A program made the translations under genes and the position numbers. Below the pieces are notes generated by a model. That model ran no database searches, was not told where the DNA came from, and was given only the letters and a program-made list of their open reading frames with translations. 64,000 nt of DNA from a bacterium (lineage in GTDB: Bacteria; Patescibacteriota; Minisyncoccia; Phycocordibacterales; UBA9973): positions 25,380-89,379 of the forward strand of contig JBBCGN010000001.1 of assembly GCA_037200905.1 (NCBI GenBank), in the 5' to 3' direction. Positions 1 through 64,000 of this stretch are shown here, one piece after another (the first letter of the stretch is position 1; each line of letters opens with the position of its first letter).

Positions 1-491
1 GTACCTGCCTTTTGGACGCCGACATGGGTTTTCTGTCCTTGATAAGGATTCGGGTCAGCCGGAATTTTTGTGATCTGCATGTCCGAGCCGGCTGCCGATG
101 GAGGAGCGATGAATTTTTCCAGCCACGCCGAACTGCCCTGAAGAGTGGATTCCGAGATATTCTTATTCAAATTGATGAACTCTTTCTTGAGGATATTGCA
201 GTTCATCTCGGAGAGCATGCCCATCATGGAAGCGATGTCCAAGAAGGACAGGATCTGCCCGATTTTTTCTTGGGCCTGCGACGGGGCGGTGTACATGTCG
301 GAGATGACCTCCATGCCCAAGGTTCGCAGTTTGGCACGAATAGGCTCATCCTTGTCGAGGATGTCCGTGACCATGAAGAGGGCCGCAATGAGCTTATTAA
401 CCTTATTATTCGGGACATTAAGAGATTTGTCCTTTACGGCAACGTCAGCCTGACCCGCCGAGTCCTTTAAGCTTTTATCATCGTGTATCAT
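1..491 (-). CDS. hypothetical protein, 5' portion only; ORF runs off the window start, so it is absent from the ORF track
   Basis: My own minus-strand translation from the ATG at 491-489 gives MIHDDKSLKDSAGQADVAVKDKSLNVPNNKVNKLIAALFMVTDILDK... with no stop before position 1. Confidence 0.4.
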   Translation of the reverse strand, partial: MIHDDKSLKDSAGQADVAVKDKSLNVPNNKVNKLIAALFMVTDILDKDEPIRAKLRTLGMEVISDMYTAPSQAQEKIGQILSFLDIASMMGMLSEMNCNILKKEFINLNKNISESTLQGSSAWLEKFIAPPSAAGSDMQITKIPADPNPYQGQKTHVGVQKAG

Positions 492-495
492 ATGT

Positions 496-528
496 CCATT
501 ATACTCTATAAGACACTAAAAGTCAAGG
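496..528 (-). promoter_or_regulatory. sigma70-like promoter TTGACT-N17-TATAAT, 6 nt upstream of the ATG at 491 (near-leaderless)
   Basis: Reverse complement of 481-530 reads acccTTGACTtttagtgtcttatagagTATAATggacatATG. Confidence 0.5.
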
Positions 529-546
529 GTACGGCTAAAGGACTGA

Positions 547-625
547 AAATGGCGAAATACGGAGGTTTTCGCCTGCGGGCACGGCTGCGTTTTGGCCGCC
601 AGAAAACCTCCGTATTTCGCCATTT
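547..625. repeat. 24-bp perfect inverted repeat (aaatggcgaaatacggaggttttc / gaaaacctccgtatttcgccattt) flanking a 31-nt GC-rich loop, in the divergent intergenic region upstream of ftsK
   Basis: Arm 547-570 is the exact reverse complement of arm 602-625. Confidence 0.8.
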
Positions 626-675
626 CACTATCGGCGTAGCGAACCTCTGCGGATAAAATGTGTTAAAATACCTCC

Positions 676-2901
676 ATGGCAAAAAACGACAAGGCTAAGT
701 CCAAGAAGAAATCTGGCCCTTCCTCCCGAGAACCCTCAAAAAAATTGAAAGTCGAGACGAAGCACGGCATCTGGGCGGTCGTCTTTTTCGTTTTGGCGCT
801 GTTTACCCTCATGTCCTACTTCGGCGGGGCGGGGGTCGCCGGCAATGCCGTCTATAATCTCTTCCATTCCCTGCTCGGCGTCGGCTACATCCTCTTGCCG
901 CTGCTCTTCATCCTGCTCGGCTCGTCCTTCATCAAATCCGAGAGCCCGGACATCGGCTGGACCCGCGCCGTCAGTTCCCTGCTCTTCCTGCTCTCCTCCC
1001 TCGGCATCATCGACGTCGTGTCCACGTCGCACGCCGGCGGCCTGCTCGGCAGGGTGCTCGCCGTGCCGTTCGTGGCCCTTTTCGACGTCTATGCCAGCAT
1101 CATCTTCCTCGGGGCCATCCTGATCATTGCCATCCTGATCATGTTCGATGCAAAGCCTGCGCTCATCCCATTCTTCCAGCATTTGATGGACCGCCTGCAG
1201 GGCAAGAAGCCGGAAAAGAAAGACAAAGAAAAAGAGGAGAAGGAATTCGAACCGAAGCTCGCGCCGCGCGAAGAAGAAACCCACGAGGAACCGGTCTCCG
1301 CTCCGAGTAAGTTCAAGCAGGCTCTCGGCATCACTGCGAAGAAGCCGGACGAGGAGGAAGAGGAAGTCATGCCTATCAAAAAGAGGAAAGGCGCTCTCGT
1401 CTCTACCTATGTCCCTCCCCCTCTCAACCTACTCGAAGAAGACCAGGGCAAGCCGAACACCGGCGACATCAAGGCCAATGCCAACATCATCAAGCGCACG
1501 CTCGCGAACTTCGGCATCGAAGTGGAGATGGACGAGATCACCGTCGGCCCGACCGTCACCCGCTATGCTCTGAAGCCAGCGGAAGGCGTGAAGCTTTCCC
1601 GCATCGTCGGCCTGCAATCCGACCTGGCCCTCGCTCTCGCTGCTCACCCCATACGCATCGAGGCTCCTATCCCGGGCAAGTCCCTCGTCGGCATCGAGAT
1701 CCCGAACAAGGGCAAGTCCATCGTCGGTCTGGCGACCCTCCTCGGCGACAGCAAATTCCAGGATTCGCCGAAGCCTCTCACTATCGCCCTCGGCCGGGGC
1801 ATTTCCGGCAAGGCAGTCTTCGGGAACCTGGCCAAGATGCCCCATGCCCTCGTGGCCGGCACTACCGGATCGGGCAAATCGGTCACTATCCACTCCATGG
1901 TGGTATCGCTTCTCTATAGGAACGGCCCGGATGACCTCAAGCTCATCATGGTTGACCCGAAGCGCGTCGAGTTGACCCTGTACAACAAAATCCCCCACCT
2001 CCTGACCCCGGTCATCACAGACGCGAAGAAGACCATACTGGCGCTCAAATGGGCGGCCAAGGAGATGAATCGCCGCTACGACATCCTCGAATCGGAATCC
2101 GTGCGCGATATCGAGTCATATCATAACAACATCCAGGCTGGCGGCCCGAAGAAGACGCGCAAGAACGCCGACGGCAGCGAGGAAGAAGTCGATGTCGAGC
2201 GTATGCCGTATATCGTCATCTTCATAGACGAGCTCGCCGACATCATGACCTCATACCCTCGCGAGCTCGAGTCGGCCATCGTGCGCCTGGCCCAGATGTC
2301 CCGCGCCGTCGGCATACACCTGATACTCTCCACCCAGCGTCCCGAGGTGAACGTCATCACCGGCCTCATCAAGGCGAACATCCCTGCCCGCGTCGCCCTC
2401 AAAGTGTCTTCGCAGATCGATTCCCGCACCATCCTCGATGCCGGGGGGGCGGAAAAACTGCTCGGCGCCGGCGACATGCTCTATTCTTCCGGCGAAGCCC
2501 AGCCTGAACGCCTGCAGTCGGCATACATATCCGAGAATGAAGTGAAGAAAGTGGTGAAGTACCTCGCCGATGCGTACAAGGACGAGATCATGGAAGAAAT
2601 AGCCATATCGGGCGGCGGCATCTCCGCGGACAAGAGCATCTTTGAAAGCACTCTCGATGACGACGGAGACAGCGAAGACGATGATGAGATGTACGAGGAA
2701 GCCCGGGCCGTGGTCATCGAAGCCGGCAAGGCATCGACCTCATACCTGCAGAGAAAATTGAAACTCGGCTATGCTCGCGCGGCACGGCTGATGGACAAGC
2801 TCGAAGAGCGCGGAGTGATCGGTCCCGGCGACGGCGCCAAGCCTCGCGAAGTCCTCGAAGGCATCCAGCGTGACGAAACAGGAGGAAATATAGTACAGTA
2901 A
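676..2901 (+). CDS. ftsK: DNA translocase FtsK/SpoIIIE
   Basis: N-terminal TM helices, Walker A GTTGSGKS, a C-terminal gamma winged-helix (YLQRKLKLGYARAARLMDKLEERGVI), and an acidic linker. Confidence 0.9.
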   Translation: MAKNDKAKSKKKSGPSSREPSKKLKVETKHGIWAVVFFVLALFTLMSYFGGAGVAGNAVYNLFHSLLGVGYILLPLLFILLGSSFIKSESPDIGWTRAVSSLLFLLSSLGIIDVVSTSHAGGLLGRVLAVPFVALFDVYASIIFLGAILIIAILIMFDAKPALIPFFQHLMDRLQGKKPEKKDKEKEEKEFEPKLAPREEETHEEPVSAPSKFKQALGITAKKPDEEEEEVMPIKKRKGALVSTYVPPPLNLLEEDQGKPNTGDIKANANIIKRTLANFGIEVEMDEITVGPTVTRYALKPAEGVKLSRIVGLQSDLALALAAHPIRIEAPIPGKSLVGIEIPNKGKSIVGLATLLGDSKFQDSPKPLTIALGRGISGKAVFGNLAKMPHALVAGTTGSGKSVTIHSMVVSLLYRNGPDDLKLIMVDPKRVELTLYNKIPHLLTPVITDAKKTILALKWAAKEMNRRYDILESESVRDIESYHNNIQAGGPKKTRKNADGSEEEVDVERMPYIVIFIDELADIMTSYPRELESAIVRLAQMSRAVGIHLILSTQRPEVNVITGLIKANIPARVALKVSSQIDSRTILDAGGAEKLLGAGDMLYSSGEAQPERLQSAYISENEVKKVVKYLADAYKDEIMEEIAISGGGISADKSIFESTLDDDGDSEDDDEMYEEARAVVIEAGKASTSYLQRKLKLGYARAARLMDKLEERGVIGPGDGAKPREVLEGIQRDETGGNIVQ

Positions 2902-2908
2902 GTGCTAT

Positions 2909-3262
2909 ATGAACCGCAACGGCAAAAGAATCATCCGCATAGCCCTCATAAGCATCTTCTTTCTCGGCATCGTCTTCTACGCCTACTACCGCTCCAGAGA
3001 CCTCATTTTCGGGGTCACCATACGGAATGTGAACCTCGTCGACGGCGCGACCATGCCGGCGGCCCTTATAAAAGTGACCGGAAACGCGAAAAATGCCACG
3101 TTCCTGTCCCTCGACGACCGGGAGATCTCCATCAATGAGCAGGGCGACTTCAGCGAAGATGTTGCGCTCCTCCCGGGATATAATATAATCACCCTGAAAG
3201 CCAAGGATAAGTTCGGCAACGCCGATGAGAAAGATTATAAGCTAATGCTCGCTCCGCAATAG
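2909..3262 (+). CDS. hypothetical protein with an N-terminal TM anchor
   Basis: 117-aa ORF with a hydrophobic N-terminus ([17 protein letters not shown]), placed between ftsK and recA. Confidence 0.5.
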
Positions 3263-3326
3263 ACGGGCGCAGGGGAATACTATCGCGCTAAATGGACTTG
3301 CGCGATATGATTTCGCAAAATCAGAT

Positions 3327-4391
3327 ATGAAAAAGAAAAGCGAACCAAAAGAGAAGAAGGTGATCAGCAATAATGACGACGGTCAGGCCCTCGCGAATAC
3401 ACTAAAGGCAATCCAGACGAAATTCGGCGAAGGCTCGATAATGAAGCTCGGCGAGAAGCCGAGAGTCGATCTGAACGTCATTCCGACCGGCAGCTTGGGC
3501 CTCGATATGGCTCTCGGCGTCGGCGGAGTGCCTCGCGGCAGGATATTGGAAATCTTCGGTCCGGAATCTTCCGGCAAGACTACCCTCGCCCTCCACATCG
3601 TCGCAGAAGCCCAGAAGAAAGGCGGCATCTGCGCCTACATCGACGCTGAGCACGCCATGGATCCGAACTACGCGCGCAATCTCGGGGTGAAGATCGACGA
3701 GCTGCTCATCTCCCAGCCTGACACCGGCGAGCAGGCCCTCGACATCACCGAATCCCTCATCCGCTCCGGCAAGATCGATGTCGTCGTCATCGACTCCGTC
3801 GCCGCCCTCACCCCTGAAGCCGAGATCGAGGGCGACATGGGAGCACAGCATGTCGGCCGCCAGGCCCGCCTGATGTCACATGCTCTCCGCAAGATGACGG
3901 CCATCGTGGCGAAGTCGAAGACCGTGGTCATCTTCATCAACCAGATCCGCATGCAGATCGGCGTGATGTTCGGGAATCCCGAGACCACCCCGGGTGGCAA
4001 GGCGCTCAAATTTTACACGTCCGTGCGCCTCGACATCCGCCGCATTGCCCAGATAAAGAAGGGCGAAGACGTAGTGGGCGGCCGCACCCGCGTGAAAGTG
4101 GTGAAGAACAAAGTGGCCGCGCCTTTCAAGCAGACAGAGTTTGATATCATTTACGGCGAAGGCATCTCTCATGAAGGCGAACTGATGGCCCTCGGCGAGA
4201 AGCTCGGCATCATCGACAAGTCCGGCGCCTCGTACTCGTACAAGGGCAAGGACGGCGAGAAAGTCAGCATGGGCCGCGGCTATGACGCCACGAGGACATG
4301 GCTCAAGGAAAATGCGAAAGTGACGAAAGAATTGGAAAAGGAGATCCGCAGCCGGTTCGGCGAGATACAAGTGGCGAGCTCAGGGGAATAA
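3327..4391 (+). CDS. recA: recombinase RecA
   Basis: [13 protein letters not shown] Walker A and RecA-wide similarity. Confidence 0.95.
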
Positions 4392-4404
4392 CATATGCGA
4401 AAGA

Positions 4405-4446
4405 AAAAACCGCTCCGACCTAGGTCGGAACGGTTTTTTTTGATGC
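4405..4446 (+). terminator. rho-independent terminator after recA
   Basis: ccgctccgacc tag gtcggaacgg hairpin followed by an 8-T run. Confidence 0.6.
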
Positions 4447-4449
4447 TGA

Positions 4450-4860
4450 CTATCTCCTGCCCCTGAAAAAAACTTTTACATAAAACAGACTGGCGAAAAT
4501 AGCAACGGCAAAAAATGCTGCGACCCAATAACTGACAAACCATCTCAAGACCTCGTTGCGAATAGACATAGCATCCCGCGCAACAAGCATGAAACTGCCT
4601 ACAGTTATAAAGAGCAAGAAGATCATCCATACGACATGGTTCTGCACGAAAGAGTTGCCTGAAAAGCGGACAGCTAAAATAATAGCGAAAATCGATGTGG
4701 CTGCGGCAAGCCACCACCTAGGAAAAGAGATATCCCAGATACTGATACCCTGCGGACGTATCCAATACAGAGCAATGAGTATAGGAAAAAGCAGAATAAG
4801 AAATGTTCTTGTTCTCATACATATGGTTTTAATTGTTATAAAATAACGAAAATTTATCAC
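4450..4860 (-). CDS. hypothetical integral membrane protein
   Basis: The ORF has three to four hydrophobic helices. The start is uncertain; an internal M at about 4818 is possible. Confidence 0.4.
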   Translation of the reverse strand: MINFRYFITIKTICMRTRTFLILLFPILIALYWIRPQGISIWDISFPRWWLAAATSIFAIILAVRFSGNSFVQNHVVWMIFLLFITVGSFMLVARDAMSIRNEVLRWFVSYWVAAFFAVAIFASLFYVKVFFRGRR

Positions 4861-4928
4861 ATCATAATCTTTTCATCGAAAAAGTAAAGAATTTGCAGAG
4901 CCTCGAAAAATTTGTTAGTATCGTTCAC

Positions 4929-5507
4929 ATGGCACAATTGCAATACAACGAAATACGCGAGAAAAAGATTATCATACACGACGATGAGCCGTGCGAAGTA
5001 GTGGAGTCGCATGTCGCCCGCACTCAGCAGCGAAAGCCGCAGAATCAGGTGAAGCTCAAGAGCCTCATCTCCGGCAAAACTTTTGCTGCGACCTTTCATG
5101 TTTCCGATTCCGCAGATGAAGCGGACCTTACCAAGAAAGACGTAAAATTCCTCTATCACAACCGCGGCGAATACTGGTTCGCTGATCCGGAAAACCCGCG
5201 AGACCGCTTCATGCTCAATGCATCGCTCCTCGGCGACACGACGAAATTCCTCAAGGAAAACGGAAACGTTACCGCTCTCGTGTGGGACAATGACGGCGAA
5301 GAAAAGACCATCGGCCTCACCCTCCCTATCAAGATGGAATTCAAGGTGAAAGAAGCTCCGCCGGCAGTGCGCGGCGACACCTCGAAGGGCGGCAACAAGA
5401 TCATCGTCCTCGAGAACGGCACCACCCTCAACGCTCCGATGTTCATCGCCGAAGGCGATGTCATCCGGGTAAATACCGAAACCGGCGACTACGTCGAACG
5501 GGTCTAG
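4929..5507 (+). CDS. efp: elongation factor P
   Basis: KSLISGKTFAATFHVSDSADEADL aligns to the EF-P KOW/OB domains. The likely start is MAQLQYNE at 4929. The loop tip is TQQRKPQNQ rather than KPGKGQA. Confidence 0.8.
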   Translation: MAQLQYNEIREKKIIIHDDEPCEVVESHVARTQQRKPQNQVKLKSLISGKTFAATFHVSDSADEADLTKKDVKFLYHNRGEYWFADPENPRDRFMLNASLLGDTTKFLKENGNVTALVWDNDGEEKTIGLTLPIKMEFKVKEAPPAVRGDTSKGGNKIIVLENGTTLNAPMFIAEGDVIRVNTETGDYVERV

Positions 5508-6679
5508 TGCTTGTATCTCCTCCTGTGTAATCGAACAGGCGAAGAAACCGATATCTCCAGGGATATCGGTTTCTTGCTGATACACGCGAAGATGATCAGA
5601 TTACTCAAGATGATGATTCCTCCGACGACGATGGTCCATGTCGGACCGACGATGCCGTACAGGATGCCTCCGAGAATCGGCCCCAGCGTCCAGCCGAAAT
5701 CCTCGAACAAGCTGATGGTCCCTGAGACAAGTCCGTAATTCTCGTGCTTCTTGTCTATGCCGTACAGCCACGACCACAGCGACAAGCCGGAAAGCTCGTC
5801 TCCCGCAGTGGCGAGAAACCCGAGGAGAAGGAACAAAGGACCGAAGTTGAAACCTATACAGATGGCGGCTATGGAAAAGACGAGGAGACCGGAAAACACG
5901 AGCAGTTTCTTGTTGAACATATCCACCATCTTCCCTAAGACGAATCCCAGCACCACTACGGAAAAGTCGAAGATGCTGAGCCCTACCCCGAGGAGGCCGC
6001 TCTCGGCCTGATGAGCGATAAGAAGCGGCACTACGAACCACACGATTCCGTAAAATGTGGCTGCGCTCAAGCTAAGCGAAAGCAGCATGAGGCTGGCGGG
6101 TCTGAGGCGCATGACCTCGCGATATGCATTGGAAAGAAAATTCTTCTTCAGGCGGTATGGGTTATGCTCCGCAAGATGGATCACTCGTCCTGTATTGATA
6201 GGGTTCTCTTTCGGAGCGATGGAAATCAATATGTATGCACCGAGAAAGATGATGAGCATGAGTACGGCTATCAGCCTGACGTCCAAGAGCACTATGAACG
6301 GGACGACGACGCTCGCGAGCACGATGCCGACAGACGCGAAGACGTCGCGGCTCGAGAGGAACATCGATACAGAACCCTTTGCTGATTGATTTACGGAGTA
6401 CGCGCTTATCCCCGGACCGAAGAATAGCCATCCGAAGATGCTGGCGACGAGCGATAATACGAAAGATATCTTCGACAGCCCGAACAAGAGGCATACTACG
6501 GCGGCCATGAAGAAAAGGGTCGTAGCCTTGAGCATTCTCCTGTACCCGTATCTGTCGAGCATATATCCTGCGGGAATATCGAGGAGAAGCTGGCACAGCG
6601 CCGCAAGGCCTATCATCAGGCCGACGAGCCAGAGCGGAAAAAGCCTTTCTCCGAACGGAGACATGAGAGTATAGTGCAC
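5504..6679 (-). CDS. MFS transporter
   Basis: 391 aa with about 12 TM helices and an MFS-like topology. Confidence 0.7.
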   Translation of the reverse strand: MHYTLMSPFGERLFPLWLVGLMIGLAALCQLLLDIPAGYMLDRYGYRRMLKATTLFFMAAVVCLLFGLSKISFVLSLVASIFGWLFFGPGISAYSVNQSAKGSVSMFLSSRDVFASVGIVLASVVVPFIVLLDVRLIAVLMLIIFLGAYILISIAPKENPINTGRVIHLAEHNPYRLKKNFLSNAYREVMRLRPASLMLLSLSLSAATFYGIVWFVVPLLIAHQAESGLLGVGLSIFDFSVVVLGFVLGKMVDMFNKKLLVFSGLLVFSIAAICIGFNFGPLFLLLGFLATAGDELSGLSLWSWLYGIDKKHENYGLVSGTISLFEDFGWTLGPILGGILYGIVGPTWTIVVGGIIILSNLIIFACISKKPISLEISVSSPVRLHRRRYKH

Positions 6680-6809
6680 AGTCCCGCTCCGAACTTGAAG
6701 GAAGTCAGGAAAAGCCAGAACGGCAGGAATTTTTTCAGTGCATGAGACGATTGTCCGGCTCGTATAGGACTATTATTGTCTTCAGACATGGTTACATTAT
6801 ATACGGAAA

Positions 6810-6842
6810 ATAAAATACCTCCCAATCGGGAGGTATTTTAGA
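6810..6842 (-). terminator. terminator downstream of rpsR (end of the rpsF-ssb-rpsR operon)
   Basis: aatacctccc aatc gggaggtatt is a 10-bp perfect stem, followed by a T-run on the minus strand. Confidence 0.65.
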
Positions 6843-6854
6843 GGATAAGCGGAC

Positions 6855-7055
6855 TTATTTAGCTACGAAAGGCAGGAGGCCGAGGAAGCGAGCATGCTTT
6901 ACGGCTTTGCCGAGCTGGCGCTGGTTCTTGGCGGTGACGCCGGTGCGGCGGTGCCCGACGATCTTGCCGCTCGGATTCAAGAATCTCTTGAGGATCTCGA
7001 TATCCTTGTAGTCGATGTATTTTATGTTGTTCGCTGAAAAGTAATCTTGTTTCAT
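6855..7055 (-). CDS. rpsR: 30S ribosomal protein S18
   Basis: [40 protein letters not shown]. Confidence 0.9.
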
Positions 7056-7079
7056 GGGTAGGCTTTAGGCTTTAAATTT

Positions 7080-7535
7080 CTAAAATGGTATGTCTTCGGG
7101 GTTGATATCTTCTTCGGGATATTCGATAGTATCGATCTCTTCAGGGCCTTGGGACTTCGGAGCGTCGCCGGAAGCGGCGGCTGTGCCTCCGCTCGGTGCC
7201 GCGCCTCCTCGCGGTCCGAACTGGGTGCGGTCTGCGACGATCTCGGTGCGGTATTTCTTCTCGCCGCTCGTCTTGTCGTCCCAGCTTCTGGTCTGCATGC
7301 GGCCTTCGACGAGGATGGAGTTGCCCTTCTTCATGTACTGGGCGACCGTCTCTGCCTGGCGTCCGAAGACTACGACATTGTGGTAGTCGGCCGACTCCTG
7401 CTTCGCGCCGTTCTTGTCCTTCCAGACGCGATTGGTAGCGAGAGAGAAGGAGCAGACCTTGATGCCCGAAGGCAGCGAGCGGAGCTCGGGATCGCGGGTC
7501 AGATTGCCTATTACCATTGCCTTGTTGAGATACAT
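7080..7535 (-). CDS. ssb: single-stranded DNA-binding protein
   Basis: OB-fold sequence (MVIGNLTRDPELR...) with a Gly-rich tail ending in DIPF. Confidence 0.9.
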   Translation of the reverse strand: MYLNKAMVIGNLTRDPELRSLPSGIKVCSFSLATNRVWKDKNGAKQESADYHNVVVFGRQAETVAQYMKKGNSILVEGRMQTRSWDDKTSGEKKYRTEIVADRTQFGPRGGAAPSGGTAAASGDAPKSQGPEEIDTIEYPEEDINPEDIPF

Positions 7536-7542
7536 ATATTAT

Positions 7543-8097
7543 TTATGCTGCAGAAACCATAGCTTCGATTTCCTTGTCGACTTCTTCCTTGTTGATCTCG
7601 ACTGGAGCTTCGCCTTCGCGCTTCGCGGTAACCGGTCGGCGATGCGACGTGCCTCCCCCTTCGCGGTGCATGAATCGGCGGGCGGCGATAGTGTTCTCCT
7701 TTACCGTCTTTACGATGAGGAAGCGGATGATATTCGGGTCGAGATCGAGAGTCTTCTTGAGTTCGAGCAGCTTCTGGGAGTCCATGGTGAACTTCACCCA
7801 GCCGAAATATGCCGTATCGTACTTGCTGCGGACGTTCTTGTAGACTTTGAGCATGGTGTACGCGAGCGGGATCATCTTCGGCATCTCGTCGGAGATGAGC
7901 GTGCCCTCCATAGAGGTGACAGCCTCCTTCATATTGCCGTAAAGGGCAGGAACCTGCTCCTCGGCGGTCGTAGGCACCAAAAGATAGCCTATTTCATAGA
8001 CATTTCCGGCTCCGCCGACGTCGACGATAGAATCGCCCTGTATTTCCTGTTTGATTTCCTCATTTATTTCCTTTTCTGCTGACTCTTCTTGCATGGA
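7543..8097 (-). CDS. rpsF: 30S ribosomal protein S6
   Basis: YEIGYLLVP...IPLAYTMLKVYKNVRSKYDTAYFGWVKF matches S6. The likely start is MQEESAEK at 8097. This is the classic rpsF-ssb-rpsR order. Confidence 0.8.
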   Translation of the reverse strand, partial: SMQEESAEKEINEEIKQEIQGDSIVDVGGAGNVYEIGYLLVPTTAEEQVPALYGNMKEAVTSMEGTLISDEMPKMIPLAYTMLKVYKNVRSKYDTAYFGWVKFTMDSQKLLELKKTLDLDPNIIRFLIVKTVKENTIAARRFMHREGGGTSHRRPVTAKREGEAPVEINKEEVDKEIEAMVSAA

Positions 8098-8159
8098 TTC
8101 GATAATAGCAGAGAGTCTGTAAAAAGTAAACCCCCTTGTGATATAATGCTTTTTATGAA

Positions 8160-9350
8160 AGAAAACTTTAGTAATCGGAAAAAAAGCAGGAATCAACAGG
8201 ACTGAAAGATAAAATGCTACGGGTGCTCAAAGGAACGGTTTCTCGCTGCCGGACTCATGTCCGCTCCGGGAGCGGCATCTGCCCCAAAAGCCGGCAATTG
8301 AGGTTCGTAACAAGGAATACGGCAATAAAAATTACGAAACAAAGGACGGCAACTTCCGATATTACCACAACCCCAAGGCTGGCTGGTTTACCGAAATTGG
8401 AGATGAGAAAACAACCTACAGCCTAGGAGCTACGAAATCTCCATTCGAGGACACGGACAAAATGGAATCACAGACACGAGTTCCAGAAAGTTTAGGAGAA
8501 ACGGATTTCTTTAACCAATTACGTAAATGCCGCGTTTTCGACAGATACCGTACTTATTGATAAAAATACCGGAAATAGATACTACAATTTTAGGGAACGC
8601 AATCCAGATATTCAAGGCGTTCCCTACGAGGGGCGAAAAGCACTGGAACATTCAAAGATTCCTGATTGATCCGCAGTATCGCTTCTTTCATATACAGATA
8701 CAGGAAGCTAGGAAAAACGCGCTCTATGATATGTATAAATATTTCTTATATCTCGAAAAAGGCGATCGTGAGAAAGCATGGAAACAAGCAAATGATTTTA
8801 TAGTTCAAAAAGTTGACCCGATCGTAGAGAGTAAATATGCGAAATGGGCGAATGAGAATTATTATAGTATCGGAATCGGTGCATACCCACCCGATACGGC
8901 ATATTATAACGCCGACCTGGAAACACTCTATGGCAACAATGATCATACGGACTTACCTGAAGAAATTCTACAACACAATAGTGATGTCATAACGGGAAAG
9001 AAAAAAGGAAAGCTGTATGGAGCAAAAGAGATCGAAGATATTTTGATAGATTACAACATAGTGTATCGAAAAAAAAGATGCGGAAACAGCAAAGAAAATA
9101 GCGCGCGAATCAATTACATCTGTTATTAATAAGTACAAAGAACAAATAGACCCTGTACCAGAAAAAACCAATCACAGAATACAAAGTTCTGAAAGTGCCC
9201 TCATTACCCTCCAGGTTTTGAGAGCTGGCCTGATGACGAGAAAATGATATGGATAAATGATCCAGAGAATAAAGACCTGATCGGCGAAGTACAAAATGCA
9301 TTTACGGAAAAAGATAGACAAGAAATACTCAGGTTATCTAAGTACTTTTA
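8160..9350 (+). CDS. AT-rich hypothetical gene, protein-like in three shifting frames (at least 3 frameshifts); possibly a pseudogene or of foreign origin
   Basis: Frame-hopping protein-like segments (..YYHNPKAGWFTEIGDEKTTYSLGATKSPFEDTDK.., ..NTGNRYYNFRERNPDIQGVPYEG.., 8527..9129 ORF, ..WPDDEKMIWINDPENKDLIGEVQNAF..). An extended -10 TGaTATAAT sits at 8140-8150. Confidence 0.35.
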
Positions 9351-9387
9351 GATTTGAAGAATCGAAAGATTCCAAAAATTAAATTCC

Positions 9388-10257
9388 GAAGACTCTTTTA
9401 GCGTTATTGATGACCGCCCTGAGCCACTTCAGACTCCGACAAACCCTTCACGAGAGCGATCTTTTTAACTACTTCCCGCACGTAGGCTGGCTCGTTGCGC
9501 CTGCCTCTATACGGCACAGGAGTTACGTATGGGGCATCGGTTTTCAGTCATGATCATATCGAGCGGTGCCATCTTGATGACGTCGTCATAATCTTTGGTA
9601 AAAGTAATAACGCCGGTATAAATGACAGCGTTAAAGCCGAAATCCAGAAACGCTTGTGCAATTTCCGTATTGCCGGCGAAAAAATGCACATCGCCTTTTA
9701 CCCGTGAATGCTCTTTCAGAAGTGTGAGGGCATCAAGATAGGCATTTGGCTTTTTCAGTTCCGCCAGTCTCCAATTCTATCTTGTCATTATTGCGGATAT
9801 GCAGCATCATCGGCTTGCCGACTTCATTCGCAAGTTCTATCTGCTCGACGAAAGCTGTTTTCTGCTTCTCGATGGACTCCGCGTCCATGCGGTAGTAGTC
9901 GAGTCCGCACTCCCCTATAGCCACCGTCTTCGGATTCTTCAAAAGTTCACGATATGCATCCTTGTCGAAGACTTCGCCGCGATATGTGAACTCTTTGCCG
10001 CCTTCGCCAAGCTCTTTCTCATCATGATATGAAGCGCCCGTATGAATAGGATGGAGGCCGATGATGGCATAGACGCCTTCATCATTTTTTTCCGCCAGTT
10101 CTACGGCAGAGCGCGAAGTATCGAGCTGGGGTACCGACATTTATGACCCAGGTCTCGGCATCGAGAGCGCGCTTGATAACTTCATCCCTGTCTTCTTCAA
10201 AGGCTTTGAAGTTCACATGGCTATGGATATCAATATACTTAGGTTCTTTTTGGGGCA
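9388..10257 (-). CDS. tatD: TatD-family DNase (frameshifted)
   Basis: IDIHSHVNF N-terminus, AIGECGLDYYR, and a C-terminus ..AQAVINNAKRVFGI. One shift, at about 10136, is an extra C in a CCCC run. Confidence 0.75.
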
Positions 10258-10261
10258 TAAC

Positions 10262-11709
10262 TTAGTCCTTGCGCAAAAATAACGGCGTTTCTGGATTGCG
10301 ATGACCTTTGATGAGAGCAAGAATCTTTTCCGAAGTCTCGGGCATAAGGCCTGCGAGGTGATATGCGATGTCGGCAAGGCCGCTGACCAGATTCGCGATG
10401 ATCTGCTTGGCTTCGTCAGGATCGGTCTTTACTAATTTGAACGGTTCCTTTTCCTGGATCAGGGCATCGAGTTCGCCGGCCCAGGACCAGATAATGTCCA
10501 TGGCTTTCTGGATATTATAGGTTTGGATATTATCTATGACATCAGCATCGTACTGCCCTTCGGATATTTCTACCGCACCTTCGAGATTCGTCGTCGCCAT
10601 CTTCATGATGCGGGAGGTGAGATTGCCGAGGCCGTTCGCGAGATTGGCGTTGTAGGCTTCTTTTACTTTATCAGGCGTGATGTCGCTGTCTTCAAAAGGA
10701 TTGCACATGACGAAGCAGGAAATATCTCACTGCTTCTGTGCCGTATTCCGCCACGAGATCGAGCGGATTGATGACATTGCCGAGAGACTTTGACATCTTC
10801 TGGCCCTGGGATGTGATGAAGCCGTGATAGACCACCTTGTCCGTATTCTTTATGCCTGCGGAAAAGAGCATGGCCTGCCACATCAGGGACTGAAAGCGCA
10901 CTTGGTCCTTGCCGGCCATCTGCACCCACTTCGCCCCTCCTGCCAGAATTTCTTGAAGTTGCCTTCCGCGTCTTCCGGCCAGCCGAGAGTAGAGATGTAG
11001 TTCGTAAGAGCGTCGAACCAGACGTACATGACCTGCGCATCGTCGCCAGGCACCGGCACGCCCCAGGAAAGCCTTTCCTTTTCACGGGAAATACTGAAAT
11101 CTTCCAGTCCGCCTTTGACGAAATTGATGGCTTCTTCCCTGCGCCAGTCAGGCTGAATAACATCAGGCTGCAATAGATATGCAAGAAGCTGTTCCTGATA
11201 TCTGCTGAATTTAAAAAAATAGTTCTCTTCCTTGAGCGTCTGTATCTCGAGATGCGGATGGATGAGGCAATGGCCGCTTTCGTCGAGATCCTTTTCCAGT
11301 CTTGAAGGCTTCGCAGCCGACGCAATACTGGCCCTCATAGGCCTTTTTTATAGATATCGCCCGCAGCATCGCAGCGCTTCCAGATCTCTTGGGCAAGCAA
11401 GCGACATGATGCTCGTCCGTCGTGCGCACGAAGTTGTCGACGGAAAGGGTTGAGGGCGTCTTTCAGCTTGCGGAACTCTGCCGCATAATAGTCGACGTAG
11501 TCCTTCACCTCCTTTCCTGCTTTTTCCGCCGCTTCGTATATCTTCTGTCCGTGCTCGTCGGTACCGGTAGAGAAAAAAACTTCCTGTCCCATGAGCCTGC
11601 GGTAACGCGCTATCGCATCAGCAGCTACGACTTCGAGCGCAAATCCGACATGCGGATCGGAATTCACGTACGGCAGAGTGGTAGTAATGTAAAAATTATT
11701 TTGCTTCAT
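10262..11709 (-). CDS. metG: methionyl-tRNA synthetase (at least 3 frameshifts)
   Basis: Four collinear fragments: YITTTLPYVNSDPHVGF (HIGH region), ..WGVPVPGDDAQVMYVWFDALTNY.., KMSKSLGNVINP, and the anticodon-binding C-terminus. Confidence 0.85.
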
Positions 11710-11712
11710 CGC

Positions 11713-12774
11713 TTATTCGCGTAGAGACTTTACGCTCTCGATGTCGTTCGTCAATTCCATGATGAACACGGCCACGGGGATGGAAAGGACCATGCCCCAG
11801 AAGCCGCCGAGCTCGAAGCCGATGAGCACCGAGAGGATGACCACGAGCGGCGTGAGCCCCACCACGCGCTTGATGATGAGCGGCGTGAAGAGGAAGGTCT
11901 CGAACTGGTGGACGATGAGGTACGAGCCCGCCACGATGAGGGCCATGGAGATGCCCCCAGAGGAGATACGAGAACGCGATAGCGGGGAAAGACCGCGATG
12001 ATCACGCCGTACGGCACGAGCTGCATGATGCCGGCGATGATGGCCAAGAGGAGCGCGTATTGGATGCCGATGAGCGACAATATCAGATACAGCAGCACGG
12101 CGATGATGAGACTGATCAGCATCTGGCCCTTGACCCACAAGGCTATTTTCTTGCGCGAGCGCTCCCACAGGTCGACGGCGTAATTCTCGTATTTTATCGG
12201 CAGGATGATGCGCAGGAAATTCTCGATACCCTTCTCCTGCACGGGAAAGATAGAACGAGATGATGACGATGAGCACGACGTTGAAGAAGTTCCCGAAGGC
12301 CGCGGAAAGAGTCTGGAAGAATCCGCCGGAGAGGTTCGTGATGAAGGCTTTGGACGTGTCGAGAAGCGTGGTGAGAGACAGGCTGTGCGAGAGGTTGTTG
12401 ATGATGTCTTTCGCCCCCGAGAACGCGTCGTTCTGGAAGTAATTGATGATGGAAGAATTCGGTATATAGGTAGAGAGGAATGTCGAGAAATTGTACACCT
12501 CGGTGATGAGGAGCGGCGCGAAGAGGTAGAACACGCCGGCGAGCGCGAGAATCGAAAGCACATAGAGGATGACGATGCCGAGACCCGTCCGATGCCGAAG
12601 CGCTTCCAGAACGGCACGGTGGATTCGACGAATGATGCGAGGACGATGGACGTGAGCACGATGAGCATCAGGTCCCGCAAGTACCAGACGAGGAAGAAGC
12701 CGAGCGCCACGAGGGAAGACGCGGATGATGGAACCGGTAGATATCGAAATGCGAGTCACTGAATTCTTCTCCAT
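11713..12774 (-). CDS. AI-2E family transporter (PerM-like), frameshifted
   Basis: TM-rich fragments in two frames, with the C-terminal ...GFWGMVLSIPVAVFIMEL typical of AI-2E permeases. Confidence 0.7.
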   Translation of the reverse strand: MEKNSVTRISISTGSIIRVFPRGARLLPRLVLAGPDAHRAHVHRPRIIRRIHRAVLEALRHRTGLGIVILYVLSILALAGVFYLFAPLLITEVYNFSTFLSTYIPNSSIINYFQNDAFSGAKDIINNLSHSLSLTTLLDTSKAFITNLSGGFFQTLSAAFGNFFNVVLIVIISFYLSRAGEGYREFPAHHPADKIRELRRRPVGALAQENSLVGQGPDADQSHHRRAAVSDIVAHRHPIRAPLGHHRRHHAARAVRRDHRGLSPLSRSRISSGGISMALIVAGSYLIVHQFETFLFTPLIIKRVVGLTPLVVILSVLIGFELGGFWGMVLSIPVAVFIMELTNDIESVKSLRE

Positions 12775-12821
12775 GAAAACATCATACCACAGGAGCCTGC
12801 GAATACGAGAACTGTCCTAGA

Positions 12822-14087
12822 ACGTGAGGATTTTTGAGAACTTCGCCTTATCCTTGAACGGCCCGATCAGGGCGAGGTTGAGGTTCTTATCAGTGAAAAT
12901 CTTCCTGGCCATGGCCTGTATCTCGGCCGCGGTGACCTTGCGGATTTCCTTTGCCTTGTCCTCGATGTTCTTCAGCTCGCGCTTCAGGAGCTCCTGCCCG
13001 CCGTAGAAATTGGCGATATCGTCGCTCGACTCGAGCGAGAGCTTGGTGTTGCCGATGAGGCATTCCCTTCACCTTTTCGAGCTCGTCTTCGCTGATTTTT
13101 TTATCCTTGAGCTTTTTGCATTCGAGAAGCACGGCCTTAATGACTTCATTGATGCGCTTGTTGTCCCACGCCGGCCGCCACCTCGAAGAAGCCGTGGTCG
13201 GTGTAGGCGTCGTTATACGCGCGGACATAATACCCTACGCCCATCTCCTCGCGAAGCTTTTGGAAGAGGCGCGAGCTCATGCCGCCGCCGAGGACGCCGC
13301 CGAGCACCGAGAGCACGGCATTGTTCTTGCTGAAAAGATCATAGGTGCGCATAGCAAGGACGAAATGCGTCTGGTCGGTCTTCTTGTATTTCACCATCAC
13401 CTCTGGCTTTGACTGATGTTCTTTGACTTTCAGCTTTGAGAGTTTCGTGCCCCGAGAAACAGTGCCGAAAACTTTTGTAGCTTCCTTGAGAACTTCTTTT
13501 TCTGTCACCTGCCCTGCTACGACAATGACGGTGGCTTCCGGCAGATAATGGTTCTTCTTGTAGCTGGTGAAATTGTCCCGCTTCATGGCGAGGATGTTCT
13601 TGCGCTCTCCGGCGATGTTCCATCCTGCCGGCTGATCGCCATAGAGGAGTTCCATGATCAGATCCTGCACGTGCCTGTTCGGCATATCCTCGTACATGTT
13701 GATCTCCTCGATGATGACGCCTTTCTCTTTTTCTATTTCCGCATCGGGAAACGTCGAGTTCAGATAGATGTCGGAAACGATGTCAAAGATCTTCTTGAAA
13801 TGGCGGGCATCGCTCTTGGCATAGTAACCCGTATATTCCTGCGCGGTAAAAGCATTGTACTGGCTGCCGAGGGCGTCGAGCTCCTTGGAGATATCGATGG
13901 CCTTCGGGCGCCTGACGGTGCCCTTGAAGCACATGTGCTCGAGAAAATGCGACAGGCCGTTCTCGGCCTTTGTCTCGTATTTGGAGCCCGCTTCGACGAG
14001 CACGAGCACGGTCGCAGTCGGATTGTCCTTCATCGGCACGGTGACGACCCGCAGGCCGTTCTTCAAAACTTTCTTGGAAAACTTCAT
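12822..14087 (-). CDS. M16-family zinc peptidase (frameshifted)
   Basis: HFLEHM (the HxxEH zinc motif) near the N-terminus. The C-terminal domain continues in 12890..13228 and down to the stop at about 12824. Confidence 0.75.
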
Positions 14088-14105
14088 CTTATATTTTTTC
14101 TCTTA

Positions 14106-15443
14106 TGTATTTTATTAAATCAGCGACCTGTATCCTCTCTTGAGTCCCGGTTATCGCGGTCGCGCACGGTAACCGTATCTTTATTTTCCGGATTCTCTTC
14201 GCCGAGCGGTATCGAAATCTACGACGATGCACCACGGCGTGCCGATCTCGTCCTGCCTGCGGTTAGCGCTTGCCGATGTTTGCCGTTATCGTCCCAGGCC
14301 ACGCGGCCCGAATTCCTTCTTGAGCGGTTTCGAAAACTTTCTTCTCGGCATACTCCACGAGCTCTGGCTTGTTTTTCAGCAATGGCGACAACCGCGCAGA
14401 TGACCGGCGCGATGGAGGGCTTCAGCTTCAGATATTCGCGCACGTCCCCGTCCTTCTCATCTTCAGCGTACGCGGAAACCAAGAGAGCGAGGAACGCCCT
14501 GTCGAGGCCCGAATGACGGCTCGATGACGTGCGGCACTATTTTTTTCGCATTCTCTTCATCGACATATTCGAGCTTGTGCGTATTCAAATCATAATCAGT
14601 ACGATACGCGAGGCCGAACAATTCCTTGCGGCCGAACGGATAATCGAACTCAAGATCGATTGTTTTCTTGGAATAAAACGCCCTGTCTTCATCGGGCACG
14701 ATGAGCTCGTGCACTTTTGTAGCATCGATACCTATCTCCTCGATCCAGGAGAGCATATCGCTCCTCCATGCATCAAAAGATTTTTCCCAATCATCCGGCC
14801 GGACAAAGTATTCTATTTCCATCTGCTCGAATTCTCGCTGTCTGAACAAAAAATCGCGCGGAGTTATTTCATTTCTGAACGCTTTGCCTATCTGGGCCAT
14901 GCCGAAAGGTAATTTAGGATGAAAAGCATCAACAGTATTCTTGAAATTCACGAACATGCCCTGTGCCGTCTCGGGGCGGAGATATGAGATGGCCGACGAG
15001 TCGTCCGATGCCCCCACTTTGGTCTGGAACATCATATTGAATTGTTTCGGTGCTCCAAGTACTTCCCCGTCATGAGGGCACAAAGGCATGTTACCGAGCA
15101 TTTTAAATCCGTCCAACTGATCTGCTCTGAATTTTGATCTGCATTTAGGACACTCTACCATCGGATCGGCAAAGTTTGCGACATGTCCTGTCGCTTGCCA
15201 GACTTCTTGCCGCATCAGGATGGCGGCATCCATGCCGTACATGTCGCGGCGCGAATCCACGAATTTCTTCCACCAGGACTGCTTGATATTGTTCTTGAGC
15301 GCGACGCCGAGATGCCCGTAGTCAAAAGTACCCGCCAGTCCCCCGTAGATTTCCGAGCCTTGAAAGGCGAAACCGCGCCTCTTGCACAGAGACACGATCT
15401 TTTCCATCAGCATATCGGTTTTTGTAGTTTGCTTGTCAGCCAT
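14106..15443 (-). CDS. glyQS: glycyl-tRNA synthetase (dimeric class II type), frameshifted
   Basis: N-terminus MEKIVSLCKRRGFAFQGSEIYGG. The C-terminus, recovered across shifts, reads ..[28 protein letters not shown]... Confidence 0.85.
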
Positions 15444-15455
15444 AGCCAGAAGTCA

Positions 15456-17379
15456 TTACTGCTCTACCACCCTGCCTCCGCCGAGCGGGAACGTCGGATC
15501 GTTCGAAAGCTGCGAGCTCAAGGCGTTCCTGCTCACTCGTACGTTCACCTTAGCAAAATCGTCAAAGCCAGTCAAAACGGCATCATTGATGATGGACGGC
15601 GCGCTGTTGAGCTGCGAGAGCGAAGGCAGGAGCGCGACCTGGAAAGAAACCTCCTTGCCGCTCGCGCCGGCTCCGACATTCTTCGGTATGCTGCCGATGT
15701 TCCATGTTATCTGCTTGGTGCCCGCATCGTACTTGAGGTCCTCGCTCGCCGGCGAAGTGGTGCCGACGAAACGCACCCATGGCGGCAGCGACGAAGTCAC
15801 CCTTGCCTGGGAGATGCTGTTGGTGGTGTTGGAAAGGCTCCAGACGACGGTATAGGTCGTCTCTTTTTCCGCGACCGGCGGGTATCGGGCCGGTATTCTT
15901 GAAGGGTCCGCTATAATAGAGGGCTTTGGTAGCAAGGCCGAGACTGGACGTGATGCGGACGATCTGCGAATCGGTGCTGTTGACCTCTTTGACGGCATTG
16001 CCCTCGAGCGGCTGCTTGCCGGTGATTGAGATCTCGATATTGATGGCCGGATCGGTCAGCATGTCGACGGAAGCGAGCGGAGAGAATCGGAAGACGAGCG
16101 AGCCGGAAGCGCCGGGGTCGATCTGCGCGAACTGGTTCCGGAAGTTCTTGTCCCAGATGATGGCATTGTCCACGGAGTTATAGAACCCCCCGTTCGCGTC
16201 GATGGACTTCCTGTCCAGAGCGTTGCCGGTGATGGTGGCGCGGACCTGGACGTCGTTGACCGGCGTGTCGAGATTGTTCACCCAGCGGATCTCCCCCGTG
16301 ATCAGCGTGCGGGTATCGCTGGCGTATTCTTTCTGATAGACGCCGTTCACGTACAGCTTTGCCTCGATGAAGGGCTTCTTGATGGCGACGACATGCTCGA
16401 TGGCGTTGAAGACCACTCCGACGACCGATTTGTCGGCGCTCGACTGCGAGCCGCTCGTCACGTGAAAGGTCTTTTCTTCCCCGTCGAAGACGTCTATCAT
16501 CTTGCCGGTGATGGTGATGGTCCGATCCGCGCCCGGCGCGAGCGTGCCGAGATCCCAGACGTCGTCGTCGTACGTCGGCTTGGGAGTGGCGGACTCGAAT
16601 TGGAAGCCGAACGGATAATCGAGCTTCATGAGGATGCCGTCCATGGGCTTGGTGGCATTGAGCACTTCCTTGACGCTGAAGGTGAGCTCCTGATTCGGAC
16701 TGATTTCCGCCGGCGCGTCCATGGAGAGGCTGATCGGCGAAGAATTGATGGAGACGTCGTAGGGCTTTTCCTTGACGAAGATGGCGTTCGAGCCGGCTAC
16801 GCGGTATTCGACGGAAATCTTGATCTCGCGGGTGCTGCCCTGCTCGCCGTAGAGCACCACTTTCAGGCTGTCGTTCTTGGTGGCGCCGGCGGCGATGGTG
16901 CCGAGGGACTCGCGGAAGCGCTCGGTATCCTTCGTAGCATCGCTCGAACCGCCTTTCGGATACTCGACGACGAGGTCGACGAGCTCGAGCGGCGAGCTGT
17001 TCCTGTTCGTGACGCCGATGACGAGCGGGAACTCTTCCCCGCCGGTGGCAAAGGCGTTGCCCACCACCGAGATGTCGATATTGTCGTTCGAGACGGTATT
17101 GCCGCCCGCGAAATACATGTAGGCGGCATAGCCGAGGGCCAGGACGAAGAAGATGATGGAGAATATGAAAAACTTCCTATATGCGGATTTCTTGGCGACA
17201 TACTGGGCCCGTCCGGCCGTGCCCGCGCCCTTTCCGGCCCAGGCGTCGGGTACGCTCTTTTTTTGCAGGGAGAAATCGTCCAAGCCCTTGGTCTCGGCAT
17301 GGTAATTCTTGGTGAAGAGTTTGTTCTTGAGTTCCTCGATCCTGTTCAGTTTGTCCTGATCGCTTTCATGGGGCGGCAT
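15456..17379 (-). CDS. hypothetical protein of about 640 aa with one N-terminal TM helix and a large extracytoplasmic repeat-rich domain (one frameshift)
   Basis: Start MPPHESDQDK; TM helix FFIFSIIFFVLALGYAAYMYF; beta-rich repeated domains continue into the 15456..15998 frame. Confidence 0.6.
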
Positions 17380-17989
17380 GAAATAATTGTACCATAAATC
17401 AGAGATGAGTTTTCCTTGAGGGTTTTGTTGATCAGAGAGAGCACGGATACTCTCTGCTTGGAGACTTCCTGCATGAGGGCCATCTCGAGCGGCGAGCGGA
17501 TGAGGTTCATGAGCGTCTCGTTGCCGCCGATGTAGCCCAAGTTGCTCAAGATGCGGAGCACGATGACCGCTTCGACATTGGCGAGCTCTTCCTTGGCGGG
17601 GTGACAGTCTGGAGGATGGAAAGGCCCTGCATGACGTCTTCGAAGAGCGCCGGATTCGCCTCCTCACCGGCGAGCAGGCGCTTGAGGAGGCGAGTAATAT
17701 TCGAGAGCGCGGAAAAAGTATTAGTATTGCGCGCGAGATTTTCGAGTATGGCGGTCTTCGAAGCGCTCGTCACCCGCCAGAAATCCTTGCCCTGCACGAA
17801 GTCTATCTTCACGTACGAGAAATCCTGCAGTATATAGCGCAATTTCGACGACATCTTGCGCACGCCCTGCGCCGAAGCGATGAGCAGGCCCAGGTCGCGG
17901 GTGAAAAAGTGATAATATTTGCCCGATTCGCCGCTATTGCGGCTGGAGAGTATCAGTCCTTCGGTGTGGTGAATCTGGTGCATGTGCAC
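17346..17989 (-). CDS. recO: DNA repair protein RecO (frameshifted)
   Basis: TEGLILSSRNSGESGKYYHFFTRDLGLLIASAQGVRK... N-terminal OB domain; the C-terminus lies in another frame. Confidence 0.7.
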
Positions 17990-18592
17990 CTATTGTAACA
18001 CGCTCTCTACGGCGCCGATCAGTTCTCTCGGATCTTCAATGATAGCTGCAGGATCGCCTTTTTCCAGGCTTTCCCTGCCGTGCTGACCCCAGAGCACTCC
18101 GATCGATGGCACTCCGCAATCGCTCGCTTCGCGCATATCGCCGAGCGTATCCGTGATGAATACCGTGTTTTCAGGCATAATGGCATGCATTTCCAGAAGC
18201 TTTTTTATCTTAACTACCTTACTCTTGGCGATATCGGCACCCATAATATCGCTGAAGCATTCCCGCACCCCTTCTTTTGCCAAAAATGCGTCGATATATC
18301 TGCTCGGCGTCGAAGAGACGATAGCGAGATATATTTTCTGCGACAGAAATCGCACGGATTCGCGCAGTATTTCCTGAATGCTCATGGTAACGAGGTTTGC
18401 ATTGTACTTTTCGCCGAAATTTTCAGGTACGACATACCCCGCATCAAGTTCTTTTTGCAGTCCTTCATGAAAATTTCCGTTAGCCCATGAATCAAAACGT
18501 TCACGAGAAAGGTCGGGATTCAATTCCGTATGAATGTTATAGCTTCCGTCGAGCGTGTTCACCAGCACGCCGTCGAAATCGAACATCACCAA
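17990..18592 (-). CDS. HAD-superfamily hydrolase
   Basis: MVMFDFDGVLVNT, the DxDGV motif. Confidence 0.7.
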   Translation of the reverse strand: MVMFDFDGVLVNTLDGSYNIHTELNPDLSRERFDSWANGNFHEGLQKELDAGYVVPENFGEKYNANLVTMSIQEILRESVRFLSQKIYLAIVSSTPSRYIDAFLAKEGVRECFSDIMGADIAKSKVVKIKKLLEMHAIMPENTVFITDTLGDMREASDCGVPSIGVLWGQHGRESLEKGDPAAIIEDPRELIGAVESVLQ

Positions 18593-19033
18593 TTTTTTAG
18601 GCTGATCGTTATTTTTTTAGATTCGTATTCATCGAGATATGCTTTGGCTTGTTTCAATACTTCCTTGTTATTGTCATAGGTCAACGCAGCAAAAGCTTCA
18701 TCATATGAAGCCCATTTATATGCTTTGATTTCCTCCTCTTGTATTTTAACTGCATCACTCGATGCAAAACCGACACAATACTGCACTATCTTGTGAAAGA
18801 TTTTTCCCTCTCCCCAATCAAATGTGTACTCTTCAAGAATCGGCGGCACATCTATAAAACGGCAACGTGTGATTCCTGTCTCTTCTTCAAGCTCACGGAT
18901 AACAGTTTCCATTGCCGTTTCTCCGCCTTCATGCGTGACCCTTCGGAAAACCCCAGTGTCCTGCAGTCTGCTGTATGATCAGGAATTTATTTTCAAATAC
19001 CACTATTGCGCCGAATGATCTGTCTTCCGTCAT
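18586..19033 (-). CDS. NUDIX hydrolase (one frameshift)
   Basis: Nudix box ..GHA..GETAMETVIRELEEETGI. The start ATG overlaps the ileS stop (ATGA). Confidence 0.75.
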
Positions 19034-22000
19034 TTTAGCAATGTTACTTTAAAGATCAAATCGCCAATCTTGATTTCTGCGCTATTATTCTCTTCGAAAG
19101 ATATTTTTTTCGCTCCGACAGTCTTCAAGAAATCCGATTCGAACTTCTTCACCAGTTTTTCTCCTTCTGTGTCAGTTCCGATAGTCAAAGCAATGGCATC
19201 GTTCGGCTGCAGACCTTCTTTCTTGCGCAGATCTGCACGGCGCGGACCAGTTCGCGATAATTCCCTTCTTGTTTCAGCTCGGGAGTGATGTTGAGATCTA
19301 GCCGTACAATGCCTTCTGTCGGTTGCTCATACGTTTCAAAATCTGGCTCAACTTTTTTTTACATTTACTTCATCTTTAATAATCTCTACAAGTTCTGGCA
19401 TATGAGGGATATCACTTGATTGATATTTAACTTTCAATACTGAGAGAGGCTGTCTAACCTTTATATTCTTTTCTTGCCTTAACTTTAGGGCTTCTGAAAC
19501 AATATCGCGAACATGTCTCATAGTTTCAATTGAAGCAGTATCTATTGGGAGAAACTAGCAATGGCCAATCAGTGAGATGCACGCTTTCGACATCCGTTTC
19601 CGTGCGGAGCCTGGTCCATATATCCTCGGCCGAGAACGGCGCGAGCGGCGCCATGAGCTTTGCCAGATTTTTCAGCACGAAATAGAGCGTCTGCTTCGCT
19701 TCCACATCCCCTTCCTTGATGCGCTCGCGAGGAGCGACGCAAGTACCAGGTGGAAAGGTCATCGATAAATTCGCGGATGGCGCGGGTCGGCTCGAGCAGC
19801 TTGAAATTGTCGAGATGCGTCGTCGAAAGCTCGATCAATTGGTTCAACCTCGCTACGATCCATTTGTCGAGAACATTTTTGAGGATATGTCATTCGTCTC
19901 CAATTCCTTGTCTCTGTATAATTCATAAAATGCCAGTACGTTGTACAGGAGATTGAAGACCTTGTTGTGAAGCTCGGCCACGGTCTTCTCGTCAAAATTC
20001 TTCGATTCACCCGGCTGGTTGACCGAGGTACATCCACATGCGGAGGGTGTCCACACCGTATGTATCCATCATGAGCCACGGATCGATGACATTGCCGAGA
20101 GACTTCGACATCTTCTTGCCGTCGCGGTCGAGCAAGTGCCCGAGGCAGATGACGTTTTTGTACGCCTTGCCGCGGCCCATGAGCACGCCGACGGCATGGA
20201 GCGTATAGAACCAGCCGCGAGTCTGGTCGATGGCTTCCGAGATGAAGTCCGCCGGATAGCCCGCGCCTTCCACCCAGTCCTTGTTCTCGAACGGATAATG
20301 ATCCTGCGCGAACGGCATAGCGCCCGAGTCGAACCACACGTCCATGACTTCCTTGACGCGAGCCATGGCTTGCCCGTTCTCGTCTACCAGATCCACATGG
20401 TCGATGTACGGACGATGCAGGTCGAGCTCCCAGTTGTCATTGTGAGGGAACGGCACATACGGCGCTTCGCGGATATCAGCGTTCTCGAAATAGTGGAAAT
20501 CCTTCTTATCGCGCACCATCTCGAGAGAGCGTTCGGCGTCGTAGCCGTGCGTGCCGGCCAAGAGGAGCCAGGCCGGGCCGCCGTGCGTCACGATCAGGAT
20601 ATTCTTCCCCTGCCATTTTATCTCCACATCATGGATGAAGTTCATCATCCAGTTCTTTACCGTGTTATATGATTCTCCGCCTTCGGGCGCGCGGTCGAAA
20701 TTCTCGGCCGTCTTCGGGAAATCTTCATGGAATTTGTGCCACGTGCCGCCGTTGTATACGCCGATATCCACTTCGCGCAAGCGCTCGTCGAAGAGCAGGG
20801 CTTCGGCGGGCAGACCCAGGCCGTCGTGTATGATTTGCGCCGTCTCGGTGGTGCGCACGAACGGCGAAGAGATGATGAGATCGATACCGGCTTCCTTGAG
20901 CTTCGGCACTTGCGCGACTACTTGTTCCTTTCCTTTTTCAGTCAGGTGTACCGGCGCTTTCGGGTCGGCGCTCGCAATGCCTTTCAAGTTGTGCTCGGCC
21001 TCGCCATGGCGCATGACGAAATACTTGTTGCCGGACTTCTTGGCGTACTTCTTCAGCGTCGCCAGCGAATCGACGACGACCCTCTTCTTGTCGGCGGTTT
21101 CCCAGACCGGCAGCGGGGTGCCCCAATAGCGCTCGCGGGAGATAGCCCAGTCCTTGATGTCCTTCAGCCATTCGCCGAAGCGGCCGTCGCGGATATGCGA
21201 CGGTTCCCAATTTATTTCCTGATTCTGTGCTATCAGCTGTTCTTTTATCACCGGACTCGACATGCGGATATACCAGGAATCGCGGGCATAGTAGATGAGG
21301 GCGGTCTTGCAGCGCCAGCAGTGCGGATACGAGTGCTCGTATTTCTCTTTCTTGAAGAGCAGGCCTCTGTGCGCCAGATCCTTAATGATGTCCACGGCCA
21401 CTTCCTCGTCTTTCACGAAGCGGCCCTCGAGGAAACCCGTGCCTTTGACGAAATGTCCGGCTTCGTCGACGAGATGATGCTTCGGCAAGCCGATCTTGGT
21501 GCCGAGCACGAAGTCGTCCTGTCCGTACATCACGGCCGTGTGCACCACGCCGGTACCGTCTTCCGTGGTCACGAAATCCGCATCATAGACCTTGAAGGCT
21601 TTTGCCAAAGCTTCTTTCTGCGATTCCGGCACCTGTTCCTGCATGAATGGATACAGGGGTTCGTATTCGAGGCCGAGCAGATCTCTGCCGTATATTGTTT
21701 CCAGTTCTTCGTATTCGCCTTCAACGATACCGAGGCGCGCTTTGGCAAGAATCAAGATCTGTTCTTCTTTTTTTATCTTTACGTATTCTATTTTTTCTCC
21801 CACAGCGAGAGCGACATTACCCGGCAACGTCCACGGCGTCGTCGTCCAAGCCAGAATATAAGTATCTTCTTGGCCTTTCACCTTGAACTTCGCCGTCACC
21901 GACAAATCTTTGTCTATCTGGTACCCTTGCGCCAGCTCGTGCGAGGACAGCGCCGTACCGTCGCGCGGGCACCATGGCACCACGCGGTAATCCTTGTAGA

Positions 22001-22520
22001 GCAAGCCCTGCTCGTCCACCTTTTTCAATATGCTCCAGACGGATTCGATGTATTCGTTCTTGTACGTGATGTACGGATGCTTCTCGTCCACCCAGTAGCC
22101 CATGCGGCGGGTGAACTTGCTCCACATGTCCACGTATTCCCAGACGCTCTCGCGGCATTTCTGGTTGAACTCGGCGATGCCGTACTCGTCGATATCTTTC
22201 TTCGACTTGAAGCCGAGCGTCTTTTCCACCTGGAGCTCCACCGGCAGGCCGTGAGTGTCCCAGCCGCCTTTGCGGCGCACGTGGTAGCCGCGCATGGTGC
22301 GGTAGCGCGGAATGGCGTCCTTGAACGACCGGGCCTCCACGTGATGGATGCCCGGCTTGCCGTTCGCCGTCGGCGGGCCTTCGTAGAATATGAATTCCCC
22401 TTTCGGCGAAGGCTTCTTCAATGTCTCTTCGAATATATTGCGCTCTTTCCAGAACTCCAGGATTCGTTCTTCCTTGAGAGCCGCTTCGCTTTTTTTGTTT
22501 TCCATATTTTTTTCTTCCAT
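19030..22520 (-). CDS. ileS: isoleucyl-tRNA synthetase, type 2 (eukaryote-like), about 1160 aa, with an inserted histidine-phosphatase domain; several frameshifts in the C-terminal third
   Basis: PTANGKPGIHHV, WAISRERYWGTPLPVW, DVWFDSG, KMSKSLGNVIDP. The C-terminus ..DLRKKEGLQPNDAIALTIG.. is recovered across shifts. The PGAM-like insertion is at about 20480-21030. Confidence 0.9.
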
Positions 22521-22599
22521 ATAGATTACTATATTTTGACTTCGTTCAGATGTTATATAAATAAATTTATAAACAGCCCTCACTTGTCAAAATAAAATT

Positions 22600-22792
22600 A
22601 AAAAACTCGTCCACGTACAACAATCATTCGATTGCTATACAAGGACGAGTTTCTCTCGTGGTACCACCTTGTTTGCTTCTCATTTGCTGGGCTCTACTCG
22701 CCGGCCCCGCCGGTTTTCTTCCCGATGCTCCGAGGTGATAGCCTCTTCAACGCATATGTTTATAGAATATAGAAAATGGCAGACTTTTGCAA
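22600..22792 (-). ncRNA. T-box riboswitch leader upstream of ileS, with its own promoter
   Basis: On the minus strand: TTGCAA-N17-TATTCT, then Stem I, then the T-box box AAACAAGGTGGTACCACGAG (plus 22676-22653), then the terminator CTCGTCC...GGACGAG + TTTTTT (plus 22649-22600). Confidence 0.75.
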
Positions 22793-22793
22793 C

Positions 22794-24492
22794 CTACATT
22801 TTCTCCGGCGTTTCGATGCCAAGGAGATAGAGGCCGTTCTTCATGGTCTCGCGGAATGCTTGCACGAGGGCCACGCGATATGGCGCGTGGATATCTTCTT
22901 TGTTCACTATCTGGGTATTGCCATAAAAAGTATTGAAGGCGCTCGCAAGTTCGATCAGATATGTAGCGACATGATGCGGCTCAAGAGTTTCATGGGTATA
23001 CACCACGATTTCCGGGAACTGATAGAGCATGTGCTCAAGCACTGTCGCCTCGCTCGGCGCTTTTGCAAAGCCGGGAACGATGCCTTCAGCCTGAGCTTTC
23101 TTCAAGATGCTTCCCGCGCGCACGGCCGTGTATTGGAGATACGGGCCGGAATCGCCTTCGAAGGAAATGGATTTCTCGAAATCGTAAATGATGTCGCCCA
23201 TGAGCGATGAGCGCAGAATGGAATATTTCACTGCCGCAACGCCGACAATCTTCGCAATGGCGTCTTTTTCTTCCTGCGACAGTTCGCGCCCTTTCACCTT
23301 TTCATGGATCAGCTCCATAGAATCGTTCAAGAGCGATTCTCCCGTGACCACATTGCCTTTTCGCGAAGACATCTTGCCCGAAGCGAACTTCATCATGCCG
23401 TGGGTAACATGCTTCATCCGTGATTCATAATCGGGATTAATGAGGGAAACGGCTTTCTGCACCACTTTCATGTATTCGCCCTGCTCGATGGCGGTGACGA
23501 TGATAGACGTGTCCGGGTTTTCTTTCTCGAATTTCGTCACCGTCAGCCCTAACTCTTTCGTCTCGTACGTCGGCAAGCCCTTGCTGGTGACAAACACTCT
23601 CGTATGAAGCTTCGGATCGTGATTTTCAGCATGAAAAACGATGGCGCCGTCCGAATCTTCAAAAACTTTAGGAGTATTCTCTTTGACGATCTCCATGCCG
23701 ATAGGAGCCATTTCTGATTCGAAGAAATAATGATTGAACTTTGTGCCGAGCAATTTATAGATCTCTTCGAAGGCGTCGAGCGTCACTTGCTTGCCCCAAT
23801 CGTAGACGGTGTTCACCTCCTCGTCGCTCTTGTCGTAGACTTTCTTGTTGATGCTGTCTATTTCTTCCTTGGCGGCAGGATCATTCTCGTAGGCATCGCT
23901 GCCGCGGGCGTACTGCTCGCCGATCCACAGCGCGGATTTTCCCGCGAACGGAACGCCGGCATGCAGGATGCCCCAGATGGCCTTGGCCACGTGCGGACCG
24001 ACATCGCCTTGATAGTTTGCACGAATTGTTTTCGCGCCGGAATATTCAAAAATACGAGCAATAGATTCACCGATAGCATTCGTCATCAAGTGGCCGATGT
24101 GAAACGGCCTTGAAAGGATTCGGGTCAGTGTACTCAACCATGATTTTCTTGCCAGCTGAAATATCGCTCTTACCCCAATCCTCCTTTTGTTTTAAAATTT
24201 CCGCAATTGCATCTGAGAAAAATTTGCGAGACATGTAGAAATTAATAAATCCAGCACCGGCGATTTCTACTTTCTCTATCTCTGCTGGCAGTCTACTATC
24301 TAACTGTTCTTTTAGCTTTCCTGCGAGTTCTTTCGGGTTTGTCTTTAAATTCTTCGCGAGCGCCAATGCGACATTTGTAGAATAATCGCCGTTCTGTAAT
24401 TCTTCCGGATGTTCCACGATAAAATCGCCCTCTTCTATGCCGAGGTTTAAGAGCGCTGTTTTTATGAGAGCTATGATTGCGTCTTTAGTCAT
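22794..24492 (-). CDS. argS: arginyl-tRNA synthetase (one frameshift near 24100)
   Basis: N-terminal Arg_tRNA_synt_N domain in 24067..24492. The catalytic core has HIGH (FHIGHLMTNAIG). Confidence 0.85.
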
Positions 24493-24917
24493 TAGTTTAT
24501 ACCAGTACTCCCTTCCCGCCCTTCACCTCTTGAAGTATCAGAGAGCTCTGATACTTCTACAATATCACAATCTTCAAATTTTTGGATAAGCATCTGGGTA
24601 AACTTTTGACCTTTTTCTATCGTCTGAACCTCGCTTGAAAGATTTACCATAGATGCCACGAACTCTCCGCGAAAACTGCTATCAATAACTCCACCCATTA
24701 CCTTTAAGCCGCATTTAAAGGAAATACCAGATTTGTCCCAAACTAGGCCAACATGACCTTCAGGTATCTCAAATGCGATACCAGTATGAATTCGTTTTTG
24801 TTCTCCAGGTTGAAAAACCACCTCTTCTGATGCGTATATATCCATACCCGCGTCGCCAACATGACCTTTTGTCGGCAGTCTTGCATCAGCATTCAGTTTT
24901 TTAACTTTTAGTTCCAT
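24492..24917 (-). CDS. dut: dUTP diphosphatase
   Basis: GHVGDAGMDIYA ... GVIDSSFRGEF motifs. Confidence 0.8.
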   Translation of the reverse strand: MELKVKKLNADARLPTKGHVGDAGMDIYASEEVVFQPGEQKRIHTGIAFEIPEGHVGLVWDKSGISFKCGLKVMGGVIDSSFRGEFVASMVNLSSEVQTIEKGQKFTQMLIQKFEDCDIVEVSELSDTSRGEGREGSTGIN

Positions 24918-25612
24918 TACTTCAATACCTTTTTTACTTGTTTATAAATTTCTTCGTGAATCGCTTCACGCGGCAACAATACATCCTTGGGAGCACATTC
25001 AATTTTTGCATAATACTTTTGTGTTTTTGAAAGCCAAAGACCCGCATTCGCAGAATTAGTCAGATATTCTATATCCCCTTCAACGATATCTTTCTTTTTG
25101 CTCGTATAGGCGCGCGATGTTTGCTTGTTGCGCTCTTTAATCAATCTTAAAATCACTTTCATTGGCACGCGCAGATAAAACACGACATCTGGTCTCGGAA
25201 TTTTAAACACTCCATATTCCATCTCATCGAGCCATTCGATAAATGCTTTACGTTTACTGGCATTTTTGATCTTACCGCCTTGATGGATTTGATTTGCGCT
25301 GACATAACGATTCGCAATCACGATATACCCCTTATCCAGCCAGCCAGCCAGTTTTTCTTTTGTTTCAAATCTATCTGCAGCGTACAACACTGAAGCTATT
25401 TTCGGATGCACGTGCAGAAAGTTGTAATATTGCTCGGTCAAACAGTGTCCGATAAACTTACCAAAAAAGTTGTCATAGTACTCAGGGAAATCTACCATCT
25501 TTACCGTATGCCCTTCTTTTTGCAAACGCTTCATCAAGAGATTAACTTGTGTCGCCTTGCCACTTCCGTCAGTACCGTCTATGACTATCAGTCTGCCTTT
25601 TTTCTTTTTCAT
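24917..25612 (-). CDS. tmk: thymidylate kinase-like (dTMP kinase)
   Basis: P-loop LIVIDGTDGSGKATQ. The likely start is MKKKKG. Confidence 0.7.
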   Translation of the reverse strand: MKKKKGRLIVIDGTDGSGKATQVNLLMKRLQKEGHTVKMVDFPEYYDNFFGKFIGHCLTEQYYNFLHVHPKIASVLYAADRFETKEKLAGWLDKGYIVIANRYVSANQIHQGGKIKNASKRKAFIEWLDEMEYGVFKIPRPDVVFYLRVPMKVILRLIKERNKQTSRAYTSKKKDIVEGDIEYLTNSANAGLWLSKTQKYYAKIECAPKDVLLPREAIHEEIYKQVKKVLK

Positions 25613-25613
25613 G

Positions 25614-25982
25614 CTAGAAATCCTCCCTGATGAATTCATCGGCCTCTTCCAAGATCTGCTCGAGCTCTGCGACGCTCTTGAAATCCCTGACTCTCGCTAT
25701 CAGATCGTCATGGATCGATATCGCCTGCTGGTATGCCTCATCTGCGGCGATCTGAGGCGAAAGCGCCATAGTGCGCCTGGCGAGATATTCGGCGAACGGC
25801 AGATACTCCAGTTCCCGGTTCCGCGCCTGCAGCTCTTCCAGCGAGAGGCCTTTTTCCCTGAGATCGAAGCCGATGGCGAAAAATTGATTCTTGGCATCGG
25901 CAAATTCGTATCGGAATTTCTCATCCGTATCGATCACCCTCGGCCCTCTTTCGTTTGGTGCGGGATTGCCTTCCATGGTCAT
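25614..25982 (-). CDS. hypothetical protein (122 aa)
   Basis: ORF overlapping its neighbour by ATGA, in the glyA..tmk operon. I recognise no motif. Confidence 0.5.
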   Translation of the reverse strand: MTMEGNPAPNERGPRVIDTDEKFRYEFADAKNQFFAIGFDLREKGLSLEELQARNRELEYLPFAEYLARRTMALSPQIAADEAYQQAISIHDDLIARVRDFKSVAELEQILEEADEFIREDF

Positions 25983-26359
25983 GCGGCGTGAGCCTTGTTA
26001 AAAAGTTCTCGGACATCTTTCATGATCAGGTCCAGCTCCCTCTTGCCCGTGAACCGCTTCAAGTCCCTGACGAGCTTGTTGTACGTCTCGATCTCTTGCT
26101 CGTATTCGGATAATATTTTTTGAGAGATATAGTGATGCTGCTTGTCGCCCAGATAGATCAGGAGCGGAGACAGGCCCTGAGCCATGCTCTTTATCCCTTC
26201 GATGCTTCCGCCCGCCTCATACACGCTCTCGATGCCTGCAAATTGACTGTGAGCTTCTGCAAAAAAATGCCAGAAGGCTTCGGGCGTCTCAGCCAGATCT
26301 TTGTCCGGCTCCGCATCATTCCTTTCTTCGGCTTTCGAAAGCTTATTGAAATTAAACAT
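25979..26359 (-). CDS. hypothetical protein (126 aa)
   Basis: ORF immediately downstream of glyA. No recognisable motif. Confidence 0.5.
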   Translation of the reverse strand: MFNFNKLSKAEERNDAEPDKDLAETPEAFWHFFAEAHSQFAGIESVYEAGGSIEGIKSMAQGLSPLLIYLGDKQHHYISQKILSEYEQEIETYNKLVRDLKRFTGKRELDLIMKDVRELFNKAHAA

Positions 26360-26363
26360 ATAT

Positions 26364-27608
26364 TTATGCGAAATGCTCCGGTATCGGGAACTTAGTTGCT
26401 AATGCTTTTATTTTTGCTTTTATCTCTGCTTTCTTCGCTGCATCATCTTTGTTCTTGAGTGTTTCGATCATGAGCTCTGCTACTTCCGCACAATCGGCCT
26501 CCTTGAAACCGCGAGTAGTGATGGCCGGCGTACCGAAACGGATGCCGGAAGGATCAAGAGGCTTGCGCGTATCATTAGCGATCGAGTTCATATTCAAAGT
26601 GATTCCTACTTCATCAAGCACTGTCTGCGCAACTTTCCCTGTGACGCCGAGCGAACCGAACACGTCGGCCAGTATCAGATGATTGTCCGTGCCGCCGCCG
26701 ATCATGCGGATATTATTCTTTCGGAGAACTTCTTCCATGGCTTTGGCGTTCTTGAGGACCTGTTCTGCATATTCTTTAAAAGCCGGAGTGGCTGCCTCGC
26801 CAAAAGCTACGGCTTTGGCCGCCACGATATGCATGTGCGGACCGCCCTGGATGCCCGGGAAAATGGCCTTGTCGATCTTCTTCGCCAGCTCTTCGCTCTC
26901 GCGAGTCAGTATCAGTCCCCCGCGCGGGCCGCGGAGAGTCTTGTGCGTAGTGGAAGTGATGATGTCGAAACCGTCGTCGAACGGATTGCGCAGCGCGCCT
27001 GCGGCGATCAGTCCGGCGATGTGCGCCATGTCAGCGACGGTGATTGCTCCGACCTCTTTGGCAATATCCACGAATTTCTTGTAATCGAGCGTGCGGGAAT
27101 ATGCGGAGAATCCGGCGAGAATTATTTTCGGCTTCTTTTCTATCGCTACGCGGCGCAGTTCTTCATAATCGATTTCTCCCGTTTCCGGATCCTTCATCTT
27201 GTACGTGACAAAATTATAAATCTTGGCTGGCAGAGTCATCGGGTGTCCGTGGGTGAGATGTCCGCCGTGAGAGAGATCCATGCCGAGCACGGTATCGCCC
27301 GGTTCGAGCAGCGCTGCATAGACTGCGAGGTTGGCAGGAGCGCCGGAGTGCGGCTGGACGTTGGCGAACTTGCATTTGAACAGCCCGCAAGCGCGCTCGA
27401 TAGCCAGACGTTCGAGCGGATCGGTAAATTCCTGCCCGCCATAATAGCGTTTGCCCGGGTAGCCTTCGGAATATTTATTGGTAAATATGGAGCCGTTCGC
27501 CTCGAGCACGTCGTGCGAGACGTAATTTTCGGACGGTATCAGCTCTAGGCCGTCGCGCTGCCTTTCCGCTTCCCCTTGTATCAGTTTTGCGACTTCGGAG
27601 TCATTCAT
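26364..27608 (-). CDS. glyA: serine hydroxymethyltransferase
   Basis: LELIPSENYVS ... the PLP-lysine region HKTLRGPRGG. Confidence 0.95.
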   Translation of the reverse strand: MNDSEVAKLIQGEAERQRDGLELIPSENYVSHDVLEANGSIFTNKYSEGYPGKRYYGGQEFTDPLERLAIERACGLFKCKFANVQPHSGAPANLAVYAALLEPGDTVLGMDLSHGGHLTHGHPMTLPAKIYNFVTYKMKDPETGEIDYEELRRVAIEKKPKIILAGFSAYSRTLDYKKFVDIAKEVGAITVADMAHIAGLIAAGALRNPFDDGFDIITSTTHKTLRGPRGGLILTRESEELAKKIDKAIFPGIQGGPHMHIVAAKAVAFGEAATPAFKEYAEQVLKNAKAMEEVLRKNNIRMIGGGTDNHLILADVFGSLGVTGKVAQTVLDEVGITLNMNSIANDTRKPLDPSGIRFGTPAITTRGFKEADCAEVAELMIETLKNKDDAAKKAEIKAKIKALATKFPIPEHFA

Positions 27609-27637
27609 GCCTCTATGATATCACAGCCGCTCCGTAC

Positions 27638-28519
27638 TCATCTGTGGAATGAAAAGTCCGCATTCTGGCCGTCCGATTTGAGGATGATATTGCCTACAAG
27701 GTCTGTCCGGAGAATCTGCACGCCGAACTGTCCGAGAGTGTCGAGGGTCTCCTGATGCGGGTGGCCGTACTTGTTGTCCCGGCCGTCGGATATGACAGCG
27801 TAGGTCGGATTGACGGCCTGCACGAAGTCCGGAGAGGTAGAGGTGCGCGACCCATGATGCCCGACTTTGAGTATCGTGCTATGCAGCGCTGCTACAGAGT
27901 TTTCAGAGAGAAGTATCTTTTCTGTTTCGGCAGTGGCGTCGCCGGTGAGCATGATAGAAGTAGTGCCGTATGTGAGCTTCGCCATGATCGAGCCGTCATT
28001 GGTGGTCCACGTAGACACGTCGCGATCCGGAAAGAGAACATCGACGACTGCGCCGCCGCCCATGTCGATGCGCATGCCGCGCCGCGCGATCGTATCGGGA
28101 ATATTTTTTTCTTTTACAGCCGTTTCGATGCTCTGATAGATCTTGGATTCGTTGAACGTGCCCGGCTCGAAGACTTGTCCGACTTTGTATGACTTCAAGA
28201 CATCCGCAAAGCCGGCGATGTGGTCTTGGTCCGGGTTGGTGATCATGATGGCATCAATCTTCTTATCGAAGAACGGCATCATTTTCGGCAGCTGTTTCAT
28301 GAGCTGGCCCGGCGGCCCGCCATCGACGAGCATCTGGGTACCGGTCGGCGACTCGATATAGAGGGCATCGCCTTGGCCGATGTCGAGCATGGCAAAGGTC
28401 AGCTTCCGGTGCTCGGTCCGCCAGATGAGCCAGAAAATATAGATATTCAGGAAAAGGAGCAGAAAATACGAGGCTATGATCCAGTATTTATTGAAAGATA
28501 TCTCCCTCTCGTTCGGCAT
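27638..28519 (-). CDS. membrane-anchored MBL-fold metallo-hydrolase (ComEC C-terminal-domain-like, stand-alone)
   Basis: N-terminal TM helix, then LDIGQGDALYIE...ITNPDQDHIAG...VGHHGSR. Confidence 0.75.
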   Translation of the reverse strand: MPNEREISFNKYWIIASYFLLLFLNIYIFWLIWRTEHRKLTFAMLDIGQGDALYIESPTGTQMLVDGGPPGQLMKQLPKMMPFFDKKIDAIMITNPDQDHIAGFADVLKSYKVGQVFEPGTFNESKIYQSIETAVKEKNIPDTIARRGMRIDMGGGAVVDVLFPDRDVSTWTTNDGSIMAKLTYGTTSIMLTGDATAETEKILLSENSVAALHSTILKVGHHGSRTSTSPDFVQAVNPTYAVISDGRDNKYGHPHQETLDTLGQFGVQILRTDLVGNIILKSDGQNADFSFHR

Positions 28520-28532
28520 GATACAATAGTAG

Positions 28533-29130
28533 CATGGAAAAATTTCAAGAAAAAAAATTCGATATCCCCGAGCTCAAGGGCATCTCGGCCAAGAATATCG
28601 AGGAGCACCTGAAGCTCTATGCCGGTTATGTGAAGAATGCCAATACGATACTGGAGAAGATCGAATGAGTACGCGGCGGACGCGGAAAAGCATGCCTACG
28701 CGCTCGGCGAGATCCAGAGAAGGTTCGGCTTCGAATACAACGGCATGCGCAATCACGAAGTGTATTTCCAATCCCTTTCCGGAGGAGCGAAACCGCTCGC
28801 GGAACGAGAGCGGGCTGAAGAAGGCCATCGCGTCCGAATGGGGCTCGTTCGACGCCTGGCTCGATCGCTTCAAGGCGATCGCTCTGACCCGCGGCATCGG
28901 CTGGGCCATGCTCTACTACGACCGGGAAAGAAGGGCGATTGCTCGCGACGTGGTCGACGAAGCAGCATCTGGGGCAGCTGCAGGACTGCGCCCTCATCCT
29001 CGGCATCGACATGTGGGGAACACGCCTACGTCTACGACTATCCGACGAGCGAGAAGAAAAAATATGTCGAAGCGTTCTTCGAGAACCTGAACTGGGAGGC
29101 CATCGAGGAGAATCTCAAAAACGCGCAATA
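28533..29130 (+). CDS. Fe/Mn superoxide dismutase family protein (2 frameshifts)
   Basis: C-terminal DMWEHAYVYDY..VEAFFENLNWEAIEENL. The N-terminal ligand region is degenerate (EEHLKLYAGYVKNAN in place of HHxKHH). Confidence 0.65.
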
Positions 29131-29140
29131 GCTCCTCGAC

Positions 29141-29180
29141 GAAAAAGCTCTGCACATACTAGTGGAGAGCTTTTGGTGTA
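29141..29180 (+). terminator. terminator after the SOD gene
   Basis: agctct gcacatactagtgg agagct hairpin followed by tttt. Confidence 0.5.
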
Positions 29181-29284
29181 ATCATGGCGCAACGGCTGCC
29201 GGGGAAAGGTGAAAACCTGTATGAGCAAGTGATGGTCGCATATATGGTACTCCTTTCCTTGCGGGAGTCAACAAATAAAAAAAC

Positions 29285-29316
29285 CTCCGCCGGAGCAGAG
29301 GGTTTATGTGAAAGAA
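29285..29316 (-). terminator. terminator downstream of comEC
   Basis: On the minus strand: cctctgc tccg gcggagg followed by ttttttt. Confidence 0.6.
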
Positions 29317-29389
29317 TTTTTTTAATGAGATGACGAATACCTCCTTTTTATTACACGGTTCATAATAATGGGATTTACTTCTGGAGAGA

Positions 29390-30890
29390 TTATAGCGGAA
29401 CGTGGGACTGATTGTCAAAGAAGCGCCTGACGCTCCTGCCGAACATGAAAGAGGACAAACATGCGTATATGAGGAGCGTGGCCCACAACGGGAAATGCTT
29501 TATGGAGAGCGCGGCGAATGGGATTCGAGACAAGATGCCGATGACGCCGAGCTCGTATTTGAGAAAGGCGTAAGAAATGAATCCGAACGGCAGAGCGAGC
29601 ACCTGCCAGACGATTCCCGCGAAGCCGGTGATGAAGCCGAGGAACCATGGTAACGGGCACGAACGGCAGGACGAGAATATTAGCCGGCAAGGCTACGAGC
29701 GACAAGTTGCCCATCTCGTAGAGGATGAACGGCAGGACGAACAGGTACGCGGCCACCGTGACCGAAACGATGTCCCGCAGGCCGAAGCGCGGCGTCACCC
29801 ACAGGAAATATTTCTCGATCTTCGGCGACAAGAACACCACTGCCACGGTAGCGAGGAACGACAGCTGGAACGACACATCATATGCGAGCAGCATGGGATT
29901 GGCGAGTATCATGAGCACTCCGGCAAGGACGAGCGCCCGGCCGATGTCATAGGTGCGGCCGGTTGGCTCGGGCGACGAGAGCAAGCGTTGCCATGATGCC
30001 TGCCCGGATAGCCGTCGAGCTCGCGCCCGTCATGACGATGAAGGAGCGCGATGGCAAACACGCCGGCGCCGATGCCGACGAGGCGCGGCAGGAAGGCGAA
30101 GAGCTTCATGAACATTCGGCCACGATTGCTGACGTTGTAGCCGGAGAGGGCCACGATGTGGATGGTGCCCGTATTCACGAAACTCTGGCGCAGGGCCTTG
30201 TCGAATGAAGACTTTTCTCCCAGGATCAGCCCGCCCATGAGCAGGCTCTCCGGAGCCGGGATGGCGAAATTTATCCTGTCTACGAAAGCATCTTTTGGCG
30301 GCAAAGAGAGCGCTCTTTATCTTGTTACCGTTGCCGCGCGAAATACGCTCGATATCCGGATAGCTCATGACGTAAAATATGCCGTCCTTTTTCAGATAAT
30401 CGATGTAATCGAATTCCTTCCCTTGATCTCCGATAAAATTCTCGGGCTCCTCGAGCTCCCCTTCGAAAGCAATCTTGTCACCGTATTTGAAATCTTGGCC
30501 GAGGCTGGTAGGTGATGAGCACTTGGGTCTTGTCATCGCCGTTCTCGATCTCGACATCAAGAGCTATGTTATTCTCGCGGAACGTGGGTTCGTCCACCAC
30601 CTCGCCGGCGAATGAGGCTTTCTCGCCGAGCTGATTCTCGAATGCGCCAGGCGCGGATTGCGGCACCGCCTGGAAACGCAATGCGGCCGAGCGCGCACAG
30701 GAGGAAAAAGAGCGAACCGGCGATGCCCCAGCGCCACTTCGTGCCGATGAGAAAAATCAAGAAGAGCGAAAGCGAGAGCGCTCCGACGAGGATAACGATA
30801 TACGGATGAGAGATACGAAAGAAGCCAGCAGCACGCCGAAGTGCGCATCCGAAACAAGTACTGTAGAATACTCTGCCCCGCATACCGGAA
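29390..30890 (-). CDS. comEC: competence protein ComEC, DUF4131 plus competence domains only (no fused MBL domain); multiple frameshifts
   Basis: LILGEKSSFDKALRQSFVNTGTIHIVALSGYNVS and the competence TM domain. The DUF4131 N-terminus lies in 30030..30883. Confidence 0.75.
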
Positions 30891-30904
30891 AATGTATTAC
30901 AAAA

Positions 30905-31374
30905 ATATTATTTTGCAAGAGGCACCGGCTCGCCTTCTGCGAAGCTCGTGGCTATCAGATCCGCGCGATCATTGTACTTGTCTTCATTATGGCCTTTCAC
31001 ATAGGTCCATTTCGGCTTGAATTCCTGGTTGAGGATATGCAATTCTTCCCACAATTCTTTGTTGAGCACCGGTTTTCTTGGCGGCGTTGCGCCAATTATT
31101 TTTCATCCAGCCATGAATCCAGTCATTGATGCCGTTGATAACGTATTTGGAATCAGAATAAATTTCAACAGAACCCTGATAATTTATTTTTTTGCAGATA
31201 CTTCATCGCCTCTGTCGGCGCAGTGAGTTCCATCTGATTATTGGTCGCGTGATCTTTTCTCCCGCCAAGCTCATGAGTCTTGTCGCCTGACAGAATAATC
31301 GCTCCCCATCCTGCTTTGCCGGGATTTCCTTTGGCCGCACCGTCTGTATAAATTATCACTGTGTCGTTTTTCAT
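30905..31374 (-). CDS. rnhA: ribonuclease HI (frameshifted)
   Basis: [21 protein letters not shown]...TNNQMELTA. Confidence 0.75.
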
Positions 31375-31377
31375 AGA

Positions 31378-33062
31378 CTAAAGTATATCAAGAATTCTTA
31401 GACGGAGCTCTTCCCTGCCGCGAAAGCGGGAGAGATCGAATGTAGCGAGAACGTTCACAGGCGTTGAAGTCTCGAGCGAAGTGCTGAAAGAATCCATATT
31501 GGAAAAGAATGATACCGCTTTCGCCTTGTGATGTCCTTCATCGGAGAAAAGTATTTCTAAGTGCTCGCCCGAACCGTTCTTGCCGAAAGCCCGGACATTT
31601 TCGATCTTTATATTCTCGAACAGGAATACCGGCTTGGGATTGGCCAGGCCGAAAGGCGCCATCTTCTCTAGTTCGCGCCAGTTTGTCATAGTGCAGAGGC
31701 TGAAGTCGCCGGCAATGTCGGCGTCATTGGTCTTAGATTCGACAGCATGCTTGATATTGCCATACGATTCGGAAAGAGCATCCTCGAGAAAATGAATCTT
31801 GTCGGGATGAACAGTAAAGCCGCCAGCCAGTTCATGTCCGCCGAATTCCATAAAAGAATCGCTTGAGGCATTCATGAGTTCCACGACAGATACCGAGCCG
31901 TCGCTGCGGCACGAGCCCTTGATAGCATCATTCTCATCTTTGCCCCAGACGAATGCCGGCTTCTTATAAAGATCGCAGAGCTTTCCCGCTACCAATCCGA
32001 GCACGCCGACGCGCCATTCCGGATTCCCGACGACGATGACAGCCTTCATTTCCCTGATGCCGAACTTTTTATTCACGTCTTTCATGATAGCGGCAACGAT
32101 TTTCTTGCGATCATCATTTATCTTCGACAGGTGATTTGCCAATCTATCAGCATCTTCATCGTTCTCGGTAGAAAGCAATTCATAGGCCCGGAGCGGATCA
32201 TCCATTCGCGAAGCGGCGTTGAGCCGGGGCGTAAGCATGAAGCCGATGTCGTCTTCGGAGAGATACTGCTGCTCGATGCTCATCTTCTTCAAGAGTTTCT
32301 GCAGTCCTTTGCGCGGAGATTTGCGCATGGACCTTCATGCCGAAGTGGGCGATAGTCCTGTTCTCTCCGGTGAGCGGCACCATGTCGGAAAGCGTTCCGA
32401 GCCCCGCCATGTCGAGCATCCATTTTTCCGCGCCGGCCTTTATCTTGAAATATTCTCCGTATTTTTTTATGAAGCCTTGAGCGAATTTGAAAGGAATTTG
32501 AAAGCAACGCCCGAGCCGCAGAGCATCTTTCAGGATAATCGTCGGTCTTCGGATTGAGTACGGCGAAGGCACGAGGCAATTCGCCGGCGGCAAATGGTGA
32601 TCGGTGATGATGACATCCATACCGTCTACTGTTGCCTGAGCCACTTCTTCCACCGCCGTGATGCCAAGGTCGACAGTGATGATGAGCTTCACGCCGCTCT
32701 CGGCAAATTGCTTTATGGCAGTGAGATTCAGGCCATATCCTTCAGAAATTGCGCTTAGGAATATAAATCTCATAGTTCTTATAACCGGTTTTCTTGAGCA
32801 AATCTTCGAGAATGACCGCTCCCGGGATGCCGTCGCAGTCATAATCGGCATAAATGACGACCTTCTGATTGTTTTCGATAGCCTCGTAGAGCCGCACGCA
32901 GGCACGCTCCATGTCGCGCATGAGAAATGGATCGTGCAGGCCCTTTTCGTAATCGGGATTGAGAAAGAGATCGGCTTCTGCCACGTCGGTGATGCCCCGC
33001 TTGGCCAGTATTTTCTGCAGCAGCTCCGCGTATTTTTGCATAACTCGAATTTTAGCATACAA
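31378..33062 (-). CDS. recJ: single-stranded-DNA-specific exonuclease RecJ (frameshifted)
   Basis: VVIYADYDCDGIPGAVIL, IITDHH (DHH motif), and a DHHA1 C-terminal domain. Confidence 0.85.
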
Positions 33063-33073
33063 TAGAGAAAGTT

Positions 33074-33427
33074 ATGGATAACTGCATTTTCTGCAAAATA
33101 ATAAAGGGCGAAATACCGAGCTACAAGGTCTACGAAGATTCTGATTTCTTCGCTTTCCTCGACATTCACCCCAGAGGAGCGGGCCATGTGCAGGTCATCC
33201 CGAAGACTCACCATAGATACGTATGGGATGTGCCGAACGCCGGCGCATACTTCGAAGTCGTAAAAAAAATAGCCCTCGCACAGAAGAAGGCTTTCAATAC
33301 CGATATGGTGCGCAGCCAGATATACGGCGAAGAAGTGCCTCATGCCCACATCTGGGTCTGGCCGGAGGCCGAAGGAAACCGAGAAGCATTCGAAGAGAAC
33401 GCGCAAAAGATTACTCAAGCCCTTTGA
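33074..33427 (+). CDS. HIT-family protein
   Basis: CIFCKII...HPRGAGHVQVIPK histidine-triad region. Confidence 0.75.
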   Translation: MDNCIFCKIIKGEIPSYKVYEDSDFFAFLDIHPRGAGHVQVIPKTHHRYVWDVPNAGAYFEVVKKIALAQKKAFNTDMVRSQIYGEEVPHAHIWVWPEAEGNREAFEENAQKITQAL

Positions 33428-34406
33428 TTTTCTTTGCTAAGCCGTATCCGTTGCCATGAGAAAGCATTCCTACATAGGAAGCAATCGACTCAGGCTTCGG
33501 ATTTTTTCTTATATTTCGGTACATCCTCCTTTTTGTCGCAGTTCGTAAAACTCTATGGTTCGGAAAATGCACCCAGCCGAGAAAATCCACGCCGGAAGCG
33601 GCGGTCTTGATAAATACTTTGTCGGGATGCATGTGCAATTTCAGTTCGGTTTCCAGAAAATCTTTCATCCGTACCAATACGCCCCTCTACATATTCCTTG
33701 TCTTCCGAGAGGACGGCAAAATCATCGGCATACTGATATAGCATTTCACCTTGAGCCTGTGCTCCACGAACTGGTCGAACTCGTTCATATAGACGTTGAC
33801 CAGGAGCTGGCTGGTTAGGTTGCCGAGCGGCAGGCCCACTTGGACACCCGGTGTCCAAGTGGTGGAAAAGCTGTCGATAACGGTCGTGAGCAGCCAGAGC
33901 GTGTCAGCTTCACCTATGTGTTTCGCCAAAATCTTCTTGAGGATATCATGATCGATGTTGGCGAAGAATTTCCTGATGTCGCACTTCAGGACGTAGCAGG
34001 TTCGGGTATTGTTCTTCGACGTTCTGCGGAAGAAATGCCTGAACCGGTCCATGGCCCTGTGCGTGCCTTTGCCTATCCGGCAGGAATATGAATCGTAGAT
34101 GAACTTCTTGTCGAAGAATGGATACAACATTCTGTATATAGCATGGTGCAGCAGCCGATCGCGCACGCTCGCCTTGTGTATGTCGCGGGGTTTGGGGTCG
34201 GAAATCTTGAATGCACGGTATCCGGAATGTTTATATTTTTTTGTTTTCAAATTCAGATGCAAATTGAGCAAGTTTTCCATCAGATTTCTCTCAAAAATTT
34301 GAACATCCTCCTTGTTCCTTTTATCTTTTTTAAACTCTTTCCAGGCTAAAAGCAGATTCTCCAAGGATATGGTAACATCATATGCATGACTGCAAATTTT
34401 TCTCAC
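33411..34406 (-). CDS. DGR reverse transcriptase (2 frameshifts)
   Basis: RT motifs DIRKFFANIDHDIL, GLPLGNLTSQLLVNVYMNEFD (the DGR-type [I/L]GxxxSQ), QYADDFAVLS, and thumb LHMHPDKVFI..GVDFLGW. A C10 tract at 34421-34430 lies just upstream of the GTG start. Confidence 0.85.
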
Positions 34407-34446
34407 AGATCAAATAGTAACCCCCCCCCCGACGATTTTGCCAGTC

Positions 34447-34765
34447 ATGCAAAAAGTGAAAACTGTGTATATCCTCTGGTTTGATTGCTATAAAAAATTA
34501 GAAAAAGTACACAAATACACACTTGGACAAAAATCGACAACTTGTTCGTAGAAATTATAGAGGCTATAGCTATAGCTACTTTTTTAGACAAGACAGAAAA
34601 ACAGCCATGGATACGGCTGGCTATTCGAAAATTGGATACGATAAAAATACTTCTGATGATATTGTGGGAGGTGAAATCTATTGATAATAAAAAATATATG
34701 CATATCTCTATGCCGCTCGAAGAAATCGGCAGATGCTCGGCGGATGGAACGGACAGATCGCAAAA
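34447..34765 (+). CDS. candidate Avd-like accessory protein (four-helix-bundle / 23S-IVS family), one frameshift, on the opposite strand to the RT and TR
   Basis: MQKVKTVYILWFDCYKKLEKVHKYTLGQK.. then ..QPWIRLAIRKLDTIKILLMILWEVKSIDNKKYMHISMPLEEIGR. From memory this resembles the ..KEEKYGLTSQLRR..FIQFLRIAKGSLAEtqyhLlLA..L.YI..eEy..L......eEigKML pattern. Confidence 0.35.
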
Positions 34766-34770
34766 CAAAA

Positions 34771-34792
34771 CTCCCCTGCCAAAGCAGGGGAG
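34771..34792 (-). promoter_or_regulatory. 9-bp stem-loop immediately 3' of the TR (candidate DGR RNA structural element)
   Basis: ctcccctgc caaa gcaggggag, 13 nt beyond the end of the TR. Confidence 0.5.
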
Positions 34793-34804
34793 AAATGAAG
34801 AAAG

Positions 34805-34903
34805 TTTCGGACACCCCCGAACCACCAGTTGTCGTTCCTGTCGTTGTCGTTCTGGTTGACGTTCACATTCGGCTCATCGTTCCACCGGTTGAAGTTCACG
34901 AAG
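34805..34903 (-). repeat. DGR template repeat (TR)
   Basis: About 96-bp identity to 35259-35354 except at 14 positions, all plus-strand T (coding-strand A). The TR frame encodes an Asn-rich peptide, NFNRWNDEPNVNVNQNDNDRNDNWWFGGVR. Confidence 0.9.
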
Positions 34904-35171
34904 ATGCGTATAAAATATCTTCCGGGCCACTGCGAGCTTAACAAATCGTAAAGCTTCGCTGTATTTTATTTGTGATGGTAATCACTCAATATTTTATACC
35001 AAGTATCTTCAATTTTTGAAGTTTCTGCACAAACAACCCTGATTGAAACCTTATGTAATAAAATGACCTACCGGGTTGATTCCAAAGATTCTCTGTTTGT
35101 GGATACTGGTTTCGGCAGCATGAAATCGTAATTCCATACAAATTCGCCTAATACCGCTTTTTAGTATAACA

Positions 35172-35200
35172 AAAAAAACGGAATTTTAAAAAAATTCCGT
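35172..35200 (-). terminator. terminator after the DGR target gene
   Basis: aacggaatttt / aaaattccgtt perfect hairpin with T-runs on both strands. Confidence 0.55.
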
Positions 35201-35236
35201 TTAGAACTAAGGACTAAGTACAAAAGAGTACTGAGT

Positions 35237-35867
35237 TCAAAGCGATAAGTTCTGCTTGCGGACACCCCCGAACCACCAGTAGTCGTACCCGACGTAGTCG
35301 TCCTGGCCGACGCGCACAATCGGCTCATCGTCCCACCGGTCGAAGTCCACGAAGCACCATTTGCCTTTTGCATTTTTCCAATGCGTACCGTTCGGGCGCG
35401 TATCGGCGAATAAAGGGTCGGCTTCGTTCACGGCGCATTGTGCCAGGGGGTCAGGCTTGAGACCGCGAAGATCATATTCTTTTTCCAAATCCTCATCGCT
35501 GATATAGCGATCCATTTTTGAAGAAAAAGACATCTGTTTCTTCGCCTTCGCCTTTCGGCATGTTAGCAACAACATCATTGCTGACATATTGCTTTCTGCC
35601 TGTGGCATCCAATGCTTCCTGTGGAGCGCGTTTGCGATTCACCTGTACATGACGAACAATCATGTTGCTCTGTGCGTCTATATACTTGTGGATAATGGGC
35701 TCCAGTTCATCCACGAGAGCCTCGGCATTCTGCTCAAGAACCTTTTGTGTCGGTTCATTGGCAAAACTTTTTTGTTCTTGCGCAGACGAGCTTGCGAGAA
35801 TTTCGCAAATTTTACCGATCTGGCCCTCGGTAATGGGGCTCAATGGGTTCATGATTTTCTTGTCCAT
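35237..35867 (-). CDS. DGR target (variable) protein, about 210 aa, one frameshift near 35500-35600
   Basis: Start MDKKIMNP at 35867 with no signal peptide; VR at the C-terminus (..WCFVDFDRWDDEPIVRVGQDDYVGYDYWWFGGVRKQNLSL*). Confidence 0.75.
35259..35354 (-). repeat. DGR variable repeat (VR) at the 3' end of the target gene
   Basis: Encodes DFDRWDDEPIVRVGQDDYVGYDYWWFGGVR. The differences from the TR are confined to TR adenines. Confidence 0.9.
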
Positions 35868-35949
35868 GACGTCATTATTTAAATTATGAAGAACGATTGC
35901 AAGCTTGAAATCCCAAATGGGTATAGGGCATAGCTCATATTCACCCTAT

Positions 35950-36010
35950 CTATGGATTATACACCTATTTATGTAAAAAGTCAATACACACAAAGCCTTG
36001 TGAAATAGGC
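35950..36010 (-). promoter_or_regulatory. hairpin plus consensus promoter module, copy A (drives the DGR target gene)
   Basis: Minus strand: AAGCCT atttcaca AGGCTT hairpin (terminator for pgk), then TTGACT-N17-TATAAT. Confidence 0.6.
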
Positions 36011-37202
36011 TTATTCCAGGACCTTGATGCCCGGCAGAGTGCCGCTCGCCAGGAAGTCGAGGGCGGCTCCGCCGCCGGTCGAGACGAAGGTGAATTCGTT
36101 CTCAATCTTCAATTCGGAAATGACGGCTGCCGTGTCTCCCCCGCCGATGATGGAAATAGTACCGTTCTTTGTCGCACCTGCAATCAATCGCAATATGGCT
36201 TTCGTAGCTTCTGCCCCGCCGTCTTCGTATTTGCCGAGCGGACCGTTCCACAGGATGAGCTTCGCCGCCGCGATGAGCGGCCTTGCAAGTTCTACGGCGT
36301 TCGCGCCGAGATCGATGATAGTATCAGTCTTCTCGATATCGTGAGCATTCTTCTCGATAAGAATGCCATCTTCCATTTTCACTAGCACATCTTCCGAGAT
36401 AACGAGCTTCGGATTGCCGAGCATCTTGTCGATGCCGAAGTCTCCTTCAGAAACGAAGTGAACGCCCCACCTCAAACCCCTTTGCCTTGAGAAAATCATT
36501 GAGCATGGCCCCGCCGATGAAGAGATTGTCAGCAGTACCGATGTATCTATTGATGATAGGAAGCTTGGTATCGAATTTCGCGCCGCCGAGGATGAAGAGA
36601 AACGGATGTTCCGGCCTTTCAAAGGCGATTGAAAGGTGTTTCACTTCGCTCTCAAGCTGGAAACCCGCGTATGAAGGAAGCAGGGTCGGCACAAGGGTGA
36701 TTGAAGAATCATCTCTATGGCAGACAGGGAAAGCATCGTTCACGTAGATATCTGCAAGAGCAGCGAGAGCCTTGGCAAATTCCATATCTTTTCCTTGCTC
36801 GCCCGGATTCATGCGCAGATTCTCTAGCAGAATAACATCGCCAGATGCCATAGCCTGCACGGCCTCAGTCACTTTCGCACCGATAACTTCGGGAATAAAT
36901 TTTGAAGGAATGTATTTCGCAAGCGCTGCTGCAACAGGTGCAAGCGACTCAGTACCTTTGCCGAGATGAGTGATGAGGATTACTTTCATGCCGAGTTCTG
37001 ATAAGAACTTAATTGTCAGCAGAGCTTTCTGAATGCGAAAATCGTCTGTGATCACGCCATCCTGAATCGGTACGTTAAAATCAACGCGCACGAGCGCTGC
37101 TTTGCCCTGCATGTCTTTCAATTCTTTGATGGATTTCATAAATCGGAGCGGAGCATGGTTCTTGAAAGGGCTTGCGCAGGCCGACGGGCCGAGCAGGAGC
37201 AA
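36011..37202 (-). CDS. pgk: phosphoglycerate kinase (one frameshift)
   Basis: Two collinear fragments, with ..NGPLGKYE.. and ..GGGDTAAVI...GGGAALDFL. Confidence 0.85.
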
Positions 37203-37217
37203 AAATTCAGCAGAATT

Positions 37218-37997
37218 TTATGAGTACCTTTCAAGAGCCATGTTCCGCAGAGCTGATAATCTTTGTAAATTTCTTGGCATCCAGGCTGGCCCGGCGACGA
37301 GCAGGCCCTCCACGCCGCCGCTTCTCAAAAAATCTCCCGCGTCTTTCTCGTTCACCGAACCGCCGTACAGTATCCTGACATCCTTGGCGATCTTCGAGGA
37401 CACCATGTCCGACAGGGTCTTTCGTACGAAGATAGCCATCTCGAGCGAATCGGCCGGCACGGCATCGCGGCGGTTCGCGGTGGTAGAGATAGCCCATACC
37501 GGCTCGTAGGCCACAATGACCTTGGAAATGAGATTCTTGGAAATGCCCTCCAGACATTCCTTTATCTGGGCTTTGACGAGATTGAGGTATTCATGCTTCT
37601 CATCGCGCTCGTTCTCGCCGACGCAGAGGATGGGCAGGAGGCCGGCCTGGATGGCCGCTTTGACCTTCTTGTTGATCAGTGCGTTGTCTTCGCCCATGAC
37701 CCGGCGCTCGGAGTGGCCGAGGATGACGTATTTCGCGCCGATGCCGGCAAGCATGTCGGGCGAGACTTCGCCGGTGAAGGCGCCGACATCCGTCCATGCC
37801 GCATCCTGCGCGCCGAGAGCGATCTTCTTGGAAATTTTCCTGAGCTTCTCTATATATAGGTACGGCGCGCAGACCACGACATCGGTCCTTTTCATGCCAG
37901 AGACGGATTTTGATATTTCTTTAAAGAGTTTTTCCGCTTCCTTCTCCGAAACCGGATTCATCTTCCAATTCGCGATGATGATATTCTTTCGGGCCAT
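37218..37997 (-). CDS. tpiA: triosephosphate isomerase
   Basis: IIANWKMN ... AYEPVWAIST ... LYGGSV. Confidence 0.9.
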   Translation of the reverse strand: MARKNIIIANWKMNPVSEKEAEKLFKEISKSVSGMKRTDVVVCAPYLYIEKLRKISKKIALGAQDAAWTDVGAFTGEVSPDMLAGIGAKYVILGHSERRVMGEDNALINKKVKAAIQAGLLPILCVGENERDEKHEYLNLVKAQIKECLEGISKNLISKVIVAYEPVWAISTTANRRDAVPADSLEMAIFVRKTLSDMVSSKIAKDVRILYGGSVNEKDAGDFLRSGGVEGLLVAGPAWMPRNLQRLSALRNMALERYS

Positions 37998-38038
37998 ATG
38001 GCAAAGTATAACATAATGGGATAAAATATAAGCAACGC

Positions 38039-39369
38039 ATGATTTTTCACCCTCATCACAGGAATACAGGATTCACTCTCATTGAAACTATCGTCGGTAC
38101 CGCCGTCTTCGTCGTCGTGGCGCTCTCGGCATACAAGGCATTCGGCGTACTGATGGATGCTGTCTCTTCTGCTCGGGCGAAAATCGCCGCCACGAGCGTC
38201 GCCAACGAGAAATTCGAGATCATCCGCAATCTGCCGTATGACGACGTGGGCATCGTGAACGGCATTCCGGACGGGAAACTGGCGCATACCGAGACGGTGA
38301 CGCGGGACAATTACTCCTTCAATCTCACCACCACCGTCAGGAACCAGGACGACAGCTTCGACGGCACCATCGGCGGCAGCCCGTCGGACACGTCGCCCGC
38401 CGATTACAAGCTCGCCGAGCTCGATATCGCCTGCGGCAACTGCAAGATTTTTTTCTCCATTGAAGTTCATCACCCTGGTGGCGCCGCACGCCCTCGAAAC
38501 GGCCTCCACTAACGGCGCTCTCTTCATCCAAGTCTTCGACTCGAACGGCGCGGCCGTCCAGGGCGCGAACGTACACATCGTGAACACCCAGACCAACCCC
38601 GACACTACTATCGACGACACTACGGACCTGAACGGCTACCTGAAGATCATCGACGCGCCGCCGGCACGAACGCCTACAAGATCACCGTATCGAAAACCGG
38701 CTACTCCACCGACCAGACCTACCCCATCGGCGGCGCGGCCGGGCCCGAGCCCGAGCGACCCCAATGCCACCGTCGTCGTCCAGCACGTCACGCAGACCAG
38801 CCTGTCGATAGACAGGACGAGCACGCTGGCAGTTTCTTCCGTTGATCCGACATGCGTGGCAGTGCCTTCCATCGGCTTCTCCGCTCACCGGAGAAAAGAC
38901 CATCGGTACGGGAGTATTGAAATATCCGACGCACAGCTTCACCACCGACGCGAACGGCAGCTACACCGTCTCGGGCCTCGAATGGGACACCTATGCGAGC
39001 GCGCTGACCAATGCCGCCTACGACCTGGCTGGCACGAGCCTCATGCCCGTATTCGACGTGAACGCCGGAGAGAACAAGGCCGTGCAGATGATAGTCACGC
39101 CCCATCTCGACAAGGCATTGCTCGTCTCAGTGGTGGACGGGAACGGCGCAGCCATCGACGGCGCGCTCGTGGTGCTGCAGAAAACGCCGTTCTCCGACAC
39201 CAAGACTACCAATGGCGGCACATGCGCTACGCCGGGCCAAGTATTCTGGAACGGCCTGGCGAGCGGCACATATTCCTTGACCGTTTCCAAGACGGGATAT
39301 GCCACATCAGTGACATCGGTAAGCCTCTCTTCCAGCTGGCAGAACCCGACGATAACCCTCGCGCCATAA
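38039..39369 (+). CDS. type IV pilin-like protein (prepilin-type N-terminus) with a large beta-rich C-terminal region; frameshifted
   Basis: Leader MIFHPHHRNTG followed by FTLIETIVGTAVFVV (class III signal). The C-terminal domains continue in 38842..39369. Confidence 0.7.
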
Positions 39370-39370
39370 T

Positions 39371-40006
39371 ATGAAAAATTTTACGCACAACAAAAAAGGC
39401 TTCGCCCGCAGGCCCCTGGCCGAGGGATTCAGCATCGTCGAGATGCTCATCGCCGTTTCCATCATCACCGTCGTCGGCCTGGCGCTCGGGTACTTCGCGC
39501 GGAACATCTTCGTCTACAACTCCTTCGTCTCGGCGGGTCTCGCCAACGCCGATGCCGGCCGCAATATCCTCACCGTCGCCGCGGCGGAGATCCGCGGGGC
39601 TACGCCGGCCGACACCGGCGCCTACACCATCGACACGGCCACGGCCACGACCTTCACCTTCTACTCCGACATCGACAACGACGGGCTGAAGGATCGGGTG
39701 CGCTATTTTCTCTCCGGCACTTCGTTCAAGAAGGGCGTGACCAAGCCCTCCGGCAGCCCGCTCACGTACAACAGCGCGAACGAGAAGCTCTCTACCCTCA
39801 TCTATAACGTCACCGGCACGAGCATCTTTTCCTACTACGACAAGAATTACGACGGCACCACCGCGGCCCTCCCGTCCCCTGTCGACGTGTCGAAGATCCG
39901 CCTCGTGAAGCTCACCGTCACCATCGACCGCGATCCGAACCGTTCGCCTATCCCGATGACGTTTTCCACCCAAGTGTCCATCCGCAACCTCAAAGACAAC
40001 CTATGA
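39371..40006 (+). CDS. prepilin-type minor pilin / pseudopilin
   Basis: ..AEG|FSIVEMLIAVSIITVVGLALG N-terminal methylation-type motif. Confidence 0.7.
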   Translation: MKNFTHNKKGFARRPLAEGFSIVEMLIAVSIITVVGLALGYFARNIFVYNSFVSAGLANADAGRNILTVAAAEIRGATPADTGAYTIDTATATTFTFYSDIDNDGLKDRVRYFLSGTSFKKGVTKPSGSPLTYNSANEKLSTLIYNVTGTSIFSYYDKNYDGTTAALPSPVDVSKIRLVKLTVTIDRDPNRSPIPMTFSTQVSIRNLKDNL

Positions 40007-41458
40007 GAAACATCTTCCATGAAAAAAGAATGCGCGGCAACAAGGGCATCCTGATCGTGCAGGTCATCGTCTTTTCGGCCGTGATGATCGCCGTCATCGG
40101 CGGACTCTCGGGCTGGGCCGCGACCACGATCAAGGCCGGGCGCATCACCTTCAACCGCGAACAGGCCTTCCAAGCGGCCGAAGCCGGCATCGATTATTAC
40201 CGCTGGCACCTCGCCCACGCGCCGGCCGACTACAAGGACGGCACGACCGGCAGCGGCCCGTACGTGCACAGCCTGAAGGACAAGAATGGCACGCCCATCG
40301 GGCAGTTCTCTCTCGCCATCACGGCCCCGGCCACCGGCTCCACCATCGTGAAGATCACCTCTACCGGATCATCGGCTCTCGATCCGTCGTACGTAAGAAA
40401 GATCGCCAGCCAGGTGGCAAAACCGTCCATCGCGAAATACCGCCTTCGCCGGCAACAGCTCCATGCGCTTCGGCTCGGGCACGGAAGTATACGGCCCGAT
40501 ACACTCGAACGGCGGCATCCGCTTCGACGGCCTGGCGCACAATCTCGTCACGAGCGGCGCCACGACATATGCCGATGCCGACGCCGATGCCTGCACCACG
40601 AACAATTCTTACGGCGTGCATACCTGCCTCTCGCCGCAGGATCCGACTTCGCCCGCGGTATTGCCGACCCGTTCGGACGTATTCGCCGCCGGACGCCTGA
40701 TCAGCCAGCCGAGCGTAAGCTTCTCCGGCTTCACGTCCGACCTCAATACCCTGAAGACGGCGAGCAAGACCGCGAGCGGCTTCTATCGCGATGCGGTCGG
40801 CGGCTCGTACGTGGGCTACCATGTGATACTGAAGACCAACGACACGTTCGACTTGTACAAGATAGGGAGTTGGACAAGCTTGGGAAACTGCACGACGCAG
40901 GCTCCGAACACGTTGAGCTGGAGCATCAACGCGCAGACCATTATCGGCAACTATGCTTTCCCGGCGAACGGCGTGATGTTCTTCGAGGACAATGTCGTCG
41001 TCGACGGGACTATCAATGGCGCGCGCCTGACCATCATCGCCGCGGACTTGCCCGTGCCGTCCGACACCACGAAGTACAAGAACATCATCGTCAACAGCAA
41101 TCTCCTGTATACCAATTTCGACGGCACGGATTCCCTCGGGCTCATCGCCCAGAATGCGGTCACGACGGGCATGGTATCGAACGACAATCTGACCATCGAC
41201 GGCGCCCTCATCGCCCAGAACGACCGCGTCGGCCGGCCGTACTTCGGAGGCGCGAGCTGCGCCTACAAGAACCGCTCGACCATCACGCTCTACGGCATGA
41301 TCGCTTCCAATGCGAGATACGGCTACTCCTGGACCGACGGCACCGGCTATGCCACGAGAAACATCGTCTACGACGCGAATCTCCTGTACGCCCCGCCGCC
41401 GTCCTTCCCGCTGACGTCTGACCAGTATCAGATACTGTCCTGGAAAGAGGTGAAGTAA
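40003..41458 (+). CDS. PilX-like minor pilin / pilus-associated protein of about 485 aa (one frameshift near 40440)
   Basis: Hydrophobic N-terminus GILIVQVIVFSAVMIAVIGGLSG; a large Ser/Thr/Asn-rich beta domain continues in the 40463..41458 frame. Confidence 0.6.
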
Positions 41459-41528
41459 GGCTGATTCATCTATATAGTATAAAAAGAAAAAGTCCTGGAA
41501 ATATTTCCAGGACCTGAAGATGTAAAAA

Positions 41529-42197
41529 CTACTGCGTGTGATTGCGGAAAAAAGATCGATCGCCGGCACGCCACTCGAAGGAGGCACGGAACTCAACGAC
41601 GAACACGTCCCAGCCGTCGTCGTTCCAGTACACGCACACGCCGCACAAAGCGCCTTTCTTGTTTCTGACCCAGAAGAGATTGGCGTAACCATTGTCGAGA
41701 AGGAGCTTTTCTCCTCCCACGATATGCCGTTCGCAAATCTGCTTGACGTGGGCCATATCCACTTCTTCATAGATCCCACCGGCTTTCGCGTCGCCGATAA
41801 TATTCTCTTCGGTGATATCTTCGGTGAATTTGTAGCTCGCCAGTTCTTTCGCGGGAGAGTTTTTCACTTCGGTCTCTAACCAGCTGAAGATATCGCCGTC
41901 GACATGTACAAAGATACCGCCTTGGTCTTTTGTCTTGAAGAAATCTTTGGTGTTGAAAGATTCGGTCGCTTCCAGACTTATGCCGGAAACGGCACGCTTG
42001 AGACGTCCAGAGATTTCGGAAACACCTGTAATGCCGAAAATCTCGTCTCTCTTGCTCGCCGACATCTTTAAAAACTTCTCAAGATGAAGTATGAATCTCC
42101 CGTCGTTCTTTTTTACAGCCGCTCTCAGCCGTTCAAGAATGCTTCCTTGCAGTCCAAATACTTTATCCGGATCTGCACCGATGTTTTTGTTTGCCAT
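41529..42197 (-). CDS. hypothetical protein (222 aa) driven by promoter module copy B
   Basis: ORF MANKNIGADPDK.. with no recognisable motif, embedded in the pilus cluster. Confidence 0.5.
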   Translation of the reverse strand: MANKNIGADPDKVFGLQGSILERLRAAVKKNDGRFILHLEKFLKMSASKRDEIFGITGVSEISGRLKRAVSGISLEATESFNTKDFFKTKDQGGIFVHVDGDIFSWLETEVKNSPAKELASYKFTEDITEENIIGDAKAGGIYEEVDMAHVKQICERHIVGGEKLLLDNGYANLFWVRNKKGALCGVCVYWNDDGWDVFVVEFRASFEWRAGDRSFFRNHTQ

Positions 42198-42261
42198 CAG
42201 TTTAAATTTTAAATGAACAAATCAGTCCGATTACATTTCTTGCATAGGCGGACTTTTACCT

Positions 42262-42325
42262 ATATGTATATTATACACCTATTTATGTAAAAAGTCAATA
42301 TTACGAAGCCTTGTGAAATAAAGGT
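42262..42325 (-). promoter_or_regulatory. hairpin plus consensus promoter module, copy B
   Basis: The minus strand reads tatttcacaaggctt..attgactttttacataaataggtgtataat, near-identical to 35955-36000. Confidence 0.6.
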
Positions 42326-42337
42326 TTTTCAGGAAAA

Positions 42338-43543
42338 TTAGTTGATATTGTTGAGGATCGAGTAGAGCGGCGTCACCATGGAGATGGCGAAGAAACCGAC
42401 GCCCGCGCCGATGACGATCATCAGTATCGGCTCGATGATAGTGGAAAGATTGGCAGTTTTCGCCTCGATTTCGCCTTCGTAAAATGTCGCCACTTCGAGC
42501 AGCATGTCGGAGAGCTTGCCCGTCTCCTCGCCCACTTGGATCATCTCCGCCATCATGACGGGATAGAGCTTCGGGTTGTTGACGAATACCTGGGAGAACG
42601 GCGCGCCCTTTTCGATATCGACGACGGCCTGATCGAGGACTTTCTTGTAATACACGTTCTGCACCACGTCCTTGGTGATCTCGATGGCCCGGGTGATGGA
42701 TACGCCGGAAAGGAGGAGCGACGACATGGTGCGAGCGGTACGAGCGGTGTTGAGCTCGCGGGTCATGGTGCCGATCACCGGCAGGCGCACCACGATGAAG
42801 TCGATATATTTCGCCATGAACGGCGCCCGGAAGAGATAGATGATTCCCGCGATGATGACGATGATGGAAACGAGCGACAGGAAGAGGTACTGCGAGAAGA
42901 AGTTGCCGAGAGCGATGATGAAGCGCGTGGTCGCGGGCAATGTCACTCCGAGCTCCTGGAAGGTCTTGGCGAGCGTCGGCACCACGAAGGCGAACATCAG
43001 CACGCCGATGAGCACCATGGCGGACATGATGACGCCCGGGTAGATAAGCGCGCCCTTCACTTTCTTCGTCAGGTTGTTGGCTTTCTCGAGGTTGCCGCCC
43101 ACTTCGGTGAGCGCGCCGGCCAGGTTGCCGGATTCTTCGCCGGCTTTCGTCATGGAGACGAAGAGGTTCGAAAAAGTGCCGGGGAACTTGGCGATGCCGG
43201 AGGAAAAAGTGCCGCCCGCGTTGATTTCCGCAGTCACGGAGTTGAGGATGTTGGTCAGCGCCCTTTTCTTGGTCTGCTTCTGCAGCACGGACAGCGCCCG
43301 CGAGAGCGAGAGCCCCGCCTTGATCATGCCCGAGAGGTTCTTCGTTATGAGTATCAATTCCGAAGCCTTCACTTTGCCGAAGAATCTGTCGAAGAACACG
43401 GAGAGGTCGAACTGCTTACCTTCTTCTGCGATGGTTATCGGGATGAGTCCTTTCGTCAGGAGCTCGTGCGACACGGCGAAAGGTCCCCGGCCTCCATGGT
43501 GCCGAGTGAGAGCTCGCCGGTCTTCGATTTTGCCTTGTAGGAA
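42338..43543 (-). CDS. pilC: type IV pilus assembly platform protein PilC (GspF family); one frameshift near the N-terminus
   Basis: Two T2SF repeats (..LSRALSVLQKQ...GNLAGALTEVGGNLE; ..LSDMLLEVATFYEGEIE..). Confidence 0.85.
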   Translation of the reverse strand, partial: FLQGKIEDRRALTRHHGGRGPFAVSHELLTKGLIPITIAEEGKQFDLSVFFDRFFGKVKASELILITKNLSGMIKAGLSLSRALSVLQKQTKKRALTNILNSVTAEINAGGTFSSGIAKFPGTFSNLFVSMTKAGEESGNLAGALTEVGGNLEKANNLTKKVKGALIYPGVIMSAMVLIGVLMFAFVVPTLAKTFQELGVTLPATTRFIIALGNFFSQYLFLSLVSIIVIIAGIIYLFRAPFMAKYIDFIVVRLPVIGTMTRELNTARTARTMSSLLLSGVSITRAIEITKDVVQNVYYKKVLDQAVVDIEKGAPFSQVFVNNPKLYPVMMAEMIQVGEETGKLSDMLLEVATFYEGEIEAKTANLSTIIEPILMIVIGAGVGFFAISMVTPLYSILNNIN

Positions 43544-43561
43544 AAAAGCATCGCTGTATGT

Positions 43562-45312
43562 CTATTCCGAGACGACGCGGAAGATCTCTTCGAGCGTCGT
43601 CATGCCGAGCACCGCCTGGAAGATGCCGTCTTCGAGCATGGTCATCATGCCTTCTTTCTTGGCCTGCTCTTCCATCGCGTCCTCCGAGCCGCCCTTGATG
43701 ATCATCTCCTTGATCGTGGGCGAGACTTTCAGGACTTCATGGATGCCCACGCGGCTCGAGTAGCCGTCTTCGCTCTCGCCGGATTTCACCGCCTTGTAAA
43801 AAGGAATCTTGTCCCAGGTGTCATTCTCGCCGATGAGGTTTTCCGCCTTGAGGAGCGCGAGCATGCGGTCGAGGTCGACCAGTTTTCCCCAAATTCTTGA
43901 TCTCGTCGGCGCTCAGGAAATACTTTTCCTTGTTCGAGATGAGCTTGCGCACCAGGCGCTGGGCGATGATGGTCTTCACGGTGGAGACGATCAGGAACGG
44001 CTCCACGCCCATGTCTATCATGCGGGGGATGGCGCCGACGGCGGAGTTCGTGTGTATGGTCGAGAGCACGAGGTGGCCGGTGAGCGAGGCGTTCACGGCG
44101 AGGGATGCCGTCTCGCCGTCGCGGATCTCGCCCACCATGATGATGTCCGGATCCTGGCGGAGCAGGGTGCGCAAGCCGTTGGCGAAGGTCAGGCCGATCT
44201 CCGATTTCACCTGCGTCTGGTTCACTCGCGGCATCTGGTACTCGATAGGGTCTTCGATGGTGGAGATGTTCACTTCCGGCTTGTTCAGGATATCGAGCAT
44301 GGTATAGAGCGTCGTGGTCTTGCCCGAGCCGGTCGGGCCGGTGGCGAGCACCATGCCCGTCTTCTGTTTCAGGGAACTGTGGATGCGCTCGAGCCCTTCG
44401 CCGTGGAAACCGAGGCCTTCGAGAGAAAAACCGTGCGCATTTTCCTTGAGGATACGGATGACGGTCTTCTCGCCGAAGAACGTCGGCAGCGTCGAGACGC
44501 GGAAAGAGATCTTCTCGCCGTTCTGGTCGATCTTGAAGCGGCCGTCCTGCGGCAAGCGCTTCTCGTCGAGCTTCAGGTTCGAGAGCACCTTGATGCGGGC
44601 AGTGATGCCCGTGCCGGCGCTCTTGTCGAGCACCATGGCATCGTGCAGTATGCCGTCGATGCGGTACCTGACAGTGAGCTCGTTCTCGCCCGGCTCGATG
44701 TGCACGTCGGATGCGTTCTGCAGTATGGCATGAGAGATGAGCGAGTCGACGATCTTGATGACGGGCAATTCTTTCGCCATCTTCTTCAGGTCTTCTTCCG
44801 AACCCTCGTCGGCATCTTTGGAAATCTCCTGCAGAGAAACGGTCTCCTTCTCGATGATGTCGTTGAACTCGGCCTGCAAGCTCTTGCGGTACTGCACGAG
44901 CGCGGACCTGATTGACGCCGTATCGGTAAGGCGCGGCAGGATCTTCAGCCCCGAGCGCTTCTTGATGAAATCGATGACCGGCAAGTCATCCACGTCGAGC
45001 ATGGCCACTTCGAGCCCGGCCTCGCTCTTCTTGTAGGAGATGATGTTGTAGTTGTGGGCGATCGGCTCGGGGATGAGCGAGAGCACGGCAATGTCGATCT
45101 TCTCGTCGACGAGGCTGATGAAGGGGATGCCGAGCACGAATGCCTCCATGCGCTTGAGATCGCTTTCGGAGATTTTCCCCCTCGGAGAGCAGGATGTCGC
45201 CGACTTTCTGCTCCTTTTCCGCCGCTTTGGCGATGGCATCGCCGAGATCAGTCTTCGAGACCAGTTTTGATTCGAGAATAAATTTCTTCAACTGTTCCTC
45301 GTTGATTTGCAT
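43562..45312 (-). CDS. pilB: type IV pilus assembly ATPase PilB (GspE family), frameshifted
   Basis: T2SSE_N N-terminus (44986..45312), Walker A GPTGSGKTTTLY, His-box, and the C-terminus in 43562..43864. Confidence 0.85.
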
Positions 45313-45324
45313 TAGCTATAGTAT

Positions 45325-45355
45325 AGCAAAAAACCCCTCGGAACGAGAGGTTTTT
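45325..45355 (-). terminator. terminator between the VWA gene and pilB
   Basis: cccctc ggaacga gaggtt with T/A runs on both sides. Confidence 0.5.
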
Positions 45356-45373
45356 TGCATATCTTGAGAAGAT

Positions 45374-47310
45374 TTATCGCGGCTCGGTGTAGATCGGCTT
45401 CTTCTTTCCTGTCGTCACCGTCACGGAACTCGGCGCCGAAGGCACGCCCTGGGAATTGCTGCAGACGATGGTGTACGTGGTCGGCAGGACGGGCGGAACG
45501 ACCGGCACGCCGACGGAGTTATGCGTGGCGCCGCCGGTATTGAATCCGGTACCGGCGCAGGACGTGGCGCCGGTCGAAGTCCAGGTGAGGAGCACGGTCT
45601 GTCCGAGCACGATCATGGCGGGCGTCGGATCGGACATGAGCGTCGCGCTCGCGGGAGGAGGCACGGGGTTCACCACTACCGTGGCGCTCGCGGGAACGCT
45701 TGCGCCGCCGATGTTCGTACAGGTAAGGATATAGGTATAGTTCCTGACACTGCCGAGCGCCCCCTGGCTCTGGGAACCGCCGCCGACCGCTTTCGATCCG
45801 GACCAGTCCCCGCTCGCGGTGCACGAAGTCGGATTATTGGTGACGCTCCAGGTGATGGTCGGACTGATCCTGTTCACGATGCCGGTGATGGGCGTTGCCG
45901 AGACAGTCACGACGGGGACCGGGGGAAGCCCGACGGATACGCCGGTCCATGCCGAACAGTTGTTGCCAGTATCAGATTCAACGACCGCGCCGAAGGCATT
46001 GCGATTGCTCTTGTTGGCGCAGGCGCGGACCGACCATTGACCGGCAGTGGCAAACGTATATGTCGCGCTGGCATTGCCCGCGGCTCCCGCGGCAAGGGCG
46101 GACATGGTCGCGGCCGGCAAGGTCTGTCAGCGTGCCTGCGCCGTTGCCCGCGCTCGAGAGCTGGAAAAAGTTCGGGAACGAGGCGCCTGTCGTCAGGCTG
46201 CCGATGTTTGAAACGGTTGACGTGAATGTCGCCGGCGTACCGACGGTAGCGCTCGCCTGCGGCGGAGCGGAAGCAGTGAGATCAGGGCGCGGCGGCGGCG
46301 TAACGTTTACCGTGATCGCATTCGAGACGACGGTCACCACTGATCCGACGGTGGTACGGCATTGCACGAAATATCCGTATGCGCCCGGAGGAAGCGGCGG
46401 AATCCAGTTGATAGGATTCGCGGCGCTGTATGCGCCCGCGCCGCTGCCGCCGTTTACCGGAGCCTGGGCATTGTCGAGCAATCGGCATTGCGAACCGCCC
46501 TTGCTGACCGAGACGTTATAGGCAAAAGGCACCGAGGTGCCGGAGACGACCGTGTACGGAGTATTCGCGGTAACGGTGATGGTCGCGGGGCAGAGGGCCG
46601 AAGAAATATCCGAGAGCACTCCGGAGAGGGCATTGATGTCTCCCAGGGCCACATCGACCTGATTGATGTTCGTGATGGCTTGCCCGGGGAAATTTTTCAC
46701 CTGCGATCCGGAAATGGCCTCGAGGTTCGCCTGATTGAGCCCGCCCTGCGTGCCGCTCGAGTTGATGCCGATGGCGAGGACGCGTGTGCCGCTCGACTTC
46801 AGGGAATTGGCGGCAGTGACGGCGCTCGTGAGCGCGGTCGCGGCGTCCGTCGGATAGTTCGGATTGCCGTCGGTAATGATGATGACGAGATCGCCCGCGC
46901 CCGTCATGCCGTCAGCGGCCTGCAAGGCCGCCTGCCAGTTGGTGGAGACGCCGTTCGGATGATTCACATACGTGTTGATCTTGGCAAGGACGGCGGCCTT
47001 GTCGGTCGTCGGAGAAAGCGATGCGCCCTGGATGTTGGTGTTGAAGTCTATGACGCCGATCTTGGTCGGCGTGCTCGGCATCAGGCTGTTGACGAGACCG
47101 ATGGCGGCTGATTTGGCGGTCGCGATGTCCGAAGCGGCCATGCTGGTCGAACTGTCGAGCACGAGCATGACATTGAGGCCGCAAGAGCTTGCGAGTGCGG
47201 GATTATTGGCCGCATAGGCTTTCGGGGCAAAAACAAGGCTGGAGAAGAGAAAGGTCGAGGTCAAGATGACTGATAAAACTTTATAATACAAGCTTCTTTT
47301 AGGTTTCATT
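45374..47310 (-). CDS. secreted von Willebrand factor A-domain protein of about 645 aa with C-terminal Ig-like repeats (PilY1-like adhesin candidate); one frameshift
   Basis: Signal peptide MKPKRSLYYKVLSVILTSTFLFSSLVFAPKAYA and a VWA/MIDAS-like region (..VMLVLDSSTSMAASD...IIITDGNPN). Confidence 0.7.
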
Positions 47311-47486
47311 GCTTGAATTATACTCCAGTGCACGGAGCTTGGACAATACACATATATGGCATGTGTGGATAAACTGGCTGCCCGGATGCCCATTTGCCTT
47401 CGTTGTCCATATATGCTATGCTGTTTCCGTACAAGTCCTGTCGCAACAGGGCTTTTAATTTTAGAAAAATTAAATAATAAAATCAC

Positions 47487-48707
47487 ATGTTAGACCTAAA
47501 AACATTCAAATCAGCGCTCGAACAGTTGGAAGAAGAGAGGAAAATACCGAAAGAAAAGATCCTGGACGCCATCGAACAGGCCATGGCCGCGGCTTACAAG
47601 AAGGACTACGGCAAGAAAGGCCAGATCATCCGCGCAAAATTCGATCTCGACACGGGCAAGACCGATTTCTACCAGGTAAAGATAGTCGTCGACGAATCCA
47701 TCGCTCGGATGGACGAGGACGGCGACGATGAAGAAGAATATTCAGTGAAAGAAGACGGCGACGAGCGCGTGCGCTTCAACAGCGAGCACCACATCATGCT
47801 CGAGGACGCCAAGAAGATAAAGAAGGGCGCGGAACTCAACGACGAGATCGTCTTCCCTCTCGAGCAGAAGGACGACTACGGCCGCATCGCCGCCCAGACC
47901 GCCAAGCAGGTCATCATCCAGAGGATCCGCGAAGCGGAGCGCACGTCCATCATCGACGAATACGGCACCAAGGAAGGCGACATCGTCTCCGGCATGGTGC
48001 AGAAGATCGAGCGCGGCAACGTCTACGTCGACTTCAACCGCGCCACCGGCATCCTGCCCGTCGAAGAGCAGATCCCCGGCGAGTACTTCCAGCGCGGCCA
48101 GCGCATCCGGGCATATCTCTACCTCGTGGAAGACACCCCTCGCGGCATCAACCTGCGCCTCTCCCGCACGCATCCGAAATTCATCGAGAAGCTCTTCGCC
48201 ATCGAAGCGCCTGAAGTGGCGTCGGGCGTCGTGGAGATAAAGTCCATCGCCCGCGAAGCCGGAGCCCGTTCCAAGATCGCGGTATTCTCGAACGACGAGC
48301 ACATCGATCCAGTCGGCTCATGCGTCGGACAGAAAGGCACCCGCGTCAACACCATCACCCAGGAACTCTCCGGGGAAAAGATCGACATCATCCCATGGTC
48401 TGCAGACCCTCGCGTGCTCGTCTCCAATGCCCTCTCTCCTGCGAAAGTCACCGCTATCGAGATCGACGAGCAGGAGCACAAAGCCATGGTGGAAGTGGCC
48501 GAGGACCAGCTCTCGCTCGCCATCGGCAAAGGCGGACAGAACGTGCGCCTCGCCGCAAAGCTCACCGGCTGGAGGATCGACATCAAGGGCGACGGCCAGC
48601 AGGCAGACTCCAAGGAGGAAGAAGAAGCTGCACCGGCTGAAGAAGCAGTAGCTGCTCCGATCCCTTCCGACGATTCCAGCGACGATATTGATAAGGTAGA
48701 GCAATAA
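47487..48707 (+). CDS. nusA: transcription termination/antitermination factor NusA
   Basis: NusA N-terminus, S1 and two KH domains (..IGKGGQNVRLA..), acidic tail. Confidence 0.9.
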   Translation: MLDLKTFKSALEQLEEERKIPKEKILDAIEQAMAAAYKKDYGKKGQIIRAKFDLDTGKTDFYQVKIVVDESIARMDEDGDDEEEYSVKEDGDERVRFNSEHHIMLEDAKKIKKGAELNDEIVFPLEQKDDYGRIAAQTAKQVIIQRIREAERTSIIDEYGTKEGDIVSGMVQKIERGNVYVDFNRATGILPVEEQIPGEYFQRGQRIRAYLYLVEDTPRGINLRLSRTHPKFIEKLFAIEAPEVASGVVEIKSIAREAGARSKIAVFSNDEHIDPVGSCVGQKGTRVNTITQELSGEKIDIIPWSADPRVLVSNALSPAKVTAIEIDEQEHKAMVEVAEDQLSLAIGKGGQNVRLAAKLTGWRIDIKGDGQQADSKEEEEAAPAEEAVAAPIPSDDSSDDIDKVEQ

Positions 48708-48722
48708 GACTACAATTCTCAT

Positions 48723-49310
48723 ATGGCAAACATAAATGAAAAACCTTCGAAGTTCATGCTCAACCTGCAGCATGTCCTGCCTCCGTATGCTGATGAGGCG
48801 AAAGGCATCATCAACGGCTTGGTGGAAATAAACTCAAACTCTATCAACAAATACGAATTCATCACCGAGAGCGGACAGCTCAAGCTCGACCGCGTCGGCT
48901 ATTCTTCGCTCGCCTACCCTGTTGCCTATGGACTCGTACCGCAGACATGGGACCAGGACAATGATCTCCTCGACTTCGTCATCGCGAACGTCACCGAACC
49001 GCTCGTGCCCGGATCGCTCGTCGAAGCCCGCGTCATCGGCGTCATGAAATTCGAAGACGGCGGCGAACGGGACGACAAGATCATCACTGTCCTCTCCGAC
49101 GACAAGCGCATGGACCATATCAATTCTTTCGAAGATCTCGGCGACCACTGGCAGAAAGAAACACAGCACTATTTCGAACATTACAAGGACCTCAAAAAGC
49201 CCGGCACCTGCAAGGTACTCGGATTCTTCGGCGTAGATGAGGCGAAGACTATCGTCGCCGAATGCATCGAGCGCTACAACAAAGAATACAAGCCTAAGTT
49301 TACCGAATAA
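48723..49310 (+). CDS. ppa: inorganic pyrophosphatase (family I)
   Basis: ..DQDNDLLDFVIAN... and an Asp-rich active site. Confidence 0.8.
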   Translation: MANINEKPSKFMLNLQHVLPPYADEAKGIINGLVEINSNSINKYEFITESGQLKLDRVGYSSLAYPVAYGLVPQTWDQDNDLLDFVIANVTEPLVPGSLVEARVIGVMKFEDGGERDDKIITVLSDDKRMDHINSFEDLGDHWQKETQHYFEHYKDLKKPGTCKVLGFFGVDEAKTIVAECIERYNKEYKPKFTE

Positions 49311-49394
49311 CTTTCGGTAAGTTTCGCCCTCCCTATACGTCATAAGGTGTATAATAAAGACACCTTTATTCTTATTAGTAATTTTTTAACTTTT

Positions 49395-50142
49395 ATGAAA
49401 AAATACACAGGATTTGTAGCCGCCGCAGGTTTGGTTCTCTCTTTCTCTCTTATATCTTCTTTTGCATCGGTCGCCGCCGCAAAAGAAGGCAGCGATGACA
49501 TCAAGGCGAACGCCACCCTCGGCGCTTCGGTTGATACGCGCACCTCAGTCGATATACGCCAAGAAGACAGGGGTGAAAGACAGGAGGACAGGCAGGAAGA
49601 TCGAGGACAGCGCCAGGAAGACCGCCAAGCATTCCGCGCCAAGCTCCAAGACGATCGACAAGCATTTGTAGCAAAATTGAAAACCGACCGAACGGCGTTT
49701 CTGGCCGAAGTGCAGGCCAAGAAGGCCGAGTGGCAGAATGCCAAGGCTGATGTGAAGCAGAAATTCTTCGAAACCGTCCGCGGGTACCGTCGCTACGCGA
49801 TTCGATGCAGTCATCACGGCTCTCGCTGATTTCCAGGTGAAGGCCGGCGATATCATCGTCACCCTTCATGCAGACGGAAATGATACAACGGAAGCCCAGA
49901 GCGATCTTGACCTCTCCAAGCAGAAATTGAGCGACGCCAAGGCGAAGTACGCCGAAGTAAAAGCCATGGTTCCGGCAAATTATGCGGATATCACCGCTGA
50001 TGCCTGGGCAAGGATCAAAGTCGGCGCCCGCGAAACCCGTGACCTCTTGAAGGAATCACGCGAATATCTCCACCAAGCGCTCCAGGAAATCCGCAGCTTG
50101 AACGGCGAAGCGGACGCAAGCGCCAGCGCGAATATCAACTAA
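49395..50142 (+). CDS. hypothetical secreted coiled-coil protein with QEDR repeats (one frameshift near 49800)
   Basis: Signal/TM MKKYTGFVAAAGLVLSFSLISSFASVAAA, then RQEDRGERQEDRQEDRGQRQEDRQ. Confidence 0.5.
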
Positions 50143-50171
50143 TGCGTCATTATTAATTAACTAATTTCCCC

Positions 50172-50384
50172 ATGGAACCAAATCAACCACAGCAGAAATC
50201 GAGCGGCGCCCTCATCGGCACTATCATCGTTATCATCATCCTTGTCATCGGCGGCATCTATTTGTGGCAGAAAAATATGGACGAGAAAGCTGTCGACCGG
50301 AATACGCAAGGTTCTACCACGGCGGCACAACTCGATGCCCAGGTACAGAGCATGGACATCGACCATACTGACGACGGCCTCTAA
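50172..50384 (+). CDS. small membrane protein (70 aa)
   Basis: Single TM helix ALIGTIIVIIILVIGGIYLW. Confidence 0.4.
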   Translation: MEPNQPQQKSSGALIGTIIVIIILVIGGIYLWQKNMDEKAVDRNTQGSTTAAQLDAQVQSMDIDHTDDGL

Positions 50385-50412
50385 AGAGGCGGAACGCAGA
50401 ATAACGGGCAGA

Positions 50413-50446
50413 AAAACCGGATTACTCCGGTTTTTCTATTTTTATA
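50413..50446. terminator. bidirectional terminator
   Basis: aaccgg attact ccggtt flanked by A- and T-runs. The stop codon of 50422..51405 lies in the loop. Confidence 0.55.
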
Positions 50447-51405
50447 TCATCCATCTTTAGGGTAAACTTAAGAAAATCTGCCAAGCTTCCTGAAGAAAGG
50501 AAGGCATAATCTTCTTTGTGCATTCCGTAGTGCTTCGCGAAATCTTTTTTATCCGGAATCGGCTTGAAGGTATTGGTGCCTGAGGCATAGAAGCCGATGA
50601 TGTGCCCGTTCGGGCCGTACACCGGGTTGCCTGGCAGATAGAACGTATTCGTCTCCTGGACCGGAAGCGGATCCTTGCCTTTCTGTTCCATTGCCTTTTG
50701 AAGAATATGCGTAGTATCTTTTTTAATTTCGGGTTTTTTGTAGACATACGGCTGAACAGGCTTTTTGAAAACTGGATATTCCATGTATTTGCTTTCTCCT
50801 CCCAGCATGCTGAATGACTTTGGATCCCCCATCAAAGATGACGGTTTATGGTGCCTTTTTGTATAGAGATTCTCATTATACGGCGTTTCAATCTGAAGCT
50901 CGTTCGGATAACCTGGTCGCCACTTTATATTAAAATACTGCTTTGCCTTTCCCATTTCGGCGCCTTGTTCTGCTTGAAGAGCATGTATTTCGTCTATAAT
51001 AAGATTTCGCTCTTGAGTGCCTTCGCGTAATTTCATACCCTTGTTGTTAAGTTCATCAATTTTGTCCAATCTTCCAAGAAGATCGGAATGAAGCTGAGTG
51101 CCCAATTGCTGCAACAGCTCACCGTAATTGTCTGTTGTATCTAAGTTGTATATTTTCTCAGCAATCTTGCTTTGTTGCCAAGCGTTCAAACTGTCTTTAT
51201 AATCCAAAATTCTCTTGTCATTTTTATTCTCTACATATATCGGCGGTAATTCTTTCTGTTTCACTTCGTGATGTTTCTGTGCCAAGCCTGGCACCATCAG
51301 GGTGGCTGCACCAGCAGCCATAACAACATTTTTTAAACCTTTTCCTACTTTTTTATTTTCTTCTGCCTCGGCTTTTTCCTTAGGGGATTCAAAATTGAAT
51401 TTCAT
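50422..51405 (-). CDS. hypothetical protein (327 aa), AT-rich, N-terminal TM/signal
   Basis: Intact ORF with no recognisable motif. Base composition is clearly lower in GC than its neighbours. Confidence 0.55.
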   Translation of the reverse strand: MKFNFESPKEKAEAEENKKVGKGLKNVVMAAGAATLMVPGLAQKHHEVKQKELPPIYVENKNDKRILDYKDSLNAWQQSKIAEKIYNLDTTDNYGELLQQLGTQLHSDLLGRLDKIDELNNKGMKLREGTQERNLIIDEIHALQAEQGAEMGKAKQYFNIKWRPGYPNELQIETPYNENLYTKRHHKPSSLMGDPKSFSMLGGESKYMEYPVFKKPVQPYVYKKPEIKKDTTHILQKAMEQKGKDPLPVQETNTFYLPGNPVYGPNGHIIGFYASGTNTFKPIPDKKDFAKHYGMHKEDYAFLSSGSLADFLKFTLKMDDIKIEKPE

Positions 51406-51468
51406 GGAAATAGTATATCATGGCCTGTTTTTTTGACAAAAACGGCTAATAAATATAGGATAAAAAGC

Positions 51469-52530
51469 ATGTCTAAGGTAAATATCATAAAACTGCCCCA
51501 GAGCGAGATCGAGATCACTGGCGAAGTGCCGGCGGACGTCTTCGAGACGTATTTCGCCAAGGCTCTCCACAAGATCGGAGAGAAACCTCGAAGTCGACGG
51601 CTTCAGGAAAGGCAAAGTGCCGGAGCACGTCCTCCTTTCCAAGATTCCCGAGATCCGAGTGCTCGAAGAGATGGCCGAGATGGCCCTTTCCGAGCATTAT
51701 CCGAAGATCATCGACGAAGAGAAGATAGACGTCATCAGCCGCCCGGAAATCTCCATCACCAAGATCGCCCGCAACAACCCTTTGGGCTTCAAGATAAGAA
51801 CATCCGTCCTGCCGGAAGTAAAATTGCCCGACTATAAAGCAATCGCCAAGAAGACCCTTGCCGCAGTGCCTGCGGAAGAGAAGAACGTCACTGTTACCGA
51901 CGAGGACATGGAGAACACTATCATGGACATCCGCCGTTCCCGCGCGCCGAAGAAGCATATGAGCGCGAGCGAGGAAAAAAATGAGGGCGAAGACGAGGAG
52001 AAACCGCCGGAAGAATCCCGGCATTCGACGATGAGTTCGTCAAAGCCCTCGGGCCATTCGAGAACGTTGCTGATTTCAGGGACAAGTTGAAGGTGAACAT
52101 CAAGCTCGAGAAGGAAAATCAGCTCAAGGAGAAAACTCGCATCAAGATCATAGAAAATATCATCGACAAGAGCGCCATCGACCTGCCGAACGTGCTCGTG
52201 GAAGCCGAGCTCGACAAGATTCTCTACCGCATGGATTCCGATATCACTCAGATGGGCCTGAAATTCGAAGATTACCTCAAGCACTTGAATAAGACAGTGG
52301 AAGACCTGCGCAAGGATTTCCGCCCCGATGCCGAGAAGAAGGCCAAGCTCGCCCTGGTCTTGAATGCAATCTCCAAAGAAGAAAAGATCGCTGCCGACCA
52401 GGAAGAAGTGGCCAAAGAAGTGGCTCACATCCTCGAACACTACAAGGATGCCGATCCCGAGCGCGCCGCCATGCACGCCGAGAACGTCCTCACCAACGAA
52501 AAAGTCTTCTCGTTCCTCGAAACGCAATAA
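51469..52530 (+). CDS. tig: trigger factor (apparently lacking the PPIase domain); 2 frameshifts
   Basis: N-terminal ribosome-binding motif ..EVDGFRKGKVP.. and the C-terminal chaperone domain. Total about 355 aa. Confidence 0.7.
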
Positions 52531-52587
52531 CATTTCTCCTAAAAATCGAGACTTGAAAAATGCGCAAAATGAGCGTATAATACAGCT

Positions 52588-53186
52588 ATGTTAATACCAA
52601 CAGTCATAGAAAAATCCCAGTTCGGCGAACGGGCATATGATATTTATTCCCGCCTGTTGCGCGACCGCATCGTCTTTTTGGCAGGCCCGATCGACGATCA
52701 CACCGCGAACATCATCATCGCCCAACTGCTCTTTCTCGAGTCCGAGGATTCGAAGAAGGATATCTTTTTTGTATATAAATTCGCCAGGGGGATCAGTGAC
52801 GTCGACAATGGCAATAGTTGATACCATGAACACATCCGCCCCGACGTTTCCACTTTCTGCGTGGGCATGGCGGCTTCCCGGGCGGCGGCCATCGTCCTCT
52901 CCGCCGGAAAGCGCGGCAAGCGCTTCATCCTGCCGAACGCCGAAGTCATGATCCACCAGCCGCTCGGCGGAGTAGAGGGACAGGCTTCCGACATCGCCAT
53001 CACCGCCAAGCACATCCTGAAAACCGGGACAATCTGAACAAGTTCCTCGCCAAGAACACCGGTAAGTCCCTCCAGCAGATCGAAAAAGACGTGGAACGCG
53101 ATTTCTTCATGGACTCCGAAGAGGCAAAGAAGTACGGCATCATCGACGAGATCGTCACCAAATCGAAGACTCCCGGCATAAAGTAG
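52588..53186 (+). CDS. clpP: ATP-dependent Clp protease proteolytic subunit (frameshifted)
   Basis: ..[18 protein letters not shown].., [11 protein letters not shown], ..[17 protein letters not shown]... Confidence 0.8.
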
Positions 53187-53380
53187 ATCAAGTAGACAAA
53201 TCGATACCTTCCTGCTATAGTGTGAATGTTGAAATTTACAATCGATTTTCACTTAATTAAAGCTGGTTTATAGGAATATCCCCATATTATGTCGTTTTCA
53301 AAGGAGTTTTTCACATCTTCTCGGATCGGAAAAAGAACCACAGATATAGTGGCCTGTTCTTATAGGCCGGCATAAAACGT

Positions 53381-54917
53381 ATGTCGGCATTAACAATAAT
53401 TGTAATCGGAGCCGGAGCGCTCCTCTTGGGCGTTGGCATCGGCTACTACCTCCGCCTCATCATCGCCCTCGGCAAGAAGCGCTCTATCGAGATCGACATC
53501 AAGCAGATGATGGTCGGCGCCAAGGAAGAAGCCCAGCGCATCACGGACGAAGCCAAGAAGAAGTCAGAGGCGAGCCTGGCCGAACTGAAAGACGAAGAGA
53601 AGAAACGCGAGCAGGGAATTCAAGGAGACGGAAAAGCGGCTCATCAAGAAAGATGAGCTTCTCGACGCGCGCCAGCTCGAAGTGGACAAGGAAGTCGAAG
53701 GCATCAAAGGCCAAAGTCGAGGAGATAAAAGAAGATCCAGGAAAAGGTCCTCGGCATCGAGGAAGCCAAGCGCGCCGAGCTCGAAAAGGTTGCCCGCCTC
53801 TCCGAAACGGACGCCCGCGAGGAACTGATGAAAGAAGTCGAGAAGAAATACGAAGGAAGACCTGCTCGTGCGCATCCAGAAGCTCGAGACTGCGAACGAA
53901 GAAAAGCTCGACAAGCGCGCCCAAGGATATTCTCGCCACGAGCATCCAGCGCCTCGCCTCTTCTACCGCGAGCGACCTCATGACTACCACCGTTTCCATC
54001 CCGAACAACGAGATCAAGGGCAAGATCATCGGCAAGGAAGGCCGCAACATCCGCTCCTTCGAGCGCGCCGCCGGCGTCGAGCTCATCGTGGATGACACGC
54101 CGGGCTCGATCGTCATCTCATCATTCGACCCTATCCGCCGCCAAGTGGCCCGCCTCGCCCTCGAGAACCTCATCCTCGACGGCCGCATCCAGCCGGCAAA
54201 GATCGAGGAGCTCGTGGACAAGGCCCGCGAAGAGATCAATAAGATCATCAAGGAAAAGGGCGAGCAGGCGGTATACGAGTGCGGCATATTCAACTTCGAT
54301 CCCCGCATCGTGGCTATCATCGGCCGCCTCTACTTCCGCACCAGTTACGGCCAGAACGTCCTCCAGCACTCTATCGAGATGTCACACATCGCCGGCATGA
54401 TCGCCGAAGAGCTTGGCGCTGACGTGGCTATCGCCAAAGCTGGCGCCCTCGTACATGACATCGGTAAAGGCTCTCGACCATGAAGTGCAAGGTACGCATG
54501 TGGAGATCGGCATGCGCATCCTCCAGAAGTTCGGAGCCGACGAGCGCATCGTCACCGCAATGAAGAGCCATCACGAGGATTATCCGTATGAGACTATCGA
54601 GTCCATCATCGTCCAGGACTGCCGATGCTATCTCTGGCGGCCGTCCTGGCGCCCGCCGCGACTCCGTAGAGAACTACCTCAAGCGCTTGCAGGAGCTCGA
54701 GGCCCTGGTAAATACCTTCCCTGCCGTCGAGCGCTCCTACCGCCCTCCAGGCAGGCCGTGAAATAAGGATATTTGTCACTCCGGACAAGATTTCCGATGC
54801 CGAAGCCAAGCTTATGGCCCGCGATATCGCTATAAAAATCGAACAAGAGCTGAAATACCCTGGCGAAATCAAGGTTACGATGATCCGAGAGACCCCGCGT
54901 CGTCGAATATGCCCGCT
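53381..54917 (+). CDS. rny: ribonuclease Y (multiple frameshifts)
   Basis: N-terminal TM helix, coiled coil, KH domain ([13 protein letters not shown]), HD domain (ALVHDIGK...HHEDYP). Confidence 0.8.
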
Positions 54918-55091
54918 AAAACTCTTAAAATACGTCAAAAATAAGACATTTTTTGGAAAATTGTCAATTTTCTTCGGCTATTGCATTGAAAAACCCTTAC
55001 TATATAATGTATTCGTAGTTTAGGTAGAGGAAAAGCCTCGCCATAGCGGGGGCAAGGTCGAACGTATTACCAAGAGTAACTTTTAAAACCT

Positions 55092-55364
55092 ATGAACAAA
55101 CAAGCATTGGCTGAATGGGTACACGGAAAGCTCGGCGGCACCAAGGTGCAGGCAGAGGAAATCGTTGACGGTTTGTTTGATGCTATCGTCGGCACCTTGA
55201 AGAAGGGTGGCGAAGTCTCAATCGCCGGCTTCGGAATCTTTTCCGTCAAAGGCCGCGCTGCACGTATGGCTCGCAATCCAAAGACTGGAGAGCAGGTCAA
55301 AGTGGCTGCGAAGAAAGTTCCAAAATTCCGAGCTGCAAAGGCTTTGAAGGACGCAGTCGAATAA
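55092..55364 (+). CDS. hup: DNA-binding protein HU
   Basis: ..GFGIFSVKGRAARMARNPKTGEQVKV... Confidence 0.9.
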   Translation: MNKQALAEWVHGKLGGTKVQAEEIVDGLFDAIVGTLKKGGEVSIAGFGIFSVKGRAARMARNPKTGEQVKVAAKKVPKFRAAKALKDAVE

Positions 55365-55389
55365 TCTTTTTATCTCGAGATAAAAACAA

Positions 55390-55422
55390 AAGCACCCGAA
55401 AGGGTGTTTTTGTTTTTCTGTA
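55390..55422 (+). terminator. terminator after the HU gene
   Basis: caccc gaaa gggtg followed by tttttgttttt. Confidence 0.6.
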
Positions 55423-55631
55423 TAAGATATAATCATCAGATGAACGGACACATCCCCTAATATCCTGCTGGGGTACGTAAAATCATTCGTACTCTCCTGG
55501 GTAGTACTGCCTACCGCTGCAGCTATCGTTTTTATAGCCACTGCCTTTGGTGGCGCTGCTCATCATAACTGACAACATATCAGCAGCTCTTCGATGATTC
55601 TCTGGCTGGAAGCTACTCTGGTACGGATGTA

Positions 55632-55889
55632 ATGAAGTTCTTCGGCTTGTTCAGCATAGTATTATATATAATCATGGAATTGCTAAAGCTAGCCGGATTG
55701 AAAATGCAGCCTTCATTTGCAAGAGGAGCCGGTTTCATAAGTACCTTCTACGTTGCAGACATATTACTTGTAGTGCGTCCGGTAGAAAATCTCAAGCTGT
55801 CCGGCTCAAAGAGCGGATTCATCTTCGCATTCATACTCTTTTGGGATAGTATCGATATGCGCCTATCGATTATGGTTTTATCTCAATAA
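55632..55889 (+). CDS. hypothetical small protein (85 aa), AT-rich
   Basis: ORF only. Confidence 0.3.
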   Translation: MKFFGLFSIVLYIIMELLKLAGLKMQPSFARGAGFISTFYVADILLVVRPVENLKLSGSKSGFIFAFILFWDSIDMRLSIMVLSQ

Positions 55890-55909
55890 GATAAAAATCA
55901 GCCAGGAAC

Positions 55910-56489
55910 CTAGTATTTCCTGATTACTGCCTTCAATACCGCATTGATGTTCAAACTGTGCGTCGGGTAGAGGGGCTTGTAGTTCTTGTTCGCTGGTTCG
56001 AGCCACACTTTGTTCCCCTGCTTCCTAAAATATTTCAAAGTAAATTCTCCGTCGATTTCTGCGACGACGATCTGGCCGTCCTTGGCCTGGTCCGTCTTTT
56101 CGACGAGCACGAGGTCGCCCTTTTCTATGTGCGCGTCGATCATCGAGTCGCCATCGACTTCGAGCAGGTATGATTTCGTCTTATCTCGTATTAAAAGACT
56201 GTCGAGCTTCACCGTATCGGCGAGCTCTTCTTCCACGGATGCCGGAAAGCCTGCGGTAACATACCCGAGCATCGGCCACGCTGGAAGTATCTTCCGCGAA
56301 AGTATCTGTCGGCACGAGCCTGCCCAAGTGGTCCTTGGCGACCATGCCGGCCTCCACGAGCTTGTTCACTATCTTATATATGGCATTCTTCGACTTCAGG
56401 CCGAACATGTCCATCATCTCCGAATAGCTCGGCATGCGCCTGTTCTCGGAGTAGAACGATTCCAGTTGTGATTGGTAGGAATTATGCAT
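55910..56489 (-). CDS. lexA: LexA repressor (one frameshift)
   Basis: C-terminal S24 peptidase domain (..VDGDSMIDAHIEKGDLVLV...) and an N-terminal wHTH (..SYSEMMDMFGLKSKNAIYKIVNKLVEAGMV..). Confidence 0.8.
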
Positions 56490-56689
56490 AAATGCTCTTT
56501 CGGAAGAAGAAGCTGACGAGCTTCTCGACGAGGGGTTTGCGGGTTGTGATAGCGGACTTTGCGTAGGATGAGCCTGTGGTCCCTGGCTTCCCTCGAGTAG
56601 TCCATACCTCGTACGATCTTCTGATCGATGATCTTGTTGAGCTTCTGGATCTCCTTCTCTAACATTCTTAAATATTGTGTTTGTGACAT
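56490..56689 (-). CDS. small hypothetical protein upstream of lexA (about 60 aa; the 3' end is uncertain because the annotated ORF runs into lexA in another frame)
   Basis: MSQTQYLRMLEKEIQKLNKIIDQKIVRGMDYSREARDHRLILRK... Confidence 0.3.
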
Positions 56690-56748
56690 ATATTTATATT
56701 GATAATTTGACTAATGCGCAGCCCGACGCGGCTACCCAAACAGTATAG

Positions 56749-56764
56749 GTGAACGAACGTTCAC
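56749..56764. promoter_or_regulatory. Cheo-type LexA box (GAAC-N4-GTTC)
   Basis: gtGAACgaacGTTCac, about 60 bp upstream of the lexA operon start. Confidence 0.6.
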
Positions 56765-56804
56765 TGTCACAAACACTCTGTGGATAACTGCAAACGCCTT
56801 ACTT

Positions 56805-57162
56805 TGCAGAGGTTTTTTTGAGCTTCAAATAAAACAAATATGACGCGAGGGCAAAGACGCCGATGAGCGGGATCCAGTAATCATGCACTGTCTGATTGGA
56901 GTCATGCAGTATTTCGAGCGTCAGCAATCCGGAGGACAAACAGGACGATGGCTTTCGTCAGTGCCGTTTGGCGTGAAGAACCAACAGGCGCTTTGGGCAC
57001 CAGCCCTTTCTCCTTCCTGTTCTTGAAAAAATATATCGTCGCAAAAATGAGGAAAAATACTGCGACAACATAATAGCCGAGCACGGCCGAAATGATGGCG
57101 AATCCGAAGAAAATTTTCTCATTCGACATGCGCAGGCTGTCTTTCATTCCTTGCTTGTTCAT
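56805..57162 (-). CDS. small two-TM membrane protein (one frameshift)
   Basis: ..FFGFAIISAVLGYYVVAVFFLIFATIYFF.. and ..WIPLIGVFALASYLFYL.. recovered across the shift. Confidence 0.4.
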
Positions 57163-57186
57163 GAGTTGATTATAGCAGATACCGCG

Positions 57187-58742
57187 TTATGCGTTTACCT
57201 TCGGACGATACTGCAATGCTTCCAAGATATGATTGGCAGCCACGTCCGGAGAACCGTCGAGATCGGCGATAGTGCGGGCGATCTTGATGACCCGATGATA
57301 GGCGCGAGCCGAAAGGGCCAGGCGCTCGGCGCTGTCATCGAGAATTTTTCTCGCTTCGGCACCAAGCTTCACATGGATTCCGAGATCTTTCACATTCATC
57401 TCGCTGTTCGTCTTCATTTCTCTTTCTGATTTCTTGAATCGCGCTTCTTGAATTTTGCGCGCGCCTGATACTCGCTCTCTTATGCGCTCGCTTCGCTCGC
57501 CTGTCCCCCTCCTCTCCGAGCTTCTTGTAGTCCACAGCACCGACAGAAACCCAGAGGTCGATACGGTCGACAATGGGACCGGAAAGTTTCCTCTTGTACC
57601 TGTCAAATCCGAAGGCTTGCATATGCAGGCTTTCTGTTTCGATCCCGCATTGCCGCACGGGGCAGGGATTCATGGCGGCGACCAGGATGAAATTCGACGG
57701 GAAGATCGCAGAGGCTTTCGAGCGGGAGATGGAAACGATATTGTCTTCGAGCGGCTGGCGCAAGCTCTCGATGACGCGCTTCTCGAACTCCGGAAACTCG
57801 TCGAGGAAGAGCACGCCTCTGTGCGCGAGCGTCACTTCGCCGGGCTTCGGGTACGTGCCGCCGCCGATGAGCGACACGTACGAAGAGGTGTGATGCGGCG
57901 CGCGGAACGGCGGATTGTAGACCAGTTCGCCGCGCGTCGTGCCCGCCACGGAATGGATGCCGGTGATTTCCAGGATTTCCTTAATGGCGAGATCAGGCAA
58001 GAGGCCGGAGAAAGCCCGCGCCAGCATGGTCTTGCCGGTGCCCGGCGGTCCGTACATGGCGATATTGTGTCCGCCGGCCGCGGCGATCTCGAGGCCGCGC
58101 TTGGCGGATTCCTGACCGCGGATCTCGGCAAAATCAGCGCCCTTGAATTCTTTCGCGTAGATTATTTCCGTTTTCGGCTGCAATGGAATCTTTTTAACGG
58201 GCTTGTCTTCTTTAGACCGCGGTGCTTCATCGATATGCTCCACCACCTCGCGCAAACTGCCCGCGCCGAATATTTTCAGACCGTCGACGAGGGCCGCTTC
58301 CACGGCATTCTCTTTCGGCAGGTATATTTCCTCGAAGCCCATGCGCTTAGCCTCCTGCACCAGCGGCAATGCCCCGCGGATGCTGCGCAAGGTGCCGTCG
58401 AGGCCGAGTTCGCCGAGGAAAATCCTCTTCTCGGAATTGAATTTCAAGTCTCCCGGCGGCGAGCATGTACGACAAGGCGATGGCCAGATCGAAGAACGGA
58501 CCCTCTTTCTTGAGGTCCGCGGGCGAGAGCGACACGATGATCTTCTGATTCTTGGCTTTCGGAGACTGGAAGCCGGAGTTCTTGATGGCCGAGCTGACGC
58601 GGTCCTTCGATTCGTCCACGGCCTTATCCGGCAGGCCTACCACGGAAAAAGCGTGCAGGCCGCGGGACAGGTCCGTCTCGATAGTGACGATTACGCCTGA
58701 GAGCAGATTGACTTGTGCGGAGTAAACCTTTGCGAACGCCAT
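57187..58742 (-). CDS. comM: YifB/ComM family Mg-chelatase-like AAA+ ATPase (frameshifted)
   Basis: Lon-like N-terminal domain (..VVGLPDKAVDESKDRV..), Walker A GPPGTGKTMLA, and a C-terminal Mg_chelatase_C domain. Confidence 0.8.
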
Positions 58743-58752
58743 GCCGGCATTA

Positions 58753-59108
58753 TTACCCGTTCATGTGCTTTATGCAAGTGGTGGCCGCAGGGTTGGCTTC
58801 CAGGCGGGCCGGCTCGATATCTTTCTTGCAGACTTCGCACTTGCCGTAGGATTCGCGATTGAGGGCCTTCAGGGCATGGAGCACGTCCTTGAGCCGCGGC
58901 TCGAGAGACCTGATGAGAGAGCTTCGAGATTCGAAATCCTCGAATCTGTCCGCCATGTCGTTCTGATCCGACTCCGGAAAGTCCTGTTCTTCGGAATGGC
59001 CTCCCATTCTCCCGTCTCGGAGTTCAATTTTCCCATATCTTTCAGCTCAACGAGGAGCATATCGCGCTCCGCTTCCAACTTTTCTTTGATTTTCTTTTTG
59101 TCTACCAT
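58753..59108 (-). CDS. DksA/TraR-family C4 zinc-finger protein (one frameshift)
   Basis: CEVCKKDIEPARLEANPAATTCIKH, preceded by a coiled-coil N-terminus. Confidence 0.6.
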
Positions 59109-59169
59109 ATATATGAATATATCATGTAGCCGAGGGAAGGCAATCTTTATTACTGGATAAGTGCCGTTT

Positions 59170-60686
59170 CTCCTTATTTCTTCTTCTGGGCCGATGCGAG
59201 GCGGAGGATGATCTCCCTGGTAGCGCTCTCGGTATCCGTAATCAGCACGGAATTGTCATCGGCGAAGGAATAGAGCAGTACCCACATTGCCGGCATTGTC
59301 ATAGAGCACGCGGGCATTCCTGTTCTGTACCACGCCGTCTTCGAACGGCTTCGTCAGGAGATAGGAGTTGGCATCGGTCACGCCTATGCCCAAGAATCCG
59401 TGCACGTCGGAAAACATCTTGGGTTCCCAGGCGCGCATGCCGTCGAAGACGTCCGCGAAGGAACGCTCGTTCAAGAGCATGAAGAAAACTGATGCCTGTC
59501 GAATCGGAAATCTTGCCCGTGTCGCTGTCGGTGACAGTAGCGGCGCCATCAGGCACCGGAGCAGGCATGGTCATGGACTTGGTCTTGGCCTGGGCGGAAT
59601 ACTGTATGCCCTGGGCCGCATCGAGAAGGCTGTTTTTCTCCTGGGCTGTCATGGCTTTTATCTCCTCGTCGGTATGCGTATCTTTCAGGGAAACCACCCT
59701 TGGCGCTCGAGGTGATCGTCATCTGGGCAATGTCCTCCGGCGCATATGTGGCAGTCAGAACTTCGTTCAGGATATCGAGACCGAGCTTGCGCCTCGATTC
59801 GGCCAGAGCGTCGTTCTTGCTCGAAGGTCGTTCGACGGAATACGTACCGACAACATTGATCTCCGTCGTCGTGAAATCAATGTCGGTCAAAAATAGAGAG
59901 ATCGCGGCTTCGGCTTTGTCCTTGGCATCGGCGTTGATGAATTCCGTCGTGCCCGTCTTGAAGAATGCCGAGCTCTCGAGCGTCACCGGCTTGCCTTCTA
60001 CGACGACAGGCACGGGTGATGGTAGAGGCGTAGTCGCGATTTCTTTTGAATGAAGCGTAGGGACGCCGGAATCGATATAGTAGACAGCGCCGAGGAGGAA
60101 GTTCTCGTTGACGAACGGCATGGTGTCGATGGGCAGGCCGGCTCCGATGAGCGATATGAATTCCCGCAAGCCGATGATCGTGCCGCCCACGGTCGGATAG
60201 ATGCCTTCGACGCCGCCGGGCTTGATGGTAGTGGTCTTCACGAGGACTGCGGATGCTGCCTGCGATGCCGGCCGGATCGAGGCCGTCAATAGGGGCAGGC
60301 TCGGCATGGTCGGTAAAGATGAGCGACTGGTATTGTGGCGCCACGGCCACGGTCTTCAGGCCTTCGGTGCGCTTCCAGATGAGGTACGCGCCGACAACTG
60401 CCGCGCCGATGAGCAGGATGCCAAGAATGATGAACAAGCCGTTGCGGGCAGACCGGCCGGAAGAATTCTTCTTGGCGGCCTCATAGGCCTCCTGCTCCTC
60501 GATCATCTTCTTCACGATGCCGCCCTGATTGCCCTCGACGGCTTTCGTGATGTCGCTGACATACGTCTGCACCGCAGGGCCTTTTCCCGCCATGGCTTGA
60601 GAGACATCGTCGACATACGTCTGCACGCCGTCATTTTTTATTGCGCTCGCGTCGCGCGGCGCAGGGCCCTGATCCTTGGTTTCCAT
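59170..60686 (-). CDS. hypothetical protein of about 505 aa with one TM helix and a large extracytoplasmic domain (at least 3 frameshifts)
   Basis: METKDQ.. start; TM helix LFIILGILLIGAAVVGAYLIW; four collinear protein-like fragments follow. Confidence 0.5.
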
Positions 60687-60774
60687 TTGCCATAAGTATA
60701 GCAAAAATTGTTTATTATTTCTTCGTTCCATTCGGTTCCAAATGAAAAGCAGCCTGCTCGGGGCTGCTCTTTTC

Positions 60775-62898
60775 TTATGGAACGATTTTGGCTTTCTGGA
60801 AGAAGTCCTTGTCGGCTTCCTTGATGGAGAGAGAAATTTTGCCGCGCTCAGGATCGAGCTTGATGACTTTCACCGGCACGATCATGCCTTCTTTTATGAT
60901 GTCGCTCACGCGCTCCACGCGGAACGGAGCGATCTCGGAGATGTGCACCATGCCGTCGACGAAGGGATTGAGGCTGACGAAAGCGCCGAACTCGGCGATC
61001 TTCACCACTTCGCCCTTCAGGAATTCGCCGACTTTGAATTCATGGGTCATCTCTTCAATGATCTGCTTGGCCTTTCCTGCAGAACCGTCCTTGCCAGTGA
61101 GATACACCGTACCGTCATCCTCGATGGTGATCTCGGCGCCGGATTTCTCGCGAATCTCCTTCACGGTCTTGCCGCCGCTTCCGATGACCATGCCGATCTG
61201 ATCAGGCTTGATGTGAATCATCAGGATTTTCGGCGCGTTCGGAGAGATATCTTTTCTCGGCACGGCAATTTCTTTTTCGATGGTATCGATAATTGTGGTA
61301 CGGGCGCTCTTGGACTGGCGCATGGCCTCGCCGAGAATCTTGATCGGCACGCCTTCGACTTTCACGTCGAGCTGGATGGCAGTAATACCGTTCCTCGTGC
61401 CCGCCACCTTGAAATCCATGTCGCCGTGGTGATCTTCGGGGCCTTGGATATCGGTGAGGACTTTGTACGCGGAATCCGATTCGTACATCAGGCCCATGGC
61501 GATGCCCGCTACCGGCGCCTGGATCGGCACGCCGCCGTCCATGAGCGCCAGGATTCCCGCACAGATGGAAGCCTGCGAGGTAGAACCGTTCGAAGCCATG
61601 GATTCGGAAACCACGCGGATGGTATAGGGGAAATCGGATTCCTTCGGCAAGACCATGGCGATAGCTTTTTCCGCCAATGCACCATGCCCGACTTCGCGCC
61701 TGTTGGTGAATCCTGCCCGGCCCGTTTCCCCGGCAGAATACGGCGGAAAATTATAGTGGTGCATGAATCGGCGTTCGGCACTGGTCTGCATGGTATCGAT
61801 CATGTTGCGGTCTTCCGGCCCGCCGAGGGTCAGCACCGACAGCACGTGCGTGCCGCCGCGATAAAATATGCCCGAACCGTGCACGACGGAGGAGAGTCCT
61901 CCGGCCTGGGCATAGAGCTCGCGCAGTTCGTCCATCTTGCGGCCGTCGGCGCGTTTGTCTTCCTTGATTGCTTTCTCGTGAAGCATGTCGTTCTCGGTGT
62001 CATCAAACAAGTTATCTTCGAGTGCAAAATCAGTTCGGTCCGGGTACGTTTCTTTCACCAGCTTGTTCCATTCATTATGCAATTCATCGATCTTGGCCTT
62101 GCCCGGGCCGGCGAAAACGGCCGCTTCCATCTTCGGCAGAATATTCTGCTTGAAAAGCGCCACGGAATCGGCAGAAATTTCTTCTTTCTCGATGACACGC
62201 TTCTCCTTGCCGATTTCTTTGACGATCATCTTCTGGAATTCTTCGAGCTTGGTGATTTCCGCGCTCGCGGCGATAAGTGCAGCTTCGAGCTCGTCTTCCG
62301 CAGTCTGATGTGCAGCCGCTTCGATCATGTTTATATTGCCGCCTTTGCCGCAGACGATCAGGTCGAACTTGTATTTGGAATCGTCGTCGCGAAGAGACTG
62401 CACTGCGTTTATTTTCAGCGTTTCATCATCGTATTTGCCGATGCGCACTGCGCCGATCGGTCCCGCCCAAGGGATGTTCGACACGGACAGGGCGATGGAT
62501 GCGGCATTGACGGCGAGCACCACGGAGTCATTGTCATCTACCGAAAGCACAGTGACGATGATCTGCACCGCATGGCGGATGGACTGCTCGAACAGCGGCC
62601 GCAGGGTGCGATCGATGACGCGCGAGGCGAGAATGGCCTCTTCGGAAGGCTTGCCTTCCCTCTTTACGAAGCGGGAGCCGGAGATCTTGCCCGAAGCGTA
62701 GAACTTCTCCATATAGTCGACAGTCAGGTTGAAAAAACCCAGGCCCTGCTGCTTGTCTTTCGACATGCAGGCAGTGGCGAGCACCACCGTCTCTCCGTAT
62801 TTGAGAAGCACCGAGCCCTGAGCCTGCTCCGCGAGATCGGTAAACATGGCGGTCATGGTCTTGCCGCCGATTTCTACACTAAATTCTTTCTTGTGCAT
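60775..62898 (-). CDS. pnp: polynucleotide phosphorylase
   Basis: Two RNase PH domains, KH (IGSGGKTVKEI) and S1 domain; 707 aa in one frame. Confidence 0.95.
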   Translation of the reverse strand: MHKKEFSVEIGGKTMTAMFTDLAEQAQGSVLLKYGETVVLATACMSKDKQQGLGFFNLTVDYMEKFYASGKISGSRFVKREGKPSEEAILASRVIDRTLRPLFEQSIRHAVQIIVTVLSVDDNDSVVLAVNAASIALSVSNIPWAGPIGAVRIGKYDDETLKINAVQSLRDDDSKYKFDLIVCGKGGNINMIEAAAHQTAEDELEAALIAASAEITKLEEFQKMIVKEIGKEKRVIEKEEISADSVALFKQNILPKMEAAVFAGPGKAKIDELHNEWNKLVKETYPDRTDFALEDNLFDDTENDMLHEKAIKEDKRADGRKMDELRELYAQAGGLSSVVHGSGIFYRGGTHVLSVLTLGGPEDRNMIDTMQTSAERRFMHHYNFPPYSAGETGRAGFTNRREVGHGALAEKAIAMVLPKESDFPYTIRVVSESMASNGSTSQASICAGILALMDGGVPIQAPVAGIAMGLMYESDSAYKVLTDIQGPEDHHGDMDFKVAGTRNGITAIQLDVKVEGVPIKILGEAMRQSKSARTTIIDTIEKEIAVPRKDISPNAPKILMIHIKPDQIGMVIGSGGKTVKEIREKSGAEITIEDDGTVYLTGKDGSAGKAKQIIEEMTHEFKVGEFLKGEVVKIAEFGAFVSLNPFVDGMVHISEIAPFRVERVSDIIKEGMIVPVKVIKLDPERGKISLSIKEADKDFFQKAKIVP

Positions 62899-62907
62899 AT
62901 AGTATGT

Positions 62908-62932
62908 TTGCCCTCCGACCCGGGTCGGAGGG
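62908..62932 (-). promoter_or_regulatory. GC-rich perfect hairpin in the pnp 5' leader (candidate RNase III / autoregulatory site)
   Basis: ccctccgacc cgg gtcggaggg, 10 nt upstream of the pnp start. Confidence 0.5.
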
Positions 62933-63070
62933 GATCGAGTTCCTCTTTAGAATAAAGTATTGTGCCGCCCGGACACGGGAACGGACAGTATCTCTATCTG
63001 AAGACGAACTCTCGTTATATTGATAAGCTTTCACGCTTATCCTAGCACTCGAAAAGAAAAAAGCAACGGA

Positions 63071-63571
63071 TTAGAGCACGTATTTGCGGGAGTTCGCAGA
63101 GAGATCCACGAAGTCATCACAAACTTCCTTGAGCTTCATGGATGTCGATTTGCCGAAGGAGACCACTTCCACCTGCACGCCCATGGTCTGGAGGTATTCG
63201 ACGAGCGGGATGAAGTCCCCGTCGCCGGAGATGATGATGACGGAGTCGAGTCGAGGGCTCATCTTGATGGCGTCGACGGCGAGGCCCACGTCCCAGTCGG
63301 CTTTCTTGGCGCCGCCCTGGAATATCTGCAGGTCCTTGGTCTTGGTCTCGATGCCGAGCTTGGAAAGGGCTTCGAAGAAATTCTTCTCGTCCCCCGCCTC
63401 GGTGGTGATGACGTATGCCACCGCGCGCACGAGCTTGCGGCCGGCCACCGCATCCTTCAATACGGCGCCGAAATTGACCCGGGACTTGTACAGGTTGCGG
63501 GCCGAATGATAGAGGTTCTGCGTATCGATGAAAACGCCGACACGCTGTTCTTTATGCTTGATGACTGTCAT
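63071..63571 (-). CDS. NYN-domain (LabA-like / PIN-related) protein
   Basis: ..VGVFIDTQNLYHS...IIISGDGDFIPLVEYLQTMG.. NYN signature. Confidence 0.7.
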   Translation of the reverse strand: MTVIKHKEQRVGVFIDTQNLYHSARNLYKSRVNFGAVLKDAVAGRKLVRAVAYVITTEAGDEKNFFEALSKLGIETKTKDLQIFQGGAKKADWDVGLAVDAIKMSPRLDSVIIISGDGDFIPLVEYLQTMGVQVEVVSFGKSTSMKLKEVCDDFVDLSANSRKYVL

Positions 63572-63601
63572 ATATACAGTATTGTACCAGAAACGAGGAG
63601 A

Positions 63602-63865
63602 TTATGAGAGGTCGAGCTTCTTTACGAGAGCATCGTAACGAGTCTTGCTCTTGCGCTCCAAGTACTTCAGATGAGTGCGGCGGTCCGCCACCATCTTGAT
63701 GAGGCCGCGGCGAGAGTGGTTATCCTTCTTATGCTTCTTCAGATGCTTCGCAAGTTCGGAGATCTGAGTAGAGAGTACGGCAACCTGGACCTCGGAAGAA
63801 CCCGTGTCTTTGTCGTGTATCTGGATTTTCTTTATGACTGTCTGTTTCTTCTTGGTTGTTAACAT
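63602..63865 (-). CDS. rpsO: 30S ribosomal protein S15
   Basis: ..GSSEVQVAVLSTQISELAKHLKKHKKDNHSRRGLIKMV... Confidence 0.9.
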   Translation of the reverse strand: MLTTKKKQTVIKKIQIHDKDTGSSEVQVAVLSTQISELAKHLKKHKKDNHSRRGLIKMVADRRTHLKYLERKSKTRYDALVKKLDLS

Positions 63866-63867
63866 TG

Positions 63868-63900
63868 CTATATCCTAGCATATATCGAGAAATTTTGCAA
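63868..63900 (-). promoter_or_regulatory. promoter of rpsO, TTGCAA-N17-TAGGAT, with the -10 about 6 nt from the ATG
   Basis: The reverse complement reads TTGCAAaatttctcgatatatgcTAGGATatagcaATG. Confidence 0.4.
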
Positions 63901-64000
63901 GCCCCCTGAGTCCGGGGGCCGGGACCGCGGAAATCGGGCACACTGGCTCCCAGTTTTTCCGACCGCCCCTGCCTCGGCCCCGATGCTTGACAAATTGCTT

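What the first reader, a model, noticed from the sequence alone, without database searches (positions are those of the whole stretch)
20480..21030. IleRS carries an in-frame insertion of a complete histidine-phosphatase (PGAM-like) domain
Within the single uninterrupted 858-codon ileS ORF there is an extra domain of about 190 aa. It lies between WAISRERYWGTPLPVW (residues about 479-494) and DVWFDSG (about 749-754). Canonical IleRS has only about 60-80 residues here.

The insert has the hallmarks of the histidine phosphatase superfamily. These are FVMRHGEAEHN (RHG catalytic His), SSPFVRTTETA (second Arg), and LIVTHGGP (C-terminal catalytic His).

Both junctions are in frame with no stop or start, so this is a domain insertion and not a nested gene. 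I am not aware of any aaRS carrying a PGAM-family domain. It could be a proofreading or regulatory phosphatase (for example acting on aminoacyl-adenylate or Ap4A by-products) or a moonlighting activity.
Basis: partly seen in the sequence, partly recalled or inferred. Interest (0 to 1): 0.8.

Follow-up and report, generated by a model that had tools for sequence, protein, structure and literature searches.

The report
Phosphatase domain built into isoleucyl-tRNA synthetase
The enzyme that loads isoleucine onto tRNA in this tiny uncultured (CPR/Patescibacteria) bacterium really does carry a complete, apparently active phosphatase domain spliced into its catalytic core; hundreds of related genomes share this, no searchable paper describes it, and its role in translation is unknown.

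Summary
The minus-strand ileS encodes a type-2 IleRS. About 203 residues (nt 20430-21038) replace a roughly 5-residue loop of the CP3 subdomain. This insert is a complete branch-1 histidine phosphatase (Pfam His_Phos_1, E=1.6e-33; closest solved relatives PhoE, iPSP1 and CobC).

One correction is needed. The 858-codon ORF is cut short by an assembly error. An independent assembly with no substitutions over 6.6 kb gives an intact 1157-aa protein. The window carries six 1-nt indels in the 3' third of ileS.

The insertion is not a chimera. At least 190 species-level Patescibacteria genomes have it, and 73 loci show one uninterrupted ORF of about 1150-1220 aa. The catalytic residues (ORF numbering) Arg525, His526, Arg577 and His667 are invariant in 74/74 sequences. 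Asn532 and Glu604 are kept in 73/74. The AlphaFold2 model is confident (pLDDT 94, pTM 0.92).

New context: the closest free-standing relatives sit directly upstream of insert-less ileS genes in 8 of 9 look-ups. The same module is also fused to ArgRS and to TsaC/Sua5, and occurs in 2-4 copies in some IleRSs.

Best reading: an active accessory phosphatase coupled to adenylate-forming tRNA enzymes. The substrate is unknown; PPi or AMP is my inferred guess. I found no literature on it, so I rate it a new variant of a known kind.

The parts
19030..22520 (-). Complete ileS gene as it should read: a type-2 IleRS of about 1162 aa from the ATG at 22520, or 1157 aa from the ATG at 22505. In the window it is broken by six 1-nt assembly indels at 20028, 19881, 19732, 19549, 19360 and 19234.
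   Evidence: tblastn of homologues maps the C-terminal third to other frames. An intact 1157-aa protein, P0268, sits in the same 90% cluster. The DNA alignment to Logan contig L101 shows 0 substitutions and 8 indels. NCBIfam TIGR00392 ileS scores 725 bits against a cut-off of 621.
20007..22583 (-). Its stop is an artefact of the extra C at 20028.
21039..22520 (-). N-terminal IleRS part: first half of the Rossmann fold (non-canonical signature GIHH at 22341-22352), CP core, CP1 editing domain, CP2, the CP2-CP3 linker DWAISRERYWG and the first strands of CP3.
   Evidence: Pfam tRNA-synt_1 covers residues 41-512. PDB alignment runs to 8c8w chain 7-479, and editing-domain entries 1wk8 and 1wny match. 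Foldseek TM 0.70 to 8c8v and 1ile.
20430..21038 (-). Inserted histidine-phosphatase domain with its linkers (ORF residues 516-718, 203 aa). The Pfam His_Phos_1 core is at 20526-21020.
   Evidence: Insert-less partner IleRSs align on both sides with only about 3 residues in between.
21003..21011 (-). RHG motif, Arg525-His526-Gly527. His526 is the predicted phospho-acceptor.
   Evidence: Invariant in 74/74 full-length sequences (numbered R504 H505 G506 from Met22).
20988..20990 (-). Asn532 of the RHGxxxxN motif.
   Evidence: 73/74 conserved.
20853..20855 (-). Arg577, the second phosphate-binding Arg (SPFVRTTETA).
   Evidence: 74/74.
20772..20774 (-). Glu604, the predicted proton donor (RLRE).
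   Evidence: 73/74.
20583..20585 (-). His667, the second catalytic His (LIVTHGG).
   Evidence: 74/74.
20030..20429 (-). Return into IleRS: second half of CP3 (DLHRPYID 20400-20423), second half of the Rossmann fold (DVWFDSG 20322-20342, KMSKS 20100-20114).
19030..20028 (-). Anticodon-binding and C-terminal (DUF5915-type) domains of IleRS, spread over three frames in the window.
   Evidence: Pfam domains of the intact copy are given.
22794..24492 (-). argS directly upstream (one 1-nt indel at 24109). It belongs to the conserved argS-[His_Phos]-ileS-recO block.

Best explanation
What it is: a bona fide type-2 isoleucyl-tRNA synthetase. A whole PhoE/CobC-like histidine phosphatase domain of about 200 aa is inserted into a surface loop of the CP3 subdomain. 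The insertion point is 22 residues downstream of the CP2-CP3 linker (DWAISRERYWG). In yeast IleRS that linker lines the pocket for the tRNA 3' end. The rest of the synthetase is intact: a GIHH signature, the CP1 editing domain, KMSKS and the anticodon-binding domains.

How it most likely works:
1. The domain is a working phosphatase. The Arg-His...Arg...Glu...His centre would form and hydrolyse a phospho-histidine intermediate. This is inferred from conservation.
2. It acts as a dedicated accessory of IleRS, not as a passenger. In this lineage it is built in (cis). In sister CPR lineages it is a separate small protein encoded directly in front of ileS (trans).
3. The same module is also fused to ArgRS and to the t6A enzyme TsaC/Sua5. 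All three partners split ATP into an adenylate and pyrophosphate. My leading guess is therefore that it removes a shared phosphorylated by-product at the site of production, PPi or AMP-type nucleotides, which pulls or regulates adenylate formation.

The architecture, the conservation and the genomic associations are shown. The activity, the coupling and the substrate are inferred.
For: The insert is real and precisely bounded.
- Pfam E=1.6e-33.
- The PDB alignment leaves a 203-aa gap against 8c8w.
- Insert-less IleRSs align on both sides.
- The site lies in CP3 (Candida CP3 473-534, yeast CP3 459-526; the linker forms part of the tRNA/reveromycin pocket; PMC7191050 and PMC7955072).

The fold is intact. 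The AF2 model has pLDDT 94.2 and pTM 0.92, with blocks above 90 through both junctions. TM to IleRS2 structures is 0.70.

The catalytic residues are kept. R, H, G, R and H are 74/74, and N and E are 73/74, at 39% mean identity in the insert.

It is phosphatase-like. The profile against PDB gives PhoE 2e-29, iPSP1 5e-28, CobC 4e-25 and canonical dPGMs about 1e-16.

It is a lineage trait. At least 190 species-level genomes carry it, and 73 have full-length ORFs.

There is a cis/trans partnership. Eight of nine closest free-standing relatives sit directly upstream of an insert-less ileS, abutting or overlapping it by 8-10 nt in several cases.

Fusions recur.
- 2-4 copies occur at three or more sites within IleRS.
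- There is an ArgRS-His_Phos fusion.
- Two Sua5/YrdC-His_Phos cluster representatives exist. One carries the same SGNKYF-MRH junction motif. The one looked up lies in an unrelated gene context.
Against: - There is no biochemical evidence at all, and the substrate is a guess.
- I know of no branch-1 histidine phosphatase shown to hydrolyse PPi. This rests on my own knowledge.
- If the role were PPi or AMP removal, it is unclear why IleRS rather than all aaRSs would need it.
- The free gene lies in a strongly conserved housekeeping block (smpB-argS-X-ileS-recO). In two contigs it stays there although ileS is elsewhere (L086, L103). So adjacency may partly reflect synteny, and the ArgRS fusion may be a neighbour read-through.
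- The inserted domain is mildly acidic (median pI 6.1). This argues against a general RNA-binding role.
I could not measure how the phosphatase pocket faces the synthetic site.
Confidence: 0.5

Rival explanations
1. Autonomous housekeeping enzyme captured by its neighbour. The domain would be an ordinary small-molecule phosphatase or the 'missing' phosphoglycerate mutase of these Parcubacteria. Its gene happened to lie next to ileS and was later absorbed into a permissive surface loop. There would be no functional link to aminoacylation.
For: - The free gene sits in a conserved syntenic block of unrelated housekeeping genes.
- It stays there when ileS is absent from the block.
- PGM is reported as undetected in several shallow Parcubacteria clades (PMC7304191).
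- There are weak matches to archaeal-type dPGM (80.8 bits) and to small PGMs 1fzt and 9mmh.
- CP3 is a variable peripheral subdomain that tolerates different topologies (PMC7191050).
Against: - A read-through of neighbours would give an N-terminal fusion, not an insertion about 490 residues into the gene.
- The same module was inserted at several other sites of IleRS. It was also independently fused to TsaC/Sua5 in an unrelated gene context.
- All dPGM equivalog cut-offs are missed by a wide margin (80.8 against 225, 50 against 261, 35 against 316).
- The best solved relatives are phosphatases.
- The model predicts a confidently placed domain, not a floppy one (pTM 0.92).
Confidence: 0.27
2. 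Regulatory or protein-directed phosphatase. The domain would remove an inhibitory phosphate from IleRS itself or from a partner, in the manner of PGAM5, Sts or SixA. Alternatively it would sense a phosphorylated glycolytic metabolite and tune aminoacylation to energy state.
For: Branch-1 members include protein and phospho-histidine phosphatases. The insert has a weak SixA match (40 bits). Its placement next to the catalytic core looks rigid. Kinase toxins that inactivate aaRSs are known (HipA family; my own knowledge).
Against: The SixA cut-off is not met (40 against 74.5), and that match covers only the first 78 residues. The domain keeps the 60-residue cap region of small-molecule phosphatases such as PhoE. 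No kinase is associated in the neighbourhoods examined.
Confidence: 0.12
3. tRNA-end repair. The domain would remove a 2'/3'-phosphate or pyrophosphate from the CCA end of tRNAIle before charging.
For: The insertion is close in sequence to the linker that lines the A76 pocket. Toxins that phosphorylate or cleave tRNA 3' ends exist (my own knowledge).
Against: I know of no histidine phosphatase that acts on RNA ends. The inserted domain is acidic. TsaC/Sua5, another fusion partner, does not bind tRNA ends. A repair role would not be specific to IleRS.
Confidence: 0.07
4. Artefact or decaying gene: a chimeric misassembly, a pseudogene, or a selfish in-frame element such as an intein.
For: The window's ileS is frameshifted six times, and other genes (argS, metG, NUDIX) are also broken.
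Against: - All indels lie outside the insert. They are absent from an otherwise identical independent assembly.
- The architecture recurs in at least 190 genomes.
- There is no Hint/intein domain.
- The junction residues are not Cys/Ser/Thr.
- There are no flanking repeats and no GC discontinuity.
Confidence: 0.02

Closest known systems
Type-2 (eukaryote-like, mupirocin-resistant) IleRS, e.g. Priestia megaterium IleRS2 (8C8U/8C8W) and Thermus thermophilus IleRS (1ILE)
   Same: Same enzyme. It scores 651 bits (E=2.5e-194) against 8c8w, and Foldseek gives TM 0.70. CP1 editing domain, KMSKS, Anticodon_1 and the DUF5915 C-terminus are present. It carries the non-canonical G/AXHH signature (GIHH) described for hyper-resistant IleRS2 (PMC10485003).
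   Different: About 203 extra residues forming a complete phosphatase domain sit in the CP3 loop. The CP3 zinc-knuckle cysteines seen in Thermus and in insert-less CPR IleRSs are absent in the window's protein.
PhoE broad-specificity phosphatase (1H2E/1EBB), metal-independent phosphoserine phosphatase iPSP1 (4IJ5) and CobC alpha-ribazole phosphatase (6NRU)
   Same: Same fold and catalytic set (RHG, N, R, E, H), similar size of about 200 aa and a similar cap length. They are the best profile hits, 2e-29 to 4e-25.
   Different: Those are free-standing enzymes. No NCBIfam equivalog cut-off is reached (CobC 87.5 against 162.9; PspA 59.5 against 350), so no substrate can be transferred. The subfamily has its own N-terminal signature, N-x-Y-[FY]-x-x-R-H.
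IleRS with an embedded GNAT domain (NCBIfam NF040702, ileS_w_GNAT)
   Same: A precedent for an unrelated enzymatic domain embedded in IleRS. One relative (P0257) carries both His_Phos and GNAT domains.
   Different: A different domain at a different position. The window scores 284 bits against a cut-off of 1999 and has no GNAT.
Bifunctional RNase H/acid phosphatase of actinobacteria (NCBIfam PRK07238, Rv2228c type)
   Same: A CobC-like histidine phosphatase covalently joined to a nucleic-acid enzyme. It is the third-best NCBIfam match to the insert (80.3 bits).
   Different: That is an end-to-end fusion, not an insertion, and the partner is RNase H. The cut-off (326) is not met.
aaRS fused to an enzyme that uses or processes its products, e.g. 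mycobacterial LysX (LysRS-MprF) (my own knowledge)
   Same: It shows that covalent coupling of an aaRS to a second catalytic activity can be functional.
   Different: LysX is a terminal fusion with a known substrate link through Lys-tRNA. Here the link is unknown.

Membership tests
Histidine phosphatase superfamily, branch 1 (Pfam PF00300) | Match to the family HMM above the curated threshold | tested here: met
   116.5 bits against 21.7, E=1.6e-33, profile positions 2-166 of 194.
Histidine phosphatase superfamily, branch 1 (Pfam PF00300) | Catalytic core: RHG with nucleophilic His, second Arg, acid/base Glu, second His (and Asn of RHGxxxxN) | tested here: met
   R525 H526 G527 R577 H667 in 74/74; N532 and E604 in 73/74.
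Histidine phosphatase superfamily, branch 1 (Pfam PF00300) | Alpha/beta fold of the family | tested here: met
   Alternating strands and helices at pLDDT above 90. The profile aligns end to end with PhoE 3-167.
Histidine phosphatase superfamily, branch 1 (Pfam PF00300) | Phosphatase or mutase activity through a phospho-histidine intermediate | not testable with these tools
   Needs an enzyme assay.
Cofactor-dependent phosphoglycerate mutase (dPGM) | Score above the NCBIfam equivalog cut-offs for dPGM models | tested here: not met
   dPGM_arch 80.8 against 225; GpmB 50.1 against 261; PRK01295 35.4 against 316. Canonical dPGM structures rank far below the phosphatases.
Cofactor-dependent phosphoglycerate mutase (dPGM) | dPGM-specific substrate-binding residues (E. 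coli Lys100, Arg116-Arg117, Asn186; my own knowledge) | tested here: inconclusive
   The stretch after the catalytic Glu follows the PhoE pattern G-x3-G-K (alignment) rather than the dPGM pattern. No residue-by-residue alignment to E. coli GpmA was run.
Alpha-ribazole phosphatase CobC (TIGR03162) | Equivalog cut-off | tested here: not met
   87.5 against 162.9 bits.
Isoleucyl-tRNA synthetase (TIGR00392), type 2 | Equivalog cut-off, class I signature motifs and CP1 editing domain | tested here: met
   725 bits against 621 even for the truncated ORF. GIHH (G/AXHH variant) and KMSKS are present. Editing-domain structures match with E about 1e-29.
IleRS with GNAT domain (NF040702) | Exception-model cut-off and presence of a GNAT domain | tested here: not met
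   284 against 1999 bits. No acetyltransferase Pfam hit.
Intein / self-splicing insertion | Hint domain, Cys/Ser/Thr at the N-junction and at +1 after a C-terminal His-Asn | tested here: not met
   No Hint or intein Pfam hit. A PHN motif exists, but the next residue is Asp here and is unconserved in relatives (consensus), and the N-junction is Lys/Ser-Gly-Asn.

The most novel reading that the evidence does not exclude
A large part of the Candidate Phyla Radiation uses a previously unrecognised accessory phosphatase for adenylate-forming enzymes of the tRNA world. It is built into IleRS (one to four copies), encoded as a separate subunit in front of ileS, or fused to ArgRS or to the t6A enzyme TsaC/Sua5. 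It would perform a step that other bacteria either leave to bulk enzymes or do not need. Candidates are local hydrolysis of PPi or AMP, or removal of a phosphorylated inhibitor or a blocking group. That would be a new class of aaRS auxiliary activity alongside editing and tRNA-binding domains.
Probability: 0.35. Interest if true: 0.85.

Novelty: new variant of a known kind. Interest (0 to 1): 0.72.

Why it matters
Aminoacyl-tRNA synthetases are among the best-studied enzymes. Their known add-on domains are editing, tRNA-binding or, in eukaryotes, signalling modules.

Here a catalytically conserved phosphatase is inserted into the catalytic core of an essential synthetase. It is maintained across hundreds of species of a major bacterial radiation. 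It recurs as a separate neighbour gene and as fusions to other ATP-to-adenylate enzymes. This points to an unrecognised requirement of translation in these ultra-small, metabolically reduced cells.

It also gives a directly testable handle. One recombinant protein, one point mutant and a substrate panel would be enough to start.

On the practical side, annotation pipelines call these proteins simply IleRS. The embedded enzyme is therefore invisible to metabolic reconstructions, which matters where PGM or phosphatases are scored as 'missing' in Parcubacteria.

Tried and rejected
- **Misassembly or pseudogene:** rejected. The window is identical to an independent Logan assembly over 6.6 kb apart from 8 single-base indels, none of them in the insert.
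- **Nested gene or intein:** rejected. There is no stop or start at the junctions and no Hint domain.
- **Recent mobile insertion:** no flanking direct or inverted repeats and no GC step.
- **Structure prediction with full-length homologues translated from loci:** I repeated it with proteins from the searches. Model coordinates are not exposed, so the distance and orientation of the phosphatase pocket relative to the synthetic site could not be measured.
- **Foldseek of the whole model:** returns only IleRS-type chains.
- **NUDIX and HAD genes downstream of ileS in the window:** tested as conserved partners. They appear in only 2-3 of 80 loci, so I dropped them.
- **RNA-binding electrostatics:** not supported.
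- **Family-I pyrophosphatase signature in the window:** none found. This is uninformative for a 64-kb piece.
- **Rfam and tRNA scans of the window:** nothing found.
- **Literature:** nine term combinations gave no paper describing the architecture.
- **Protein search output:** The search for homologous proteins listed only fragments under 700 aa. At first this looked like split genes. Genome loci showed that the intact ORFs are about 1150-1220 aa.
Full report
**1. The observation**

The minus strand carries an 858-codon ORF at 20007-22583.

| Motif | ORF residues |
|---|---|
| WAISRERYWGTPLPVW | 479-494 |
| RHG | 525-527 |
| FVRTTETA | 575-582 |
| LIVTHGG | 663-669 |
| DVWFDSG | 748-754 |

Pfam splits the class-I synthetase domain in two. 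Between the halves it places His_Phos_1 at residues 522-686, with E=1.6e-33 and 116.5 bits against a threshold of 21.7. NCBIfam calls the protein ileS at 725 bits against a cut-off of 621, even in truncated form.

**2. The ORF is not the whole gene, but the real gene is intact**

The ORF ends in ...MWMYLGQPAG*. Homologues continue as ...MWMYSVNQPGESKNFDEK. The rest of IleRS is present downstream in other frames, as far as 19030.

The exact 837-aa product (from Met22) is on record from an NCBI MAG contig of 320 kb. The same 90% cluster holds an intact 1157-aa protein, P0268, from an independent Logan assembly.

I aligned that contig (L101) to the window over 6.6 kb. There were no substitutions and eight single-base indels:
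- six in ileS (20028, 19881, 19732, 19549, 19360, 19234);
- one in argS (24109);
- one in the NUDIX gene (18931).

Most lie in short base runs. metG is fragmented as well. These are assembly errors. None touches the insert or its junctions. The likely start is the ATG at 22520 or 22505, which agrees with homologues.

**3. Boundaries and location of the insert**

- Against solved type-2 IleRS (8c8w and 1ile), residues up to ORF 515 align with chain 7-479. Residues from ORF 719 align with chain 485-619. So about 203 residues replace about 5.
- Insert-less CPR IleRSs align to both flanks with about 3 residues in between.
- By correspondence with Candida IleRS (CP3 = 473-534) and yeast IleRS (CP3 = 459-526), the site is inside the CP3 subdomain.
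- CP3 is a peripheral element whose topology differs between species. It begins just after the CP2-CP3 linker DWxxSRxRYWG, which helps form the pocket for the tRNA 3' end and for reveromycin (PMC7191050, PMC7955072).
- There is no GC step and there are no flanking repeats.

**4. What the insert is**

It is a complete branch-1 histidine phosphatase.

A profile of 25 inserts finds these solved relatives:

| Solved structure | E-value |
|---|---|
| PhoE (1h2e) | 2e-29 |
| Metal-independent phosphoserine phosphatase (4ij5) | 5e-28 |
| CobC (6nru) | 4e-25 |
| Small PGMs | about 1e-22 |
| Canonical dPGMs | about 1e-16 |

No NCBIfam equivalog threshold is met: CobC 87.5 against 162.9, archaeal dPGM 80.8 against 225, PspA 59.5 against 350. 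So the family is certain and the substrate is not.

Across 74 full-length sequences the IleRS core is 55% identical on average and the insert 39%. Even so, Arg525, His526, Gly527, Arg577 and His667 are kept in 74/74. Asn532 and Glu604 are kept in 73/74.

AlphaFold2 with a 150-sequence alignment gives pLDDT 94.2 and pTM 0.92, with confident blocks through both junctions. The non-insert part superposes on IleRS2 structures with TM 0.70.

**5. Distribution**

- A protein search returned more than 100 hits carrying PF00133 plus PF00300. They are labelled Paceibacterota, Parcubacteria, Nomura-, Wolfe-, Uhr- or Niyogibacteria. Forty of them span both junctions.
- Of the 80 loci fetched, nearly all not cut by a contig end have one uninterrupted ORF of about 1100-1280 aa, most of them 1150-1220. 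Seventy-three of the 80 cover the whole 837-aa query.
- argS-ileS synteny holds in 55 of the 80.

The window is therefore a Paceibacteria-type CPR genome, and the insert is a lineage trait.

**6. New context that bears on function**

An exhaustive HMMER search with the insert alone gave 11,425 representatives at E≤1e-3. Among the best hits, 93 have IleRS flanks and 52 do not. Most of the 52 are 184-220 aa.

I looked up nine of the free-standing proteins. In eight, the gene lies directly upstream of an insert-less ileS of 931-984 aa. This is usually arranged as smpB-argS-HisPhos-ileS-recO, with 1-nt gaps or 8-10-nt overlaps in several cases. In one of the eight (L083) ileS is adjacent but convergent on the opposite strand. 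Two divergent IleRS subtypes show this arrangement.

Other architectures exist:
- IleRSs with two to four His_Phos domains. These sit in tandem in CP3, between WFDSG and KMSKS, or after KMSKS. One case looks like an intragenic duplication.
- An IleRS with His_Phos plus GNAT plus an IS200-like domain.
- An ArgRS with a C-terminal His_Phos, in a genome where ileS has left the block.
- Two cluster representatives in which TsaC/Sua5 (YrdC domain) is fused to a His_Phos domain. One keeps the same SGNKYF-MRH junction motif. The one looked up lies in an unrelated gene context.

**7. Mechanism**

*Shown:* a real, in-frame, structurally complete domain with an invariant catalytic set. It has recurrent physical or genomic association with IleRS and with two other enzymes that convert ATP into an adenylate plus PPi.

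*Inferred:* the domain is an active phosphomonoesterase working through phospho-His526. It serves IleRS as an accessory, in cis here and in trans in sister lineages. The common denominator of the partners suggests a shared phosphorylated by-product as substrate, either PPi or AMP-type nucleotides. I give the coupled-accessory reading about 0.5. The specific PPi/AMP substrate is well below that.

*Against:*
- no assay exists;
- I know of no branch-1 member that hydrolyses PPi;
- the IleRS preference is unexplained;
- adjacency could be inherited synteny, because the free gene stays in the block in two contigs where ileS has left it.

*Main rival (about 0.27):* an autonomous phosphatase, or the PGM that metabolic surveys fail to find in some Parcubacteria (PMC7304191), absorbed from the neighbouring gene. 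Arguments against this rival are the internal insertion site, the repeated insertions at other IleRS sites, the independent TsaC fusion, and the failed dPGM thresholds.

*Minor rivals:* regulatory or protein phosphatase, and tRNA-end repair. The acidic insert (median pI 6.1) does not favour RNA binding. Artefact readings are excluded as far as sequence data can show.

**8. Comparison with what is known, and novelty**

- The host enzyme is an ordinary IleRS2.
- It has the non-canonical G/AXHH signature (GIHH). Twenty-three of the 74 sequences share a G/AXHH motif, and it is linked to mupirocin hyper-resistance (PMC10485003).
- The insert is an ordinary-looking PhoE/CobC-type phosphatase.
- Embedded foreign domains in IleRS have a precedent in the NCBIfam model ileS_w_GNAT.
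- Histidine phosphatases fused to nucleic-acid enzymes have a precedent in RNase H/acid phosphatase.
- The combination is in public databases under generic names. I found no description in the searchable literature.

I rate it a new variant of a known kind, namely an aaRS with an accessory domain. Interest is fairly high because the catalytic conservation and the cis/trans/fusion pattern argue for a real but unknown function.

**9. Limits**

- Only 10-kb loci were available, so co-occurrence with ppa or PGM genes could not be tested.
- The taxon labels of many MAGs are submitters' labels.

Noticed in passing
window 18931, 19234, 19360, 19549, 19732, 19881, 20028, 24109: Eight single-base indels relative to an otherwise identical independent assembly (0 substitutions in 6.6 kb). 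Most lie in short homopolymers. They break ileS (6 times), argS and a NUDIX gene, so the source contig (an NCBI MAG, 320 kb) is indel-rich and its gene calls are truncated.
   Followed up: yes
window 10262-12774 (-): metG also looks fragmented. The MetRS N-terminus is at 11335-11709, and a KMSKS-containing piece lies in another frame at about 10716-10907. This is probably the same kind of assembly error.
   Followed up: partly
window 22341-22352 (-): The class-I HIGH signature of this IleRS reads GIHH. This is the non-canonical G/AXHH form that Brkic et al. 2023 linked to mupirocin hyper-resistance in IleRS2. Twenty-three of the 74 insert-bearing sequences (the window plus 22 of its 73 relatives) have G/AXHH; most of the rest have HYGH.
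   Followed up: partly
window 21075-21101 and 20346-20399 (-); compare L087, L092 and L098 ileS: The CP3 zinc-knuckle cysteine pairs (CxxC ... CxC) are present in insert-less CPR IleRSs and in some insert-bearing ones. In the window's protein they are replaced by non-Cys residues (VWETADKKR ... LVDENGQAM).
   Followed up: partly
proteins P0132, P0149, P0164, P0230, P0252, P0229, P0257 (one search hits): Some IleRSs carry two to four histidine-phosphatase domains at different sites. One has IS200-like Y1 transposase, His_Phos and GNAT domains in a single ORF. IleRS seems to be a hot spot for domain accretion in these lineages.
   Followed up: partly
P0153, P0240 (locus L102:977-2140); P0192 (locus L103:6001-8070): The same phosphatase module is fused C-terminally to the t6A enzyme TsaC/Sua5 (YrdC domain) and to ArgRS.
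   Followed up: partly
window 18586-19033 (-) and 17990-18592 (-): A NUDIX hydrolase gene overlaps the ileS stop (ATGA) and is followed by a HAD hydrolase. A NUDIX or HAD gene lies directly downstream of ileS in only 2 of 80 related loci each (4 loci in all), so this is probably not a conserved partnership.
   Followed up: yes
window 1-64000: There are no tRNA genes and no Rfam family at gathering threshold in 64 kb.
   Followed up: yes
locus L083:2682-5609 (-): In one contig, the insert-less ileS next to the free phosphatase is itself called as two ORFs, split around tRNA-synt_1 profile position 186. I did not check whether this is a real split gene or another assembly error.
   Followed up: no

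Follow-up and report, generated by a model that had tools for sequence, protein, structure and literature searches.

The element at positions 33411–35867 of the 64-kb stretch of DNA analyzed here (hereafter, the window) is a diversity-generating retroelement (DGR). On the minus strand, its components follow each other in the order: target gene with the variable repeat (VR), a unit for the RNA carrying the template repeat (TR), avd (accessory variability determinant, on the opposite strand), and the gene of the reverse transcriptase (RT). The whole is best explained as a chromosomal DGR of Patescibacteria (CPR) of the B3 type, working by the mechanism proposed below; we put the probability of this reading at about 0.85.

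The B3 type, TR-(avd)-RT, makes up 90% of CPR DGRs (Wu et al. 2018, PMC5758913), and its order with a reverse avd was matched here (TR, 34903–34805; avd, plus strand, 34447–34798; RT, 34406–33411). A “DGR clade 2” confined to Patescibacteria has also been described (Roux et al. 2021, PMC8144416). The window stems from a MAG of Patescibacteria type. The layout is already known as typical of CPR bacteria, and with at least 8000 homologs in its RT family and a published layout, the DGR is ordinary as a kind, one more representative of a known and very large class. An earlier note, made from the sequence alone, had described a complete DGR with RT, TR, VR, and target. This call was sound: its core reading was right throughout and is reinforced by the relatives described below. 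The word “complete” holds once probable assembly errors are corrected, but not for the sequence as deposited, in which RT, avd, and target are frameshifted. The avd gene, present between TR and RT on the opposite strand, had been overlooked. A tRNA scan revealed no tRNA genes within the 64-kb window, and therefore there is no obvious integration-site signal.

Template and Variable Repeats

The TR (34805–34903, minus strand) contained 30 adenines in 99 nt and 10 AAY codons. The VR (35256–35354, minus strand), lying at an offset of 451 nt from the TR, covered the final ~33 codons of the target ORF, at its 3′ end. Direct comparison recovered the previously described 96-bp repeat pair with 14 mismatches at the coordinates reported for it and extended the homology slightly, to 99 nt with 15 mismatches. 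At all 15 mismatched positions, the TR reads T on its plus strand and hence A on its coding (minus) strand, which upholds the earlier claim of adenine-only mismatches; the chance of 15 out of 15 mismatches falling at A is 7.2e-10 (hypergeometric; 30 A in 99 nt). Codon positions 1 and 2 held 14 of the 15 changes. The translated TR copy and VR, NFNRWNDEPNVNVNQNDNDRNDNWWFGGVR and DFDRWDDEPIVRVGQDDYVGYDYWWFGGVR, respectively, agree with the translations given before, and the AAY-codon signature ascribed to the TR was borne out by the codon count. Mutagenesis could recode up to 10 AAY codons and 7 others containing A, for a theoretical repertoire of ~7e15 proteins; none of these changes can produce a stop codon.

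The VR 3′ segment CTGGTGGTTCGGGGGTGTCCG (the last 22 nt before position 35258) was called IMH-like because it is A-free, GC-rich, and identical in the TR; beyond it, the flanks diverge. The TR and VR were the sole sites of the 20-mer TGGTGGTTCGGGGGTGTCCG in the 64-kb window, and neither the search with the IMH-like 20-mer nor a scan scoring only non-A TR positions found further targets of the TR in the window. About 24 nt past the end of the TR/VR homology, a small AT-rich hairpin, AGTAC-tctttt-GTACT, was found (35217–35232, minus strand). Many relatives have a hairpin at an equal distance with different stems (e.g., GGATC/GATCC, GGTTC/GAACC, and GTGAGC/GCTCAC). By analogy with the BPP-1 paradigm, it is a candidate target-recognition hairpin.

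The cassette target-VR-TR-(avd)-RT was present in 49 of the 80 related species genomes (80 loci kept), and the TR-avd-RT order was the same in all relatives having it. In these 49 genomes, 689 of 705 TR/VR mismatches were located at TR adenines. Alignment A2 of related loci was made without a few loci whose TR flanks had been mis-placed by automatic anchoring. In a 90%-identity cluster of a relative (P0030), 14 sequences were identical over residues 4–168 and differed almost only at the VR; judged from these sequences, VR-only variation is ongoing in a close relative.

Target Gene and Its Promoter

The target gene (35237–35867, minus strand) encoded a variable protein of 209 aa once one frameshift was corrected: the gene is split over two frames at the A5/T5 run 35515–35519. 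No signal peptide was found, and the corrected protein fits the earlier description of a target of ~210 aa without one. Neither Pfam nor NCBIfam yielded a domain match for the target. Its C-terminal half was predicted to be C-type-lectin-like; a Foldseek comparison of the target model with PDB and BFVD gave nothing significant. The target family, encoded in 143 species genomes, comprised 306 homologs, conserved in the body and hypervariable at the C-terminus.

The target gene is preceded by a promoter-like module, TTGACT-17-TATAAT (35956–35984, minus strand), which matched the consensus at 11 of 12 positions and is inferred to act as a promoter. The duplication of this module, which had been noticed before, is real: in addition to the copy at 35984–35956, an exact second copy was found at 42298–42270, with an identity of ~31 nt and 0 copies expected by chance. 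The ORF with the same promoter (41529–42197) was considered as a relative of the target and rejected, as BLASTP related it neither to this target nor to that of locus L088. It is a member of a different DGR-target-type family, and no TR partner for it was found in the window. From this work, two families of small DGR targets can be defined in Paceibacteria-type genomes, both of ~200–220 aa. After the target gene, the terminator scan detected a terminator-like hairpin of 12 bp with a T-run (35166–35202, minus strand); relatives have a GC-rich hairpin and a T-run at the same place.

Reverse Transcriptase, Avd, and Frameshifts

The gene at 33411–34406 (minus strand) encoded a DGR-type RT of 331 aa after the correction of two frameshifts. 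The motifs GLPLGNLTSQ (LGxxxSQ) and YADD were readable in the sequence, and YADD was still present after the correction. Both motifs and the length of ~330 aa had been named in the earlier note, and these points stand, but the gene is split over three frames here. The RT scored 84 bits against Pfam RVT_1. Its closest solved relative was the Bordetella phage bRT (8ub7_A, E 9.8e-43, full length), a match 25 orders of magnitude better than those of group II and retron RTs (~1e-18; 2e-4 for the retron Ec83 RT). The RTs of relatives gave collinear tblastn matches with 53–69% identity.

The avd gene (34447–34798, plus strand), identified by three-frame translation, encoded 117 aa after two 1-nt corrections. 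The product scored 47.4 bits against Pfam bAvd (cut-off 40); the best NCBIfam match was DivGenRetAVD with 58.9 bits, under the cut-off of 80, and no sequence match was found in PDB. The gene runs in the opposite direction to RT, TR, and target, both here and in every related locus where tblastn found it. An Avd accompanies most DGRs, though not all.

Together, RT, avd, and target contained five frameshifts, all of 1 nt, in ~2 kb of DGR coding sequence, each readable as a length change in a run of 2–5 identical bases. Two compensating shifts in the RT gene (both minus strand) flank the YADD box: a 1-nt deletion at ~33727–33737 (ATCAG^TATGCC) on one side and a 1-nt insertion in the G4 run 33682–33685 on the other. 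YADD, lying between these shifts near 33730 and 33685, is consequently in a frame other than that of the RT N-terminus, and the N-terminal frame has a stop codon after the first shift. In avd, two 1-nt deletions were found, in the A-run 34529–34533 and in AGATG at ~34731–34735 (plus strand).

Five frameshifts in ~2 kb, two of them flanking the catalytic YADD, could mean that the DGR is decayed and inactive, with RT, avd, and target being true pseudogenes and the TR/VR differences reflecting past activity only. Remnants do exist among the relatives: loci L006, L037, and L044 contain the leader RNA either without TR/avd or with no more than a C-terminal RT fragment. We regard decay of the present element as unlikely, however. 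The neighboring genes pgk, recJ, rnhA, and comEC are likewise split across frames, and such breakage of essential and housekeeping genes is biologically implausible; RecJ is intact in the syntenic relatives L100 and L101. The DGR shifts are of the single-base, run-length type, the sequence is otherwise collinear with intact homologs and has no further lesions, and the RNA helices of the window copy are intact. Because pgk, recJ, rnhA, and comEC are also frameshifted, the five shifts in RT, avd, and target are read as being, most probably, assembly indel errors.

TR RNA Unit

Sequence comparison places the TR within a candidate RNA unit of ~395 nt, comprising a structured leader of ~250 nt, a helix joining this leader to the TR 3′ flank, and a hairpin at the 3′ end. 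A promoter scan detected a candidate TR-RNA promoter, TTTAAA-16-TATACT with the extended −10 TGTTATACT (35163–35190, minus strand). In relatives, a conserved TGnTAnAAT-like motif directly followed the terminator T-run, and the leader start GGTAGTAGGCGAATAT, also conserved, came ~8–12 nt after it; from these motifs, we infer the transcription start of the TR RNA.

The structured 5′ leader (34904–35156, minus strand) was delineated by covariation. The model includes, all on the minus strand, helices P1 (35155–35145/35117–35108), P1a (35139–35130/35127–35118), P2 (35101–35094/35035–35028), P2a (35088–35078/35050–35040), P3 (34999–34988/34919–34908), P3a (34985–34980/34977–34972), and P3b (34959–34956/34935–34932), as well as the segment S1 (35014–35006). 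RNAalifold, applied to 37 loci, proposed 85 pairs with compensatory changes in 52; TR-internal pairs were dropped from the model because they showed no compensatory change. In the leader model, 95.2% of cells were paired, versus 39–48% with the partners slid; both sides were changed in 54 of the 72 pairs (422 cells), and 0 of 500 shuffles were as good. In the window copy, 68 of the 72 model pairs were canonical. The covariance model R1, trained on the 37 loci, also recovered loci that had been held out, as well as DGRs whose targets are unrelated, with E values of 1e-27 to 1e-30. No Rfam family was found at the gathering threshold in the window, and region 34380–35300 gave only sub-threshold chance matches.

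On the 3′ side, the TR is followed by the conserved linker CTT-TCTTCATTT (34793–34804, minus strand), which overlaps the stop codon of the oppositely oriented avd. The linker segment S1′ (34801–34793) pairs with the leader S1 (35014–35006) in the consensus model, a pairing that RNAalifold proposed unaided: 89.7% of cells were paired, versus 39–65% when slid, and 0 of 500 shuffles were as good. Compensatory changes were found in 5 pairs (10 cells), with more cases in loci outside the alignment. A leader of ~250 nt covarying 5′ of the TR and a helix between it and the 3′ flank had no published description in the literature searched.

Next to the linker, the terminator scan found the 9-bp hairpin that the earlier note had placed after the TR (34792–34771, minus strand). 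It has a tetraloop, CTCCCCTGC-TTTG-GCAGGGGAG, and is followed by TTTTGTTTTG (34762–34792 in all); on the other strand, it falls in the last ~10 codons of avd. The hairpin was present in nearly all relatives with differing stem sequences, and 6 of the 7 counted pairs were changed on both sides. Published Avd-binding stem-loops are located directly 3′ of the TR and commonly have 9 bp and a tetraloop; by analogy, the hairpin is a candidate Avd-binding site; it may also, or instead, act as an intrinsic terminator for the TR RNA. If it is an efficient terminator, the RT would need its own promoter; none was clearly identified.

Repeat Tract between avd and RT

The divergent start codons of avd and RT are separated by a 40-nt spacer (34407–34446), which contains a homopolymer, C10 (G10 when read in the RT direction), at 34421–34430. 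A tract of G7–G12, with a mode of 10, occupied the equivalent place in 46 of the 50 related loci in which a tract could be scored, and in loci L066, L072, and L070, it was replaced by (CTGG)x11 or (GGTT)x7. The tract length differed within otherwise identical flanks (G9 vs. G11) and varied from G10 to G13 in contigs encoding an identical RT protein; several contigs ended inside the tract. Most relatives had the hexamer TAnnnT directly after the tract and a conserved CTGGCA before it. The G10 tract is a candidate hypermutable simple-sequence repeat, and it may make the expression of the mutagenic machinery phase-variable. A G-tract or tetranucleotide repeat between avd and RT had no published description in the literature searched. 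Homopolymer length differences between assemblies can also stem from sequencing error.

The conservation of the 330 nt between target and TR could also have causes other than RNA, such as protein-binding DNA sites or a small ORF, and the G-tract could be a fixed promoter or spacer, or an artefact. The extended −10 and the terminator in this region are plainly DNA-level signals, poly-G is error-prone in short reads, and assemblies break there. Against this stand the compensatory changes in 54 of 72 pairs, the drop in pairing from 95% to ~40–48% upon sliding, and the covariance model of 37 loci, which recovers loci kept out of it and DGRs whose targets are unrelated. The substitution of (CTGG)11 or (GGTT)7 for the G-run in a subclade is hard to square with a fixed site or sequencing error. 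Such an explanation is, in our opinion, very unlikely, and we keep to a structured TR RNA and a candidate hypermutable repeat.

Proposed Mechanism

That TR and VR are an assembly duplication or a chance repeat beside an unrelated RT of the group II intron or retron type is effectively refuted: mis-assembly can create repeats, and the top-scoring NCBIfam RT model was that of a group II intron RT/maturase (145 bits, below the cut-off of 300), but every one of the 15 mismatches falls at a TR adenine (P 7e-10), the same layout and bias occur in 49 other species genomes, the RT is far nearer to bRT than to RTs of either unrelated type, and Avd is present.

For the B3-type DGR, the following mechanism is proposed. 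A TR RNA of ~395 nt would be transcribed from the extended −10 promoter near 35163–35171 and would consist of the ~250-nt leader, the 99-nt TR, and the 9-bp hairpin with a U-tract, ending at ~34762. RT and Avd would be expressed from the short divergent spacer and both bind the TR RNA, Avd probably at the 3′ hairpin and RT probably at the leader. Pairing of S1 with the linker 3′ of the TR would make reverse transcription begin at the 3′ end of the TR. The cDNA, made with random misincorporation opposite adenines, would then replace the VR, with the 3′ segment (A-free and GC-rich) and a flanking hairpin directing the homing.

A broader and clearly more tentative proposal, which we consider possible rather than probable, is that a large Patescibacterial DGR clade uses a stand-alone template RNA of ~400 nt with recognition and priming mainly 5′ and a retron-like S1 pairing, i.e., a permutation of the BPP-1 RNA, together with a G-tract or tetranucleotide repeat gating RT and Avd. 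If true, hypermutation itself would be phase-variable. Of more use than the DGR itself is the comparative work, which offers a concrete, testable picture of how the commonest CPR DGR layout could work, with avd occupying the place of the BPP-1 spacer RNA; the parts of this picture are the RNA boundaries, 72 proposed covarying pairs with a long-range helix at the TR 3′ end, and a candidate on/off repeat tract. As the hosts are uncultivated, sequence-derived models are a practical route to reconstitution experiments.

Comparison with Known Systems

The element belongs to the CPR B3 DGRs, from which nothing essential differs. The host group, the component order with avd on the reverse strand, the A-to-N bias, and the AAY-rich TR are the same, as is the small target with a C-terminal VR and without a recognizable domain or transmembrane segment.

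The DGR of phage BPP-1 (mtd-avd-TR-brt; Handa et al., bioRxiv 10.1101/2023.10.23.563531; PDB 8ub7–8ube) has an RT homologous to ours over the full length (E 9.8e-43), and Avd is present in both. The BPP-1 stem-loop directly 3′ of the TR, which binds Avd there, has a candidate counterpart here, and the S1:S1′ pairing resembles the duplex of sequences up- and downstream of the TR in the BPP-1 “cPRT stop” idea. The BPP-1 target has a C-type-lectin-type fold, and the C-terminal half of our target is predicted to be C-type-lectin-like. The DGR variable proteins Mtd, TvpA, TaqVP, and AvpA display their VR on such a fold. The essential RNA of BPP-1 lies almost wholly 3′ of the TR, with ~20 nt upstream (Handa et al., bioRxiv 10.1101/2023.10.23.563531). 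In contrast, a large conserved structure is located 5′ of the TR here, and the 3′ part is limited to a 12-nt linker, one hairpin, and a U-tract. Where the inverted avd sits here, BPP-1 has a 140-nt spacer RNA. Unlike in BPP-1, a hairpin also follows the TR, besides the post-VR hairpin. Finally, the BPP-1 DGR is carried by a phage and diversifies a tail-fibre target, while the present one is chromosomal and its target is a small protein without a signal peptide.

In retrons, the msr-msd RNA has a structured part 5′ of the template, and its 5′ strand pairs 3′ of the template, so that reverse transcription starts beside this duplex. The likeness of the TR RNA to this arrangement is one of topology only. 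The RT homology is not at the retron level (~1e-18, and 2e-4 for Ec83, vs. 1e-43 for bRT), and unlike in retrons, no msDNA is implied here, the product being used for homing into the VR.

Phase-variable promoters are found in Neisseria, where porA and opc have homopolymer spacers, and in Haemophilus, where divergent hifA-hifB have TA repeats. As in these systems, the avd-RT repeat sits in a short intergenic or upstream stretch, and its length is polymorphic. However, the porA/opc and hifA-hifB repeats control surface antigens, whereas the candidate switch of the avd-RT tract would act on a mutagenic retroelement in an uncultivated CPR host.

TR/VR Repeat Pair

A 99-nt direct repeat was found on the minus strand at 34805-34903 (A-rich copy) and 35256-35354 (second copy). 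Comparison of the copies revealed 15 differing positions, and at each of them the A-rich copy carries T on the plus strand, that is, A on the minus strand, on which the ORF ending at 35237 is encoded. Because the A-rich copy contains 30 adenines in 99 nt, the probability of all 15 differences hitting adenines by chance is 7.2e-10. Codon positions 1 and 2 hold 14 of the 15 differences, and 10 AAY codons are present in the A-rich copy. Taken together, the A-only differences, the codon-position bias, and the AAY codons identify 34805-34903 as the TR and 35256-35354 as the VR of a DGR. The adenine-specific mismatches claimed in the earlier note were thus confirmed; the DGR is real, and its first interpretation was correct. 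The final 22 nt ahead of the homology end are free of A, GC-rich, and identical in TR and VR, and in a search of the whole window, the 20-mer TGGTGGTTCGGGGGTGTCCG was confined to these two copies. From the TR, a theoretical repertoire of ~7e15 protein variants was computed, in which no stop codon can arise.

Genes of the Cassette

The RT gene (33411-34406, minus strand) is split over three frames in the assembly; joining them at a 1-nt deletion (ATCAG^TATGCC, ~33730) and a 1-nt insertion (G4, 33682-33685) yields a protein of 331 aa that contains the LGNLTSQ and YADD motifs and matches Pfam RVT_1 with 84 bits. Its nearest solved relative is the RT of the Bordetella phage DGR (8ub7_A), with an E of 9.8e-43 over the full length, compared with ~1e-18 for the RTs of group II introns and retrons. 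The 400-nt stretch separating TR from RT, in which the earlier note placed no gene, proved to encode Avd on the plus strand (34447-34798; 117 aa after the correction of two 1-nt deletions, at ~34531 and ~34733). This protein passes the gathering score of Pfam bAvd (47.4 bits against 40), and its best NCBIfam match, DivGenRetAVD, falls short of the cut-off (58.9 bits against 80). The target, encoded on the minus strand by the ORF ending at 35237, comprises 209 aa once its frames, broken at an A5 run (35515-35519), are joined. It contains 17 variable codons and lacks an export signal.

Relatives of the Target and the Cassette

With the corrected target as a query, 306 homologs of ~200 aa were retrieved, all from Patescibacteria-type sources; no Pfam domain was found in any of them. 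Their bodies are conserved, whereas the C-termini are hypervariable (F.R....R.V.V.R...W...WWFAGVRK). The scan for related loci, restricted to one genome per species, identified 143 genomes with a target homolog, and 80 loci were kept. The arrangement of target, TR (410-540 nt beyond the VR), opposite-strand avd, and RT was present in 49 of the 80 loci, and 689 of 705 TR/VR mismatches (48 distinct loci) fell on TR adenines. In the 90%-identity cluster of homolog P0030, 14 sequences from different samples have identical residues 4-168 and differ almost exclusively in the VR, so the target family is diversifying in nature.

In the window, the RT is followed by an opposite-strand HIT-family gene (33074-33427) and recJ. 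The order RT-HIT-recJ is conserved beside a 69%-identical RT in two related loci, L100 and L101; therefore, the chromosomal site of the DGR is syntenic among related genomes.

Leader RNA and TR Flanks

Downstream of the TR, the relatives share a conserved linker CTCTCTTCATTTC, then carry an 8-13-bp hairpin with a stem sequence differing between loci, and then GTTTTGTTTT. In the window, the linker, hairpin, and tail lie at 34804-34762 on the minus strand, are terminator-like by scan, and overlap the 3' end of the oppositely oriented avd, including its final codons and stop. In homolog P0124, a member of the P0030 cluster and a relative of locus L002, the C-terminus (...FAGVRNSLLSPSTI) corresponds to the translated linker and hairpin 3' of a TR instead of the VR flank; two origins can be considered, chimeric assembly of VR and TR or a homing event that brought TR-flanking sequence into the target.

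The ~330 nt from the target stop to the TR are conserved block-wise in the relatives. A small hairpin ~24 nt after the VR, kept in position and not in sequence, is followed by a GC-rich hairpin with a T-run, terminator-like, and then by an extended -10 motif TGnTAnAAT. The leader itself is ~250 nt long and begins at a conserved GGTAGTAGGCGAATAT. RNAalifold predicted 85 pairs from 37 loci, 52 of them with compensatory changes; TR-internal pairs, which showed no double changes, were removed from the structure model. Standard pairing was observed in 95.2% of cells vs. 39-48% with partners slid by 1-3 columns, and double-sided changes in 422 cells vs. 50-83 when slid. Double changes were present in 54 of 72 pairs, and none of 500 shuffles matched the observed pairing values. 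The window copy retains 68 of the 72 pairs as canonical. No Rfam family matched the leader region. Leader, TR, and 3' hairpin together would make up a predicted separate transcript of ~395 nt (minus strand, ~35156 to ~34762).

A long-range helix joins the leader segment AAATGAAGA (S1, 35014-35006) with TCTTCATTT located directly 3' of the TR (S1', 34801-34793). It is 89.7% paired vs. 39-65% when slid, with 10 compensatory cells, and loci outside the alignment carry further compensatory pairs: AAATGAAAA/TTTTCATTT, GTGAAGA/TCTTCAC, CTGAAGA/TCTTCAG, and AAAGATA/TATCTTT.

The covariance model of the leader 5' domain (R1) detected held-out loci and, at E 1e-27 to 1e-30, three further DGRs (L086, L088, and L089), the RT and Avd of which are homologous to those of the window while their targets are unrelated to the window target. 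This places the leader with the RT/Avd machinery rather than with the target. The RTs of these DGRs share 64-68% identity with the window RT and accompany the same leader RNA, and their TR/VR pairs are 111-127 nt long. Their targets, of 223 (L086 314-985), 159 (L088 2102-2581), and 217 aa (L089 2008-2661), are small proteins unrelated to one another. The core DGR machinery thus appears to be modular as regards targets.

About 30 loci encode a target homolog without a TR, some with cassette remnants. The leader 5' domain persists in several seemingly "orphan" loci (L006 4709-5105, L037 943-1265, L044 4756-4866, and L022 4822-4964); in two of them, L006 and L037, it lies across or immediately ahead of a fragment of the RT C-terminus. 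These leader-bearing loci resemble DGR cassettes that have lost the TR, avd, and the RT N-terminus through internal deletion.

Repeat Tract between avd and RT

The divergent start codons of avd and RT are separated by a spacer (34407-34446) containing a C10 tract (34421-34430; G10 on the RT strand). The tract could be scored in 50 related loci; a run of G7-G12, with a mode of 10, occupies the equivalent place in 46 of them, and in three loci (L066, L072, and L070) it is replaced by (CTGG)x11 or (GGTT)x7. A conserved CTGGCAAAAG lies ahead of the tract, and in most relatives a TAnnnT hexamer comes directly after it; we infer from these sequences that the tract may be a repeat spacer inside a promoter. 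Near-identical loci differ solely in tract length (G9 vs. G11), and contigs of different samples encoding an identical RT protein carry G10, G11, G12, or G13, several of them breaking off in the tract. Short contigs (L095-L097 and L102) terminate within the tract, which in L031 is a stretch of N. Part of these length differences may stem from sequencing error; however, the tetranucleotide repeats found in place of the G-run argue that repetitiveness itself has been kept. The most economical reading of the tract is a putative phase-variable switch of the mutagenic machinery. No paper linking DGRs with homopolymeric tracts as such a switch was found in a literature search.

Frameshifts and Sequence Context

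The deposited annotation shows gene splits identical to ours. In addition to the DGR genes, PGK (36011-37202) lies in two frames (profile positions 4-232 and 253-377), RNase H (30908-31374) is split (3-61 and 97-138), the DHH domain of RecJ (31378-33062) is in a frame different from that of DHHA1 and OB, and ComEC (29415-30560) is likewise divided. These housekeeping splits at 29415-37202 point to indel errors in that part of the deposited assembly. An operon-like run at 22.8-29 kb appears to be free of frameshifts. Genuine pseudogenisation of the DGR is much less likely than assembly error, given that its neighbours are split alike, RecJ is intact in the syntenic L100 and L101, and all five DGR frameshifts are single-base changes readable as altered length of runs of 2-5 identical bases.

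The promoter-like module (~31 nt) located upstream of the DGR target recurs as an exact duplicate at 42270-42298 on the minus strand, upstream of a 222-aa ORF (41529-42197, minus strand). The latter belongs to a second set of ~210-aa Patescibacterial proteins, distinct from the DGR target family, and its family also combines a conserved body with a hypervariable C-terminus (LC.V.V....GW.V.V..F.....W.AG.RSFFRN); thus, it is a DGR-target-type protein. No TR partner for it was found in the 64-kb window. Both variable-protein loci lie in low-GC islands (33500-36000 and 41500-42500; 0.42-0.46 vs. 0.50-0.62 in the flanks), perhaps because of their AT-rich non-coding portions or because they were acquired from elsewhere.

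Comparison with Published DGRs

[quoted passage not shown] (2018, PMC5758913). Roux et al. (2021, PMC8144416) described a DGR clade confined to Patescibacteria with targets lacking recognisable domains, among which they expected novel C-type-lectin variants. Since both the layout and the clade are already published, the DGR of the window belongs to the known CPR B3 kind. Two family-wide features visible through comparison only, the leader RNA and the repeat tract, add some interest to this otherwise modest DGR; their roles, proposed from sequence comparison, are well-supported hypotheses. No account of such a leader was found in the searchable literature.

In the Bordetella phage DGR, the essential RNA comprises ~20 nt upstream of the TR and a 140-nt downstream spacer, which supplies an Avd-binding stem-loop right after the TR, a separate RT-binding stem-loop, and the adenosine used for priming, located where the spacer forms a short duplex with the TR 3' end, and which also forms a duplex with a segment upstream of the TR (Handa et al., 10.1101/2023.10.23.563531). 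For 207 DGRs, those of CPR among them, that group analysed 40 nt upstream and 100 nt downstream of the TR and predicted upstream-downstream duplexes as well as stem-loops for Avd binding, which commonly have 9 bp and a tetraloop. The 9-bp tetraloop hairpin of the window fits the Avd-binding stem-loop just after the TR. Unlike the Bordetella phage RNA, the window has an antisense avd beyond this hairpin and a large conserved structure 5' of the TR. The RT-binding and priming functions may have shifted to the leader, and the S1:S1' helix would set the start point of reverse transcription. The last A-to-N change, at 34807, is 3 nt short of the homology end, a position consistent with reverse transcription starting at the TR 3' junction.

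Follow-up and report, generated by a model that had tools for sequence, protein, structure and literature searches.

Two genes of the window, i.e., the whole 64-kb stretch of Patescibacteria DNA analysed here, are each preceded by a copy of the same promoter-and-leader module, and both belong to families that are diversified by DGRs. The first (gene A) encodes the variable protein of the resident DGR. The second (gene B) lies in the pilus cluster but comes from another DGR-target family, within which it is an orphan here. Judging from the arrangement and conservation of its parts, we consider it fairly probable that the module is a shared front end of DGR-type variable-protein genes, which would give both genes the same strong, and probably co-regulated, transcription. 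Taken alone, the repeat in the window would be an ordinary strong promoter that was copied once, and its value therefore lies in the cross-genome pattern: in related genomes, too, genes from different DGR-target families are found behind duplicated promoter-leader modules.

Extent and origin of the duplicated module

The two copies are in direct orientation, 6.3 kb apart, and are the only ones seen within the 64-kb window. They and their constituent blocks are located as follows.

35928..36021, minus strand: module copy A, ~95 nt, from TCCTG (overlapping the last pgk codons) to CTATGC in the leader; from alignment, repeat families, and blastn
42242..42334, minus strand: module copy B, full range of similarity to copy A; from alignment, repeat families, and blastn
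36011..37202, minus strand: pgk, the gene upstream of copy A; PF00162 matches both halves, frameshifted in the assembly
42338..43474, minus strand: pilC-type gene (T2SSF), upstream of copy B; PF00482, E 3e-50
35993..36007, minus strand: 15-nt box of copy A (TATTTCACAAGGCTT); holds TTCACA, which starts 20 nt upstream of the -35 start
42306..42320, minus strand: 15-nt box of copy B; TTCACA starts 19 nt upstream of the -35 start
35956..35986, minus strand: 31-nt block of copy A; -35 TTGACT at 35984-35979, 17-nt spacer, -10 TATAAT at 35961-35956; fits the lineage promoter matrix
42270..42300, minus strand: 31-nt block of copy B; -35 at 42298-42293, 17-nt spacer, -10 at 42275-42270

The near-identical duplicated segment that had been predicted is real. 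Read on the minus strand, the copies share an exact 15-nt block (TATTTCACAAGGCTT, 36007-35993 and 42320-42306) and an exact 31-nt block (TATTGACTTTTTACATAAATAGGTGTATAAT, 35986-35956 and 42300-42270), and blastn aligns copy A with copy B over 52 nt at 92% identity (E 1.8e-11). The ~55-nt repeat of the original prediction is present, but the range of similarity is wider, ~95 nt, and in the alignment extends upstream to TCCTG (36021/42334) and downstream to the pattern ATAGG-N11-CTATGC at the start of the leader (35949-35928/42263-42242). Similarly, the six variable nucleotides expected between the two blocks are found in copy A, but copy B has only five; this 1-nt indel is evident from the start-to-start distances (6313 vs 6314) and from a gap in the pairwise alignment. 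The predicted placement of the copies, 3' of pgk and pilC and 5' of genes A and B, is borne out by the positions of the stop codons (36011-36013 for pgk and 42338-42340 for pilC) and of the downstream start codons (35867 and 42197).

A copying origin of the pair, as opposed to chance or convergence, is indicated by the spacer together with the exact 15-nt block, because the probability of a 17/17 spacer match between independent promoters is ~1e-8, as estimated from the spacer frequencies of 73 promoters of the lineage. A search with the 29-nt promoter, allowing ≤3 mismatches, gives two matches in the 64-kb window and none in 100 shuffles. The 15-nt box and the ATAGG-N11-CTATGC pattern, when sought in 1.3 Mb of related DNA, are found only in the two window copies. 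Identity is complete in the blocks (15/15 and 31/31) and close to chance in the segments between them (2/6 and 2/11). Conserved blocks combined with fully diverged segments and one indel argue against a recent copying event and for selection on the blocks; an old copy held by selection appears to fit the pattern better than a recent duplication.

Promoter core and upstream box

Each copy contains the claimed TTGACT-N17-TATAAT promoter as a predicted near-consensus site with 11/12 sigma-70 consensus bases, and the two are the best sites in 30-48 kb. The distance from promoter to the next start codon is 88 nt for copy A (35867) and 72 nt for copy B (42197), without an intervening ORF, and both copies probably act as promoters. 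Near-perfect sites of this type number only two in the 64-kb window, which holds ~60 genes, housekeeping genes included.

Related DNA (1.3 Mb) contains 73 unique sites of the form TTGAC-N18-TAnAnT, from which a promoter matrix of the lineage was derived. In this matrix, the spacer carries information in a W-rich run after the -35, in AAW, and in GGTG directly abutting the -10, and the window promoter has the commonest base at most informative positions. An extended strong-promoter consensus for Patescibacteria, TTGAC(A/T)WWWW...AAW.GGTG-TATA(A/C)T, seems to emerge from L090-L095 and the 73 sites in all loci, together with window 35956-35984. Six metagenome contigs, recovered in a scan with five two-fold degenerate positions, carry 29-mers that differ at the five degenerate positions only, and the genes behind them, from different environments, encode RtcB, membrane proteins, and unknowns. 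Among 185,579 species-representative genomes, which do not include the source MAG, none contains the exact promoter 21-mer. Viral contigs contain one chance match to the 21-mer, in a jumbo-phage coding region and without a -35, and none to the box-plus-35 pattern.

By its sequence, the promoter core is the lineage's strong promoter, which alone would carry no gene-specific information; on the same basis, the parts specific to this pair are the flanking blocks only. A consensus does not account for the 15-nt box, for the leader pattern, or for identity at spacer positions that are uninformative. The possibility that the motif is simply a generic housekeeping promoter, raised with the original prediction, thus applies by half to the core, which in degenerate form precedes RtcB and other genes, but neither to the flanking blocks nor to the window.

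A third near-consensus promoter (TTGACTTTTAGTGTCTTATAGAGTATAAT) is located at 498-526 on the minus strand of the window. Here, the ATG follows only 6 nt after the -10, which suggests a leaderless transcript of a gene that continues beyond the left edge of the window.

With respect to the upstream box, a TTGACA-like hexamer at an offset of 19-20 nt is present at 9/51 unique target promoters compared with 0/72 other promoter-like sites (p 2e-4), in a post hoc test where the nine cases represent about five independent lineages. A CRP-like palindrome in copy A (TCACA-N6-TGTGT) was rejected by eye, and is not kept in copy B.

Leaders and RNA structure

Judging from the position of the -10, transcription from copy A would start near 35949, and a short stem-loop is predicted at the 5' end of both leaders.

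35923..35949, minus strand: copy A 5' leader stem-loop, predicted 7 bp (AUAGGGU...GCCCUAU); RNA fold, ATAGG-N11-CTATGC pattern
42243..42264, minus strand: copy B 5' leader stem-loop, predicted 7 bp (UAUAGGU...GCCUAUG); RNA fold

The stem sequence is common to both leader hairpins and the loops differ. Fold energies of the whole leaders are no better than those of shuffles (z +0.59 and -0.88). At its start, the gene A leader of the window (ATAGGG..ATGAG..CCCTAT) is similar to that of a B-family gene from another genome (L001). None of the Rfam covariance models matches the leaders, and a search of the window region and seven loci returned tRNAs and sub-threshold noise only. A covariance model of the A-family leader hairpin that was built here (R1) has no match in either module; its only match in the window is at 45321-45364 (E 0.8).

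A nested hairpin of ~56 nt (GTCATAGCC-AAAAG...CTGGCTATGAC) is conserved in the leaders of many DGR target genes; the two window leaders do not match its model. It is found at L022 4518-4573, L063 9863-9919, L030 9884-9940, L044 1245-1300, twice at L010 (9898-9954 and 12250-12306), and at about 30 further loci, and occurs with the A family as well as with a third and a fourth family. Compensatory changes are present in 13/20 of its pairs, with a covariation of 0.586 compared with 0.214 in shuffles, in a set where the training sequences were chosen for having a stem. The sense strand scores ~20 bits above the antisense strand, and there is no match in Rfam.

Genes A and B belong to DGR target families

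The genes downstream of the two copies, and the components of the resident DGR, are the following.

35237..35867, minus strand: gene A, DGR variable protein, ~209 aa; split in two frames near 35515-35535; from ORFs and homologues
35256..35354, minus strand: VR of gene A; ends 19 nt before the stop codon
34805..34903, minus strand: DGR template repeat (TR); 85% identity to the VR
33411..34406, minus strand: DGR reverse transcriptase; at least three frames in the assembly, RVT_1 E 4.5e-13 at 33687-34406
34542..34859, plus strand: tentative Avd-like ORF, opposite to the target/TR/RT strand and overlapping the TR; by-eye likeness to ORFs in the same position
41529..42197, minus strand: gene B, 222 aa, WDN09_00435; no Pfam match, family DGR-diversified in other genomes

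As had been claimed, copy A precedes a DGR variable-protein gene, for which TR and VR show 15 mismatches over ~100 nt, all at TR adenines. Homologues of gene A are single proteins of 200-210 aa and cover 92-98% of the fused sequence. The Avd-like ORF has no Pfam match of its own, and was compared by eye with the PF22296 bAvd ORFs of L002 and L006 and with the corresponding ORF of L010. The bAvd genes are antisense also in L002, L006, and the P0060 contig.

The assembly is rich in frameshifts, and in the window broken reading frames cluster at 31378-37202. Interrupted there are a RecJ-like gene (31378-33418), the RT (at least two breaks), the Avd-like ORF, the DGR target (at T/A runs), and pgk (near 36450-36620); no break affects FtsK, tpiA, or pilC. 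The deposited gene calls split pgk, the target, and the RT as well, and in addition pilB. Such a cluster would suggest errors in the consensus, perhaps caused by a mixture of strains at this locus, more than pseudogenes.

In the original prediction, the genes behind the two copies were regarded as unrelated, which cannot be upheld, since the family of gene B is diversified by DGRs elsewhere, and its predicted order of secondary-structure elements matches that of the A family. A homologue of gene B, P0002, is 62% identical and present in L002 and L003, where the gene is directly upstream of TR, bAvd, and RT (VR 3504-3633, TR 3954-4083, bAvd, RVT_1). The last 130 nt of the P0002 gene constitute the VR, which pairs with the adjacent TR, and in an alignment of the B family the C-terminal ~35 residues are hypervariable. 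Relatives of gene B are located in unrelated neighbourhoods. A search of both strands of the 64-kb window for a TR of gene B, with A-position mismatches allowed, found none (the best candidate has 21 non-A mismatches in 90 nt), and gene B is therefore an orphan and not a second target of the resident DGR. Besides the window, none of the 80 related loci with 10-kb flanks has an A and a B gene together.

Similarity between the A and B proteins is difficult to detect at the sequence level: BLASTP and tblastn give nothing, global hhalign fails, and the sole hhalign match (E 0.011, probability 3.8%) places the two VR regions in register. AlphaFold models of an A-family member (pLDDT 91) and of B (pLDDT only 65) have the same order of ~14 secondary-structure elements, with 112/154 SSE residues in the same state (z 3.9), a level that 0/300 block shuffles reach. 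Based on these models, a common fold for the A and B proteins is likely. The A-family model (P0060) has a pTM of 0.82 at the pLDDT given above. A Foldseek comparison of this model with the PDB gave a best E of 0.1 (TM ~0.15) and recovered no C-type-lectin DGR protein, and no fold is therefore assigned to the A family.

Recurrence at other DGR loci

The comparison set consisted of 80 A-family loci; a near-consensus promoter with a long leader is seen in almost all of them. The closest relative, L010, has a 300-nt segment in duplicate at 98% identity, which spans the upstream gene's 3' end and terminator, the promoter, and the leader up to its 60th nucleotide. One copy lies before an A-family target and the other before a target of a third family, and both targets have a TR of their own. 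Targets of the same two families share 107 nt at 83% in L036, and tandem A paralogues in L016 and L058 have upstream regions that are 88-92% identical. In L044, a fourth-family gene with a VR-like C-terminus is located 9 kb from the A gene and has the same type of leader. The earlier suggestion of a portable promoter element that accessory genes brought with them fits these data, as duplicated promoter/leader modules recur at the DGR loci of relatives.

The L010 locus (9549-14886) consists of two complete target-plus-TR cassettes in tandem, followed by one Avd/RT pair. The tandem cassettes are alike in the 5' module (98%), in the spacer that follows the VR (71-79%), and downstream of the TR (89%), but their target families differ. 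A 222-aa ORF (11201-11869) lies between the two cassettes.

An identical 33-nt promoter is found at L001 2891-2923 and in L096, where it precedes a B-family gene, and at L030 9820-9852, where it precedes an A-family gene. The sequences originate from GCA_023267435.1 (also Logan SRR14366756) and JAVHNX01, which are different assemblies, both with a GC content of 0.34. If L001/L096 and L030 represent one species, the A/B pattern of the window would be repeated there with a different spacer.

Terminators

Both variable-protein genes are followed by a predicted intrinsic terminator.

35176..35202, minus strand: intrinsic terminator after gene A; 12-bp stem and U-tract, -10.5 kcal/mol, z -3.9
41490..41515, minus strand: intrinsic terminator after gene B; -15.9 kcal/mol, z -5.0

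The modules themselves had been predicted to provide terminator hairpins for pgk and pilC, and this prediction finds no support. In the upstream hairpin of copy A, a stem of 6 bp closes an 8-nt loop and is followed by UGUGUGUAUU, without a clean U-tract (-10.1 kcal/mol, z -0.65), and that of copy B has a 4-bp stem without a U-tract (-2.9 kcal/mol, z +0.24), whereas the true terminators nearby have stems of 10-12 bp and z values of -3.9 to -5.0. In the alignment of the two copies, the 5' arm of the hairpin is not conserved.

Proposed function and alternative explanations

A shared front end could operate as follows. Two like genes carry a promoter-plus-leader module of ~95 nt, which was copied from DNA to DNA between them. 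Its parts would be the 15-nt box, whose TTGACA-like hexamer lies two helical turns upstream of the -35; a sigma-70-type promoter that follows the strong-promoter consensus of Patescibacteria at almost every informative position; and, right where the transcript begins, a short stem-loop. A single gene, ended by a strong intrinsic terminator, would be driven by each copy, and selection would hold the blocks. The expected outcome is equal, strong, and probably co-regulated transcription of genes A and B, with mRNAs that are probably stabilised by the 5' stem-loop.

The pair might also be a neutral and fairly recent small duplication, or a gene-conversion tract, with flanks of no regulatory meaning. 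The equivalent in L010 is uniform over its 300 nt, includes the 3' end of the upstream gene, and looks like a recent segmental copy, and copy B faintly resembles the final pgk codons in copy A (TCCTG..AA.A), which could be a remnant of such an event. However, a young copy or conversion tract would be uniformly similar, and the uneven identity of blocks and intervening segments in the window, together with the 1-nt indel, counts against this origin, which we regard as unlikely. Another explanation would be that both sites are instances of a generic strong promoter that the lineage places before many genes, and that they are alike because both are near consensus. The commonest bases at most informative matrix positions, and the six metagenome 29-mers upstream of RtcB, membrane-protein, and unknown genes, would agree with that, but not the identity of five uninformative spacer positions, the exact 15-nt box, or the ATAGG-N11-CTATGC pattern. 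With box and leader pattern nowhere else in 1.3 Mb, only two sites among ~60 window genes, and the exact 21-mer unmatched in the species-representative genomes (the source MAG not being among these), a generic promoter is quite improbable as the full explanation.

A bifunctional module, in which the hairpin terminates the conserved upstream gene and the promoter starts the next, would be in keeping with the fact that both copies begin ≤25 nt from the upstream stop codon, and a terminator scan does list the copy A hairpin (36012-35993) as terminator-like. Against the short stems, the missing U-tracts, the shuffle-like energies, and the unconserved 5' arm, such a dual function is highly improbable. 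A small MITE-like mobile element or the site of a site-specific recombinase might be suspected in a short direct repeat at a distance of 6.3 kb beside a retroelement, but neither terminal inverted repeats nor target-site duplications bracket both copies, and the inverted repeats that were found are internal and differ between the copies. There are two copies in 64 kb and no recombinase gene nearby, and recombination between the copies would delete pgk and tpiA, all of which makes an element of this kind exceedingly unlikely.

The shared front end can be extended to a wider proposal, which we put forward tentatively and consider doubtful in its full form. Patescibacteria would then possess a dedicated 5' cassette for DGR-diversified genes, in which a specific box, some two helical turns upstream of the -35, is combined with a strong promoter and a structured leader, the latter in many genomes a covarying hairpin that Rfam lacks. 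Unrelated target families would exchange this cassette, and a common regulator would recognise it, so that all variable-protein genes, including orphans, form one regulon whose expression may be coupled to the activity of the retroelement.

Comparison with known systems

In kind, the module comes closest to the upstream homology box (UHB) of Borrelia, which contains a promoter and operator sites for shared regulators. As in the window, divergent genes for variable surface-type proteins share promoter-containing upstream sequence within one genome. The UHB genes reside on multicopy prophage plasmids and vary by recombination, whereas the window genes are chromosomal, with two copies in 64 kb and retroelement-driven variation. 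Reference titles listed in PMC10016077 refer to a gene family with "a common upstream homology box" (Borrelia burgdorferi ospE/ospF/elp, erp).

The DGRs with multiple and non-adjacent target genes, and the CPR targets without known domains, described by Wu et al. 2018 (PMC5758913), and the separate clade of CPR DGRs, with targets that lack recognisable domains, described by Roux et al. 2021 (PMC8144416), provide a picture into which the window DGR fits. Gene B, which shares no sequence with the window TR, is not a second target of this DGR. Promoters have no mention in these two large surveys, and a shared promoter or leader of target genes is not described there. If the target families of one genome share a module, it would provide a sequence handle for orphan or remote variable-protein genes that are missed by TR/VR searches, of which gene B would be an example, and coordinated regulation becomes a testable idea. 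DGRs are unusually common in the Candidate Phyla Radiation, where their targets lack recognisable domains, and to our knowledge almost nothing is known of how and when the DGR target genes of this group are expressed.

Stem-loops at the 5' terminus protect bacterial mRNAs, as in the ompA leader. The window transcripts resemble ompA-type leaders in that both have a predicted 7-bp hairpin only a few nucleotides from where transcription is expected to begin, and differ in that the whole leaders fold no better than shuffles and that the position of the 5' end is inferred. With sigma-70 housekeeping promoters, the window promoters have in common the match to 11/12 hexamer bases, the 17-nt spacing, and a location 70-90 nt upstream of the start codon. 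They differ in the informative spacer of their lineage (W-run, AAW, and GGTG abutting the -10), and the GGTG of this spacer is not in register with the TGn of the extended -10 in E. coli.
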